Shown here: positions 1 through 43,615 of the stretch, piece after piece
Position numbering within the stretch: position 1 is the first letter of the stretch
Layout: each line of letters starts with the position of its first letter
Assembly (NCBI GenBank): GCA_028690365.1
Contig: JAQVBK010000001.1
Span: forward strand, 1 to 43,615
Origin: Candidatus Cloacimonadota bacterium
GTDB lineage: Bacteria; Cloacimonadota; Cloacimonadia; Cloacimonadales; JAQVBK01
Reading direction: 5' to 3'
DNA length: 43,615 nt
Translations under genes and position numbers: made by a program
Notes under the pieces: model-generated
The model's input: only the letters and a program-made list of their open reading frames with translations
Told to the model about the DNA's origin: nothing
The model's database searches: none

Positions 1-21
1 CATAGCAGAATAGTAGGAACC

Positions 22-171
22 ATGAGAGATATTATCATATTGGAATGTCAAGAGTGTAAAAATAGAAATTACACTACTACAAAGAACAAGAAGAAGCACA
101 CTGACAGACTTCAGACAAACAAATACTGTTCGAACTGTAGAAAACATACAGTTCATAAACAGACAAGATAA
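22..171 (+). CDS. rpmG: 50S ribosomal protein L33
   Basis: Hand translation gives [49 protein letters not shown] (49 aa). It has the CxxC...CxxC zinc ribbon typical of L33 and the canonical position upstream of tRNA-Trp and secE. It is absent from the ORF track because it is under 60 aa. Confidence 0.9.
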
Positions 172-181
172 CTGAATTTGC

Positions 182-257
182 AGGACAGTAGTTCAATTGG
201 TAGAGCACTGGTCTCCAAAACCAGGGGTTGCGGGTTCGATTCCTGCCTGTCCTGCCA
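182..257 (+). tRNA. trnW: tRNA-Trp (anticodon CCA)
   Basis: A 76-nt cloverleaf folds by hand. The acceptor is AGGACAG/CTGTCCT and the D stem is GTTC/GAGC. The anticodon stem CTGGT/ACCAG carries the loop CTCCAAA. The T stem is GCGGG/CCTGC with a TTCGATT loop. The discriminator is G and the CCA end is encoded. Its position between rpmG and secE is classical. Confidence 0.93.
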
Positions 258-283
258 TAATCAAAAACTGAAGAGAGAGTATC

Positions 284-475
284 ATGATTAAGAAAATGCT
301 AAAGTTTTTCAAAGATGTTAGACAAGAATTAAAATTCGTGACCTGGCCAAGCAGGGATGATTTAAAAGAAGGTACAATAGTTGTAGTAGTTATGTCCACA
401 ATAGTATCATTATTTCTGTTTGCAGTAGATTCTATTTTTTCAGTTTTAATGAGATATATACTAATAAAAGGCTAA
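284..475 (+). CDS. secE: Preprotein translocase subunit SecE
   Basis: 63-aa protein with the conserved N-terminal motif (FFKDVRQELKKVTWPSR-like) followed by a single TM helix. It lies directly upstream of nusG. Confidence 0.9.
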   Translation: MIKKMLKFFKDVRQELKFVTWPSRDDLKEGTIVVVVMSTIVSLFLFAVDSIFSVLMRYILIKG

Positions 476-478
476 ATA

Positions 479-1087
479 ATGAAATGGTATGTATTGCATA
501 CTTATGCATCACACGAAAATAAAGTAAAGAATGCAATTGAAAAAGGTGTTTTAAATACTCCTCTTCAAGAACAGCTTGGCAGAATACTTATTCCAACCCA
601 GAGAACTTTTCATATCAGGGATGGGAAAAAAATCGAAACCGAAAAGAAGATTTTTACCAGTTACATTATTATAGAAGCCGATTTATCAAAAGAATTATTA
701 GACTTCATACTCAGGTTGCCGGGAGTAACTAATTTTCTGGCTACTAAGAAATCCAGAGGAAGTGTTTCAAATGCTTCTTCTGCAACTACAAAAAAGAAAA
801 AAACACCAACTTCAACAAATTTTGTATATGAACCACTTCCTCTCTTAGAGAGTGAAGTGAATAGATTGCTCGGAATAGCTGAACGAGAAAATGAGAACGC
901 TAAGGGTCAATATGACTTCATTCCGGGAGATATCGTTAAAATAATAGACGGTCCGTTTTCAGATTTTGACGGTATAGTGGAAAAATTTAATATGGAGCAA
1001 TCAAAATTGACTGTAAAGGTAACAGTGTTTGGTAGGATTACTCCTGTTGAAGTTAATGCAGATCAAGTTGAAATCCAAAACAAGTAA
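479..1087 (+). CDS. nusG: Transcription termination/antitermination factor NusG
   Basis: The NGN-domain start [16 protein letters not shown] and the C-terminal KOW motif ([19 protein letters not shown]) are both present. Synteny is secE-nusG-rplK. It carries a Ser/Thr/Lys-rich linker insertion. Confidence 0.93.
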
Positions 1088-1104
1088 AATATAAAGAGGT
1101 AGAT

Positions 1105-1536
1105 ATGCCAATTCCAAAAGATGTAGTAAAAGTTGTAAAATTGCAGTTACCTGCTGGTCAGGCAACACCTGCTCCTCCAGTTGGACCGGCTCTGGGACAG
1201 GCTGGGATAAATATTCCTGAATTTTGCAAAGCTTACAACGACAAAACAAAAGACAATATGGGAATGATATATCCTGTAATGATCTATGTAAAAAAGAATA
1301 AATCTTATACTTTCGAAATTAAAACTCCTCCGGCAGCTGTACTTTTAAGAAAAGAGGCAGGATTAGCTAAGGGTTCAGGTGAGCCTAACCGAAATAAAGT
1401 CGGAAAGGTGACCAAGGCTCAGGTTAAAAAAATTGCAGAACTTAAACTGCAGGATTTGAATGCTTTTAGTATTAAATCAGCGATGAGGACGATCGAGGGT
1501 ACTGCAAGAAGTATGGGTATTGAGATATCCGAATAA
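1105..1536 (+). CDS. rplK: 50S ribosomal protein L11
   Basis: The motif [26 protein letters not shown] is diagnostic of L11, and the synteny fits. Confidence 0.96.
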
Positions 1537-1567
1537 TCTCGCTCTTGCAGGAGATCAAGGAGAGTAA

Positions 1568-2275
1568 ATGAAAACGAGAAGTAATCGCTATTCTAAGTGG
1601 AAAGACTTCTATGACAAACAACAGAAATATGGTCTTGATGAGGGAATTGAAATTCTGAAAAAATTACCTTCAGCAAAATTCGATGAAACTGTTGAGATTC
1701 ATATGAACACAGGAGTCGATCCCAGAAAAGCAGATCAACAGATCAGAAATTCACTTATTTTACCACACGGAACTGGTAAAGTAGTCAGAGTACTGGTCTT
1801 TGCAGACGGAGACAAGGCAACTGAAGCAAAAGAAGCAGGAGCCGATTATGTAGGTCTGGATGAATATATCGAAAAGATAACATCCGGATGGTTGGATTTT
1901 GATGTCGCAATAGCAACGCCGAACTTAATGGCAAAAATCGGACGCCTGGGTAAAATTCTTGGACCCAGACAGCTTATGCCTAACCCAAAAGTTGGCACAG
2001 TAACTATGGATGTAGCAAAAGCAGTACAAGATTCCAAAGGTGGAAAGGTTGTTTACAAAGTAGACAAATTTTCAAACTTACACGTACCTGCCGGTAAGTT
2101 GAGTTTTGAAAACGAGAAACTGCGAGAAAACTTATTAACAATCATATCAGCAATTGCAAAAGAAAAACCTGCAGCCATGAAAGGTCAATACTTAAAGAGT
2201 ATTACCTTAACATCAACTATGAAACCGGGAATCAGACTTAATGTAGCTGACACGCTGCTTCTGACAAAGAAATAG
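1568..2275 (+). CDS. rplA: 50S ribosomal protein L1
   Basis: 235 aa with L1-like segments (FDETVEIHMNTGVDPRKADQQIRNSLILPHGTGK). An AGGAG RBS lies upstream and the synteny fits. Confidence 0.95.
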   Translation: MKTRSNRYSKWKDFYDKQQKYGLDEGIEILKKLPSAKFDETVEIHMNTGVDPRKADQQIRNSLILPHGTGKVVRVLVFADGDKATEAKEAGADYVGLDEYIEKITSGWLDFDVAIATPNLMAKIGRLGKILGPRQLMPNPKVGTVTMDVAKAVQDSKGGKVVYKVDKFSNLHVPAGKLSFENEKLRENLLTIISAIAKEKPAAMKGQYLKSITLTSTMKPGIRLNVADTLLLTKK

Positions 2276-2283
2276 GGGGCACA

Positions 2284-2811
2284 ATGATACAGGAATACAA
2301 ATTAAGCAGAGTAGCTACAATTAAAGAAAGATTAAGTGATGCAAAATCAATAGTCATACTCGATTATAAGGGTATCAATGTTGAGGAAGTTGATGAATTA
2401 AGGACAAGAATGCGTAATTTGGGAGTTGACTATTTTGTAGCCAAAAACACATTTCTAAAAATAGCCATGAAAGATTTGGGAATCGAAGATATTAATGAGT
2501 GGCTCAAAGGTCCTAACGCAATTGCAATTTCAAAGACAGATGAAGTAGCACCGGCTAAAGTTCTTCCATTGTTCAAAAAAGAGTTCATGGGGGACAAAGA
2601 GTTTCCAAATTTCAAAATTGGATACATTGGCGGGAAAGTTATTACAGCTGTTGATTTGAATGCTTATGCTGAATTACCTTCAAGAGAAGAATTACTGGCA
2701 AAGATGATGGCAGGATTCAATGCTCCTATATCAGGATTTGTTGGTGCTCTGAACGGTATTATAAGAAAATTTGTTTATACAATTGATGCTATTGCAAATA
2801 AAGAAAACTAA
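2284..2811 (+). CDS. rplJ: 50S ribosomal protein L10
   Basis: 175 aa, L10-like ([21 protein letters not shown]...YFVAKNT). It lies between rplA and rplL. Confidence 0.92.
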
Positions 2812-2830
2812 TAGATTAAGTGGAGGAAAC

Positions 2831-3205
2831 ATGTCTGATAAGAAAGAACAAGTAATTGAACTTGTAAAAGGAATGACAGTACTTGAATTGTCTGAATTGG
2901 TAAAAGAACTTGAAGAAATATTTGGTGTTACAGCTGCTGCACCGGTTGCAGTTGCTGCTGCTGGTCCTGTTCAACAGGAAGCTGTCGCAGAAAAAACAGA
3001 ATTTGATGTTATTCTTGCCAGTGCTGGCGATAAGAAAATCAATGTAATCAAAGAAGTTAGACAAATCACCAAATTAGGTCTCAAAGAAGCAAAAGACTTA
3101 GTAGATAACTGCCCGAACAAAATAGCTGAAAATGTTTCAAAGCAAGAAGCAGAAGCTATGAAAAAGCAAATCGAAGCAGCAGGTGCTACTGTTGAGATTA
3201 AATAA
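2831..3205 (+). CDS. rplL: 50S ribosomal protein L7/L12
   Basis: I start it at ATG 2831 ([29 protein letters not shown]...), which is preceded by GTGGAGGAAAC. The Ala-rich hinge and the C-terminal KEAKDLV...[10 protein letters not shown] are classical L12. The ORF-track start at 2771 overlaps rplJ and adds non-homologous residues. Confidence 0.94.
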
Positions 3206-3226
3206 GTTCAACTACAAATCATTATC

Positions 3227-3257
3227 AAAGTGGGCGAATAAAGCCCACTTTCTCTAT
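3227..3257 (+). terminator. Hairpin between rplL and rpoB (likely partial terminator/attenuator)
   Basis: AAAGTGGGC (3227-3235) pairs with GCCCACTTT (3243-3251) and is followed by a T-rich tract. An attenuator at this junction is well known in the rplJL-rpoBC operon of other bacteria. Confidence 0.6.
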
Positions 3258-3309
3258 TTAAACTAATCAATTCCTGCGAATTTATTCGCATTCTTATAAG
3301 GAGTGAGCT

Positions 3310-6300
3310 TTGAAACAAGTCAAAATTAAAAGCTATTCCAAAATTGGCAGACGCTTTCAGGAATGCAATATTCCTAATGTAGAAGTACCAAATCTTCTGG
3401 CAATGCAAATTGATTCATATGAAGAATTTCTACAGAAAGATGTTCATCCTCAAAAGAGAAAATCTGTTGGTTTACAGGCAGTGTTTGAATCAATATTCCC
3501 TATAGAAGATCCTAAAGGTCTGTATCTTCTGGAATTTGTAGAGTACTCAGTATTAAAAGAAAAATATAATACAGATGAATGTAAAGAACGAAATTTAACT
3601 TATCAGGCTCCTATAAAAGCCAAACTGAAGCTAACAATTTATGACGAAGAAGCCTTGAAAAATGCAAATCAAAAATTAGAAAGAGATATCATTATGCAAG
3701 AGGTCTTCTTAGGTGAAATTCCTCTTGTTACTGAACAGGGAACCTTTATTGTGAACGGCTCTGAAAGAGTAATCATTAGTCAGTTACACAGATCCCCCGG
3801 TGTTTTCTTCACTGAAGAAAGACATCCTAGCGGAAGAAGTCTGGCTATGGCAAAAGTTATTCCTTACACAGGTTCATGGCTTGAATTTACTCTGGATATC
3901 AATGACACTTTATATGTCTATATTGATAAAAAGAGAAAACTCCCGGTGAGCGTTCTACTAAGAAGCGCTGGTATTTCTACTAATGAAGATTTGAGAAATG
4001 TATTCTACGGAAAAGAAACAATACCAGTTTCAGAACTTCAAAACAGACATCTCTTCAATGATCTTATTGATCCTCATACAGGAGAAGTAATTGCTAATGC
4101 AGGAAGTGAAATTTCTGAAGAGATCGAATTAAAACTGAAAGAAATGGATTTTAATGAAATAGATGTAGTGACTACTGAAACTGAACACTATAGAAAAGTT
4201 CTGGAAAACACTATTGCAAAAGACTCATCTGAAAATCAGGAAGATGCAGTCAAAAAGATATATAATATCATCAGACCTGGTGAAGAAGCATTTTATGAAT
4301 CATCTCTGGCGTTGGTTGAAAAAATGTTCTTCAATGAAAAAAGATATAATTTAGGTGAAGTAGGAAGATATAAGTTGAATGCCAGACTCGGTGTAGATAT
4401 CGATCCTGAGCTGAAGATATTAACTAAGCAGGATCTTATAGCGATTGTAAGAAAAATAATAGATGTTCAAAAAGGCGATGAAATAACTGACGATATAGAT
4501 CATCTCTCAAACAGAAGAATTAAAACTATCGGCGAATTATTGGAAGAACAATATAACAGTGGACTTTTGAGAGTTACCAGAATTGCAGTAGAAAGAATGT
4601 CTATATCTTCTCCAGATGAAATTACAGTTCATGATTTGATAAACAGTAATGCTTTGATTTCGGTAGTATCTTCATTTTTCTTGACCGGTCAGCTTTCACA
4701 ATATCAGGAACAGACAAACCCACTTGCTGCAATAACTCATAAGAGAAGATTCTCTGCTCTGGGACCAGGCGGTCTGACAAGAGAAAGAGCTGGTTTCGAA
4801 GTAAGAGACGTTCATAATTCGCATTATGGTCGTATTTGTCCAATAGAGACACCGGAAGGCTCAAATATTGGATTGATTTCATCTCCGGCAATTTACTCAA
4901 AAATTAACAGAATGGGATTTATTGAAACCCCATACATCAAAGTAGAGAACTGTAAAATAATAAACCAAATAGATTATCTTGATCCTACTGCTGAGGAAAA
5001 ATTTGTTATAGCTCAGGCGAACGTGAATTTTGACGACAGTTTGAGGATAACAGATGAAATAGTTTTTGCCAGATACAAAAACGAATTTGTTCAGGTAGCT
5101 CCCGAACAAGTTCATTATATGGACGTAAGTCCGCAACAGATTGTTTCTGTATCAGCTGCCTTGATCCCTTTCCTTGAACACGACGATGCTAACAGAGCTC
5201 TTATGGGCTCTAACATGCAGAGACAAGCAGTACCTCTTCTGAAACCTTCTGCTCCAATAGTTGGAACCGGAGTAGAAAGAATTGTAGCCAGGGATAGCGG
5301 AATTGTACAGGTTGCTCCTTATAGCGGCGTTATAAAAAGAGTTAATTCTTCATTTATCGAAATAGAGAAAGACGAAGCTAAAACTGATGAAATAAATCTT
5401 TCAATTGATGACAGAATTTATTTGAAGAAATATAGTAAAACCAATCAGGATACTTGTAATAATCAGAGACCAATTGTAAAAGCCGGAGACAGGGTACAAA
5501 AGGGTGATCCAATTTCTGACGGAGCGTCTGTCGATGGTGACAGGCTAGCCTTAGGTCAAAATCTGATGGTTGCTTTCATGCCATGGTATGGCTACAATTA
5601 TGAGGATGCAATCATACTCAGCGAAAAAGTAGCCAGAGAAGATATTCTTACTTCTGTTTATATTGAGGAACTTGAAGTTTTGGTTCGTAACGTCAAGAAT
5701 GGAAAAGAGGAATTAGCTTACGATATACCCAATGTCCCAACTCTATCTCTAAGGAATCTGGACAAAACAGGTATTGTCAGAATAGGTTCTGTTATAAAGT
5801 CTGGAGATATAATCGTGGGTAAAATAACCCCGAAAAATGTGGATATAGATCCTTCTCCTGAAGAAAATTTGATGAGAGCTCTATTTGGTGATAGAGCAGG
5901 AGATTTTTCCAATACTTCACTAAAAGCTAAACCCGGAATGGAAGGCGTTGTTATTGACGTAAAAGTTTTTTCGAGACTGGAAGACGCTAATGACATCGAA
6001 GAAGAGAAGAAGGAATTTATTGAAAAACTGAAACGTGATTATCAGGAAAGAAACAGAAGAATAGAAGAATTCCTGAAAGATAAAATGTCAAAAGCACTGC
6101 TGGGAGAAAAAGCTAAAAACATTGTTGATACAAAAAACAACATATTTATGGTTCCCTCAGGAAAATTGATTACAGAAGAAGATATCGAGAAAATCAATTT
6201 CAGACGTCTTAATCTGGACTATGAGCTAGTCGAGAGTGCAACTAAAAATGCAGAAATATACAGAGAAATTATTCTGAAAATAAAGAGTGCTCAGGAAGAA

Positions 6301-7104
6301 AATGAAAATATTCTGAAAAAAGAAAAAGACAGACTGAAGCACGGTGATGAGCTACCATATGGTGTTCGAAAAATGGTAAAAGTTTACATTGCCAAAAAGA
6401 GAAAAATAGAAGTTGGCGATAAAATGGCTGGAAGGCATGGTAACAAGGGTGTAATTTCCAGAATTAACCCAATTGAAGATATGCCTTTTATGGAAAATGG
6501 CGAACCAGTTGATATTATTCTGAATCCACTTGGAGTTCCTTCTCGTATGAATATCGGGCAGATTATGGAAACTCATCTCGGTATGGCAGCAAAAATACTC
6601 GGTTTCAATATAGAGACACCTGTGTTTGACGGTGCTACTTACGAAGAAATAAGAGAAGAAATGCTTAATGCAGGAATGAGTCCTGACGGGAAACAGGTTT
6701 TGTATGATGGTAAAACCGGTGAACCTTTCAAAGAAAGGGTAACCGTCGGCATTATGTATATGCTGAAGCTTAATCACCTGGTTGCAGATAAGATGCATGC
6801 CCGCTCGACAGGTCCATACTCCCTCATTACCCAGCAACCTCTCGGAGGAAAAGCTCAGATGGGTGGACAAAGGCTGGGAGAAATGGAAGTATGGGCGTTG
6901 GAAGCATATGGAGCATCCAGACTACTTGAAGAAATGCTGACTATAAAATCAGACGATGTCGAAGGAAGAACCAATGCATTCAAAGCAATATCCAGTGGGA
7001 AAAATCCGCCTAGCCCGGGTGTTCCGGAATCATTCAATGTGTTGGTAAGTGAGTTAAAGTCACTTGGCATTGATATCGAATTCCTTTCCGATTCAGAAGT
7101 ATAA
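3310..7104 (+). CDS. rpoB: DNA-directed RNA polymerase subunit beta
   Basis: 1264 aa with a TTG start preceded by AAGGAG. Diagnostic motifs include the rifampicin-region segment FFLTGQLSQYQEQTNPLAAITHKRR, GDKMAGRHGNKGV and NPLGVPSRMNIGQ. Confidence 0.98.
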   Translation: MKQVKIKSYSKIGRRFQECNIPNVEVPNLLAMQIDSYEEFLQKDVHPQKRKSVGLQAVFESIFPIEDPKGLYLLEFVEYSVLKEKYNTDECKERNLTYQAPIKAKLKLTIYDEEALKNANQKLERDIIMQEVFLGEIPLVTEQGTFIVNGSERVIISQLHRSPGVFFTEERHPSGRSLAMAKVIPYTGSWLEFTLDINDTLYVYIDKKRKLPVSVLLRSAGISTNEDLRNVFYGKETIPVSELQNRHLFNDLIDPHTGEVIANAGSEISEEIELKLKEMDFNEIDVVTTETEHYRKVLENTIAKDSSENQEDAVKKIYNIIRPGEEAFYESSLALVEKMFFNEKRYNLGEVGRYKLNARLGVDIDPELKILTKQDLIAIVRKIIDVQKGDEITDDIDHLSNRRIKTIGELLEEQYNSGLLRVTRIAVERMSISSPDEITVHDLINSNALISVVSSFFLTGQLSQYQEQTNPLAAITHKRRFSALGPGGLTRERAGFEVRDVHNSHYGRICPIETPEGSNIGLISSPAIYSKINRMGFIETPYIKVENCKIINQIDYLDPTAEEKFVIAQANVNFDDSLRITDEIVFARYKNEFVQVAPEQVHYMDVSPQQIVSVSAALIPFLEHDDANRALMGSNMQRQAVPLLKPSAPIVGTGVERIVARDSGIVQVAPYSGVIKRVNSSFIEIEKDEAKTDEINLSIDDRIYLKKYSKTNQDTCNNQRPIVKAGDRVQKGDPISDGASVDGDRLALGQNLMVAFMPWYGYNYEDAIILSEKVAREDILTSVYIEELEVLVRNVKNGKEELAYDIPNVPTLSLRNLDKTGIVRIGSVIKSGDIIVGKITPKNVDIDPSPEENLMRALFGDRAGDFSNTSLKAKPGMEGVVIDVKVFSRLEDANDIEEEKKEFIEKLKRDYQERNRRIEEFLKDKMSKALLGEKAKNIVDTKNNIFMVPSGKLITEEDIEKINFRRLNLDYELVESATKNAEIYREIILKIKSAQEENENILKKEKDRLKHGDELPYGVRKMVKVYIAKKRKIEVGDKMAGRHGNKGVISRINPIEDMPFMENGEPVDIILNPLGVPSRMNIGQIMETHLGMAAKILGFNIETPVFDGATYEEIREEMLNAGMSPDGKQVLYDGKTGEPFKERVTVGIMYMLKLNHLVADKMHARSTGPYSLITQQPLGGKAQMGGQRLGEMEVWALEAYGASRLLEEMLTIKSDDVEGRTNAFKAISSGKNPPSPGVPESFNVLVSELKSLGIDIEFLSDSEV

Positions 7105-7115
7105 CGGGGGGACAA

Positions 7116-10100
7116 GTGTTACGAGAGATTAAAAGAACAAAAAAGATTGAGACTTATGACAATGTGAGAATCAAAATTGCTTCTCCTGAAACAATGCGTG
7201 AATGGTCTTTTGGAGAAGTTACCAAGCCTGATACTCTGAACTACAGAACTTTGAAACCAGAGAAAGACGGACTGTTTTGTGAAAGAATATTTGGTCCAGA
7301 AAGAGATTACGAATGTAGCTGTGGCAAATATAAAAAGAAAAGATTTGCTAATACTATTTGTGATCGTTGCGGAGTAGAAGTAACTACTTCGAGAGTTAGA
7401 AGAAGCAGGATGGGTCATATTGAGCTGGCGGTACCAATAGCACACATTTGGTTTGTGAAGAGTATGCCAAGTAAGATAGGTACTCTACTTGATCTTACAA
7501 TCAAGGAACTGGAAAGAGTTCTGTATTATGAATCTTATATTGTCACTGATCCTGGTGAAACAACATATGAACGTTATGAACTTCTTGATATAGAAGAATA
7601 CTATGAAAACAGAGATCAATTCGATAGTAGCTTCAAAGCTCTGATTGGAGCAGAGGCTATTAAATATATGCTTGATAACATCGATCTCGATAATGAAGCG
7701 CTTAATCTCCGCTCATTAATCAGATTGGAAACTTCGGCTCTGAAAAAACAGAAAGCTGTTAAAACACTTAAAATAGTCGATGCCTTCAGAAAATCAGGTA
7801 ACAAACCCGGTTGGATGATACTCGAAGTATTACCGGTTTTACCACCTACCCTCAGGCCACTAGTTCCTCTTGAAGGCGGTAGATTTGCTACTGCAGATTT
7901 TAATGATCTCTATAGAAGAGTTATAACCAGAAACAATAGATTAAAACAACTTATCGAAATCAGAGCTCCCGAAGTAATCTTGAGAAACGAAAAAAGAATG
8001 CTTCAGGAAGCTGTAGATGCTCTGCTTGATAACAGCAGAAAAACCAGACCCGTAAAAGGTCGAGGTGGCAGGGTTCTGAAATCTTTAGCTGATCAGCTAA
8101 AAGGTAAACAGGGCAGATTCCGTCAAAACTTATTGGGTAAACGTGTAGATTATTCAGGTCGTTCAGTGATCACTGCCGGTCCTAACCTGAAATTGCATCA
8201 ATGCGGTCTCCCTAAAGATATGGCTGCTGAATTATTCAAACCATTTATAATCGAAAGATTGGAAAGAATTGGCGAAGCTGAAAAAATGAAATCCGCTAAG
8301 AAAATGGTAGAGAAGAAACAGCCTGAGATCTGGAAAATCCTTGAAGATGTAATTCAGGATTATCCCGTTCTGCTTAATAGAGCACCGACTTTGCATAAGT
8401 TAGGTATACAGGCATTCATGCCGGTCTTAATTGAAGGTAAAGCAATAGAATTACACCCGATGGTGTGTACTCCATATAATGCCGACTTTGATGGTGACCA
8501 GATGGCTGTGTATATACCATTATCACAAGAAGCCAGAATGGAAGCGAGAGTTCTGATGCTTTCTTCCAGAAACATTTTACTCCCTGCTAATGGTAAGCTT
8601 GCTATGACTGCCAGTCAGGATATTGTGCTTGGCTGTTATTACATAACTTTGCAGAGAGGTAATGAACCTAAAGATGAAGAACTAAAAAAACTGAGATATT
8701 TCGAATCTTCAGACGAATTAATCCTTGCTTATGAACAGGACGAACTCTTGTACAGTAGAAAAGGAGAAACAGTTGAAGGAAGAACACTGGATATTCATAC
8801 TTGGATAAGAATAAAAAAGGGAAAGAAATTTATTACAACAACAGTTGGTAGAGTAATTTTTAATCAAATTCTTCCCAAAGAATTACCATTCATGAATTTT
8901 ACTTTTAATAAATCGGAATTAAATGAATTGGCAATGAAGAGCTTCCATGCTGTGGGACAGAGAAGAACTGCAGTTCTGCTCGATGATTTGAAGGATATCG
9001 GTTTTAAGTATGCAACTAAAGCTGGAATCACTTTCAGCGCCAATGACGTTATTGTTCCTACAGTAAAGAAAGAAATTATTGATGCTACTGAATTAGAAGT
9101 TAAAGACATCGTTGATAATTATCTTAGAGGCGCTATAACGGAGAATGAGAAATCTAATCGTGTTATTGATAAATGGAAAATTGCAGCAGCCAAAGTTACA
9201 GACGCTTTGATGATTGATCTATTAAAAGATCAGGGTGGTCTCAATGCTATCAACATTATGTATTTGTCGGGTGCCCGAGGTAGCAAGGATCAGATTAAGC
9301 AGTTGGGAGCAATGCGTGGACTGATGGAGAAACCTTCAAAAATAGGTTCTGATACTCAGGCTGAGGTTATTGAAACTCCTATAAAATCAAACTTTAGAGA
9401 AGGTCTCAATGTCCTTGAATATTTTATTTCAACTCATGGAGCCAGAAAAGGTTTGGCTGATACTGCTTTGAAAACTGCAGATGCCGGTTATCTTACCAGA
9501 AGGCTGGTGGATGTGGCTCAAAATGCGATAATTCTGCAAGATGATTGTGGTACAATTGAAGGTATTGAAGTAATGGCGCTTAAAGAAGGTCAGGAAGTAG
9601 TTCAATCTCTAGCTGACAGAATCTTTGGAGCTACCGCTACTGAAGATATTATTGATCCAGTCACTGGGAAAGTACTAGTGGAAGCTGGTGAGGAAATTAG
9701 CAATGATATGGCAGTGACTATTCAAAAACACGGAATTACATCAGTTAAGATAAGATCCGTATTGACATGTGAAGCTGAGAAAGGTATATGTAAGAAATGT
9801 TATGGTAGAAACCTTGCCACTCAAAAAACCGCAATGATAGGTGATCCTGTTGGTATTGTTGCGGCTCAGAGTATTGGAGAACCGGGAACTCAGCTTACAT
9901 TGAGAACTTTCCATATCGGTGGTGCGTCCGCAACAGATGTTGATATAGCTGAAGTACGTTCTAATCAGGAAGGAATTGTAGAATTTTCAAAAATGAATGT
10001 AATTGTTAATAGAAAGGGTGAGATGATTTCTACCAGTTTCCTTGGAAGAATAAGGATTCTAAACCCGAAAGATAGAACGGAACTAGAAAATTACAAAGTC

Positions 10101-11273
10101 GAGTATGCTGCTACTATTTATGTAAAAGATGGTGATTTGATTGAAGAAGACACCAGATTGTTTACATGGGATCATTATAGTAATCCGCTGATTGCTACTT
10201 CTGAAGGTACAGTAAAACTTGAAAACTTTGTTAAAGATCTAACTTTCAAAGAGGAGTTTAACGATCTAACCGGAAGCAAAGAGATTACAATTATAGAATC
10301 AAAAGATAAGAAGTATCAGCCTCAAATCAGAATTATTGCTCCAAATGGAACAAGTGAACAAATGCCTTTGCCTCAGGGATTGAGCATTGAGGTTGAAGAT
10401 GGAATATATGTGTATCCCGGCGATGTTCTCGGAAAATCTTCCAGAATAACCGTTAAACAACACGACATTACCGGTGGTCTTCCTAAAGTTCAGGAATTGT
10501 TCGAAGCAAGAGTTCCTCGCGATAAAGCAATTCTAACGGAGATTTCAGGAATAGTAACTATCGGAGAATACAGCAAGTTGGGCAGAGCGGTATATGTAAC
10601 ATCTGATAATGGTACTAAGACAAAATATATGATTCCACCCGGTAAAAGGCTTCTTGTGCACCAGAATGATATCGTCGATAGTGGTGATGCATTGTCAGAT
10701 GGACAACTTGACCCTCATGACATTCTGAAAGCCAAGGGTATAAAAGCAGCTCAGATGCTTCTTCTTAATGAAATACAAGAAGTGTACAGAAAACAGGGTG
10801 TGAAAATTGATGATAAACACATTAGCATTATCATCAGACAGATGTTTAAGAAAGTTAAAATCAATGATCCAGGCAAAACCTTCTTCCTTGAGGGTGAAGT
10901 TGTGGATAAAAACAGTGTTATGTATGAAAATAAAAAAGTCGAAGATGCTGGAGAACAGGGCGCAACTTTTGAGCAATTACTACTTGGTATCACAAAAGCT
11001 TCATTGTTGACAGACAGCTGGTTGTCTGCGGCCTCCTTCCAGGAGACCACAAAAGTACTAACTCAATCTGCTATCGAGGGGAAAACTGATACCCTTGAAG
11101 GTTTGAAAGAAAGTATAATCCTTGGTCATCGTGTTCCTGTTGGTACAGGAGCAAAGTATTACACCAAGATGGTAAAGGAAGAGCTTGAACAAGGTAAGAC
11201 AGTTGCCGAAATTATTAATCATTTTGCCCATGTTGAAAAAAGTGACAGCATAGAAGATATTCTCGACTTTTAA
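7116..11273 (+). CDS. rpoC: DNA-directed RNA polymerase subunit beta'
   Basis: 1385 aa with a GTG start preceded by GGGGGG. It has the zinc-binding CxC...CxxC near the N-terminus, the catalytic NADFDGDQM motif and the trigger-loop region. Confidence 0.98.
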
Positions 11274-11293
11274 ATAAAAAACTGGAGGAAAAA

Positions 11294-11665
11294 GTGCCAA
11301 CAATAAACCAATTGGTAAGAAAAGGCAGAGAGACAATTGAGAAAAACAAAAAGAACAGAGCACTGGCAGAGTGCCCTCAAAGAAGAGGAGTATGTTTAAG
11401 AGTTTATACTACAACTCCCAAGAAACCTAATTCAGCTTTACGTAAAGTAGCCAGAGTGAGATTAACAAACGGCTTTGAAGTAACTGCTTATATCCCTGGA
11501 GAGGGACACAATTTGCAGGAACACTCAATTGTTCTGGTAAGAGGCGGAAGAGTAAAAGACCTTCCTGGTGTAAGATATCACATAGTCAGAGGAACACTGG
11601 ATTCTAATGGCGTAGAAAACAGAAAGAACTCACGCTCCAAATATGGTGCAAAGAGACCTAAATAA
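11294..11665 (+). CDS. rpsL: 30S ribosomal protein S12
   Basis: GTG start after [17 protein letters not shown]...[19 protein letters not shown] is diagnostic of S12. Confidence 0.97.
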
Positions 11666-11678
11666 TTGGAGGAATTGA

Positions 11679-12149
11679 ATGCCAAGAAGAAGAAGAATAT
11701 TCGACAGGGAAGTGTTACCTGATCCAAAACATAACAGCGTTATTCTCAGTATATTCATGAATACTGTTCTCAGACAAGGTAAGAAGAGCACTGCAGAAAA
11801 AATAGTGTATGGTGCGCTGGATATAATTAAAGAAAAAACAGCAAAAGATCCTCTGGATGTTTTTATGCAGGCAATCGATAATGTTAAGCCACTGGTAAAA
11901 GTTGTATCAAAGAGAGTTGGTGGTTCAAATTATCAGGTTCCTATGGAAGTTCCTGCTAAAAATGCTCAGGCATTAGCGTTTCGATGGATCATCGGATATG
12001 CAAAAGCAAGAGCAGGTAAAAGTATGCAGGAAAAATTGGCAGCTGAATTACTGGCAGCCTATAATAAAGAAGGTGCTAGTATCAAAAAACGTGAGGACAC
12101 ACATAAAATGGCTGAAGCTAATAAAGCTTTTGCCCATATGAGATGGTAA
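11679..12149 (+). CDS. rpsG: 30S ribosomal protein S7
   Basis: MPRRRRI...PDPKHNS...GKKSTAEKIVYGAL and a C-terminal ...AFAHMRW are classical S7 features. Confidence 0.97.
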   Translation: MPRRRRIFDREVLPDPKHNSVILSIFMNTVLRQGKKSTAEKIVYGALDIIKEKTAKDPLDVFMQAIDNVKPLVKVVSKRVGGSNYQVPMEVPAKNAQALAFRWIIGYAKARAGKSMQEKLAAELLAAYNKEGASIKKREDTHKMAEANKAFAHMRW

Positions 12150-12174
12150 ACTACGCAATAATAATCGAGGTTTT

Positions 12175-14274
12175 ATGCCCATCAGAAGGGATATTTTACG
12201 AGTAAGAAATATTGGTATTATTGCACATATTGATGCCGGCAAAACTACTACTACCGAAAGGATGCTGTACTATGCCGGCTTCCTTCATAGAATGGGGGAA
12301 GTTCATGATGGCAATACCTTTATGGATTGGATGGAACAAGAAAAAGAAAGAGGAATTACTATAACATCAGCTGTCACTAAATTTGAGTGGCAGGATCGAC
12401 AAATTAATATCATCGATACCCCCGGACACGTTGATTTTACCGCAGAAGTTCAAAGATCTCTGAGAGTTCTTGATGGTGCTGTTGGTGTTTTTGATGCCGT
12501 AAAAGGGGTAGAACCACAATCAGAAACAGTCTGGCACCAAGCAGACAGATTTGGAATTTCCCGTCTTGCTTTTATTAACAAGATGGATAGAGTTGCTGCT
12601 GATTTCAATTTTGCAGTAGAAACCATCAGATCAAAACTGACTAATAATGCTATGCCTATTCAGATTCCCATAGGATCTGCAAATTGTTTCGAAGGAATTG
12701 TGGACTTAGTCTCCATGAAAGCTTATTACTTTAAGCAGGAAACTCAGGGTTTTGATTTTTATTCAACTGAAGAGATGCCTGAGGATCTAAGAAATGAAGC
12801 CTTGGAAAATAGAGATGCTCTGTTGGAACACCTATCTGAGTTTGATGATATAATTATTGAGAAATATCTTGAAGGTGATGAAATTACTGAGGATGAACTT
12901 AAAAATGCCATAAAAAAAGCTGTAATCTCAAATAAGCTTATTCCGGTACTATGCGGTTCGTCGTTGAAGAACACGGGTATACAATTACTGTTAAATGCTG
13001 TGGTAGATTATCTTCCTTCACCTCTTGAGGTGAAACCGATTATTGCCCGGTTAAAATCCGACCAGTCAGAGGTCAAAGTTTTTCCCGACGATGATGCTCC
13101 CTTTTCGGCACTTGCCTTTAAAGTGAGAATTGATAAATATGTCGGGAAAATGATCTACATCAGAGTTTATTCAGGAACAATAAAAAAGGGCGATGTGGTT
13201 ATAGATCAAACAAATGGTAAACGTCAGAGAATTCTTAGAATAATGCATGTATTCTCTAATAAAACAACCGACATTGAACAGATTAGTTCTGGTGAAATTG
13301 CCGCAATTATCGGACCAAAGGAAGTATATACAGGCGACACTCTTACTTCTGCTAATAATGACCTTTTACTGTCTAAAATATATTTTCCTGACGGAGTTAT
13401 TTCAAGAGCAATCGAAGCTAAGTCAAAACCTGATCAGGAAGCTCTGGAATCAGCTCTTCAAAAAATGGAAGAGGAAGATCCTACTTTTAGGATTATGAAG
13501 GACAAGGAAACCGGACAGACTCTGATGACTGGTATGGGTGAACTTCATCTGGATATAATTATTGACCGATTAAACAGAGAATATAATGTTGTTCCTAATG
13601 TGGGGAATCCGCAAGTATCATACAAAGAAACTATAACCAAAGAAGTTATGGCAACTGGTGAATTTATTCGGGAGATAAATGGTAAAGGTCAATATGCCGT
13701 TGTTAATATCAAGCTCTCTCCAATGAATGCGGATCAATATTATGCAGGAGAAAAGGTGTTGTTCGTAAACAATTGTAACTCATCAGTTATCCCCAAAGAG
13801 TACTGGGGTGCTATAGAAGAGAGTGCTATTGCAGCTGTAGTTGATGGTTATTTAATGAGCGCGCCGGTAGAAAAAATTGTAATTGAACTGGTAGGAGGTG
13901 CTTATCATGAAATTGATTCTAATGAAACAGCATTTAAGATTGCTACATCAATTGCGATCAGGCAAGCTCTGGGAGAAGCTGAGCCAGTTTTAATGGAGCC
14001 TGTTATGAAAGTAAGTGTCATTACTCCTGAAGAATTTGTGGGGGATGTAATTTCTGATGCTAACTCCAAACGGGGCAGGATAGACAGTATATCAGACAGA
14101 AAGAATAACAAAGAAGTAGTTGCTGATATCCCTATGAGTGAATTGTTCGGTTATGCAAATCGAATCAGGTCTGTTTCTCAGGGAAGAGCATATTATACTA
14201 TGGAGTTCCACCGGTACGAAAATGTGCCTTCAACAATTCAATCGAATTTGATGAAAAAATTAAGAGGTTACTAA
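12175..14274 (+). CDS. fusA: Translation elongation factor G
   Basis: 699 aa with GTPase motifs AHIDAGKTTTTE, DTPGHVDF and NKMD, within str-operon synteny (rpsL-rpsG-fusA). Confidence 0.96.
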   Translation: MPIRRDILRVRNIGIIAHIDAGKTTTTERMLYYAGFLHRMGEVHDGNTFMDWMEQEKERGITITSAVTKFEWQDRQINIIDTPGHVDFTAEVQRSLRVLDGAVGVFDAVKGVEPQSETVWHQADRFGISRLAFINKMDRVAADFNFAVETIRSKLTNNAMPIQIPIGSANCFEGIVDLVSMKAYYFKQETQGFDFYSTEEMPEDLRNEALENRDALLEHLSEFDDIIIEKYLEGDEITEDELKNAIKKAVISNKLIPVLCGSSLKNTGIQLLLNAVVDYLPSPLEVKPIIARLKSDQSEVKVFPDDDAPFSALAFKVRIDKYVGKMIYIRVYSGTIKKGDVVIDQTNGKRQRILRIMHVFSNKTTDIEQISSGEIAAIIGPKEVYTGDTLTSANNDLLLSKIYFPDGVISRAIEAKSKPDQEALESALQKMEEEDPTFRIMKDKETGQTLMTGMGELHLDIIIDRLNREYNVVPNVGNPQVSYKETITKEVMATGEFIREINGKGQYAVVNIKLSPMNADQYYAGEKVLFVNNCNSSVIPKEYWGAIEESAIAAVVDGYLMSAPVEKIVIELVGGAYHEIDSNETAFKIATSIAIRQALGEAEPVLMEPVMKVSVITPEEFVGDVISDANSKRGRIDSISDRKNNKEVVADIPMSELFGYANRIRSVSQGRAYYTMEFHRYENVPSTIQSNLMKKLRGY

Positions 14275-14286
14275 AAGGAGATTAAG

Positions 14287-14592
14287 ATGGAAATTGAGTT
14301 AAAATTTTTTAATGAAAAAGCCATCATGAAAATTGACGGCATTGTTACTAGCGAAAATGCTTATGTTTTGCAGAATAAGTTCAATGAAGTCCTTGAATCA
14401 CAAGTAAAAAGGCTGGAAATTGATTTATCAGCTTGTAGAAATATAAGCAGTACCGGAATAGGTAAAATCTTATTGTTCTATAAGGATTTTATCAATAAAA
14501 AAGGTGAACTCGAAGTTGTTAAGTCATCTCAAAGTATTTATGAACTTCTAACTACAATTAAACTGAACCAGTTATTTACAATTAACCTGTAA
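14287..14592 (+). CDS. STAS-domain anti-sigma-factor antagonist (SpoIIAA/RsbV-like)
   Basis: 101 aa. The segment IDLSACRNISSTGIGKILLF matches the DLSxVxxxDSSGLG phospho-serine region of STAS antagonists. Its stop overlaps the next start (TAATG). Confidence 0.72.
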   Translation: MEIELKFFNEKAIMKIDGIVTSENAYVLQNKFNEVLESQVKRLEIDLSACRNISSTGIGKILLFYKDFINKKGELEVVKSSQSIYELLTTIKLNQLFTINL

Positions 14593-15497
14593 TGACAGAA
14601 AGGCAAAATCCGGCAATATTGATTGTTGACGACAGCACTAGTCTGGGCGAGACCATTAGTGAAATATTAAGTTTTGCCGGATATGATGCCGAATATGTTG
14701 TGAGTGGCGCAAAAGCACTAAAAAAAATATCCGAGAATCATTTTGATTTGATTCTTTCAGATATCAATATGCCTGGGATGACAGGACTGGAATTGCTCGA
14801 AAGGATCAATTCTCTGTCAAACGAACCTGTGCCGCTGATAATAATGACAGGTTTTGTGAAACCTGAATTTGCAATACAAGCAGTTCGTCTAGGTGCTGCA
14901 GATTTTATCAGCAAACCAATTGATTTTAATGATCTGCTTCATTCTGTTTCTAAACAAATATCACGATACAGAAAAAAATCCGGTTCCAAAGCGGCAAACA
15001 AATATCTGAAAAAGATGGAAATGAATTTTTCTTTTGATTCGAATCAGTTTGTAAATGGCAATATAACTCCGGCTCTGGCAGAAATCCCACTGGAGAAAAT
15101 GGTAGATATCTCATCCTCTGTATACAATGAAATAATTCTGTGTATAGAAGAGATGTTGAGTAATGCCTTTATTCATTCTATCTTCAAAGTCCCGGATGAA
15201 GTGAGAATGGATAACTACAAAAACTACTATGCTTTCCTGGATGAAAAACTGAAGAATAGTCAAATCAAAAAATCTGTGGTTCATCTCAAACTTACAATTA
15301 ATAATACCCAAAAAGCAATTGAAATTGAAGTAAGAGATCCGGGTACTGGCTTTGACTATCAAAAATATCTTCTCGATGATAGTTCCATGATCGACTTTAA
15401 GGGGAGTGGACGTGGTATTAAAATAATGAATATACTCAGTGATAAACTGGATTTCAAAAATAATGGCAGTACGCTGGTCCTAACTAAATATTTTTAA
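14592..15497 (+). CDS. Response-regulator receiver domain fused to an RsbW/SpoIIAB-like HATPase (serine kinase/anti-sigma) domain
   Basis: The N-terminal REC domain has an acidic pair (DD13-14), the phospho-acceptor in LILSDINMPG (D57) and the conserved Lys in DFISKP. The C-terminal part has an N-box-like EEMLSNAFIHS, a G1 box VRDPGTGFD and a G2-like GSGRGIKIM. There is no HisKA domain. Confidence 0.7.
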   Translation: MTERQNPAILIVDDSTSLGETISEILSFAGYDAEYVVSGAKALKKISENHFDLILSDINMPGMTGLELLERINSLSNEPVPLIIMTGFVKPEFAIQAVRLGAADFISKPIDFNDLLHSVSKQISRYRKKSGSKAANKYLKKMEMNFSFDSNQFVNGNITPALAEIPLEKMVDISSSVYNEIILCIEEMLSNAFIHSIFKVPDEVRMDNYKNYYAFLDEKLKNSQIKKSVVHLKLTINNTQKAIEIEVRDPGTGFDYQKYLLDDSSMIDFKGSGRGIKIMNILSDKLDFKNNGSTLVLTKYF

Positions 15498-15498
15498 A

Positions 15499-16341
15499 AT
15501 GAGCGTATGGACAATTCTCGAAATAATCAGGTGGACTACTGGTTTCTTACAAGAAAAAGGAATTGAGAATCCGAGACTGGATACGGAACTACTGATTTCG
15601 CACATACTCAATTGTCCACGATTGGATTTATATTTGAATTATGATAAACCGTTAAGTCCTGAAGAAAGAAACAAGATTAAAAAAGCAGTTGTACGTCGCG
15701 CAAATCATGAACCGCTACAGTATATTATTGGTGAAATTCATTTTCTGAATTGCAAAATAAAAACTGATAAAAGAGCTTTAATACCGAGACCTGAAACTGA
15801 GTTGCTGAGTGATATAATAATCAAGTATGATTGTAATAAACATAGAATTTTGGATATCGGAACAGGTTCGGGTGCTATTGCCGTCACACTGGCAAAGAAT
15901 AATCCTGATTCATTTGTTAGCGCAGTAGACATTTCATTGGATGCTCTTGCGCTTGCACGAGAAAATGCAGAAATAAACAGTGTTGACAATATAGAATTTA
16001 TTCACTCTGATATTTGGGAAAATATTAACAAAAAATTTAATCTTATTGTATCTAATCCACCTTACATATCTCAGAATGAGTACGACAATTTACAACCCGA
16101 GATTACTCAATTTGAGCCAATTACCGCTCTGGTGGCTCCCGATGATGGACTTTTTTTTTATAACCAGATTATTACGAAATCAGCCAATTATTTGGAAGAT
16201 TCAGGGATGCTTTTCCTTGAAATTGGTTACAATCAGGGAGATTCCATTAAGAGGATATTCAGAGAGAGTTCTCTCAAATTATTATCAATTGATAAGGACT
16301 TATCAGGCAGAGAAAGATTTATTATGGCAGTAAAAAAATGA
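15499..16341 (+). CDS. prmC: Peptide chain release factor N5-glutamine methyltransferase
   Basis: 280 aa with a SAM-binding motif ILDIGTGSGAIA and the catalytic NPPY (VSNPPYIS). The overall layout is HemK-like. Confidence 0.88.
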   Translation: MSVWTILEIIRWTTGFLQEKGIENPRLDTELLISHILNCPRLDLYLNYDKPLSPEERNKIKKAVVRRANHEPLQYIIGEIHFLNCKIKTDKRALIPRPETELLSDIIIKYDCNKHRILDIGTGSGAIAVTLAKNNPDSFVSAVDISLDALALARENAEINSVDNIEFIHSDIWENINKKFNLIVSNPPYISQNEYDNLQPEITQFEPITALVAPDDGLFFYNQIITKSANYLEDSGMLFLEIGYNQGDSIKRIFRESSLKLLSIDKDLSGRERFIMAVKK

Positions 16342-16356
16342 AAATGGGGAGAAAAA

Positions 16357-17610
16357 ATGGATAAGTTTCTAATTGAAGGCGGAATAGCTCTGAAAGGAGA
16401 TATCAGAGTCGGTGGAGCGAAAAATGCGATACTTCCTGCAATGGCAGCTGCTCTTTTACTAAAAGATAAAATCAGTTTTGATGACGTTCCTCAGATTAAT
16501 GATATAAAAATGATGGCTCATCTGATGAGAATAATTGGAGCTAGGGTTGATCATGACAATGAATCTCTCATAATTGACGGAACTAATTGTAGTTTCTACG
16601 AAGCGCCCTATGAATTGGTAAGCAAAATGAGGGCTTCAATTTATGTTTTAGGTCCGCTCCTTGCCAGATTTGGTAAAGCTCTGGTATCTTTTCCGGGAGG
16701 ATGTGCAATCGGAAACCGTCCAGTGGATTTGCATCTGAAAGCAATGGAAAGACTGGGAGCAAAAATCGATATAGAAAAAGGTTATATTATTGCTGAATGT
16801 GACAGATTAAAAGGCAATGACATAGTATTTGATAAATCAAGCGTGGGAGCTACAATAAATACTTTGATGGCAGCGGTTACTGCAAAAGGCAAAACCAGAA
16901 TTTTCAATGCAGCTACTGAACCTGAAATTGAGTTTATAATAGATTTACTCAATCAGATGGGAGCCAAAATTACTGGCAGAAACACAACTACATTGAATAT
17001 AGAGGGTGTGGAAGATTTACACAGCTGTACTGTCCCAATGATACCGGATAGAATTGAAGCAGGTACTTTTTTGATTGCGGGAGCAATCACAAATGGTGAC
17101 ATAAATGTTAAAAACTGTGTACCCGAACACTTGCGAAGCCTTTGCGAAAAACTGACTGAAGCAGGGGTTGAACTTGAGATAGGAAATGATTCTATCAGAG
17201 TCAAAGGACACTCAAATATTCATTCAGTTAACATCATAACAAATCCTTATCCTTCTTTTCCAACCGATCTGCAAGCACAATTCATGAGCTTGATGAGTAT
17301 CGCTGATGGAGCAAGTTTTATAGAAGAAAACATCTTTCCCGACCGATTTATGCATGTAGCTGAATTAAACAGATTAGACGCAAATATTCATTTAGAAAAA
17401 AATGTTGCAGTTGTGAAAGGAGTTAAAAGACTCAGTGGTGCCGAAGTTATGGCAACTGATCTGAGAGCTAGTGCAGCTTTGGTTTTGGCGGGATTAGCTG
17501 CTGAAGGAACTACAACAATTTCCAGAATATATCATATAGACCGTGGATATCATCAGATAGAAAAAAAATTACAAGCCGTTGGAGCCAGAATTGAAAGGGT
17601 TCTCGGTTAA
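16357..17610 (+). CDS. murA: UDP-N-acetylglucosamine 1-carboxyvinyltransferase
   Basis: 417 aa. The start MDKFLIEGG..L.G.I.V.GAKNA, the active-site loop PGGCAIGNRPVDLH and the C-terminal HIDRGYHQIEKKL are diagnostic of MurA. Confidence 0.95.
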   Translation: MDKFLIEGGIALKGDIRVGGAKNAILPAMAAALLLKDKISFDDVPQINDIKMMAHLMRIIGARVDHDNESLIIDGTNCSFYEAPYELVSKMRASIYVLGPLLARFGKALVSFPGGCAIGNRPVDLHLKAMERLGAKIDIEKGYIIAECDRLKGNDIVFDKSSVGATINTLMAAVTAKGKTRIFNAATEPEIEFIIDLLNQMGAKITGRNTTTLNIEGVEDLHSCTVPMIPDRIEAGTFLIAGAITNGDINVKNCVPEHLRSLCEKLTEAGVELEIGNDSIRVKGHSNIHSVNIITNPYPSFPTDLQAQFMSLMSIADGASFIEENIFPDRFMHVAELNRLDANIHLEKNVAVVKGVKRLSGAEVMATDLRASAALVLAGLAAEGTTTISRIYHIDRGYHQIEKKLQAVGARIERVLG

Positions 17611-17624
17611 TCAATGAGGTGAAA

Positions 17625-18725
17625 ATGAAGATACATTTAATAGTCGGAGCCAGACCAAATTTCATGAAAATAGCTCCTCTTTATAAGGAATTAGCTAAGT
17701 ATTCTGATATTTTTCAAGTTAAACTTATTCATACGGGTCAGCATTATGATGAGAGAATGAGCAAATTCTTTTTCGATGAATTACAGTTACCTGTGCCGGA
17801 TAAATACCTAGAGGTTGGTTCAGCATCTCATGGAGTACAAACAGCCAGAATTATGGAAAGATACGAGGAAGTTCTTTTTGAAGAAAAACCTGATCTGGTT
17901 GTAGTTGCCGGAGATGTTAACAGCACAATGGCTTGTGCTTTGGATGCTGTGAAAATGCATATTCCGGTAGCACATCTCGAAGCCGGACTGAGAAGTTTTG
18001 ACATGAGTATGCCTGAAGAAATTAACAGAATAGTTACCGACTCAATATCAGATTATCTGCTTACTCCATCACCGGATGGTGACGAAAATCTTATCAAAGA
18101 AGGAATTACCAAAGAGAAAATTTTTAGAGTCGGGAATATTATGATAGATTCGTTAATTCAATATCTCGATAAATCAGAATCATCTACTATTCATACTGAA
18201 CTCAATCTTCAAAAGGGGAAATATTGTCTGATAACTCTCCATCGTCCTTCCAATGTCGATCATAAGGAAAATTTGGCTACAATTTTAGGATCATTCAAAG
18301 AGATAGCTAAGGAGACGGTTCTTGTCTTCCCCATGCATCCCCGCACACTCAAGAACATTGAAAAAATGGGTCTAAAGAATGTTCTGGAATCTATTCTCCA
18401 ACTTAGGATTGTTCCACCGGTCGGATACTATGATTTCATTCATCTGCAACGCTATGCTAAATTTATTGTGACCGATTCCGGTGGCATACAGGAAGAAAGT
18501 ACCTTTATGAATGTTCCTTGTTTGACCTTAAGGGACAATACAGAAAGACCGATAACTGTTACACAGGGTAGTAACATTCTGGTGAAATTGAATAAGTCTG
18601 AAATTATTCAGGAAGTGGAAAAAATCCTGCAGGGTAATATCAAAAAAGCGCAAATACCTGATCTGTGGGATGGAAAAACAGCCGAAAGAATTGTGGAAAT
18701 ATTTATGAAGATGGAGAAAAATTGA
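17625..18725 (+). CDS. wecB: UDP-N-acetylglucosamine 2-epimerase (non-hydrolysing)
   Basis: It contains MKIHLIVGARPNFMKIAPL, HTGQHYD, ITLHRPSNVD and TDSGGIQEE. I prefer ATG 17625 (preceded by TGAGGTG) over the in-frame GTG at 17619 given in the ORF track. Confidence 0.9.
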   Translation: MKIHLIVGARPNFMKIAPLYKELAKYSDIFQVKLIHTGQHYDERMSKFFFDELQLPVPDKYLEVGSASHGVQTARIMERYEEVLFEEKPDLVVVAGDVNSTMACALDAVKMHIPVAHLEAGLRSFDMSMPEEINRIVTDSISDYLLTPSPDGDENLIKEGITKEKIFRVGNIMIDSLIQYLDKSESSTIHTELNLQKGKYCLITLHRPSNVDHKENLATILGSFKEIAKETVLVFPMHPRTLKNIEKMGLKNVLESILQLRIVPPVGYYDFIHLQRYAKFIVTDSGGIQEESTFMNVPCLTLRDNTERPITVTQGSNILVKLNKSEIIQEVEKILQGNIKKAQIPDLWDGKTAERIVEIFMKMEKN

Positions 18726-18981
18726 TTCTGGGATTAATCAAGAAAGAATGCTCTCTTTTAGAAAATGGAATCAGAGGCAACAAGATGATATCTGATAAAC
18801 TAGTTGAGAAAACATTCATCAATAAACTGAAGGTTTTGAAATTTTGCATTTAGGGTAACGAAAAGAATGAAGAATAAGGAGGGATAAAAACTCTTTCGTA
18901 AACACGGTTTTTAAAGATAATGGGAAGTGGGGAAAAGTGTGTGATTAGAATTCATCATTAAGAGGAATTTATTGTGGAGGA

Positions 18982-21900
18982 ATGTTCATGAAGGATGGAA
19001 ATATTGAGAAGATAAAAGAGAAAATCCATAAGAATGAAATGTCTGTTCTCGTAGGAACAGGATTTTCCAAAAATGCTAATCCTAAAATTCCACTTTGGGA
19101 TGAACTGCTGATAGATATGGCTAAAGAATTATATGAACCAGAGTTCTCTGAATGGAAAATAAAAGCGGAGACTAACAACGCTTATGATTTTCTAAAACTT
19201 AAACTCCGAGAAGTTGACTACTTAGAAATTGTTGAAAAATATATCAAATTCAAAGGAATGCGGGAATCTCTTACCTTTTATATTGAGAATAAACTCTGCC
19301 CATTAGATAAAGACCCTGGAAATGATTTAGACGTTCATAAGAAATTAGTGGAGTGCAATTGGAACAACATTTATACTACAAATTATGACACTCTCTTGGA
19401 ACAAGCAGCAAATAGTTCAGGGAAAAAAGACTATCATACGATAATTCATTCGAAAGCCCTTTCTATTGGACCTCAACACAGGATAATCAAGCTCCATGGA
19501 AGCTTAAGGGAATCCGATTGTGACACATTCGGATTCGATAATGACCAAAGTGCCCATTATGTTATCTCTAAATCTGATTATGAAACATATACAAAAAAGC
19601 ACTCTGCTTTTACCCATTTAATGAGAATTGCGTTATTACAAGAATCATTCTGCCTCATTGGTTTTTCCGGAAGCGATCCTAACTTCTTGGCTTGGATTGA
19701 GTGGGTTCGAGATATTTTAAAAGATTCAAAAGATAAAAAAGATAAAAAAGTATATTTTATTGATGTAAATCCTGAAGAGTGTTCAAAAGAAAGAAAATTG
19801 TTCTTTAGCAATCATCAAATTGAATATATTTCACTCAAAAACATTTTTGGAGAACTATCTCGAAAAGAATTGATTAATGAATTCTTGGACTCAATTAGAG
19901 TTGCAAATATCGAAAAGAATGAGAAACAAAAAAATGAATATGTTTCACTCAAAAGCATCTTTGGGGAATCATCCCAAAAAGAATTGTCTAGTAATTTCTT
20001 GGATTCAACTATAGTAACAAATATTGAAGAGAATGAAATGCAAACTATTCAATTACCATCAAAAAATTATTTTAGTCTTTGGCAAGAGCTTAAGAAACAG
20101 CATTTATTCAATAATCCCCTTTTCGAGATTTATAAGAAAATTGAGGACGAAAATAGATATTATAAAATCCCAAACTATTCAGTTTATTCTTCCGCAGAAA
20201 GCTTAATCCGAGAAAAAAGGCAAAATTTAATCAACGGCATCAATGATTCCAAAATTGATAATATCGAAGTTTTAGGCATTATTGCAATGCTTCAAAGAAA
20301 CAGCTATTACAATTTATCAGCGATGTTCGCCGCTGAAGAAATAGAAAAAACAGAGAATGTTTTTTCCAAGATTGATATTAAACAACTAAACGAAAATCAG
20401 TTTACTAAATGGCAGAACTTCGCTCTCAGTTTTTTAAGAGATTACCGATACAATTTGAATGAAAAGAAATTCAACAATCTCTTTGAAAAACTAAAGTCAA
20501 CAGAAAACACAGCATCTGACTTTTATGATGATATTTATTTTGAAAAGCTGTTATTTTTAGCAAATAAATTGGATTATACAGAATTGATAAAAGGATTGGA
20601 TAACTGGAAACTAACAGACGAATCATCAGCGTGGGCATACATCAGGAAAGCGTATTTATTTAATCTTATAAGAATTCCCAAGTATCAGGAACAGATAACG
20701 AAGACAGTCAATCAAGCAATAAAGAAAACCAATATTGAACAAGAAAAACTTTGGTTTTATGAAATTCTGTCATTTTATCAATTCTCAGAAAATTTCAGAA
20801 CAGATGAAGTTATAACAGCAAAAATTAAGGATTATAAACATAAAGGTTATTACTCCATTGATGATATAATGAAATCTCTTACAAACAAAAAAGAGAAAAA
20901 AGATATAAAACCATCCGAGGCAAGTAGATACACAATAACTCATTCAATGGGCAATCCTCAAGAAGATTTTCCTTGGGATTCTGTGAGATTTATTGAGTTC
21001 TTGAACTGTTTTGGTATTCCTCTAGTCCCAAATATCAAATTCCCTGTTACTGTGTTTGACAGTAACAAATGGTTTGAGATTGCAGTTGATGTGCTCGAAG
21101 GAATGCCACGAGAAGTTCTTTTTATATCCTTCCAATATTCAGGGAATGATATGTCGGAAAATTTCTTAAGAACAATAATTCAAAGAATAGTCTTTAGTAA
21201 GAAAATAAGCAATGAGTTGAAGTTTGAGATTTTCTCTAAATGCTGCAATTCTTTTTACTATTATTTTAGTGACTTAGGAGTTTATAACTCTACATTCATC
21301 TTTGCAATTTCGGAATTGATTTCATGCTTGAGTTATGAAAAATGGGAGAAATTCTTTTACGAATTGTGGGTACTTCAAACAGATACAAGCAAGGTTATTA
21401 ATAAAAAGTTTTATTCTTCTGTCTGGGGTTTAAGTAATGTTATCCCTAAATTTTTACCTTATATTGAAGATAATGTACTGCTCAATGAAATGGTTGTAAC
21501 TTTATTTGAATTCGACTTTTATGTTGATGGAGATGACCAAGAAAATACTGCTCTTAAATACCTCGAGAAAATTCTTTTATATAATCCATTTTTTTATGCA
21601 ATCCCTTCATGTAAAGAAAAAATCAAAGGTTATGTCCAATCTCTTTTAAACAAGGAGACTTTGTCTGAAAAAGAGTTGATTAAAATCAAATATTATAGGA
21701 GTAAAATTAGCAAGAAATCAAATAGATTAATTAGAAAGAAGCTTAATTCTATTGACCTATCCAAAGAACTTATTTTCCGCTGGCAAATACTACTGGAGCT
21801 AACAGATTCAGATGTCGATATGGATTACAAACTTCGTGAATACCTTGTACATAATCCAAACATTATTTTTTCAACCGGAATTAATAATAGTGGAAGAAGT

Positions 21901-22629
21901 GGCGGAGGGTGGTATTTTAAAGTATCTGATACTTTAAAAACAAATGAGGAGACAGATTATTTCTTAGATTGGTCAAGAGAACAAATCATTTATATCTTTA
22001 ACAAATTAAAAACATCTCTTAAGCAACTTCAGGACTATAAAGCAAAACATCAGGGAATATTTTTTTCTTTTAATGATGAGGCTGTTCTATATGATATGAG
22101 AAAATTCCTATGTGTCAATAAAACTGAACTTAAAAAAAATGATGATTTTGAGAGGTTTTTAAAAGATGTTGAAGAAATGTACTTTGCTGAAATAGGTACT
22201 GACAGCATCATTCAAGGATTGCTGTCTGATGATGAGAATCAACTACATTGGTCTGTTGTTTCTTTAATAGAAGAAATGAAAAATTATCCTGAGAAAGAAG
22301 ATGATATACCCTGGCTCGCTTTATTGATGAAAATAATCAGAAAGGACGCAGTCAAGTTGGAGTTAGCTATTGAATACTTCTCCTTTATATTAACTGACAT
22401 TATCAAGAATCAGGATTGGGTAAAAAAATATACCCCGTTTTATGTAGAAATTCTGCGAAATTACTATGAAAATATTCCGGCTGAACTTGATAGAATCTTT
22501 GTAGAATTTTTCTTGATTAAGGTAGCTAAAGTTTTAAAGGATTGGAAAATTGAGGATCAAATTATTGATGAATGGCTTGAAATAAAAGAGAATTCAGAAT
22601 TTTTGAAGATCAGAAATATGACTTTATAA
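18982..22629 (+). CDS. Large defence-type SIR2 (SIR2_2-like) NADase-domain protein with a long unassigned helical C-terminal region (DSR2-like architecture)
   Basis: The N-terminal ~280 aa carry the defence-SIR2 motif set in order. These are VLVGTGFSK..IPLWDELL (nt ~19045), NIYTTNYDTLLEQA (TTNYD at 19375-19389), IIKLHGSL (19489-19503) and LIGFSGSDPNFLAWI (~19660). The remaining ~860 aa have no motif I can recognise and no Walker A. The true start may be ATG 18988, which lies 7 nt after GGAGG, rather than 18982. Confidence 0.8.
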   Translation: MFMKDGNIEKIKEKIHKNEMSVLVGTGFSKNANPKIPLWDELLIDMAKELYEPEFSEWKIKAETNNAYDFLKLKLREVDYLEIVEKYIKFKGMRESLTFYIENKLCPLDKDPGNDLDVHKKLVECNWNNIYTTNYDTLLEQAANSSGKKDYHTIIHSKALSIGPQHRIIKLHGSLRESDCDTFGFDNDQSAHYVISKSDYETYTKKHSAFTHLMRIALLQESFCLIGFSGSDPNFLAWIEWVRDILKDSKDKKDKKVYFIDVNPEECSKERKLFFSNHQIEYISLKNIFGELSRKELINEFLDSIRVANIEKNEKQKNEYVSLKSIFGESSQKELSSNFLDSTIVTNIEENEMQTIQLPSKNYFSLWQELKKQHLFNNPLFEIYKKIEDENRYYKIPNYSVYSSAESLIREKRQNLINGINDSKIDNIEVLGIIAMLQRNSYYNLSAMFAAEEIEKTENVFSKIDIKQLNENQFTKWQNFALSFLRDYRYNLNEKKFNNLFEKLKSTENTASDFYDDIYFEKLLFLANKLDYTELIKGLDNWKLTDESSAWAYIRKAYLFNLIRIPKYQEQITKTVNQAIKKTNIEQEKLWFYEILSFYQFSENFRTDEVITAKIKDYKHKGYYSIDDIMKSLTNKKEKKDIKPSEASRYTITHSMGNPQEDFPWDSVRFIEFLNCFGIPLVPNIKFPVTVFDSNKWFEIAVDVLEGMPREVLFISFQYSGNDMSENFLRTIIQRIVFSKKISNELKFEIFSKCCNSFYYYFSDLGVYNSTFIFAISELISCLSYEKWEKFFYELWVLQTDTSKVINKKFYSSVWGLSNVIPKFLPYIEDNVLLNEMVVTLFEFDFYVDGDDQENTALKYLEKILLYNPFFYAIPSCKEKIKGYVQSLLNKETLSEKELIKIKYYRSKISKKSNRLIRKKLNSIDLSKELIFRWQILLELTDSDVDMDYKLREYLVHNPNIIFSTGINNSGRSGGGWYFKVSDTLKTNEETDYFLDWSREQIIYIFNKLKTSLKQLQDYKAKHQGIFFSFNDEAVLYDMRKFLCVNKTELKKNDDFERFLKDVEEMYFAEIGTDSIIQGLLSDDENQLHWSVVSLIEEMKNYPEKEDDIPWLALLMKIIRKDAVKLELAIEYFSFILTDIIKNQDWVKKYTPFYVEILRNYYENIPAELDRIFVEFFLIKVAKVLKDWKIEDQIIDEWLEIKENSEFLKIRNMTL
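19822..20049 (+). repeat. In-frame tandem duplication (2 x 114 nt = 2 x 38 aa) inside the SIR2-protein gene
   Basis: Copy 1 starts GAATATATTTCACTCAAAAACATTTTTGG at 19822. Copy 2 starts GAATATGTTTCACTCAAAAGCATCTTTGG at 19936. The protein copies are EYISLKNIFGELSRKELINEFLDSIRVANIEKNEKQKN and EYVSLKSIFGESSQKELSSNFLDSTIVTNIEENEMQTI. By eye about three quarters of the nucleotides are identical. Confidence 0.9.
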
Positions 22630-22697
22630 TTTATTATGAAGATATTGAAGCTTATGAAAAAGAATAAATATAGTTATTACAGAGAGATTTTATACTA

Positions 22698-23706
22698 ATG
22701 AGTAAAGAAATATCTACACAAAAAGAATTTAATGAACTACTTAAGTTGATTCAGCAGACAAGGCAAAAGACCTATGCTCAAATCAATTCAACACTAATTG
22801 AGCTCTACTGGAAAATAGGTAAACATATCAGCAAAAAAGTAAATTCAGCCGCTTGGGGGAAAAGCATAGTTAGTGAATTGGCAAAATATATTGCCAGTAA
22901 TGATCCTGAGATAAAAGGCTTTAGCGATAAAAATCTCTGGCGAATGAAACAATTTTATGAAGCATATAAAGACACTCCAAAACTCTCAACACTGTTGAGA
23001 GAATTACCTTGGTCTCATAACTTGGCTATTTTTTCACGATGTAAAACAGATGAAGAACGAGAATTTTATCTGACTCTTACCATTCAAGAAAAGTATAGTT
23101 TCCGCGAACTTGATAGGCAGATTTCAACCAGTTTTTTTGAGCGAACAATTTCAGATGACAAGAAACTCTCAACAGCGTTGAGAGAATTGCAGCCGAATAT
23201 CGACAGGACTTTTAAAGATAGCTATGTTCTGGAATTATTAGGTTTATCGGAGAGTCATAGCGAAAGTGATCTAAAAATGTCACTGATTCACCACATGAAG
23301 GCATTTATTCTTGAACTGGGTAAAGATTTCATTTTTGTTGGAGAAGAATATCGATTACAGGTTGGAAATCAGGATTTCTTTATTGATCTACTGTTCTTTC
23401 ATCGAGGTCTTTGTGCTCTGGTTGCTTTTGAACTAAAAACTGGGAAATTCAATAGAACATTTGGGTCAAATCAATTTCTATTTAGAGGCATTGGATAGAG
23501 ATGTGAAAAAACCGCATGAAAATCCGAGTATCGGCATTTTACTATGTCGAGATAAAGATGAAGAGGTTGTGGAATATGCTCTTTCACGCAATCTTTCTCC
23601 TGCTCTGATTGCTGAATACCAACTGCAATTACCAGATAAAAAATTGATTAAAGAGAAACTACATGAGATATTCGTCAGCGAAACGAGTGGAAAAAACAAA
23701 AAATGA
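22698..23706 (+). pseudogene. YhcG/DUF1016-family PD-(D/E)XK nuclease, interrupted by a single frameshift
   Basis: ORF 22698-23498 has the YhcG N-terminal signature (LIELYWKIGKHI...WGKSIVSELAKYI...GFSDKNLWRMKQFYEAY...LPWSHNLAI...EREFYL) and the nuclease core (FFIDLLFF...VAFELKTGKF). The family C-terminus (LGQINFYLEALDRDVKKPHENPSIGILLC...) continues in the +1 frame (ORF 23461-23706). The frame switch must lie within 23437-23460. Confidence 0.8.
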
Positions 23707-23783
23707 GTCACAAATTTTATTTATCTTATTGCAATAAATAGGAAATGTGATAAAGACTTAATATTTATGACAGGGAGATACAA

Positions 23784-25544
23784 ATGTCAGAAAACACAAA
23801 AAGCGTTAATCTGGTATTCATATTAGTCATCTTAATGCTCAATGTAAATTTATTTGGAAGCAAAGTTGTAGCAATTCTACCTTTTACTTCAGTTTTCGAA
23901 AAAATTGCTCAAGAACAAAAAGATGCAATTAATTTAGCGCTGGGAAACTATGATAACGAAATTGAAATTATCTATAAAGACAGTAAAGGAACTGCTGAAG
24001 GTGCAATAACCGCTCTAGATGAATTCATAAAAAGCAATGGCAATCCAGAAATTGTCATTTCCTGTGCAAGTTGGGTAGCAACAGCCCTGAATCCCGTAAC
24101 CGCTGAAAGAGGGTTGTTTCATCTGGCAATCGGAAGTGCCTCGATAGAGAGGGAAATAAAAAATCATACCATCAGAATGACTGTTGATGAACAGGTGGAA
24201 GAAGAACTCTTGTCTTATTATTTATTGCAATTTAATAAGATAGCCGTTTTCTATATGAACAATGAACTTGGGACAACTTGGAACAGAGTTCTTAGAAAAA
24301 GACTAAGAGAGAAAATTAACATCAGCATTTCTTATGATCCTGAAATGAAAGATTTTGATAATGAAATCAGTCAAATTAAAAAAGCTGAACCAGAAGCTAT
24401 TGTCCTGATAAGCTCCAGTAATGCAGCTAAAATTTCTGAACTCATTCGAAAGGCTGGAATTAATGCCCAGCTTGTCGGAACCAGACCAATTGAACGTCCC
24501 GAAATACTTACTGCCAGTAAATATACAAATGGACTGATTTTTACATCTCCATCTTTTGATTCTGAAAATGAAATGCTAAAACTTTTCAAAGAAAAATACA
24601 ACTATAAGCCTACCTTCTTTGGATTAGAAGCTTACGATACAACGGTTATGTTGATTACGGCTTTTAAAGAGAATTCCTCAGTGAAAGATTTTTACAACTG
24701 GTATATAGATCGAAATTTTATTGGAGCATTAGGCAGCATCAAAATTAAACAGAACGGTGATGCAAATTATCCTTATATGTTTAAAGAAGTTAAAGACGGG
24801 AAATTCACCATTGCAGAATTTCAATACGCTTTGATTTTAGAACAAACGAGACAAGAAATTGACTCAATTTTTGACAAGATGGGGTTTGATTTACAACAGG
24901 CTGCCAATGAATTGTCCTCTGGAATCACAGGAAAAAAGGCAGATATGACTATCAGGAGACTTCACGAAAAAAATCCCCTCAGTTATGATGTTGTCACAAT
25001 TGATCCTAAGGGAGTGATTCGCAATGTCTATCCTGATCATAAAGAAATCGTTAACAAAGATATTTCTGACCAGGAACAAGTCATCAGAATGATGGAATTA
25101 AACAAACCTGTCGTCAGCAAGGCCTTCAAAGCAGTTGAGGGTTTTGTCGGATTTGATTATGAATATCCAATTTTTAATGAAAAAAATGAGTATATTGGAG
25201 CAGTTAGTATTCTGACGAAGCCAAGTTTCTTTGCTGAGATAATCAATAGTAAAATTGCCAGTTTTCCGGTTGAAATATGCGTTATGCAGACAGACGGAGT
25301 TATTGTTTATGATATCAATGAAGAAGAAATCGGATTAAATCTTTTCTCTTCAGAGTCATATGATAATTATCCAACCTTGAGACAATTGGGAAGAAAAATG
25401 TCAATATTTCCTCAGGGATCCGGAGATTATGAATATTTAGATAAAAATATGGATAAAGTTGTGGAGAAAGAGCTGATTTGGACGAATCTTCACGTACATG
25501 GAACAGAGTTTCGAATAGCTTTGTTTACCGAAAAAAAAGACTAA
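23784..25544 (+). CDS. Secreted or membrane-anchored type-1 periplasmic binding protein (LivK/Peripla_BP_6-like) fused to a C-terminal Cache-like sensory domain
   Basis: The N-terminus has a hydrophobic signal/anchor (VNLVFILVILMLNVNLFG). The segment VVAILPFTS...QKDAINLAL...IEIIYKDSKGTAEGAITALDEF is typical of the Leu/Ile/Val-binding fold. The last ~230 aa resemble an extracytoplasmic Cache/PAS-like fold. No transmitter domain is present. Confidence 0.6.
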   Translation: MSENTKSVNLVFILVILMLNVNLFGSKVVAILPFTSVFEKIAQEQKDAINLALGNYDNEIEIIYKDSKGTAEGAITALDEFIKSNGNPEIVISCASWVATALNPVTAERGLFHLAIGSASIEREIKNHTIRMTVDEQVEEELLSYYLLQFNKIAVFYMNNELGTTWNRVLRKRLREKINISISYDPEMKDFDNEISQIKKAEPEAIVLISSSNAAKISELIRKAGINAQLVGTRPIERPEILTASKYTNGLIFTSPSFDSENEMLKLFKEKYNYKPTFFGLEAYDTTVMLITAFKENSSVKDFYNWYIDRNFIGALGSIKIKQNGDANYPYMFKEVKDGKFTIAEFQYALILEQTRQEIDSIFDKMGFDLQQAANELSSGITGKKADMTIRRLHEKNPLSYDVVTIDPKGVIRNVYPDHKEIVNKDISDQEQVIRMMELNKPVVSKAFKAVEGFVGFDYEYPIFNEKNEYIGAVSILTKPSFFAEIINSKIASFPVEICVMQTDGVIVYDINEEEIGLNLFSSESYDNYPTLRQLGRKMSIFPQGSGDYEYLDKNMDKVVEKELIWTNLHVHGTEFRIALFTEKKD

Positions 25545-25702
25545 AGATATCAAGCTACAAAACTTTGAACTTGTCCGTTTGTTTGTATAGAAGGTTGTGT
25601 GTTATGTACAATTGATTGGAGTAATATCGAAAATTTCAATTGATGATAGAATATTTATCAGAGATTCCTTTGACCCGATATTTGCTGCAAACATTAAAGC
25701 AA

Positions 25703-26347
25703 TCATTTGCGCTGGCTCTTATTCTCCGGAATATCCAGTATATAAACAAACAAATGTCCCTTTTTAAATGAGATCATCTGTTCAGTTTGGTCGGTTTCAT
25801 TGCTAATTCCAAGAAAATTGTCTTCTGAAATATTCTCAATACTGTACTTGAATCCTTGCAGTGAGAGAGATGAAATTTCTTTCCATGAGAACAGTGAGAC
25901 TGTAGTGTTTTTGGGTAAATTGAAAAAGTAATCATTCGGCGAAAGTACTTTTAGATAACCAAAATTATCAAAGAGTTCTATTTGAAGAACCTCGGCATAT
26001 TTAAGTAGAAGTGAAATGCTATTGAAAGTGTGGTCGGTTCTTTTGCCAACGGCAGAAAGAATTCTGACTGTGCCAGGATTAATTGTTCGGATGAATTGTA
26101 GACTTTTTTCCAGATCAGTATAATTTTGGTCAGGAGTGGGAATAATCACTGTATTGTCCGAAAACTCTGATTGTTTTGGGACTGAATCAAAATCACCAGT
26201 TAGATAGTCGGGGTTGATTCCATTTTCGAGGCATTGATCGAAACCTCCGTCGACAGCTACAAGAATTGAATCCGGATATTTTTCTATCATTTCTTTTAGT
26301 CGGGCAGAGTGTTCTCCATTTGCGATAATTAATATATCTCTTTTCAT
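25703..26347 (-). CDS. thiN: Thiamine pyrophosphokinase
   Basis: 214 aa with TPK motifs VAVDGG, GDFDS, DQNYTDLEKS and GKRTDHTFNS. It is the only convincing minus-strand gene in the window. Confidence 0.82.
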   Translation of the reverse strand: MKRDILIIANGEHSARLKEMIEKYPDSILVAVDGGFDQCLENGINPDYLTGDFDSVPKQSEFSDNTVIIPTPDQNYTDLEKSLQFIRTINPGTVRILSAVGKRTDHTFNSISLLLKYAEVLQIELFDNFGYLKVLSPNDYFFNLPKNTTVSLFSWKEISSLSLQGFKYSIENISEDNFLGISNETDQTEQMISFKKGHLFVYILDIPENKSQRK

Positions 26348-26455
26348 TTTAACCTCTCAGAAGATATTTACACAGGCACAGTTATAAATGAACTATTTTG
26401 TGCAATGAAAATTTGACAAAAAAGCAGTTGAAATAAAGAAAGCAACAAAGAAATT

Positions 26456-27913
26456 ATGAAAACAAATACTATATATTCAGTTAAATGGTCGATGTCTACT
26501 CAAATAATCAGGAGATTAATAGTATTCCTGATTTTTCTGTATATTTCTCATTACATTACAAAAGAAGAGCTGGGAGTCTTCAGAGAATTTTCTCTAGTGA
26601 TTATTATGCCTGTTATTCTTGCTTTTTTTAGTCTGGATTATCTATATATCGTTGTAAAAGATGATTTTGAAAATTTATATGGAGACTTGGTCCGAATCGG
26701 ACTCTTTTCGAGTTTGATATTTACTGTTATTCTTTTTTTATTTTCGGAACATATAGGCAAAGCCTATCACAGTGAGACACTGGGAATGCTAATCAGATTA
26801 CTTGCTCCGATAATCATTATGGAAGTGTTACGAAAAACCTTTTTTATCAGATATAGCAAAAGAATGGAGTTCCGCTTGATTTCAATCCTGGAGACAGTGA
26901 ATGTGTTGTTTTATTCCTTAATAATTCTTTTACTAATAAAAAGATATTCATCGGTTTGGTTGATAGTGATTGCTTTTTATCTGGGAGATTTTCTTGAAAC
27001 TTTTCTATTTTTCATTCATGATCATGTTTTTTTTACTAAAACAATTGTAACGGTTTTTGATGTGAAAAGAGTAATGAAGTCATTTTCAACTGTCAAACAA
27101 CATGGCAATTTCTGCTTGAATACTACACTGAATCATGCCATAGGATATTTTGGTGGGAATGCCCCGGTTTATGTTTCGGGTTTACTGTTCAAGCCCGAAA
27201 TTCTTGGACTATATTATTTGGCAAATCAGTTGATAAATACACCTGTAACAATCATTACTGCTTCACTAAAAGATGTATTCTTCGCCAGTTTGGCAAAATG
27301 CAGCAAAACTGAAATTGCTTCCCGCATAGACAGATATTTTTTTTTCATAATAACAATGATATTTCCTCTTTTCATAATGTATCTTTACGGATTACAGAAA
27401 ATGATTCCGTATTATATTAACTCAAAATGGCAGGGTACTCTAGAGATGTTACCGGTAATCTTTTTTGTTACACTTTCTACACTGCTTTCAAATCCAATCA
27501 GTTCTATTCCTATTATTGTTAAGAAGCCCCATTATGAATTAATATGGAATGCTGTTTCAATCGTTTTATCGGTCATAACTCTCATTGTTACGGCAAAATA
27601 TGGTTTCATTAATTCGCTCATTGCCTATACTTTTGTATCTGTCGGGATAAGTTTATCTTTTAATGTGATGGCAGCACATTTGGTGGGAGAGAAAACCGGA
27701 CAGCATTTGATGAAAATGGGTAAATATCTGTTACCTCAAATAATCTTCTTTTTTGCCTACAAGTTATTGTACAAGATAGATATTTTTTGGGGAATAACAT
27801 CTTTCATATTAATATATTTCTGCCTTATATTGACTTTAAATTTTCTTTATCACAATAGAATATTTTCTGAATTATCAGCAATTATAAAAAGGAGTTCAAA
27901 TGCCAATCATTGA
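26456..27913 (+). CDS. Polysaccharide/oligosaccharide flippase (Wzx/MOP superfamily) membrane protein
   Basis: 485 aa and highly hydrophobic, with about 12-14 predicted TM segments. The N-terminus resembles the polysaccharide-biosynthesis-protein family (S.KWS...QI.R.......L...L...ELG.F). Confidence 0.65.
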   Translation: MKTNTIYSVKWSMSTQIIRRLIVFLIFLYISHYITKEELGVFREFSLVIIMPVILAFFSLDYLYIVVKDDFENLYGDLVRIGLFSSLIFTVILFLFSEHIGKAYHSETLGMLIRLLAPIIIMEVLRKTFFIRYSKRMEFRLISILETVNVLFYSLIILLLIKRYSSVWLIVIAFYLGDFLETFLFFIHDHVFFTKTIVTVFDVKRVMKSFSTVKQHGNFCLNTTLNHAIGYFGGNAPVYVSGLLFKPEILGLYYLANQLINTPVTIITASLKDVFFASLAKCSKTEIASRIDRYFFFIITMIFPLFIMYLYGLQKMIPYYINSKWQGTLEMLPVIFFVTLSTLLSNPISSIPIIVKKPHYELIWNAVSIVLSVITLIVTAKYGFINSLIAYTFVSVGISLSFNVMAAHLVGEKTGQHLMKMGKYLLPQIIFFFAYKLLYKIDIFWGITSFILIYFCLILTLNFLYHNRIFSELSAIIKRSSNANH

Positions 27914-28313
27914 AGGACGGGATTTTTCCGGAAGAAGAGTTATACCGTCGGGTATTAAATTATTGCTTATGCTGGCAGTTATCATGGGCTTCTATGTTAG
28001 AAGCTGCTGGAATAAAAAGAAAGCAGAATTGTTTTTGATTTCTGAGATAAAAATTGAAGAAGTGACGCTTTCCACAATTGAAATAACTTTCCGATTAAAG
28101 AATCTTACTTCTGCTAATGGCAAGGAATCAGTTTTCATAAAAGCTTATTCAGATAATGGAGATTTGATTGCCAGTAGAATTACATCTGTGGAAGTTCAAC
28201 CCGATTCTGATAAGGTATATCGTAAATTACTGGAAAAGTTTAACAGACCCTTACAGAAAAATGAATCGATAACCAAAGTAACAGTGGAATATTATAAATC
28301 ATCAATTCTATAA
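27900..28313 (+). CDS. Hypothetical single-pass membrane protein
   Basis: 137 aa with one N-terminal TM helix (GIKLLLMLAVIMGFYV). Its start overlaps the stop of the flippase gene by 14 nt. I recognise no motif. Confidence 0.45.
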   Translation: MPIIEGRDFSGRRVIPSGIKLLLMLAVIMGFYVRSCWNKKKAELFLISEIKIEEVTLSTIEITFRLKNLTSANGKESVFIKAYSDNGDLIASRITSVEVQPDSDKVYRKLLEKFNRPLQKNESITKVTVEYYKSSIL

Positions 28314-28327
28314 AATATGGAGGGAAT

Positions 28328-28591
28328 ATGTTTATTCTAGAAGAAAAACACCTGAATGAAGCAAAAAAAATTGCAGAGGCAAACAGAAAAAAGAAAAGCT
28401 GTGACAATTGCTATGACAGAGGCTACGTTGGATATACACCCGAGAATCTGCTTGTGCTTTGTCACAAATGCGTGGATATTGATAAGGCTGTAGAAGACTG
28501 GAAAAATTATGTTTCACAGTTCCCAGAACTGAAAGAGCACTTTGAAGATCTTTTCAAAGAAAACGAAGAAGAAACTCAAAGCGAAAATTAG
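28328..28591 (+). CDS. Hypothetical small zinc-ribbon protein with an acidic tail
   Basis: 87 aa preceded by a GGAGGGA RBS. It has CDNC...(21 aa)...CHKC and the acidic C-terminus EDLFKENEEETQSEN. Confidence 0.5.
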   Translation: MFILEEKHLNEAKKIAEANRKKKSCDNCYDRGYVGYTPENLLVLCHKCVDIDKAVEDWKNYVSQFPELKEHFEDLFKENEEETQSEN

Positions 28592-28592
28592 T

Positions 28593-29513
28593 GTGGAGGT
28601 AGAATTGTCTGATTTAGTGATTAGAGGGAAAACTACAGATAACTTCATAAGATTCTTTGCGGTGGATTCGACAGAAACTTCACGGGAAGCAATGAGAATT
28701 CACTCATTTTCTATTACTGCGGCTACCCTGTTTTCAAGAATAGCCTCGGCATGCTTGATGATGAGCTCAGACCTCAAAGATGATTTGCATCTGCTTACTT
28801 TGAAAGTTGATGGTGATGGACCTATCGAATCTGTCCTGGCAACTGCTAACAGAAAAGGACATCTTAAAGGATATGTGCGTAACCCCAAAGTGGAACTACC
28901 ACTGGATGAAAAAAACAGAAAAATTAATGTAGGAAAAGCCGTCGGAAGAGGAACACTAACGGTTATTAAAGATCTTGGGTTGAAAAATCCTTACAATGGT
29001 CAGGTAGAATTAGTTAGCGGAGAAATTGCTGAAGATTTAACATATTACTTTGTTAAATCAGATCAAATTCCAACCTCAGTAGCTCTCGGAGTCCTGATTG
29101 AGCCGGATGGAACCATCAGAAAATCAGGAGGTTTTATTGTTCAGCTAATGCCGCAAACACCCGAGGAAGTAATCAGCCGATTGGAGAAGAATCTTGCAAA
29201 TTTGCCAAACATCAGCGATCTGATGGACATGGGTTATGACATAGAAAAAATTGTTTCTGATCTTGTACTGAAAGGGTTCGGTGTAGAAATTACCTCCGAA
29301 AATCAGGCATCATATACGTGTAACTGTTCTAAAGAACGTTTCAGAACCGGATTGAAACTCTTGGGAAAAGATGAGCTTATTGACCTTCCGCTTCAGGATG
29401 ATTCTATATCAACAGAATGTCATTTCTGTGGGAAAAAATATGATTTCTCAAAAACAGAAATTGAAGAAATTATAAAGGAATTAGAAAGAGAAAGACCAGA
29501 TAAAACAGAGTAA
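28593..29513 (+). CDS. hslO: Redox-regulated chaperone Hsp33
   Basis: It has an Hsp33 N-terminal pattern (IRFFAVDSTETSREAMRIH) and the C-terminal zinc centre CNCSKERF...CHFCGKKY. I place the start at in-frame GTG 28593, immediately after the upstream stop. The ORF-track start at 28542 would overlap the previous gene by 50 nt. Confidence 0.85.
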   Translation: MEVELSDLVIRGKTTDNFIRFFAVDSTETSREAMRIHSFSITAATLFSRIASACLMMSSDLKDDLHLLTLKVDGDGPIESVLATANRKGHLKGYVRNPKVELPLDEKNRKINVGKAVGRGTLTVIKDLGLKNPYNGQVELVSGEIAEDLTYYFVKSDQIPTSVALGVLIEPDGTIRKSGGFIVQLMPQTPEEVISRLEKNLANLPNISDLMDMGYDIEKIVSDLVLKGFGVEITSENQASYTCNCSKERFRTGLKLLGKDELIDLPLQDDSISTECHFCGKKYDFSKTEIEEIIKELERERPDKTE

Positions 29514-29580
29514 AGATGAATGGCTCAGGACTAGATTGTGATTAAACATCAGGTTGAGTTAATGTGAGATTACCTTATAA

Positions 29581-31445
29581 ATGCCGGGAGGAAAACTGAA
29601 AGAAAAGATGAAGGCTATCAATGACAGAATGATTGTTCTTCTGTTTTGGCTGCTATTCTCACTTTTCTCTCCGCTTGGGGCTGTAGTTTCTTCAGCGGAC
29701 AGTGCTGGGATAATCAGTAGTATTGGAATTGCAATACTTGCTGCTTCTCTGATGGCATATTTTTGCTATAAACTTAAACAACCCCTTATTTTGGCGTATC
29801 TGGCGGCAGGAGTAATAATTGGTCCGGAGATTGGAGTCGGTCTAATAAAAGATATGGGGGAAATCAGGTCTATTTCAAATTTCGGTTTAATTCTTCTCAT
29901 GTTTCTTATTGGGTTGGAAATTGATCTCAAAAAATTCAGATCTGCCGGTAAATCTTTATTAATAACTGGATTGCTTCAGTTTCCTTTGACTATTGTGGTT
30001 GGAGTAGGGTTTTGTTATCTTATTGGAATTCCAGCAGATATAACCCAAATGGGAATACTGTATTTGGCTGTTGGTATAAGCTTGAGCAGTGCGGCAATAA
30101 TTGTGAAACAGTTATATGCCAAGCATGAGCTAGATACTCTTGCCGGAAGAACAACTCTGGGAATTCTGGTTTTTCAGTCATTGTGGGCGATGGTTCTGCT
30201 TAGTTTGCAACAGAATCTTTTAACTGGTGATCTCTTTTCTGAGTTTTTAGCAATTCTGAAGGTTGCTGCTTTAGTGACAGTAAGTATGCTGTTGAGCAAG
30301 TATTTACTCCCGGTTTCTTTAAAAGTATCGCAAAAGTGCCTGAGATAGTTTTGATTTCAGCACTAGGGTGGTGTTTCATGATTTGCGGAGCAGCATATTA
30401 CCTCAATATTTCATTGCCGGTGGGAGCGTTGATTGCCGGAGTAGCTATTTCAACCTTTCCCTATAATCTTGATGTCATCTCGAAAATTACTAATATTCGG
30501 GTCTTCTTCTCGACGCTCTTTTTTGTTTCTGTCGGGATGCAAATTCCAAATCCGTTTCTCAATCCTGAACTGTTTTTGATAGCCTTTGCAGCTTCATTTC
30601 TTTTGATAGTATCGCGTTTCATTATTGTTTTCCCTGTTCTTTTCTCACTGAAAAATGGGTTGCGTGCAAGTTTACTCCCGGCAATTAATCTGACACAAAT
30701 GAGTGAACTCTCCATTGCAATAGCTATTTTGGGAGTTTCAGTGGGTCATATTTCGACAGATGTATTGTCGATTATAATCTTTATTTTTGTGATAACGTCA
30801 ATAATATCAACGTATATGATGACTTGTAGTGATCATTTGCAAAGACGCATTAGCAAAATTCTCACAAAAGCGGGATTAAAAGACATTGCAGGGAAAACTG
30901 ACATTAACGATGATGAAAACAAAAAAGAGATACTCCTGTTAGGTTTCTACAGGGTTGCGAGTTCACTTTTAAGCGAAGTTCTTGTTTCAGAAGAAGAAAA
31001 AATTCTTTCATCAGTTAAACAAAAAATCATTGTGGTAGATTTTAATCCCGAGATTCACCAATTGCTGAAAAAAAAAGGAATAAAAGCACTTTACGGAGAT
31101 GTTAGTCATCTCGATTCTCTACGCAATATCAATATGCAGGACATAAAACTGATAATTTCAACTATTCCCGACACAATACTGGTAGGAACCAATAACAACA
31201 GGCTTGTTAGGCAAATGAAGGTTCTCTGCCCGCAGGCAAAGATAATTGTTACTGCAGATAGTATTGTTCATGCTGAAAATATGTATAAATCCGGTGCCGA
31301 CTATGTATTTTTGCCAAGAATTCTTTCGGCTAGAAGTATCGGGAAAATTATTGAACTGATTATGAGTAATTCAGTTGAAGAGATAAATGAATTTATCAAT
31401 TCAGAAAAAGAAGACCTGAAAAATCGTGTTGAACTGATGCGGTAA
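29581..31445 (+). pseudogene. Kef-type (CPA2) cation:proton antiporter with a C-terminal RCK/TrkA-N domain, split by a frameshift
   Basis: ORF 29581-30348 has the Na_H_exchanger N-terminal helices (LAYLAAGVIIGPEIG...). ORF 30336-31445 continues the same family (PEIVLISALGW...GALIAGVAIS), then a Rossmann-like RCK region. Reading ...KYLLPV in one frame and FKSIAKVPEIVLISAL in the other joins them seamlessly at GGTTTCTTT (~30313-30320). Confidence 0.78.
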
Positions 31446-31561
31446 TATGAACAGAATTTCTTTAAACATTTTCTCAAACAGGAGTCAAAATTGGCAAAAG
31501 AGATGATTCAGAGTCTATCCCTAAAACAAACAGTGACATCAAAACAAGTAGCTTCAGCTAA

Positions 31562-32557
31562 ATGCTTTCTTATTTAAGAACTAATCCGCAAAACTTACAA
31601 TTGCTTAAAGGCAAATTAAAAACTGGTGAAATAATTTCTGCCAGAATAATCAAGAAAATTGATGAATTCCGCTATCTGGTCGATATCAAGGATGTAGAAA
31701 TCTATGCCGAATCAGAACTAAATATAACTTCAAACAGAGTTTTTGTGCAGATAGAAACACTAAATCCCAAAATTCATCTCCGTTTTCTTCCGTATGAAGA
31801 TAATCCACGGTTTATTGAAATTATTGATATAGCCAGAAAACACAATCTGATACTGAATGAAACTAATTATTCGGTATTGGACACAATGATAAAAAACAAG
31901 TTTATTCATGAAAAGAACGATTTGAAAAAAGTTATAAAAAAAATAATTAAATTTAACTCCAGAATCTTCGAAGAAGATATCTTCTCTCTGAATGATTTCA
32001 TCAAAATAATGATAAAAAATGATAATTATGAGGAAATTGAGTTTTTTCTGGAAAACAGATTTTGGGTGTTGAATTCATCAGCAAATAATCCTATCCAGAA
32101 TTTCTGGCTCTTAAGTCAGCACTCCGATTATTTAGATTTGACTGCATCCTTACAGGGAGATGAATTAGGAAGATTACAGAAAACATTCATAATAATATCT
32201 GAAATTAATTCTCTGCATCAGGAAGCTAAATTGGATTGTGTTATTTTTTCACTGAGTGGCTCTTTTTATTATCTGCTTCTCCAAAACTTCACTGATGAAG
32301 GAACTCCCGGGAAGATTAATGCCAGGATTAATTTGCCGCATCTGGGTGAATTTAGAATTGAAATTTCGTATTTGGGCAAGCAAATTAGTTTGCAAATATT
32401 TTGCAGTAACAACACCGCCCGTAATTTTTTCAATGGCTTCAGGGATAATATTCAAAAAATAATTGTTAAAAGAGGTTATGAACTTGTCAATTATCAGAGC
32501 ACTTTTGAGACCTTAAAATCAGAACCTATTCCAAAATATGTAAATTTGATAGTGTAG
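31562..32557 (+). CDS. Hypothetical protein with a FliK-like (Flg_hook) C-terminal domain
   Basis: 331 aa. The C-terminal segment INARINLPHLGEFRIEISYLGKQISLQIFCSNNTARNFFNGFRDNIQKIIVKRGYEL fits the L.P..LG...v.l...g..l.v.f......r..l.....L...L...G pattern of hook-length-control domains. The RBS is weak. Confidence 0.45.
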   Translation: MLSYLRTNPQNLQLLKGKLKTGEIISARIIKKIDEFRYLVDIKDVEIYAESELNITSNRVFVQIETLNPKIHLRFLPYEDNPRFIEIIDIARKHNLILNETNYSVLDTMIKNKFIHEKNDLKKVIKKIIKFNSRIFEEDIFSLNDFIKIMIKNDNYEEIEFFLENRFWVLNSSANNPIQNFWLLSQHSDYLDLTASLQGDELGRLQKTFIIISEINSLHQEAKLDCVIFSLSGSFYYLLLQNFTDEGTPGKINARINLPHLGEFRIEISYLGKQISLQIFCSNNTARNFFNGFRDNIQKIIVKRGYELVNYQSTFETLKSEPIPKYVNLIV

Positions 32558-32579
32558 AGAATAATTGGGAGCAATCAAA

Positions 32580-32702
32580 ATGGAAGAAGAATTTGTCTTG
32601 AAAGAGTCTGCAGATTTGCAACAAACATGCGAGGAAAATATAGTCTCTCTATTATTGGAAATTATAAAAGAAATTTTGGAATCAGATTCTAGTGATATCT
32701 AA
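32580..32702 (+). CDS. Possible 40-aa acidic peptide
   Basis: Hand translation gives MEEEFVLKESADLQQTCEENIVSLLLEIIKEILESDSSDI*, preceded by TGGGAG. It is below the ORF-track cutoff and there is no homology evidence. Confidence 0.25.
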   Translation: MEEEFVLKESADLQQTCEENIVSLLLEIIKEILESDSSDI

Positions 32703-32774
32703 CCAAAAGAGAATTAATTTGACATTGTAAACCTTTTCCCAGTTTGTGATGCAAACAAGACTAAGGAAGGCAGA

Positions 32775-33596
32775 TTGAAAAATAGAAACATTGATTTAGA
32801 AGTGATAAAAGGCATTTCATCACTTGTCCAAAATTTTGACCAGACCAATAAGGATTCTTTTTTTACCGAAGTGTTTTCTTTCCTTCACAAAATTATTGCA
32901 TTTGACCATGCTGCAATTTTTCTGTTTGACACAGATAAGCAGCAGATTGAGCTTTCTGCTCAGGAAGGAAAGGCAATAGATCTTATCGAAGCAGTGGAGT
33001 TTGAGTTTGGAAAAGGATTTTCAGCTTGGGTGGCAAAAGAAAAGAGACCGATTCTGCTGAACAATTTAAAAGGAATTTCTCAAACATCCCGAAATATACA
33101 TTCATTCCTCTCTGTCCCACTGTTGTTGGAAAATGAATTAATTGGAGTTATTAATTTTGGACATCAGGATTTCAATGCAATTTCAGAAGAAATAATTCCT
33201 GAACTACAGATTATCACTTCTATCCTGGCCGGTTTGCTTAACAAGGGAATCCTGGTGGATAAACTAAAACAGCAGAATGAAGATATTGCCAGAATTAATA
33301 AAGAACTGCATGAAACTCATGATAAACTTGTTGCTATGGAAAAACGGGAGACTATTGCTGCAATGACTGTAAGTCTAAATCACGAAATTAATAATCCTCT
33401 CATGATCATTTCCGGTAATCTTCAGATTCTGAAAGAAACAGCATCTGAAGAGAAAGATGTCAGGAAACTGAAAATAATTGAGGAACAGGTTTCGAGAATT
33501 GCAAATGTATTACAAAAATTAAGGGAATTGCAGGAACCATATATGGAAAAATATCTCGAAGGTGATAAGGAAAACATGATTAAATTAACTCATTGA
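32775..33596 (+). CDS. GAF domain - HisKA (phospho-acceptor) protein lacking a HATPase domain
   Basis: TTG start after AAGGAAGG. It has a GAF-like core (FDHAAIFLFD...GKGFSAWVAKEKRPILLNN...SFLSVPLLLENELIGVINFGH), a coiled-coil and an H-box (MTVSLNHEINNPLMIISGNLQ). The protein ends ~60 aa after the H-box without N/G1/G2 boxes. Confidence 0.7.
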   Translation: MKNRNIDLEVIKGISSLVQNFDQTNKDSFFTEVFSFLHKIIAFDHAAIFLFDTDKQQIELSAQEGKAIDLIEAVEFEFGKGFSAWVAKEKRPILLNNLKGISQTSRNIHSFLSVPLLLENELIGVINFGHQDFNAISEEIIPELQIITSILAGLLNKGILVDKLKQQNEDIARINKELHETHDKLVAMEKRETIAAMTVSLNHEINNPLMIISGNLQILKETASEEKDVRKLKIIEEQVSRIANVLQKLRELQEPYMEKYLEGDKENMIKLTH

Positions 33597-33659
33597 TTTG
33601 AATTAGATTCATTGTCATAGCTACAAAAAAACTTATCATTTCTCTTTAATGGAAGGTAT

Positions 33660-34718
33660 ATGAAAAAAATTATTATCATAATCAGTTTTCTATTACTTGG
33701 TAGAATCCTGGCAGTTGAGAAAAAAACAAGTTGGGCAGGATATCCCTTTGCTTCATACTCCAATGAGACTAAATTGGTTTTAGGAGCTTTTTTTATCTAT
33801 GAATATGCAGACTCAGCCAGTTACAAATTTCAATTGCTCAACAATTCCTTATTTAGTATTAATAAGCAGTATATGACAATTATAATGCCTCAATTTACAA
33901 AAAACGATGAAAGTACAATCATTGATCTTACCATAAAAGCCAGAAAGTGGCCGAGTTCATTTTATGGAATAGGAAACAATACGCTGGAGGATGATGAGGA
34001 AAAATATGTGCCGATTCAATATGAAGCTGAATTGGAATACAAACAGAAGGTGGCAGAACATCTTTATCTGTCAGGGATAGCCCAGATAATTGATACCAGA
34101 ATGACTCATTTGGATTCAGAGGGTGAGCTTGCCAAAAAAACGATTCCAGGTTCCGAAAAAAATATGCTTACAGGAGTTGGAGCAGCTGTCACTTTGGATA
34201 AAAGAGATGATAAAAATTATTCTACTTCCGGTTATTATCTCAGTTTTCGCAGTGTAAAGTTTACGGATGCTTTAGGTAGCGATTATAATTTGTTCAAAAG
34301 TGAACTGGATGTCCGACAATTTATTGATCTTCCCCATCAACAAGTTCTGGCGTTTCAGGGACTTTTCCGATGGGTTACTGGTAATCCAGCTTTTAAAATT
34401 CTTCCGGATTTGGGAAATAATATTCGTGGATATGATTCGGGTCGATTCATTGACAATTACTTGTCTGTGATAAAAACAGAATATAAAGTTTTTCCATGGA
34501 AAGAGGGATTTCTGAGAAGAGTAGGATTTGTAGCTTTTGCAGAGTTTGGGCAGGTTGCTTCTGAGATTAATGCTATCAGAATGAAAGAAACAAAATGTGC
34601 TTTTGGGTTTGGAACTCGCTTCCTAATTTTACCTGAGAGTAAACTTAGTCTTCGTTTTGAATTTGGTTTTGGTAAAGATTCTACAGATATGATATTTACA
34701 GCAAGGGAAGAATTTTAA
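33660..34718 (+). CDS. Omp85/BamA-family outer-membrane beta-barrel protein (surface antigen D15 domain only)
   Basis: It has a signal peptide (MKKIIIIISFLLLGRILA) and alternating beta-strand patterns. The C-terminal part (RGYDSGRF...FAEFGQV...FGFGTRFL...LRFEFGFG...F) with a terminal aromatic residue is typical of Omp85 barrels. Confidence 0.68.
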   Translation: MKKIIIIISFLLLGRILAVEKKTSWAGYPFASYSNETKLVLGAFFIYEYADSASYKFQLLNNSLFSINKQYMTIIMPQFTKNDESTIIDLTIKARKWPSSFYGIGNNTLEDDEEKYVPIQYEAELEYKQKVAEHLYLSGIAQIIDTRMTHLDSEGELAKKTIPGSEKNMLTGVGAAVTLDKRDDKNYSTSGYYLSFRSVKFTDALGSDYNLFKSELDVRQFIDLPHQQVLAFQGLFRWVTGNPAFKILPDLGNNIRGYDSGRFIDNYLSVIKTEYKVFPWKEGFLRRVGFVAFAEFGQVASEINAIRMKETKCAFGFGTRFLILPESKLSLRFEFGFGKDSTDMIFTAREEF

Positions 34719-35335
34719 TGAGAATAGGTTTATTGGGGGGAAGTTTTAATCCGGTACATAATGGACATTTAGCCATAGCTTTGGAAGTGTTGTCAAGATT
34801 GGAATTAGATCGTGTCTGGTTTGTACCGGCAGGGATCCCGCCCCACAAATCGTCGGAAGAATTACTACCATTTACGCTAAGGTGTAAACTCATTAAAGAT
34901 GCAATAGAAAATTTTCCACACTTTGAATTGATAGAAAAAGATTACAGACCCGGAAAGAAAAGTTATACCTTTGATTTGATTGAATATTTACGTAGTGAGT
35001 TTCCAGAGGTGGAATTCAATTTTATAATCGGGGATGATATTGTGCCGCAATTGATGACATGGTACAGATTCAGTGAGTTATTGGAGATTGTTAAATTTGT
35101 AGTTGTGAGTCGAAAGAATAGAGACAAATCATGGGAAAATCTGGATTATATTGATAAATTGATATTTCTGAAAACTGACATAATAGAAGTTTCATCAAGC
35201 GATATCAGACGGAAAATCAAAAATGGTCATAACATAAGCAGTATGGTTCCTCAAAATGTTTGGGAGTATTTTCAAACCGGATTTGACGATGAACGGAAAA
35301 TCAACCCGTGGAGGCAGTATGACAAAGAATTCTAA
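34718..35335 (+). CDS. nadD: Nicotinate-nucleotide adenylyltransferase
   Basis: RIGLLGGSFNPVHNGHL (the (H/T)xGH motif) and a C-terminal ISSSDIRRKI (ISSTxxR-like) are present. Its start overlaps the upstream stop (TAATG). Confidence 0.9.
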   Translation: MRIGLLGGSFNPVHNGHLAIALEVLSRLELDRVWFVPAGIPPHKSSEELLPFTLRCKLIKDAIENFPHFELIEKDYRPGKKSYTFDLIEYLRSEFPEVEFNFIIGDDIVPQLMTWYRFSELLEIVKFVVVSRKNRDKSWENLDYIDKLIFLKTDIIEVSSSDIRRKIKNGHNISSMVPQNVWEYFQTGFDDERKINPWRQYDKEF

Positions 35336-37010
35336 TGATTATACAATTCTCAATGCTTTTAGTAAAATCGTAGCAAAATATTCTTCCAGACCTGCACTGG
35401 GCTGGGTTGGCGAAGACCCTTTAACTTATGGAGAAGTCTCTGTAATGATTAACGAGGTTCAATTAATTCTCAAGAGACAGGGAATCGATAAGGGCGATAA
35501 AATAGTCATACTTAGCGAGAATAGTCCAAATTGGGGGATTGCTTATCTTGCAATTACGACCCTGGGAGCAGTGGCTGTTCCGGTATTAACAGATTTTCAT
35601 GCCAATGAGATTATACATATAATCAGACATTCCGGTTCAAAAGCAATATTTGTTTCTCAAAAATTCTTAGAAAAGATTGAAGATCATAAATCTGAGTTTC
35701 TGGACACAGTCATTCTTATTGATGATTTCAGTTTGATACCATTTAAAGAAGACAAAGAAATATTTAAAAAATTGTACAATGACGGGAAAAAAGAAATTAA
35801 CCGTTTAAAAAAAACAGCTATGCAGATGGCGGGGATAACTTCAGCCAATGTTGATGAAAATGATTTAGCTGCCATTGTTTATACTTCAGGAACTACAGGT
35901 AATTCCAAAGGTGTAATGCTTACCAATAAAAATATAATTTTTGATGCTGTGAATACTCTTGCAATTCAGGATGTTACCTATACTGACCGCTTATTATCAG
36001 TCTTACCTTTGTCCCATACTTATGAATGTACGATTGGATTTCTTATCCCGATGATTACCGGAGCTTCCATATATTACTTGAGAAAACCTCCTACAGGGAG
36101 TGTTCTGATTCCGGCAATGGCTCTTATAAGACCTACCATGATTCTTACGGTTCCCCTGATTATAGAAAAAATCTTTAAAACAAAAATCTATCCGGAGCTT
36201 ACAAAAAATCATCTTCGCAAATATCTCTATAAAATTCCCTTTGTAAGAAAAGCACTTCATTTTGTAGCAGGACGCAAGCTTTTTAAAACATTTGGTGGTA
36301 AACTGCATTTCTTTGGAATTGGAGGAGCTCTTCTAAGTGCTGACGTTGAAAGATTTTTAAGAGAAGCCAAGTTTCCCTATGCTATTGGATATGGTTTAAC
36401 GGAGACATCTCCGCTAATTGCCGGTTGTGCTCCCTCAATAACAAAATTTCGTTCTACCGGACCAGTAATCCCCAATATTAGTGTTAGAATTGCAGATCCG
36501 GATGAAAATGGAGAAGGTGAGATTCAAGTGAAAGGTGATAATGTAATGTTGGGTTACTATAAAGATCCTGACAGAACAAAAGAGGTTTTTACTACCGACA
36601 AATACTTTAAAACAGGTGATCTGGGAGTAATAAAAAATCGCTATCTATACATTAAGGGCAGAATAAAAAATGTCATAGTGGGTCCAAGCGGAGAAAATAT
36701 TTATCCTGAAGAGATTGAATCCATTATTAATGAGCACGATCTGGTACTTGAATCTCTAGTTTATGAGTCAGAAGGGAAAATCGTGGCAAAAGTATACCTT
36801 AATTATGAAATTATCGATTCTGAAATAAACATAGGTCATCGCTATGGAAAGGAAGTAGAAGCAAAAATCAAATCAATCCTATCTGACATAAGGAATTTTG
36901 CGAACTCAAAAGTCTCACAGTTTTCCAAAATAAAAAAGATAACAGAGCAGGCAGAACCATTTGAGAAGACTCCAACGAAAAAAATTAAAAGATATTTATA
37001 TACTAATTAA
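35319..37010 (+). CDS. Long-chain fatty-acid-CoA ligase / AMP-dependent synthetase
   Basis: It has the AMP-binding motif VYTSGTTGNSKGVMLT, plus GYGLTETS and FKTGDLG. I prefer ATG 35319 (MTKNSNDYTIL, after GTGGAGG) to the ORF-track start at 35256, which lies deep inside nadD. Confidence 0.85.
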   Translation: MTKNSNDYTILNAFSKIVAKYSSRPALGWVGEDPLTYGEVSVMINEVQLILKRQGIDKGDKIVILSENSPNWGIAYLAITTLGAVAVPVLTDFHANEIIHIIRHSGSKAIFVSQKFLEKIEDHKSEFLDTVILIDDFSLIPFKEDKEIFKKLYNDGKKEINRLKKTAMQMAGITSANVDENDLAAIVYTSGTTGNSKGVMLTNKNIIFDAVNTLAIQDVTYTDRLLSVLPLSHTYECTIGFLIPMITGASIYYLRKPPTGSVLIPAMALIRPTMILTVPLIIEKIFKTKIYPELTKNHLRKYLYKIPFVRKALHFVAGRKLFKTFGGKLHFFGIGGALLSADVERFLREAKFPYAIGYGLTETSPLIAGCAPSITKFRSTGPVIPNISVRIADPDENGEGEIQVKGDNVMLGYYKDPDRTKEVFTTDKYFKTGDLGVIKNRYLYIKGRIKNVIVGPSGENIYPEEIESIINEHDLVLESLVYESEGKIVAKVYLNYEIIDSEINIGHRYGKEVEAKIKSILSDIRNFANSKVSQFSKIKKITEQAEPFEKTPTKKIKRYLYTN

Positions 37011-37237
37011 CTAAAGATATTTTCTAATGCAAAAATGTCATGAGTAAAATAGTTCATAGTGTAAAATAAATTTTGGTTTACAACTAAATGTTCTTAATTT
37101 GTAGGAAGACATAAATAGGAATAATTACTAAATAGATGTTGGTTTAAATGTCTTATAGCTATAGTAACAGAAACACATTGTCACTGAAACGTTATACGTG
37201 AGAAAAACGAGCAGCAGCTCTGCAATAAAGAGGAATC

Positions 37238-38044
37238 ATGCCAGAATTACCGGAAGTTCAAACAATAATAGACGAACTAAAAATACATATTCAGGGTAGA
37301 ACAATTGTTCACATTGAAGAGTATAGAAAAGGAACAATTCAGGATTCCACTGATGCGGATTTTCTTCCCTTCAGAATAAAAGAAGTTTTCAGACGGGGTA
37401 AGTATATTGTTTTTGATAGCGATTCTGAATTCATGATGATTATTCATCTTCGGATGACAGGAAAACTTATCTTCAATGAGGGGGAACGTAAGCTAGACCA
37501 CGTTCGTGCTGAAGTTTTCTTTGAAAATGGCAATTCTATGCTTTTTCATGATGTTCGAACATTTGGAAAAATATATCTGATTAACCGTAGATCATACGAC
37601 CAATTTTTTTCCAAACTTGGATTAGAGCCGCTTTGCGAAGAGTGCAATCCCAGTTATCTGTTAAAAATATTCAAGGGTAAAACTGCTCCGGTGAAGAATA
37701 TTCTTCTTCAACAGGAGTTAATTGCTGGTCTGGGTAATATTTATGTTAATGAAATTCTTTTCAGGGCAAAAGTTTTACCGACGATTGCCGGGAAAGATAT
37801 AACTAAGGAGCAATCCCGAAGAATTGTAGAATCTATGCGGGTTATCTTGAAATCCGCTATAGAGAACAACGGTACTACGATTTCTGATTACAGAAGGGTT
37901 GACAATAAAACAGGCAATTTTCAAAATTTCCTCAGAGTTTATCAAAAGAAAGAATGCTCTTGTGGAGCAGATATAGTCAGAATTAAACAGGCAGGTCGAA
38001 GTACTTTTTATTGTCCTGAATGTCAGAATGATAAAAAAAAATAG
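37238..38044 (+). CDS. mutM: Formamidopyrimidine-DNA glycosylase
   Basis: The N-terminus MPELPEVQTI has the catalytic Pro2/Glu3. An H2TH region (LLQQELIAGLGNIYVNEILF) and a C-terminal zinc finger CSCG...CPEC are also present. Confidence 0.93.
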   Translation: MPELPEVQTIIDELKIHIQGRTIVHIEEYRKGTIQDSTDADFLPFRIKEVFRRGKYIVFDSDSEFMMIIHLRMTGKLIFNEGERKLDHVRAEVFFENGNSMLFHDVRTFGKIYLINRRSYDQFFSKLGLEPLCEECNPSYLLKIFKGKTAPVKNILLQQELIAGLGNIYVNEILFRAKVLPTIAGKDITKEQSRRIVESMRVILKSAIENNGTTISDYRRVDNKTGNFQNFLRVYQKKECSCGADIVRIKQAGRSTFYCPECQNDKKK

Positions 38045-38054
38045 TGGAGGATTA

Positions 38055-39215
38055 ATGAAACCTGTAAAAATAAAAGATGGTATTTATTGGGTTGGTGGAA
38101 TTGACTGGGATTTGAGAAATTTCCATGGTTATCTTACTCAAAGAGGTTCAACATACAATTCATATCTAATTGTTGATGAGAAAATAGTGTTAATTGACAA
38201 TGTGAAAAGTTATATGTTTAAAGAACAATTAGAAAGGATTTCAGAAATAGTTGATCCCGCCAAAATCGATTACATCGTACAAAACCACATTGAGATGGAT
38301 CATTCAGGCTCATTGCCACTTATATTGGAATACTGTCCTAATGCAAAAATATTCGCTTCTCAAAAAGGAGCTGAAGGATTACCAAAACATTATGGGGATA
38401 AATGGAAATATAATGCTGTGAAATCCGGTGATGTTCTGGAGCTAGGAAAGAGAACTCTGAGTTTTGTCCAAACGCCAATGGTTCATTGGCCGGATAATAT
38501 GGTTAGTTATTGTAAGGAAGAAAAAATTCTTTTCTCTAATGATGCTTTTGGTCAGCATATAGCTTCTTCTGAAAGATTTGATGATGAATATCCTTATAAT
38601 ATTCTAATAGAAGAAGCAAAGAAATATTATGCCAACATTGTGCTTCCTTACAGTAATCAGGTAAAAAAAGCGCTAACAGTTGTAGAAAATCTGGATATTG
38701 AGGTAATCTGTCCGAGTCATGGGATAATCTACCGCAGCAGAATTCCTGAGATATTAAGAGAATATAAAAAATGGTCCGCAAATGAAGTTGAGAATACTGC
38801 AGTAATTGTATTTGACACAATGTGGAAATCAACTGAAAAAATTGCACAAGCGATTCAATCATCTTTCGAAAATAAGGGTATTTACGTAAAAATGCGAAAT
38901 CTACAGTCAAACCATATCTCGGATATAATGACAGATATTATTACTGCGAAATATCTAGGAGTCGGATCACCAACTCTCAACAACAATATTTTACCCACAG
39001 TAGCAGCTTTTCTGGCGTATCTGAAGGGACTTGCTCCCAAAGGAAGAACTGGGTTTGCTTTTGGTTCCTATGGCTGGGGCGGTCAATCTGTTGAGATCGT
39101 TGAAAATGAACTCAAGTCATGCGGATTTGATCTGTTGGATAAAATAAAAGTTCAATATGTTCCAACAAAAGAAACTCTTCTGGAGATTAGAGAGAGTTTT
39201 GAAAAAAATCTATGA
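38055..39215 (+). CDS. fprA: Flavodiiron protein (rubredoxin:oxygen/NO oxidoreductase, FprA/ROO type)
   Basis: Starts at ATG 38055 after GTGGAGGA. It has a metallo-beta-lactamase-like diiron motif (NHIEMDHSGS) and a C-terminal flavodoxin-like domain (AVIVFDTMWKSTEKIA...GSPTLNN...FGSYGWGG). Confidence 0.9.
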   Translation: MKPVKIKDGIYWVGGIDWDLRNFHGYLTQRGSTYNSYLIVDEKIVLIDNVKSYMFKEQLERISEIVDPAKIDYIVQNHIEMDHSGSLPLILEYCPNAKIFASQKGAEGLPKHYGDKWKYNAVKSGDVLELGKRTLSFVQTPMVHWPDNMVSYCKEEKILFSNDAFGQHIASSERFDDEYPYNILIEEAKKYYANIVLPYSNQVKKALTVVENLDIEVICPSHGIIYRSRIPEILREYKKWSANEVENTAVIVFDTMWKSTEKIAQAIQSSFENKGIYVKMRNLQSNHISDIMTDIITAKYLGVGSPTLNNNILPTVAAFLAYLKGLAPKGRTGFAFGSYGWGGQSVEIVENELKSCGFDLLDKIKVQYVPTKETLLEIRESFEKNL

Positions 39216-39235
39216 AATCAATAAGGAGGAATATC

Positions 39236-39745
39236 ATGATTAGTAAAAGATTACAGGATGCAATTAATGCCCAGATTAACAAGGAATTATTCTCAGAATA
39301 TCTTTATTTATCTATGGCAGCTTATTTTGAAAGTGTAAATCTTCCGGGATTTGCCAATTTTATGAAAATGCAGGTCTTGGAAGAAAGATTCCACGCTATG
39401 AAATTCTTCGAATATCTCGCAGAAAGAGGCGGAAGAGTTTATCTGGAACAAATCAATAAACCGGAAATTGAATTTTCTTCAATAATCGAGATTTTTGAAA
39501 AATCTTATAAACACGAACAATTCATATCAAAATCTATTTATGAGTTGATGGATATTGCTATTGAAGAAAAAGATCATGCAACAAAGAGTTTCCTCAATTG
39601 GTATGTAGATGAACAGGTTGAAGAGGAAGCAACCATGGATGCTATTTTAAATAAACTTAAAATGATTGATGGTAAAGGACAAGGAATCCTTATGATGGAC
39701 AATGAACTGGCTCAGAGAGCGTTTACTCCGCCAACAAACAATTAG
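39236..39745 (+). CDS. ftn: Non-haem ferritin
   Basis: Starts at ATG 39236 after AAGGAGGA. INAQINKELFSEYLYLSMAAYF...FMKMQVLEERFHAMKFFEYL matches the ferritin ferroxidase-centre pattern. Confidence 0.9.
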   Translation: MISKRLQDAINAQINKELFSEYLYLSMAAYFESVNLPGFANFMKMQVLEERFHAMKFFEYLAERGGRVYLEQINKPEIEFSSIIEIFEKSYKHEQFISKSIYELMDIAIEEKDHATKSFLNWYVDEQVEEEATMDAILNKLKMIDGKGQGILMMDNELAQRAFTPPTNN

Positions 39746-39753
39746 GAGGGAAA

Positions 39754-40134
39754 ATGACAAGTATAAGAGAACTTTATCGTTGTGAGATTTGTGGAAATGT
39801 AGTTGAAGTCGTACATGAAGGAGCACCTGCATTAGTATGTTGCGGTGAACCTATGAATAAACTTGATGCTCAGACAAAAGATGCAACTACAGAGAAACAT
39901 GTTCCATATGTAGAAGAAACAAAATCCGGTATTTTAGTCAAAGTCGGGAAGGAAGTTGATCACCCAATGCTGGAAAAACACTATATCAAGTTCATCGAAG
40001 TTCTGACTAAGGACAAAGTATGCAGGGCTGAACTTTCTCCTAACCAATCTCCACATGCAGAATTTCCTGTTAAGAAAACTGATATTATAGAAGTTCGTGA
40101 ATTCTGCAATGTGCATGGATTGTGGAAAAGTTAA
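39754..40134 (+). CDS. dfx: Desulfoferrodoxin (class I / 2Fe superoxide reductase)
   Basis: 126 aa. The N-terminal desulforedoxin-type centre is CEICGNVVEV...VCCGEPM. The C-terminal neelaredoxin domain contains EKHVPY...HPM...HYI and CNVHGLW. Confidence 0.9.
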   Translation: MTSIRELYRCEICGNVVEVVHEGAPALVCCGEPMNKLDAQTKDATTEKHVPYVEETKSGILVKVGKEVDHPMLEKHYIKFIEVLTKDKVCRAELSPNQSPHAEFPVKKTDIIEVREFCNVHGLWKS

Positions 40135-40142
40135 GGTAAGCT

Positions 40143-40322
40143 ATGGAAGCGGCAAAGACTATAATTCTGGAGGCTATGAAAAAGTCAGGGAAGCCTCTTA
40201 AAGCTGGTGAAATTTCTGAGTTAACCGGTGTTGATAAAAAAGAAGTCGACAAAATTCTGAAAAATCTAAAAAATGAGGAATTGATAGATTCACCCAAAAG
40301 GTGCTATTACGAGGTTAAATGA
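40143..40322 (+). CDS. Small (59-aa) winged-helix DNA-binding protein, candidate regulator
   Basis: Hand translation gives MEAAKTIILEAMKKSGKPLKAGEISELTGVDKKEVDKILKNLKNEELIDSPKRCYYEVK*. This is a typical minimal wHTH layout: helix, then the helix-turn-helix segment (AGEISELTGVDKKEVDKIL), then a wing. It fills the dfx-prx gap exactly, and the ORF track shows only an antisense shadow ORF here. Confidence 0.6.
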   Translation: MEAAKTIILEAMKKSGKPLKAGEISELTGVDKKEVDKILKNLKNEELIDSPKRCYYEVK

Positions 40323-40326
40323 CAAT

Positions 40327-40974
40327 ATGAGTGAAATCAGGATTCCGTTGTTGGGAGACAAATTCCCTGAACTGAAGGTACATACCACAAAAGGTTTTAT
40401 GAATATCCCCCGGGATTTTGAAGGTAAGTGGTTTGTGTTCTTCAGTCATCCGGCAGATTTTACGCCGGTTTGCACAACTGAGTTTTATTCAATTCAAAAA
40501 AGATATAGTGATTTTAAAGCCTTGAATTGTGAACTTATTGGTTTGTCGATTGATCAGATTTATTCTCATCTCAACTGGTTACAGTGGATTAAACAGAATT
40601 TGTCTGTTGAAGTAGAATTTCCACTCATAGCTGCAAGTGAAAAAATTGCAGAAAATATGGGCCTTAAACATCCAGGGAAAGGAACAAATACGGTAAGGGC
40701 ACTTTATATAGTTGATGAAAAAGGGATAATCAGAACATTGCTTTATTATCCCCACGAAATTGGCAGAAGTGTTAAGGAAATTCTCAGGATTATTAGAATG
40801 TTGCAGCTGTCAGACCGTGAATCAGTAAGCTTTCCTGCCGACTGGCCTGAAAACGACCTGATAAAAGATAACGTAATTATTTCACCACCAACCAACAGTG
40901 AACAAGTTAAAAGAAAGATTACGGATTGTGAATCATTTGACTGGTGGTTTTGTCACAAAAAAATTAAACAATAA
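40327..40974 (+). CDS. 1-Cys peroxiredoxin (Prx6 subfamily, AhpC/TSA fold)
   Basis: [19 protein letters not shown] is the peroxidatic-Cys motif. The 215-aa length and the C-terminal extension fit the Prx6-type. Confidence 0.9.
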
Positions 40975-40990
40975 TAACAGGAGGAAATTG

Positions 40991-41578
40991 ATGGAATTCA
41001 AAAATTCAAAAACTGCGGAAAATTTGATGAAAGCATTTGCCGGAGAATCTCAGGCAAGAACACGTTATACTTATTATGCTTCAACTGCAAAAAAACAGGG
41101 ATTTCTACAGATTTCTACTATCTTTCTTGAAACTGCCGAAAATGAAAAAGAACATGCAAAATTGTTTTTAAAACAGTTGCTGGCAAAAGGTATGGAAGGT
41201 GAAGAAATAAAAATTAATGCTGGTTATCCCGCTGCATTAAGCAGTGAAACTCTGAAGAACCTCGAGTATGCTGCAATGGGTGAAAATGAAGAATGGACAC
41301 AGCTCTATCCGGAATTTGCCAAAGTAGCAGAAGAAGAAGGATATCCTGAGATTGCAAAAGTTTTTAAACTTGTTGCTTTAGTAGAAAAAAAGCATGAAGA
41401 AAGGTATAGAAAACTGCATGAAAATGTAAAAAGCCACAAAGTTTTCAAAAAAGATGGCAAGGTTTTCTGGAAATGTCTAAACTGCGGACACATAGTAGAA
41501 TCGATTGAAGCACCTGAAGAATGTCCTGTTTGTCTGCACCCGAGAAGTTATTTCGAGCTTTTCATGGAGAATTATTAA
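40991..41578 (+). CDS. rbr: Rubrerythrin
   Basis: Starts at ATG 40991 after AGGAGGAAA. It has [23 protein letters not shown]...[10 protein letters not shown]...VEKKHEERY and a C-terminal rubredoxin-like CLNCGH...CPVCLHP. Confidence 0.92.
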
Positions 41579-41751
41579 TCCATACTTTTTCTCTGTGACG
41601 TTACAAGAGTGTCGAGTCAACTGTCGGAAAACCATTGCCAATGTTGTATCTGCTAGAAAGACATGGTATAACAATGGTTGAGATAATGTTTCTGATATGA
41701 CATTGAAGTAGCTGTCTGATGAGAAATAGATAACGAAACCCAGGAGGATTG

Positions 41752-41895
41752 ATGGAAAAGTATGTATGTGATGCTTGCGGTTATGTATATGACCCGGCAG
41801 AAAACGACAATATCCCTTTCGAAGATCTTGACGATGACTGGACATGTCCGGTTTGTGGAGTAGGAAAGGATATGTTTAGCCTGTATGAAGAGTAG
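41752..41895 (+). CDS. rub: Rubredoxin
   Basis: Hand translation gives [47 protein letters not shown] (47 aa), preceded by CAGGAGGA. The CxxCG...CPxCG pattern is classical. It is below the ORF-track cutoff. Confidence 0.92.
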
Positions 41896-41902
41896 TTTTT
41901 TT

Positions 41903-41932
41903 AGGATACCAGATTCTGGTATCCTTTTTTAT
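41903..41932 (+). terminator. Rho-independent terminator after rubredoxin
   Basis: A perfect 10-bp stem AGGATACCAG (41903-41912) / CTGGTATCCT (41916-41925) is followed by TTTTTT. Confidence 0.8.
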
Positions 41933-41961
41933 TTATAATCCTTACAAAGAAAGGAGTAAGA

Positions 41962-42414
41962 ATGCAGATAGAAGAATTTAATGCAATTATGGATTTTGCA
42001 GTTGAGAAAGAGAAAGAGGCGGTTCAATTCTATCGTGATTTGCAACATATGACAAAGTTCAAGCCTCAGGTTGATATTTTAAAAGATCTGGAAGACATGG
42101 AAAAAGGTCATATTATAGTTCTCGAAGGAATCAGAAAAAAGGGATCCGAAGAAATTAAACCCAAAGAAGTCAAAGATCTTAAAATTAGTAATTATCTGCT
42201 GGAGGCTGTTCCTACCGGAAACATGACTTATCAGGACATACTGATTACCGCAATGAAAAGAGAAGAAGCTTCACAAAAACTATATTCTGATCTGGCAGAA
42301 GAGTACAAGGGAACTGAACTTTTTGCAATTTTTGAACGACTTGCCGGTGAAGAAGCAGAACATAAGTTCAAATTTGAGAAAATATACGATCAGGAATTTC
42401 TCAAAGAGAACTAA
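41962..42414 (+). CDS. Ferritin-like diiron protein (rubrerythrin-domain family, no rubredoxin domain)
   Basis: 150 aa after an AAAGGAG RBS. It looks like a four-helix bundle with two ExxH motifs (MEKGH, EEAEH) and paired Glu residues (EKEKEAVQFY, REEASQKLY). Confidence 0.65.
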   Translation: MQIEEFNAIMDFAVEKEKEAVQFYRDLQHMTKFKPQVDILKDLEDMEKGHIIVLEGIRKKGSEEIKPKEVKDLKISNYLLEAVPTGNMTYQDILITAMKREEASQKLYSDLAEEYKGTELFAIFERLAGEEAEHKFKFEKIYDQEFLKEN

Positions 42415-42425
42415 CAGGAGGAGAG

Positions 42426-42914
42426 TTGAATAAAATATCAATAAACGAAGTAATCGAGATGGCTGTTCAGATTGAAAAGAGTGGCTATTCTTATTACACA
42501 AGAGCTCTTGAAAGAAAAGATTTATCGGTAAAAGCAAAAGAAATACTGGTAATGCTGAGAGATGAAGAAGTAAAGCATGAAGAACTTTTCAAGTCATTGA
42601 GAAGCAAAATTGAAGATATCGAACTTGAATCCACCACCGATTGGGATTTAATATCTTCCTATATGAATGCAATAGTGGAATCAAGGATTTTCAATACACC
42701 TGATTCTGCAATAAAGTTAGCCAGAGATGCAAAGAACGAGATCGAAATCATCAATAATGCAATAAATTTTGAAAAGGATACACTGCTCTATTTTCATTCA
42801 ATAAGTATGAATGTAACAGATTCGCGAACCAGAGATGTTCTTGGTGCTATTATTGAAGAAGAAACCAGGCACGTTGTTAAATTGAATAATCTGAAAAATA
42901 TGTTGTTGGTCTGA
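42426..42914 (+). CDS. Ferritin-like diiron protein (rubrerythrin-domain family), paralogue of the preceding gene
   Basis: 162 aa with a TTG start after AGGAGGAG. ExxH motifs (EEVKHEELF, EEETRHVV) and IEKSGYSYY / FEKDTLLYF are in equivalent positions to the upstream gene. Confidence 0.62.
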   Translation: MNKISINEVIEMAVQIEKSGYSYYTRALERKDLSVKAKEILVMLRDEEVKHEELFKSLRSKIEDIELESTTDWDLISSYMNAIVESRIFNTPDSAIKLARDAKNEIEIINNAINFEKDTLLYFHSISMNVTDSRTRDVLGAIIEEETRHVVKLNNLKNMLLV

Positions 42915-42956
42915 CATCAGAACCGGCAGAAACCTTGTCCGGCAAAGGAGAAAATA

Positions 42957-43615
42957 ATGTTATCAGATATAGAAATTGCACAAAACACAAAAATGAAAAA
43001 AATTGTGGAAATAGCTGAATCTATTGGGCTAAAGCCTGAAGATATCGAGTTGTATGGTGATTATAAAGCAAAAATCAAGTATTCAACTTTGGAAAGGGTA
43101 AAAAAGAATCCTCAGGGTAAACTTATATTGGTTTCTGCCATTACTCCTACTCCTGCCGGAGAAGGTAAAACAACAAATTCAATTGGTTTGGCTCAGGCAT
43201 TGAACAAAATCGGGAAAAAAACTATAGTAGCGATAAGAGAGCCATCTTTAGGACCGGTTTTTGGAGTAAAAGGGGGTGCGGCAGGTGGTGGTTACTCACA
43301 GGTTCTCCCCATGGAAGATATCAATCTGCATTTCACCGGTGATATGCATGCGGTTACTTCTGCCCACAATAATCTTGCTGCGTTGATTGATAATCATATC
43401 TACAATGGAAATGAATTGGAGATAGATCCCCGCAGAATAGTCTGGAAGAGAGTTCTGGATGCAAATGATCGTTCTCTTCGTGATATTGTTATCGGTTTGG
43501 GCGGCAAGAAACAGGGAGTTCCCAGGGAAGACTCATTTGATATAACTCCTGCTTCTGAACTCATGGCAATATTATGTTTATCAAATAAACTGGGGGAACT
43601 CAAAGAGAAGATTGG
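42957..43615 (+). CDS. fhs: Formate-tetrahydrofolate ligase (5' part; runs off the window)
   Basis: Starts at ATG 42957 after [20 protein letters not shown]...[12 protein letters not shown]...[36 protein letters not shown] is diagnostic of FTHFS. There is no stop in the window, so it is missing from the ORF track. Confidence 0.95.

Follow-up and report, generated by a model that had tools for sequence, protein, structure and literature searches.

Our analysis suggests that the 5-kb stretch between wecB and a PBP/Cache sensor gene, in a 43,615-nt window of a Candidatus Cloacimonadota contig, probably comprises two neighbouring but unrelated anti-phage modules, each a single gene, which do not cooperate: the upstream gene encodes a full-length, very divergent member of the DSR2 superfamily, and the downstream gene is a pseudogene of the YhcG/DUF1016 nuclease family. 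The initial annotation had put forward such a mini-island of two independent defence genes, and this reading stood: the SIR2 gene belongs to a stand-alone DSR2-type family with no conserved partner, the YhcG gene matches a candidate single-gene system (PADLOC PDC-S02, E 5.6e-95), and the relatives and contexts of the two are discordant. Because the closest SIR2 relative lies among housekeeping genes and the closest YhcG relatives lie in restriction-modification operons, the two genes have separate histories; we ascribe their adjacency to their common membership in a floating stock of defence-island genes.

What is new at this locus is a very divergent but well-modelled branch of the DSR2 superfamily, which spans about 126 clusters (50% identity), is found chiefly in Bacteroidota, Cloacimonadota and Spirochaetes (DSR2 itself, by contrast, is from Bacillota), goes unnamed under the NCBIfam equivalog cut-off, and is covered by the PADLOC Dsr2 model in its SIR2 domain only. 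The sensor region of this branch is distinct, and a different phage protein may be recognised. The defence role of the SIR2-solenoid subfamily is a putative one. For annotation, the locus illustrates that adjacent defence-type genes do not amount to one system without a co-occurrence test; apart from the divergent branch and this lesson, it is ordinary.

Layout and boundaries of the locus

The gene at the left boundary, wecB, is the final gene of a conserved rpoC...fusA-prmC-murA-wecB run, in which fusA, a STAS gene, a response regulator gene, prmC and murA precede it; the synteny upstream of wecB is common to relatives (loci L090-L095). At the right boundary lies a gene for a PBP and Cache-like sensor, whose homologues in relatives have other neighbours. 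The layout described at the outset was confirmed in full (Table 1): wecB ends where the initial annotation had placed its end, a 256-nt non-coding stretch precedes the SIR2 gene, and after a 68-nt gap there follows a same-strand gene with DUF1016_N and YhcG_C domains. The 256-nt spacer contains no promoter-like site that we could find and has no Rfam match, a 62-aa ORF overlapping it has no Pfam match, and it bears no similarity to the region 5' of P0002, the 69%-identical SIR2 homologue.

Table 1. Features of the SIR2/YhcG locus and its two boundary genes (window coordinates)
Feature	Coordinates	Strand	Remarks
wecB (UDP-GlcNAc 2-epimerase)	17619..18725	+	PF02350, E 2.6e-110; left boundary
Intergenic spacer, 256 nt, 5' of SIR2 gene	18726..18981	.	
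SIR2 gene, intact, DSR2-like	18982..22629	+	1215 aa; PF13289
SIR2 NADase domain, aa 1-276	18982..19809	+	GxGxS (S29), N134, D136, H172
Tandem duplication, in-frame, 114 nt (aa 277-314 / 315-352)	19810..20037	+	Linker 3' of SIR2 domain
All-alpha HEAT-like solenoid, 863 residues (353-1215)	20038..22626	+	AF2 model, Foldseek
YhcG/DUF1016 PD-(D/E)XK nuclease pseudogene	22698..23706	+	DUF1016_N + YhcG_C; PADLOC PDC-S02
PBP + Cache-like sensor gene	23784..25544	+	PF13458, PF22309; right boundary

Architecture of the SIR2 protein

The likelier start of the SIR2 gene is the ATG at 18988, located 8 nt past a GGAGG, which gives a protein of 1213 aa. The SIR2_2 domain (PF13289) was matched at aa 129-283 (E 1e-19), and residues N134, D136 and H172 are invariant in 66/66 family members; they are offset by one residue from the catalytic residues N133, D135 and H171 of DSR2 (PMC11850899; bioRxiv 10.1101/2021.12.14.472415). 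The two copies of the 114-nt duplication in the linker are 78-80% identical; P0002 lacks the second one, and the duplicated region has low pLDDT in the AF2 model. The pLDDT is 84.7 for the AF2 model that includes the SIR2 domain and 89.5 for that of the solenoid (pTM 0.89). With the solenoid alone, Foldseek returned karyopherin/SF3B1-type solenoids and HEAT/ARM proteins as the best analogues. The solenoid region is common to 126 clusters, in which it is nearly always C-terminal to a SIR2 domain, and presumably serves as the sensor and oligomerisation part. The dN/dS of the SIR2 gene against P0002 is 0.19, which indicates that the gene is under purifying selection.

Kinship with DSR2 and other SIR2 systems

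The SIR2 protein resembles DSR2 (B. subtilis 29R; PDB 8WY8/8WKN) in its whole layout: both have an N-terminal SIR2 NADase, a flexible linker, and a long all-alpha MID/HEAT-like region; the C-terminal domain of DSR2 was described as HEAT-like (PMC11850899). Both are encoded as single genes, and the 1215 aa of the window protein equal the length of the NCBIfam Dsr2 profile. The best 50 Foldseek PDB matches of the AF2 model with pLDDT 84.7 are all B. subtilis DSR2 chains, and the SIR2 domain superposes on that of DSR2 with a TM of 0.75 and an rmsd of about 4 A. By hhalign, the family profile aligned with an NCBI-annotated Dsr2 from a C. tyrobutyricum plasmid at a probability of 100% over 1004 columns, and the non-SIR2 part of the latter (aa 300-1246) still aligned at 97.5% (E 6.3e-12, 629 columns).

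The two proteins are nevertheless far apart: the identity to B. subtilis DSR2 is just 13-14% in the Foldseek alignments; PDB sequence searches with the single protein and with the family profile did not find the DSR2 chains, and DSR2 is reached by fold and profile-profile comparison only; and B. subtilis DSR2 is absent among the best 50 Foldseek matches listed for the solenoid alone. The PADLOC Dsr2 model matched the protein at E 3.8e-43 with an alignment that covers the SIR2 part only (positions 13-298 of 1222), and the NCBIfam Dsr2 model (NF041819) scored 159.5 bits (E 1.1e-46; best stretch aa 8-338 only), below its equivalog cut-off of 1400 bits. Given this low score, the trigger and oligomeric state of the protein may differ from those of DSR2.

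We propose the following mode of action by analogy with B. subtilis DSR2. The SIR2 NADase with its catalytic residues N134, D136 and H172 is joined through a flexible linker to a HEAT-like alpha-solenoid of 860 residues; the solenoid would restrain the NADase until a phage structural protein binds, whereupon the NADase would break down the NAD+ of the cell by hydrolysis and so end the infection abortively. We infer both the NAD+ depletion and the phage trigger from this analogy. B. subtilis DSR2 recognises a phage tail tube protein (SPR-type), and DSR2 also forms a tetramer. The failure of sequence searches to reach DSR2, the low score, the PADLOC match to the SIR2 part only and the miss with the solenoid suggest that the trigger of the window protein may not be such a protein.

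By sequence, the closest solved SIR2 domain is that of ThsA from the Thoeris system (S. equi, PDB 7UXT), which also comes nearest in structure to the SIR2 domain of DSR2 (PMC11850899). Unlike ThsA, the window protein has neither a SLOG/STALD sensor domain nor a ThsB TIR partner, and its C-terminal part is a solenoid. As in SIR2-HerA and in the SIR2/pAgo system SPARSA, a SIR2 NADase effector adjoins a gene for a nucleic-acid-acting protein. In SIR2-HerA and SPARSA the partner gene is conserved and obligatory, whereas YhcG accompanies the SIR2 gene at ~2% of the loci of the family, and the window copy is defective. Neither in the window nor among the family neighbours did we find a HerA, pAgo or ThsB partner.

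A frameshifted YhcG gene away from its usual home

The YhcG gene is a pseudogene. A 2-nt deletion at 23452/23453, placed by DNA alignment with the homologues at loci L170 and L171 (77-81% identical), splits it into ORFs of 266 aa and 81 aa; DUF1016_N is matched at E 6.6e-45, YhcG_C is divided between the two ORFs, and the window contains no intact YhcG ORF of ~340 aa. An independent Logan assembly, with 100% identity across 8235 nt, shows this break as well. The PD-(D/E)XK domain of YhcG/DUF1016 (COG4804) carries an E-D-ExK motif (PMC1189080), which here (GEEY...FIDLLFF...FELK) lies upstream of the break. As the 266-aa product keeps this motif, the truncated protein may have residual activity. 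A search of the PDB with YhcG gave no matches.

The YhcG lineage is highly conserved and highly mobile, with type I restriction-modification operons as its usual home, and the 2-nt deletion that probably inactivated the window copy is a recent one. The clusters with 70-81% identity to this copy number in the hundreds. The domain content of the window copy (DUF1016_N and YhcG_C) and its 77-81% identity join it to the copies in type I restriction-modification operons; unlike them, it is frameshifted and stranded without restriction-modification genes. The two closest intact copies (L170 and L171) lie in YhcG-hsdS-AAA_13-hsdM runs, immediately preceded by hsdR in L171, and neither run has a SIR2 gene. 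DUF1016 together with RhuM has been reported as enriched beside restriction-modification specificity genes (PMC9881135).

Such contexts raise the possibility that the pair is all that erosion has left of a larger defence island centred on a type I restriction-modification system; both genes would have been passengers in its operon, the hsd genes would have been deleted, and YhcG would now be decaying. We consider this unlikely. It would account for the pseudogene and for the missing mobility genes, and passengers of this kind do occur: a member of the SIR2 family sits in a restriction-modification operon at L005 (hsdM-DUF4062-SLFN-hsdS-SIR2-SEC-C-RhuM-hsdR), as YhcG does at L170 and L171. On the other hand, no hsd fragments were detected; PADLOC found neither restriction-modification genes nor a convincing second defence system among the 36 other ORFs of the window (0/36 match a restriction-modification model); the three spacers around the pair are short, at 256, 68 and 77 nt; most family members lie outside restriction-modification operons; and the two genes could equally well have been inserted one by one at a junction that varies.

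Neighbours of the SIR2 family

The family has at least 524 genome loci. Family members were counted by hmmsearch with the family profile, and neighbour counts refer to 44 independent loci; tblastn with the C-terminal region misses members, for example L018. The 81 immediate neighbours at these loci matched 103 Pfam families, the commonest being HATPase_c_4 (6), SLFN_AlbA_2 (5) and N6_N4_Mtase (4), and all-against-all clustering of the neighbours gave no conserved partner. SLFN_AlbA_2 proteins and methyltransferases are both commoner neighbours than YhcG, which is immediately adjacent at one locus and lies within 10 kb at three, with varying order, spacing and strand. The new SIR2+YhcG two-component system suggested at first was thus not borne out by the co-occurrence check (1/44 adjacent, 3/44 <=10 kb), nor by the state of the two genes, one a pseudogene and the other under purifying selection.

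In such a system, the sirtuin would sense infection or deplete NAD+ and the nuclease would be a second effector, in parallel with SIR2-HerA and SIR2-pAgo. We regard it as very improbable. The arrangement in the window (same strand, 68-nt gap) is suggestive, and it has partial counterparts: in a second lineage (L018, Bacteroidales UBA1217) an intact YhcG gene lies 84 nt upstream, on the same strand, of a full-length SIR2 member, and at L035 the order is YhcG-RhuM/Fic-SIR2, with YhcG two genes upstream. However, the single adjacent case has the gene order opposite to that of the window; the YhcG proteins of L018 and L035 share only 37% and 32% identity with that of the window, compared with 77-81% for those in restriction-modification operons; and the closest YhcG homologues have no SIR2 gene beside them. 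Conversely, among the closest SIR2 homologues whose surroundings could be read, YhcG was absent on both sides of P0002, P0008, P0009 and P0016 within the fetched DNA and upstream, the one side covered, of P0003 and P0005. In addition, selection is maintained on the SIR2 gene of the window but YhcG beside it is frameshifted, and for the DSR2 defence system a single gene suffices (bioRxiv 10.1101/2021.12.14.472415).

The contexts of individual relatives are diverse. P0002 is solitary between an Asp/Glu racemase gene and a transglutaminase gene, and nucleotide similarity to it is confined to the coding sequence and ends with it; P0016 stands alone between dnaX and ybaB-recR; and P0008 lies within a type I restriction-modification operon. 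Searches of plasmids and phages gave SIR2-domain-level matches only, with no full-length family member.

Against a control of 86 loci around wecB or PBP homologues, none of which has YhcG within 10 kb, the 3/44 of the family (hypergeometric p ~0.04, hand arithmetic) suggest that the SIR2 family and YhcG co-habit more often than random genes. One could take YhcG/DUF1016 for a promiscuous add-on nuclease, facultatively paired with the defence systems that it adjoins, be they type I restriction-modification genes (L170, L171) or the DSR2-like family (window, L018, L035), while a Bacteroidota/Cloacimonadota SIR2-solenoid clade would separately sense a trigger other than the tail tube protein. If so, the SIR2-YhcG adjacency in 2-3 lineages would be a facultative functional pairing, not a shared habitat. 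We think this combined proposal improbable, and prefer two unrelated modules.

Composition, mobility and acquisition

The initial annotation had judged both genes, by eye, to be AT-rich and biased towards Asn, Lys and Ile. This is true of the SIR2 gene, whose GC of 0.307 is the lowest among 38 genes (z = -2.4 relative to flank genes at 0.358 +/- 0.021) and whose N+K+I content is at +1.4 sd; it is not true of the YhcG pieces, which have GC of 0.348 and 0.358, and of which the 266-aa piece has a below-average N+K+I of 0.20. At synonymous positions there is no foreign signal: the GC3 of the SIR2 gene (0.291 vs 0.304 +/- 0.026) cannot be told from that of host genes, nor can its codon bias (B = 0.17).

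Host-like GC3 and codon usage would also befit a housekeeping NAD-dependent deacylase or regulator with no role in defence, its low GC following from amino-acid composition; the lack of mobility genes and the position of some homologues between housekeeping genes point the same way. We give this reading hardly any credence. The gene is missing from the equivalent position in relatives; the family is patchily distributed across phyla, with a different insertion site each time; methyltransferases, GajA, SLFN_AlbA_2, RhuM, HipA and KAP NTPases are overrepresented around its members; and the protein shows DSR2 homology and a SIR2 domain of the ThsA type.

The initial annotation was also right that no integrase, transposase or tRNA marks the edges: the window has no integrase or transposase, and its sole tRNA is a tRNA-Trp at 182-257. 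No direct or inverted repeats bracketing the pair were found. Of the features expected of a mobile genomic island, the pair has neither an integrase or transposase nor a tRNA target, and neither direct repeats at its flanks nor foreign codon usage. Horizontal acquisition of the pair is plausible, with its order and route presumptive, and is weakly testable, given that synteny at the junction breaks in distant relatives anyway. Among the relatives compared we found no true empty site; in the closest ones available, which are distant (wecB ~70% identical), the surroundings of wecB and of the PBP gene contained neither a SIR2 gene nor YhcG. In these closest wecB relatives of the metagenome collection, wecB is followed by an AraA-like gene, hisS and nadB, and the closest PBP/Cache homologues (64% and 47% identical) do not adjoin wecB; over the evolutionary distances that the available relatives span, synteny breaks at the wecB-PBP junction. 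Elsewhere in the window, PADLOC produced one isolated match among the 36 other ORFs, to mad2.

Locus organization and boundaries

The two genes lie between wecB and a PBP/Cache gene, in the layout that the initial annotation had given (see table). Integrase and transposase genes are absent from the window, and the edges of the islet carry neither a mobility gene nor a tRNA, as had also been noted. No direct or inverted repeats flanking the pair were found, and Rfam, scanned with a permissive E-value cut-off, gave no credible match. The sequence GGAGG lies 2 nt 5' of the ATG at 18982 but 8 nt 5' of the ATG at 18988; because of this spacing, and because the database version of the protein (P0001) has 1213 aa, 18988 is more likely to be the true start.

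Features of the SIR2–YhcG locus, in window positions
Feature	Position	Strand	Details
tRNA-Trp	182-257		single tRNA in the window
wecB	ends 18725	+	PF02350; last of the run fusA, STAS protein, response regulator, prmC, murA
Spacer wecB–SIR2			256 non-coding bases
SIR2 start region	18975-18990		GGAGG and two candidate ATGs
SIR2 ORF	18982-22629	+	1215 aa; SIR2_2 domain aa 129-283
In-frame tandem duplication	19810-20037		114 nt; aa 277-314 and 315-352
YhcG/DUF1016 gene	22698-23706	+	68 bases 3' of the SIR2 ORF
YhcG palindrome 1	22982-23000		8-bp stem
YhcG palindrome 2	23165-23183		8-bp stem
YhcG 2-nt deletion	between 23452 and 23453
PBP and Cache-like sensor gene	from 23784		next after YhcG

The SIR2 protein as a distant DSR2 homologue

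The SIR2 protein belongs to a populous family of SIR2-solenoid proteins of 1120-1340 aa, with more than 1000 database matches and at least 524 matching stretches in a collection of one genome per species; hosts among the matches listed are mainly Bacteroidota, with some Spirochaetes, Delongbacteria and others. Across 66 aligned members N134, D136 and H172 do not vary, and the GxGxS serine (S29) is near-invariant. The three invariant positions are offset by one residue from N133, D135 and H171, which together with S51 are the catalytic residues of DSR2 (PMC11850899); N133 and H171 are needed for defence by DSR2 (Garb et al., bioRxiv 10.1101/2021.12.14.472415).

The PADLOC Dsr2 model (E 3.8e-43) and the NCBIfam Dsr2 equivalog model (E 1.1e-46) match essentially the SIR2 part alone, and sequence searches of the PDB with the protein or the family profile matched ThsA-type SIR2 domains and did not find DSR2. 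Profile comparison reached further: an NCBI-annotated Dsr2 from a Clostridium tyrobutyricum plasmid aligns with the family profile at a probability of 100% over 1004 columns, and its non-SIR2 part (aa 300-1246) at 97.5% (E 6.3e-12, 629 columns). The window protein is thus a full-length, very distant homologue of DSR2.

In the AlphaFold2 model of residues 16-1215 (pLDDT 84.7), a disordered linker joins the SIR2 domain to an all-alpha body. The model's best 50 PDB structural matches are all B. subtilis DSR2 chains, with full-length alignments at E about 2e-10, and the SIR2 domain alone superposes on that of DSR2 with a TM of 0.75. When the 863-residue C-terminal part was modelled separately (pLDDT 89.5, pTM 0.89), its best 50 structural matches included generic HEAT/ARM solenoids, e.g. 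karyopherins and SF3B1, and did not include DSR2; this agrees with the published description of the DSR2 CTD as similar to HEAT proteins alone (PMC11850899) and provides no specific structural link. The window protein thus resembles DSR2 in its N-terminal SIR2 domain with N/D/H, its linker and its all-alpha body, but differs in scoring 159.5 bits against the NCBIfam model, far under the 1400-bit equivalog cut-off. It is a divergent member of the known DSR2-type defence sirtuins and forms a new subfamily, not an equivalog.

The homology to DSR2 suggests how it may act: the helical body would hold the SIR2 domain, a predicted NAD+ glycohydrolase, inactive until a phage protein binds to the solenoid; the active sites would then open, and the resulting collapse of NAD+ would abort the infection. 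Because the sensor of the window protein is so diverged, the trigger need not be the tail tube protein, and another phage trigger is conceivable.

At 50% identity, 126 clusters have the C-terminal region, and in nearly all cases a SIR2 domain precedes it. A few proteins of 1700-1970 aa (P0279, P0332 and P0339) carry the same solenoid starting at residue 444-1139, with additional N-terminal or C-terminal domains. The two copies of the tandem duplication, which sits just after the SIR2 domain in the linker predicted to be disordered (pLDDT below 50), are 78-80% identical, and the second is missing in P0002, a homologue 69% identical to the window protein. A protein encoded on a human-gut phage contig (H26, PV036459.1 4478-5278) shares 33% identity with the SIR2 domain (aa 21-305) of the window protein.

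YhcG is a pseudogene and not a conserved partner

The window YhcG is a broken pseudogene: its YhcG_C domain is divided over two ORFs of 266 aa and 81 aa by a 2-nt deletion, located by DNA alignment with two homologues 77-81% identical. The deletion lies outside any homopolymer run, and the same break is present in a Logan assembly of SRR22315505 that matches the window at 100% identity across 8235 nt. The lesion is recent, as the protein encoded by each half still shares ~80% identity with intact homologues. The 266-aa fragment retains the E-D-ExK motif, although the product is probably inactive. Intact YhcG is a PD-(D/E)XK nuclease of unproven role (PMC1189080).

The YhcG lineage is very conserved and widespread: clusters at 70-81% identity number in the hundreds and include copies from proteobacterial plasmids and from cyanobacteria. 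The two closest intact copies (loci L170 and L171) lie in YhcG-hsdS-AAA_13-hsdM runs, with hsdR immediately upstream in L171, and the SIR2 gene is absent from both. Independently, DUF1016 and RhuM genes have been reported to be overrepresented next to restriction-modification specificity genes and to lie within type I operons (PMC9881135).

The initial annotation had proposed that SIR2 and YhcG form a new two-gene system or, alternatively, are two independent defence genes. A family-profile search of ORFs in 80 genome loci and metagenome contigs yielded 44 independent loci with a full-length SIR2 family member. YhcG lies within 10 kb of the member in 3 of these: immediately upstream on the same strand with an 84-nt gap (L018), two genes upstream with a RhuM/Fic gene in between (L035), and 6.8 kb away on the opposite strand (L027). 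By contrast, control loci around wecB and PBP homologues, 86 in number and totalling 925 kb, contained none (p about 0.04, by our own hypergeometric arithmetic), and the family and YhcG therefore share habitat somewhat more often than random genes. This co-occurrence does not amount to a partnership. The 81 immediate neighbours of family members match 103 different Pfam families, most commonly HATPase_c_4 (6), SLFN_AlbA_2 (5) and N6_N4 methyltransferases (4), then GajA, HipA, KAP NTPase and restriction endonuclease domains, and YhcG once; all-against-all clustering found no conserved partner. The YhcG proteins of L018 and L035 share only 37% and 32% identity, respectively, with that of the window, and the nearest relatives of SIR2 and YhcG occur in separate contexts. 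With a dN/dS of 0.19 vs P0002, the SIR2 gene is evolving under purifying selection while YhcG is a pseudogene, which also counts against YhcG as its partner. A new two-gene system is not supported; two independent defence genes are.

Both YhcG palindromes have the form CTCTCAAC-nnn-GTTGAGAG, are perfect, and encode KLSTxLREL. The second is kept in the DNA of the L170 and L171 genes (77-81% identical), between which and the window gene synonymous sites are otherwise saturated; the stem of the first is preserved in L170 via a T.G wobble. They may form a conserved hairpin within the gene.

Origin of the pair

The pair had been described as AT-rich and biased towards N, K and I. This holds for the SIR2 gene, whose GC of 0.307 is the lowest of 38 window genes (vs 0.358 +/- 0.021 in the flanking genes; z = -2.4) and whose protein is somewhat elevated in these residues, but not for YhcG, whose pieces do not deviate (GC 0.348 and 0.358; N+K+I 0.20 in the main 266-aa piece). 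As the GC3 of the SIR2 gene (0.291 vs 0.304 +/- 0.026) and its codon bias relative to other genes (B = 0.17, like rpoB, rpoC and fusA) are ordinary, its AT-richness resides in amino-acid composition, with no foreign synonymous signature.

Judging by the names of the closest PBP homologues, the window seems to come from a Cloacimonadota-type bacterium. Relatives available in the collections are distant, the nearest sharing about 70% identity in wecB and about 59% in fusA. These keep the upstream rpoC-to-wecB synteny, followed by an AraA-like gene, hisS and nadB; around the PBP gene, relatives carry different neighbours, some of them defence-like. Among the available relatives, all distant, neither a syntenic SIR2-YhcG pair nor a true empty site for the islet junction was found. 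Horizontal acquisition, as suggested initially, is consistent with the missing synteny, whereas the synonymous composition is host-like; the pair was likely acquired, but long ago or from a donor of similar composition. The pair could possibly be the leftover of a decayed restriction-modification island, but a PADLOC scan of the 36 other window ORFs matched no restriction-modification model. It gave one match, to mad2 (E 5e-22); as mad2 is one component of a multi-gene system and stands alone here, the match probably reflects a generic domain.

The murA-wecB interval, closed in the window, spans 1 kb to 8 kb in the closest relatives (L090-L095; e.g. a 1901-aa ORF in L094), and this neighbourhood looks like a recurrent insertion site. 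The PBP/Cache gene of relatives (L172 12155-15239 and L175 9377-9655) likewise borders genes of accessory or defence-like character, namely an AAA-ATPase_like+PDDEXK_9 protein and DUF5655, together with HsdM_N and integrase fragments.

Other loci of the family

P0002 stands alone between housekeeping genes, and its nucleotide similarity to the window ends exactly at the coding-sequence ends. P0016 is likewise alone, wedged between dnaX and ybaB-recR; P0008 lies within a type I restriction-modification operon and P0009 between two SLFN_AlbA_2 genes. No YhcG was found on the upstream side of P0003 and P0005.

The sole other immediate YhcG-SIR2 adjacency found comes from a Bacteroidales MAG (L018 8720-18395). 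There an intact YhcG, the full-length SIR2-solenoid member and a Sacsin-like protein of 1618 aa that contains an SF1 helicase domain make up a three-gene islet, bordered by sulfatase/rhodanese genes on one side and a T9SS fn3 giant on the other. In a type I restriction-modification operon from Delongbacteria (L005 4831-18472), five passengers separate hsdM from hsdR: DUF4062, SLFN_AlbA_2, the SIR2-solenoid protein, a SEC-C protein and RhuM. P0005 (34% identical; L180 2007-7639) is preceded on the same strand by a shorter SIR2_2 protein (450 aa) and a small Ion_trans_2 protein, which may constitute a different SIR2-based module.

Follow-up and report, generated by a model that had tools for sequence, protein, structure and literature searches.

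SIR2-dependent NADases and the closest described systems

A SIR2-type NADase effector is common to several bacterial defence systems, including Thoeris (through ThsA), DSR2 (defence-associated sirtuin 2), DSR1, SIR2-HerA, the SIR2/pAgo system SPARSA, Avs5, and Kongming, a multi-protein system with KomC (264 aa) as one subunit. The mechanistically characterised member of the DSR2 superfamily, from Bacillus subtilis 29R (WP_029317421; PDB 8WKS, 8WY8, 8K9A, and others), is a chain of 1005 aa with a trigger-released NADase, and the substitutions N133A and H171A impair its NADase activity (PMC10981675) as well as defence. The defined clade nearest to the protein described here is Dsr2 in the sense of NCBIfam NF041819 and PADLOC PDLC02184, with members of ~1,240 aa such as WP_017895821, encoded on a Clostridium tyrobutyricum plasmid. 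Thoeris ThsA, a SIR2-SLOG NADase of ~480 aa, has a cyclic ADP-ribose isomer, not a protein ligand, as its activator.

The gene described here lies in the window (the whole 43,615-nucleotide stretch of DNA that was analysed) and, in contrast to KomC, encodes a single large chain. It shares with NF041819 Dsr2 a length of ~1,200 aa, an N-terminal SIR2_2 domain with motifs of the type VGAGFSKNA, TTNYD, KLHGS, and GFSGxDPNF, C-termini that are helical and homologous throughout at profile level, and the arrangement of a stand-alone gene on mobile or accessory DNA. With B. subtilis DSR2 it shares the order of SIR2 domain, middle helical region, and C-terminal alpha-solenoid, and by analogy it would share the mechanism of trigger-released NADase activity. 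B. subtilis DSR2 is, however, ~210 aa shorter and carries VGAGVS and GYGLGDYN where the Cloacimonadota protein has VGTGFSKNA and GFSGSDPNF; its SPR tail tube trigger, DSAD1 inhibitor, and tetramer interface are not transferable. ThsA has a related SIR2_2 domain (PDB 7UXT, 8WC0, and 6LHX were matched), whereas the present protein, with 1215 codons, is far larger and lacks the SLOG/STALD domain in the Pfam search, and no ThsB/TIR gene was found near the SIR2 gene. PADLOC Dsr1 gave no match at E <= 1, neither HerA nor Argonaute nor another partner gene occurs in the locus, and the protein is without an NTPase or Walker A.

An intact gene with a probable downstream start

The SIR2 gene is an intact ORF of 1,215 residues from an uncultured Cloacimonadota bacterium, with a GC content of 0.307 compared with 0.35-0.37 in its flanks.

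18982 to 22629, + strand: whole SIR2 gene, encoding a single chain of SIR2 domain, linker, and alpha-solenoid

According to the ORF listing and translation, the frame runs uninterrupted through 1215 codons followed by TAA. The first-pass annotation had taken ATG 18982 as the start; the frame and the motif positions derived from it hold, while the start itself does not appear to. A GGAGG at 18976-18980 lies 1 nt before ATG 18982 and 7 nt before ATG 18988, and the database product for the SIR2 gene on this contig is 1213 aa long; because of this spacing and this product length, the true start is probably ATG 18988, giving a protein of 1213 aa with its catalytic residues at N132 and H170. Residue numbers such as N134 and H172 are counted here from ATG 18982.

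The N-terminal SIR2 domain and its catalytic motifs

18982 to 19896, + strand: N-terminal defence-type SIR2 domain (SIR2_2), aa 1-305, a predicted NAD+ glycohydrolase effector
19054 to 19068, + strand: GTGFS, aa 25-29, glycine-rich NAD-binding loop; G25 invariant and G27, F28, and S29 nearly so in 21 homologues
19375 to 19389, + strand: TTNYD, aa 132-136, invariant in 42 homologues and aligned with DSR2 N133
19489 to 19503, + strand: KLHGS, aa 170-174, with K170, H172, and G173 invariant in homologues, aligned with DSR2 H171
19660 to 19686, + strand: GFSGSDPNF, aa 227-235, SIR2_2 motif; G227, F228, S229, D232, P233, N234, and F235 invariant in 21 homologues

Five SIR2 motifs had been noted at first pass, and all of them lie where they had been placed, PLWDELL starting at aa 37. 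The putative catalytic asparagine and histidine, which had been read as intact, are indeed present and conserved among homologues, the predicted catalytic N134 being encoded by AAT at 19381-19383 and the predicted catalytic H172 by CAT at 19495-19497. Across 21-42 homologues, little or no variation is seen at T132, T133, N134, D136, K170, H172, G173, and G227-F235, while the broader SIR2 alignment A4 shows none at all at G25, G27, F28, and S29. The counterpart of GFSGSDPNF in C. tyrobutyricum Dsr2 is GFSGNDPNF (BLASTP alignment).

Profile searches placed the N-terminus in the defence-type SIR2 group, nearest to the Dsr2 models. Pfam SIR2_2 (PF13289) was matched on aa 129-283 (E 1e-19, 71.5 bits; cut-off 24.5) and PADLOC Dsr2 on aa 8-323 (E 3.8e-43), with PADLOC ThsA lower at 2.6e-19, and the sole NCBIfam match was Dsr2 (E 1.1e-46, aa 8-338). 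Since the Pfam match lies above its cut-off and the residues are conserved over 21-42 homologues, the motifs are not chance matches. In hhalign, the N-terminus aligned with that of canonical Dsr2 at E 2.3e-55 and 32% identity, and the broader SIR2 profile (A4) retrieved B. subtilis DSR2 as its top PDB match (E 2e-29), above ThsA and KomC. Alignment of the A4 profile to the DSR2 chains pairs N134 and H172 with N133 and H171 of B. subtilis DSR2; the positions given for DSR2 in the first-pass annotation (~133 and ~171) were right (PMC10981675). Structurally, Foldseek superposed the SIR2 domain on SIR2-only DSR2 chains with a TM of 0.70-0.74 and an rmsd of ~4.3 A. Judged from these alignments, the SIR2 domain belongs to the DSR2 type.

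A disordered linker and a divergent C-terminal solenoid

19810 to 20037, + strand: 114-nt unit duplicated in tandem and in frame (2 x 38 aa, aa 277-352), found by TRF and a repeat search
20053 to 20931, + strand: first helical-repeat block, aa 358-650, helical in AlphaFold2 with pLDDT mostly 85-97
20974 to 22626, + strand: second helical-repeat block, aa 665-1215, a predicted trigger-sensing alpha-solenoid, helical in AlphaFold2 and aligned by hhalign

The remaining ~860 aa had been described as an all-helical region directly following the SIR2 domain. The helical character stands: the AlphaFold2 models are confident, with a pLDDT of 82.8 for aa 16-1215 and, for aa 355-1215, a pLDDT of 88.5, a pTM of 0.88, and nearly all residues in helix. 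The direct succession does not, as a disordered linker of ~50 aa (aa 308-357) intervenes, where pLDDT is <50 for residues 293-342 of the aa 16-1215 model. The duplication sits where the SIR2 domain ends and makes up most of this linker; TRF reports a period of 114, 1.9 copies, and 80% matches, and the repeat search finds the copies 78% identical to each other. The closest homologue, P0002, is ~50 aa shorter at the linker. The duplication is old and tolerated, given that it keeps the frame, falls in a disordered linker, and has copies diverged to 78-80% identity.

The C-terminus is biased towards K, L, I, E, F, S, and N. As noted at first pass, it bears no Walker A, nuclease, TIR, HerA, or Argonaute signature: a motif search found no Walker A, strict or loose, in the protein, and Pfam, PADLOC, and NCBIfam returned no domain besides SIR2, Dsr2, and ThsA. 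It likewise gave no match to a housekeeping domain, and over its full length it is homologous to the C-terminal part of the proteins in the NCBIfam Dsr2 clade. Aligned on its own in hhalign, it matched the canonical Dsr2 C-terminus through 718 collinear columns, up to the last residues (probability 99.2, E 1.7e-19), compared with E 0.08-0.2 for reversed-sequence controls. Against C. tyrobutyricum WP_017895821, annotated as Dsr2 by PGAP, the family profile gave an alignment over columns 17-710, reaching ~aa 730 (probability 100, E 2e-40), and the homologues P0002 and P0005 align to positions 12-1180 of 1222 in PADLOC Dsr2. By position, the first helical-repeat block, in which K556 is invariant and Y520 nearly so among 21 homologues, is the counterpart of the DSR2 middle domain.

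At the level of fold the relationship is looser. Full-length DSR2 chains fill the 44 top places among the PDB matches of the full model in Foldseek (E 5e-12 to 1e-8), but the global TM to them is only 0.22-0.28. A search with the C-terminal model by itself gave karyopherins, CAND1, and SF3B1 at E ~1e-5, and B. subtilis DSR2 is absent from its 50 best structural matches; for this reason, the full-length match is read from the models as the SIR2 domain plus generic solenoid likeness. The predicted fold of the C-terminus is closer to generic HEAT/ARM solenoids than to the B. subtilis DSR2 sensor. The earlier description of the sensor as highly diverged is thus borne out, both by this search and by an identity to canonical Dsr2 of only ~14%. 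Within the family, identity is ~50% in the SIR2 half and ~24% in the C-terminal half, so that conservation of the effector is roughly double that of the sensor, a pattern that suggests sensor-like evolution.

Family membership and spread

With 159.5 bits, the protein falls far short of the 1400 that NCBIfam sets as its equivalog cut-off for Dsr2, and the stretch of the PADLOC Dsr2 model that it matches by itself, positions 13-298 of 1222, is SIR2 only. Neither phmmer with the whole protein nor a profile built from the family aligned at full length (A1) found DSR2 chains in the PDB. When the C-terminus was used as a single-sequence query, the searches yielded 126 clusters with zero identifiers in common with the 120 canonical Dsr2 proteins listed, and because of this the proteins are placed, on sequence, in a separate sister clade to canonical Dsr2. 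Its hosts are mostly Bacteroidota, Spirochaetota, Delongbacteria, and uncultured lineages. By the profile alignments, the gene is a distant relative of DSR2 from end to end, divergent within a known family and not a new kind of system.

The same solenoid is joined to other modules, TCAD9 and an AAA_21/OLD-like ATPase, in P0295 and P0302. Together with the ~14% identity of the sensor and a fold not specifically like that of the B. subtilis DSR2 sensor, this would fit a DSR2-like NADase whose trigger is something other than a phage structural protein, such as plasmids, other mobile elements, or host perturbation, and for which the analogy would extend to the effector only. Nothing positive points to a non-phage trigger, however, and the sole characterised relative senses a tail tube protein (PMC10981675), which leaves such a trigger rather unlikely.

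Genomic setting

The SIR2 gene is accessory, with a GC content below that of its flanks. Related Cloacimonadota retain fusA-prmC-murA-wecB, yet the SIR2 gene is missing downstream of wecB; it is not kept at this locus in syntenic genomes, P0002 (69% identical) occupies another neighbourhood, and none of the 80 best species-representative matches is a Cloacimonadota genome. Four of the seven homologues examined lie in defence-type neighbourhoods: P0008 and P0010 inside type I R-M operons, P0009 flanked by SLFN/AlbA_2 genes, and P0012 adjoining a UvrD-like helicase, a SIR2-TPR gene, and prophage-type repressors. In the window, too, the SIR2 gene is followed by a match to a PADLOC defence candidate, PDC-S02. 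The other three neighbourhoods are without recognisable defence genes; P0016 is inserted within dnaX-ybaB-recR.

These three homologues, set among metabolic or replication genes, would suit a large scaffold bearing a non-immune NAD-dependent enzyme of regulatory or housekeeping function (e.g. a protein deacylase or ADP-ribosyltransferase), as would the existence of deacylases among SIR2 folds and the resemblance of the solenoid in Foldseek to eukaryotic scaffold and transport proteins. Such an enzyme is nevertheless quite improbable here, given that the domain is SIR2_2 (PF13289) and not of the classical sirtuin family, that all of its closest relatives (Dsr2, ThsA, KomC) are NADases of defence systems, that the distribution is patchy, with low GC and absence from syntenic relatives, and that the defence-type settings (two R-M, one SLFN/AlbA_2, one helicase/SIR2-TPR/repressors) are found for four of seven homologues.

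22698 to 23706, + strand: DUF1016/YhcG PD-(D/E)xK nuclease gene, a neighbour outside the system, matching PADLOC candidate PDC-S02 (E 5.6e-95)

The SIR2 and YhcG genes form an islet of ~5 kb, in which only the SIR2 gene is clearly GC-poor (YhcG 0.351, flank-like). The YhcG gene is frameshifted into ORFs 22698-23498, with Pfam DUF1016_N and positions 3-86 of 157 of YhcG_C, and 23461-23706, with YhcG_C positions 88-156. The two genes stand 68 nt apart on the same strand, together between housekeeping genes, and this, with the PDC-S02 match, might suggest a two-gene system of which the SIR2 protein is the effector half, inactive alone. This is extremely doubtful: the nuclease gene is broken by the frameshift, none of the seven homologue neighbourhoods contains YhcG/DUF1016 or any other conserved partner gene, and characterised DSR2 functions as a single gene.

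A second frameshift-split gene in the window, a Na+/H+ exchanger, lies further downstream, and given two split genes, some local decay or assembly error is possible; the SIR2 ORF itself is intact. That the SIR2 gene is an inactive remnant within a decaying islet, as these two split genes and its internal 114-nt duplication could imply, is very unlikely when its 3.6-kb frame is fully open in 31% GC DNA, its catalytic and NAD-binding residues are all intact and invariant, and the duplication is in frame within a disordered linker.

Proposed function

It is quite likely, as the first-pass annotation had largely proposed, that this is a DSR2-superfamily gene for an anti-phage sensor-effector that acts alone and as a single chain, and this would most likely be a trigger-activated NADase causing abortive infection. 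In the mechanism proposed by analogy with B. subtilis DSR2, the C-terminal alpha-solenoid (aa ~358-1215) would keep the N-terminal SIR2 domain off, probably in an oligomer, until binding of a phage-derived protein to the solenoid frees the SIR2 NAD+ glycohydrolase. The released enzyme would convert NAD+ to ADP-ribose and nicotinamide via N134 and H172, and the infected cell would lose NAD+, aborting phage replication. The NADase activity, the oligomer, the phage-protein trigger, and abortive infection are proposed here by analogy, and a trigger other than a tail tube protein is possible. The gene is a credible, divergent DSR2-like candidate defence gene, one that would extend a known kind of defence gene rather than constitute a new system.

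Open frame and predicted active site of the SIR2 gene

The five SIR2 motifs listed by the first-pass annotation all lie where it had placed them, and the putative catalytic Asn and His that it called intact are present, aligning with N133/H171 of Bacillus subtilis DSR2, the solved and mechanistically characterised DSR2, in the profile alignment of A4 (a broader SIR2-domain alignment).

Features of the SIR2 gene and its product, with amino acids counted from ATG 18982
18982-22629, + strand: SIR2 gene, one open frame of 1215 codons plus TAA
aa 25, + strand: GTGFS, SIR2 motif
aa 37, + strand: PLWDELL, SIR2 motif
aa 132, + strand: TTNYD, with the predicted catalytic Asn N134 (AAT at 19381-19383)
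aa 170, + strand: KLHGS, with the predicted catalytic His H172 (CAT at 19495-19497)
aa 227, + strand: GFSGSDPNF, SIR2 motif

N134, H172 and, in the Gly-rich NAD loop, G25/G27 show little or no variation across 21-42 homologues. When N133/H171 of B. subtilis DSR2 are mutated, NADase activity is impaired and defence is lost (PMC10981675; bioRxiv 10.1101/2021.12.14.472415). A decayed remnant is the less likely account of this gene, whose active site is intact. Its true start is probably ATG 18988, because a GGAGG at 18976-18980 is spaced 7 nt from this codon, compared with 1 nt from ATG 18982, and because the database product from the same contig has 1213 aa; the catalytic residues would therefore be numbered N132/H170. 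The GC content of the gene is 0.307, compared with 0.35-0.37 in its flanks. In a scan for promoters and terminators, shuffled sequence contained more promoter-like sites than the real one and slightly fewer terminator-like sites, and no single site stood out.

Accessory position in a conserved chromosomal locus

The window is chromosomal, with rpoB, rpoC, rpsL, rpsG, fusA, STAS, receiver/HATPase_c_2, prmC, murA-like and wecB genes upstream of the SIR2 gene, and genes for a DUF1016/YhcG nuclease, a periplasmic-binding/chemotaxis-type sensor, thiamin pyrophosphokinase, polysaccharide synthesis and Hsp33 downstream. The wecB product shows ~70% identity with its counterparts in Cloacimonadota MAGs, Candidatus Tenebribacter among them, and the loci of these relatives keep the order fusA-prmC-murA-wecB. 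Neither a SIR2 nor a YhcG gene follows wecB in these related loci, so the SIR2 gene is accessory, the status on which the first-pass annotation had made its reading depend. A search for the boundaries of a mobile element gave no flanking direct repeats of note around the gene and no tRNA near it, the sole one in the window being tRNA-Trp at 182-257.

Further features of the locus
14287-15497, + strand: STAS gene and receiver/HATPase_c_2 (RsbW-like) gene, between fusA and prmC
22698-23706, + strand: YhcG gene (DUF1016/YhcG PD-(D/E)xK nuclease), PADLOC defence candidate PDC-S02, E 5.6e-95
29581-31445, + strand: Na+/H+ exchanger gene (KefB-like, with TrkA_N), apparently split

A frameshift near 23460-23500 breaks the YhcG gene into two ORFs that overlap (22698-23498 and 23461-23706); the gene is a pseudogene unless the assembly is at fault here. 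The exchanger gene shows the other apparent frameshift of the window, its two ORFs (29581-30348 and 30336-31445, again overlapping) covering positions 2-200 and 207-371 of the Pfam profile. The STAS and RsbW-like genes were not found by tblastn between fusA and prmC in four related Cloacimonadota loci, where these two genes stand ~80-260 nt apart, which suggests that a partner-switching module was inserted at 14287-15497 specifically in this lineage.

Placement of the SIR2 domain

Profile searches place the N-terminus in the SIR2 superfamily, as the first-pass annotation had proposed. Pfam PF13289 (SIR2_2) matches aa 129-283 with 71.5 bits against a cut-off of 24.5 (E 1e-19), PADLOC ranks Dsr2 first (3.8e-43) and ThsA second (2.6e-19), and Dsr2 is the sole NCBIfam model reported (1.1e-46). 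These Dsr2 models, NCBIfam NF041819 and PADLOC PDLC02184, define a clade of ~1,240-aa proteins, here termed canonical Dsr2. The SIR2-gene product fails the NCBIfam equivalog rule, scoring 159.5 bits against the 1400 demanded. The best stretch of NF041819 pairs aa 8-338 with model positions 8-306 of 1215, and the PDLC02184 match spans only positions 13-298 of 1222, while alignments of two close homologues, P0002 and P0005, to the latter model extend over positions 12-1180 and 10-1162, at similarly low scores of 116-156 bits.

By sequence, B. subtilis DSR2 is further from the SIR2-gene product than canonical Dsr2, and among the sequence searches of the PDB it is reached by the broader SIR2 profile alone, A4 placing it on top of its PDB matches (E 2e-29). 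Against the PDB, phmmer with the whole product and a profile built from A1, the full-length family alignment, both retrieved ThsA, KomC and other SIR2 proteins, and neither gave a DSR2 chain. B. subtilis DSR2 was not detected either when the canonical Dsr2 of Clostridium tyrobutyricum was searched against the PDB by phmmer at E <= 10. The two proteins are tied together only by the broad SIR2 profile, and by these comparisons the name 'DSR2' spans at least two very distant groups. Additionally, relatives from Bacteroidota (~1,280-1,300 aa, such as P0035, P0053 and P0084 in family alignments A2/A3) carry an insertion of ~100-150 aa within the SIR2 domain, between TTNYD and KLHGS, and their N-termini also match separate PADLOC 'SIR2' models.

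Homology of the C-terminus to canonical Dsr2

The reference for this comparison was a PGAP-annotated Dsr2 of 1246 aa from a C. tyrobutyricum plasmid, together with a canonical Dsr2 family forming a tight clade of 44-69% identity. Alignment of the profile of the SIR2-gene product's own family with this C. tyrobutyricum protein by hhalign gave a probability of 100 and an E of 2e-40 over columns 17-710. With the SIR2 domain cut away, aa 356-1215 (a 21-sequence profile) aligned with Dsr2 aa 300-1246 (a 26-sequence profile) at a probability of 99.2 and an E of 1.7e-19, over 718 collinear columns extending to both C-termini; reversed-sequence controls gave E of 0.08 and 0.2. By these two profile matches, the product is homologous, though distantly, to the NCBIfam/PADLOC Dsr2 clade over its whole length. 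Identity between the sensor halves is ~14%, which bears out the earlier suggestion of a highly diverged sensor. Among members of the product's own family, identity is ~50% in the SIR2 part and ~24% in the C-terminal part, as one would expect if a conserved effector were fused to a sensor that evolves fast.

Structure models and the linker

AlphaFold2 models were built for aa 16-1215 (pLDDT 82.8, pTM 0.66) and for the C-terminus alone, aa 355-1215 (pLDDT 88.5, pTM 0.88). In the longer model, an alpha/beta SIR2 domain is connected through a disordered linker (aa 308-357) to a solenoid, which is all-helical as the first-pass annotation had supposed. Most of the linker is made up by a tandem duplication whose 38-aa unit reads YISLKNIFGELSRKELINEFLDS / YVSLKSIFGESSQKELSSNFLDS, and P0002, the closest homologue, is ~50 aa shorter at this point.

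19810-20037, + strand: 114-nt in-frame tandem duplication inside the SIR2 gene, copies 78-80% identical

In a Foldseek search of the PDB with the full model, the first 44 matches were full-length B. subtilis DSR2 chains (E 5e-12 to 1e-8) at a global TM of just 0.22-0.28, and SIR2-only DSR2 chains matched at TM 0.70-0.74 with an rmsd of ~4.3 A. The C-terminal model alone retrieved karyopherins, CAND1, SF3B1 and importins at E ~1e-5, all generic HEAT/ARM solenoids. The Foldseek comparison of this region with DSR2 that the first-pass annotation had suggested was negative, no DSR2 chain occurring among the 50 best matches (E up to 1.3e-3), and among these the fold of the tail-tube-binding CTD of B. 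subtilis DSR2 was not specifically matched. Likeness to B. subtilis DSR2 is thus specific for the SIR2 domain and generic for the solenoid, and the full-length match was therefore rejected as proof of a shared sensor. The DSR2-like architecture proposed earlier holds for the SIR2 domain and for a solenoid homologous to that of canonical Dsr2; it does not extend to a specific structural match with the solved sensor.

Homologues and their genomic surroundings

In a word-indexed search, 1027 relatives were obtained, of which the nearest three show 69%, 47% and 43% identity. Many measure 1,150-1,320 aa, with alignments that span 87-99% of the query, and carry at most the annotation 'SIR2 family protein'. 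With aa 355-1215, phmmer against 1.84 billion representatives yielded 126 clusters at E <= 1e-3, nearly all of them SIR2 proteins of like length. The best match among 185,579 species-representative genomes, in a Spirochaetes MAG, is 31% identical, and no Cloacimonadota genome occurs among the best 80; the distribution is therefore patchy.

Some relatives attach the same solenoid to other parts. In P0295 and P0302 (~1,720 aa) the N-terminus matches TCAD9 and the C-terminus is an AAA_21/SMC_N (OLD/AbiEii-like) ATPase, while P0242 (1,972 aa) places the solenoid behind an N-terminal extension of 1,138 aa, in which a weak AAA_22 match is the sole hit. These proteins may reflect re-use of the solenoid with other effectors, or gene-call fusions.

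Neighbourhoods of homologues
P0002: between Asp/Glu racemase and transglutaminase genes
P0008 and P0010 (30% identical; loci L085 10001-13537 and L171 3680-7318): same position within type I R-M operons
P0009: two SLFN/AlbA_2 genes, one on each side
P0012: UvrD-like helicase, SIR2-TPR and prophage-type repressor genes adjoining
P0016: inserted in dnaX-ybaB-recR
P0015: metabolic genes around

Several homologues are associated with defence islands. L085 and L171 share the order HsdM / DUF4062 / SLFN-AlbA_2 / HsdS / SIR2 / SEC-C protein / RhuM / HsdR, which, judged by gene content, constitutes a conserved composite defence island. A non-immune SIR2 enzyme is a less likely reading than an immune one.

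The SIR2 gene stands between wecB and the frameshifted YhcG gene, a defence candidate in its own right that could be taken for the second half of a two-gene system. That arrangement is less likely, since seven homologue neighbourhoods have no partner gene in common. HerA, pAgo, TIR/ThsB and the YhcG nuclease were rejected as partners on the basis of the window and these neighbourhoods.

Comparison with known systems

In the broad sense, the DSR2 superfamily unites single genes in which a SIR2 domain is followed by a homologous helical C-terminus. The SIR2 gene fits it, being a stand-alone gene with no conserved partner, whose C-terminus is homologous to that of canonical Dsr2 independently of the SIR2 domain. 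Thoeris ThsA models match the SIR2 part only (model positions 10-234 of 478), and neither the C-terminal SLOG/STALD domain of ThsA nor the adjacent ThsB (TIR) gene has a counterpart here, no TIR or SLOG domain being found in the product or its neighbours. No PADLOC Dsr1 match was obtained at E <= 1, the Dsr2 and ThsA models alone being reported. In Avs5 / SIR2-STAND proteins the central part is a STAND NTPase that carries a Walker A motif, whereas a scan of the SIR2-gene product for [AG]xxxxGK[ST] was blank, in agreement with the first-pass annotation, and the Pfam search gave no domain besides SIR2_2 and no NTPase domain. The gene is thus classed by sequence as a divergent member of a known family, sister to canonical Dsr2, and the earlier view of it as a candidate DSR2-like SIR2 sensor-NADase gains support from its Dsr2-type SIR2 domain and homologous solenoid.

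Proposed mechanism and significance

By analogy, the best-supported reading is a single-chain sensor-effector, in which the solenoid would hold the SIR2 NADase off until a phage-derived protein binds it and switches the enzyme on, whereupon NAD+ would be hydrolysed and the infection would abort. What we infer for this protein is that it is an active enzyme, which oligomeric state it takes, how and by which trigger it is activated, and that the infection ends abortively. Because the sensor is divergent, the trigger may well be something other than the tail tube protein; a non-phage trigger is less likely. A bolder proposal, which is conceivable but on which we would not quite wager, is that this protein and its ~126 clusters form a distinct DSR2-like subtype whose fast-evolving solenoid would read a non-tail-tube protein of phages or other mobile elements; this sensor would also be re-used with non-SIR2 partners, as in P0295 and P0302, and would then be a portable pattern-recognition domain and not a DSR2-specific appendage.

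The value of the finding is incremental: it helps to improve annotation and offers a candidate in which to look for triggers. It opens no new mechanism, answers no long-standing question and would not surprise a specialist. If active, the protein would bring Cloacimonadota, an anaerobic phylum without cultured members, into the range of DSR2-type immunity by NAD+ depletion. It would also mark out a sister clade, comprising ~126 clusters at 50% identity, whose members current annotation rules call just 'SIR2 family protein'. With a sensor ~14% identical to that of canonical Dsr2 and no specific match to the one solved DSR2 sensor, this clade is therefore a reasonable place to search for a new phage-protein trigger and to learn how solenoid sensors diversify.
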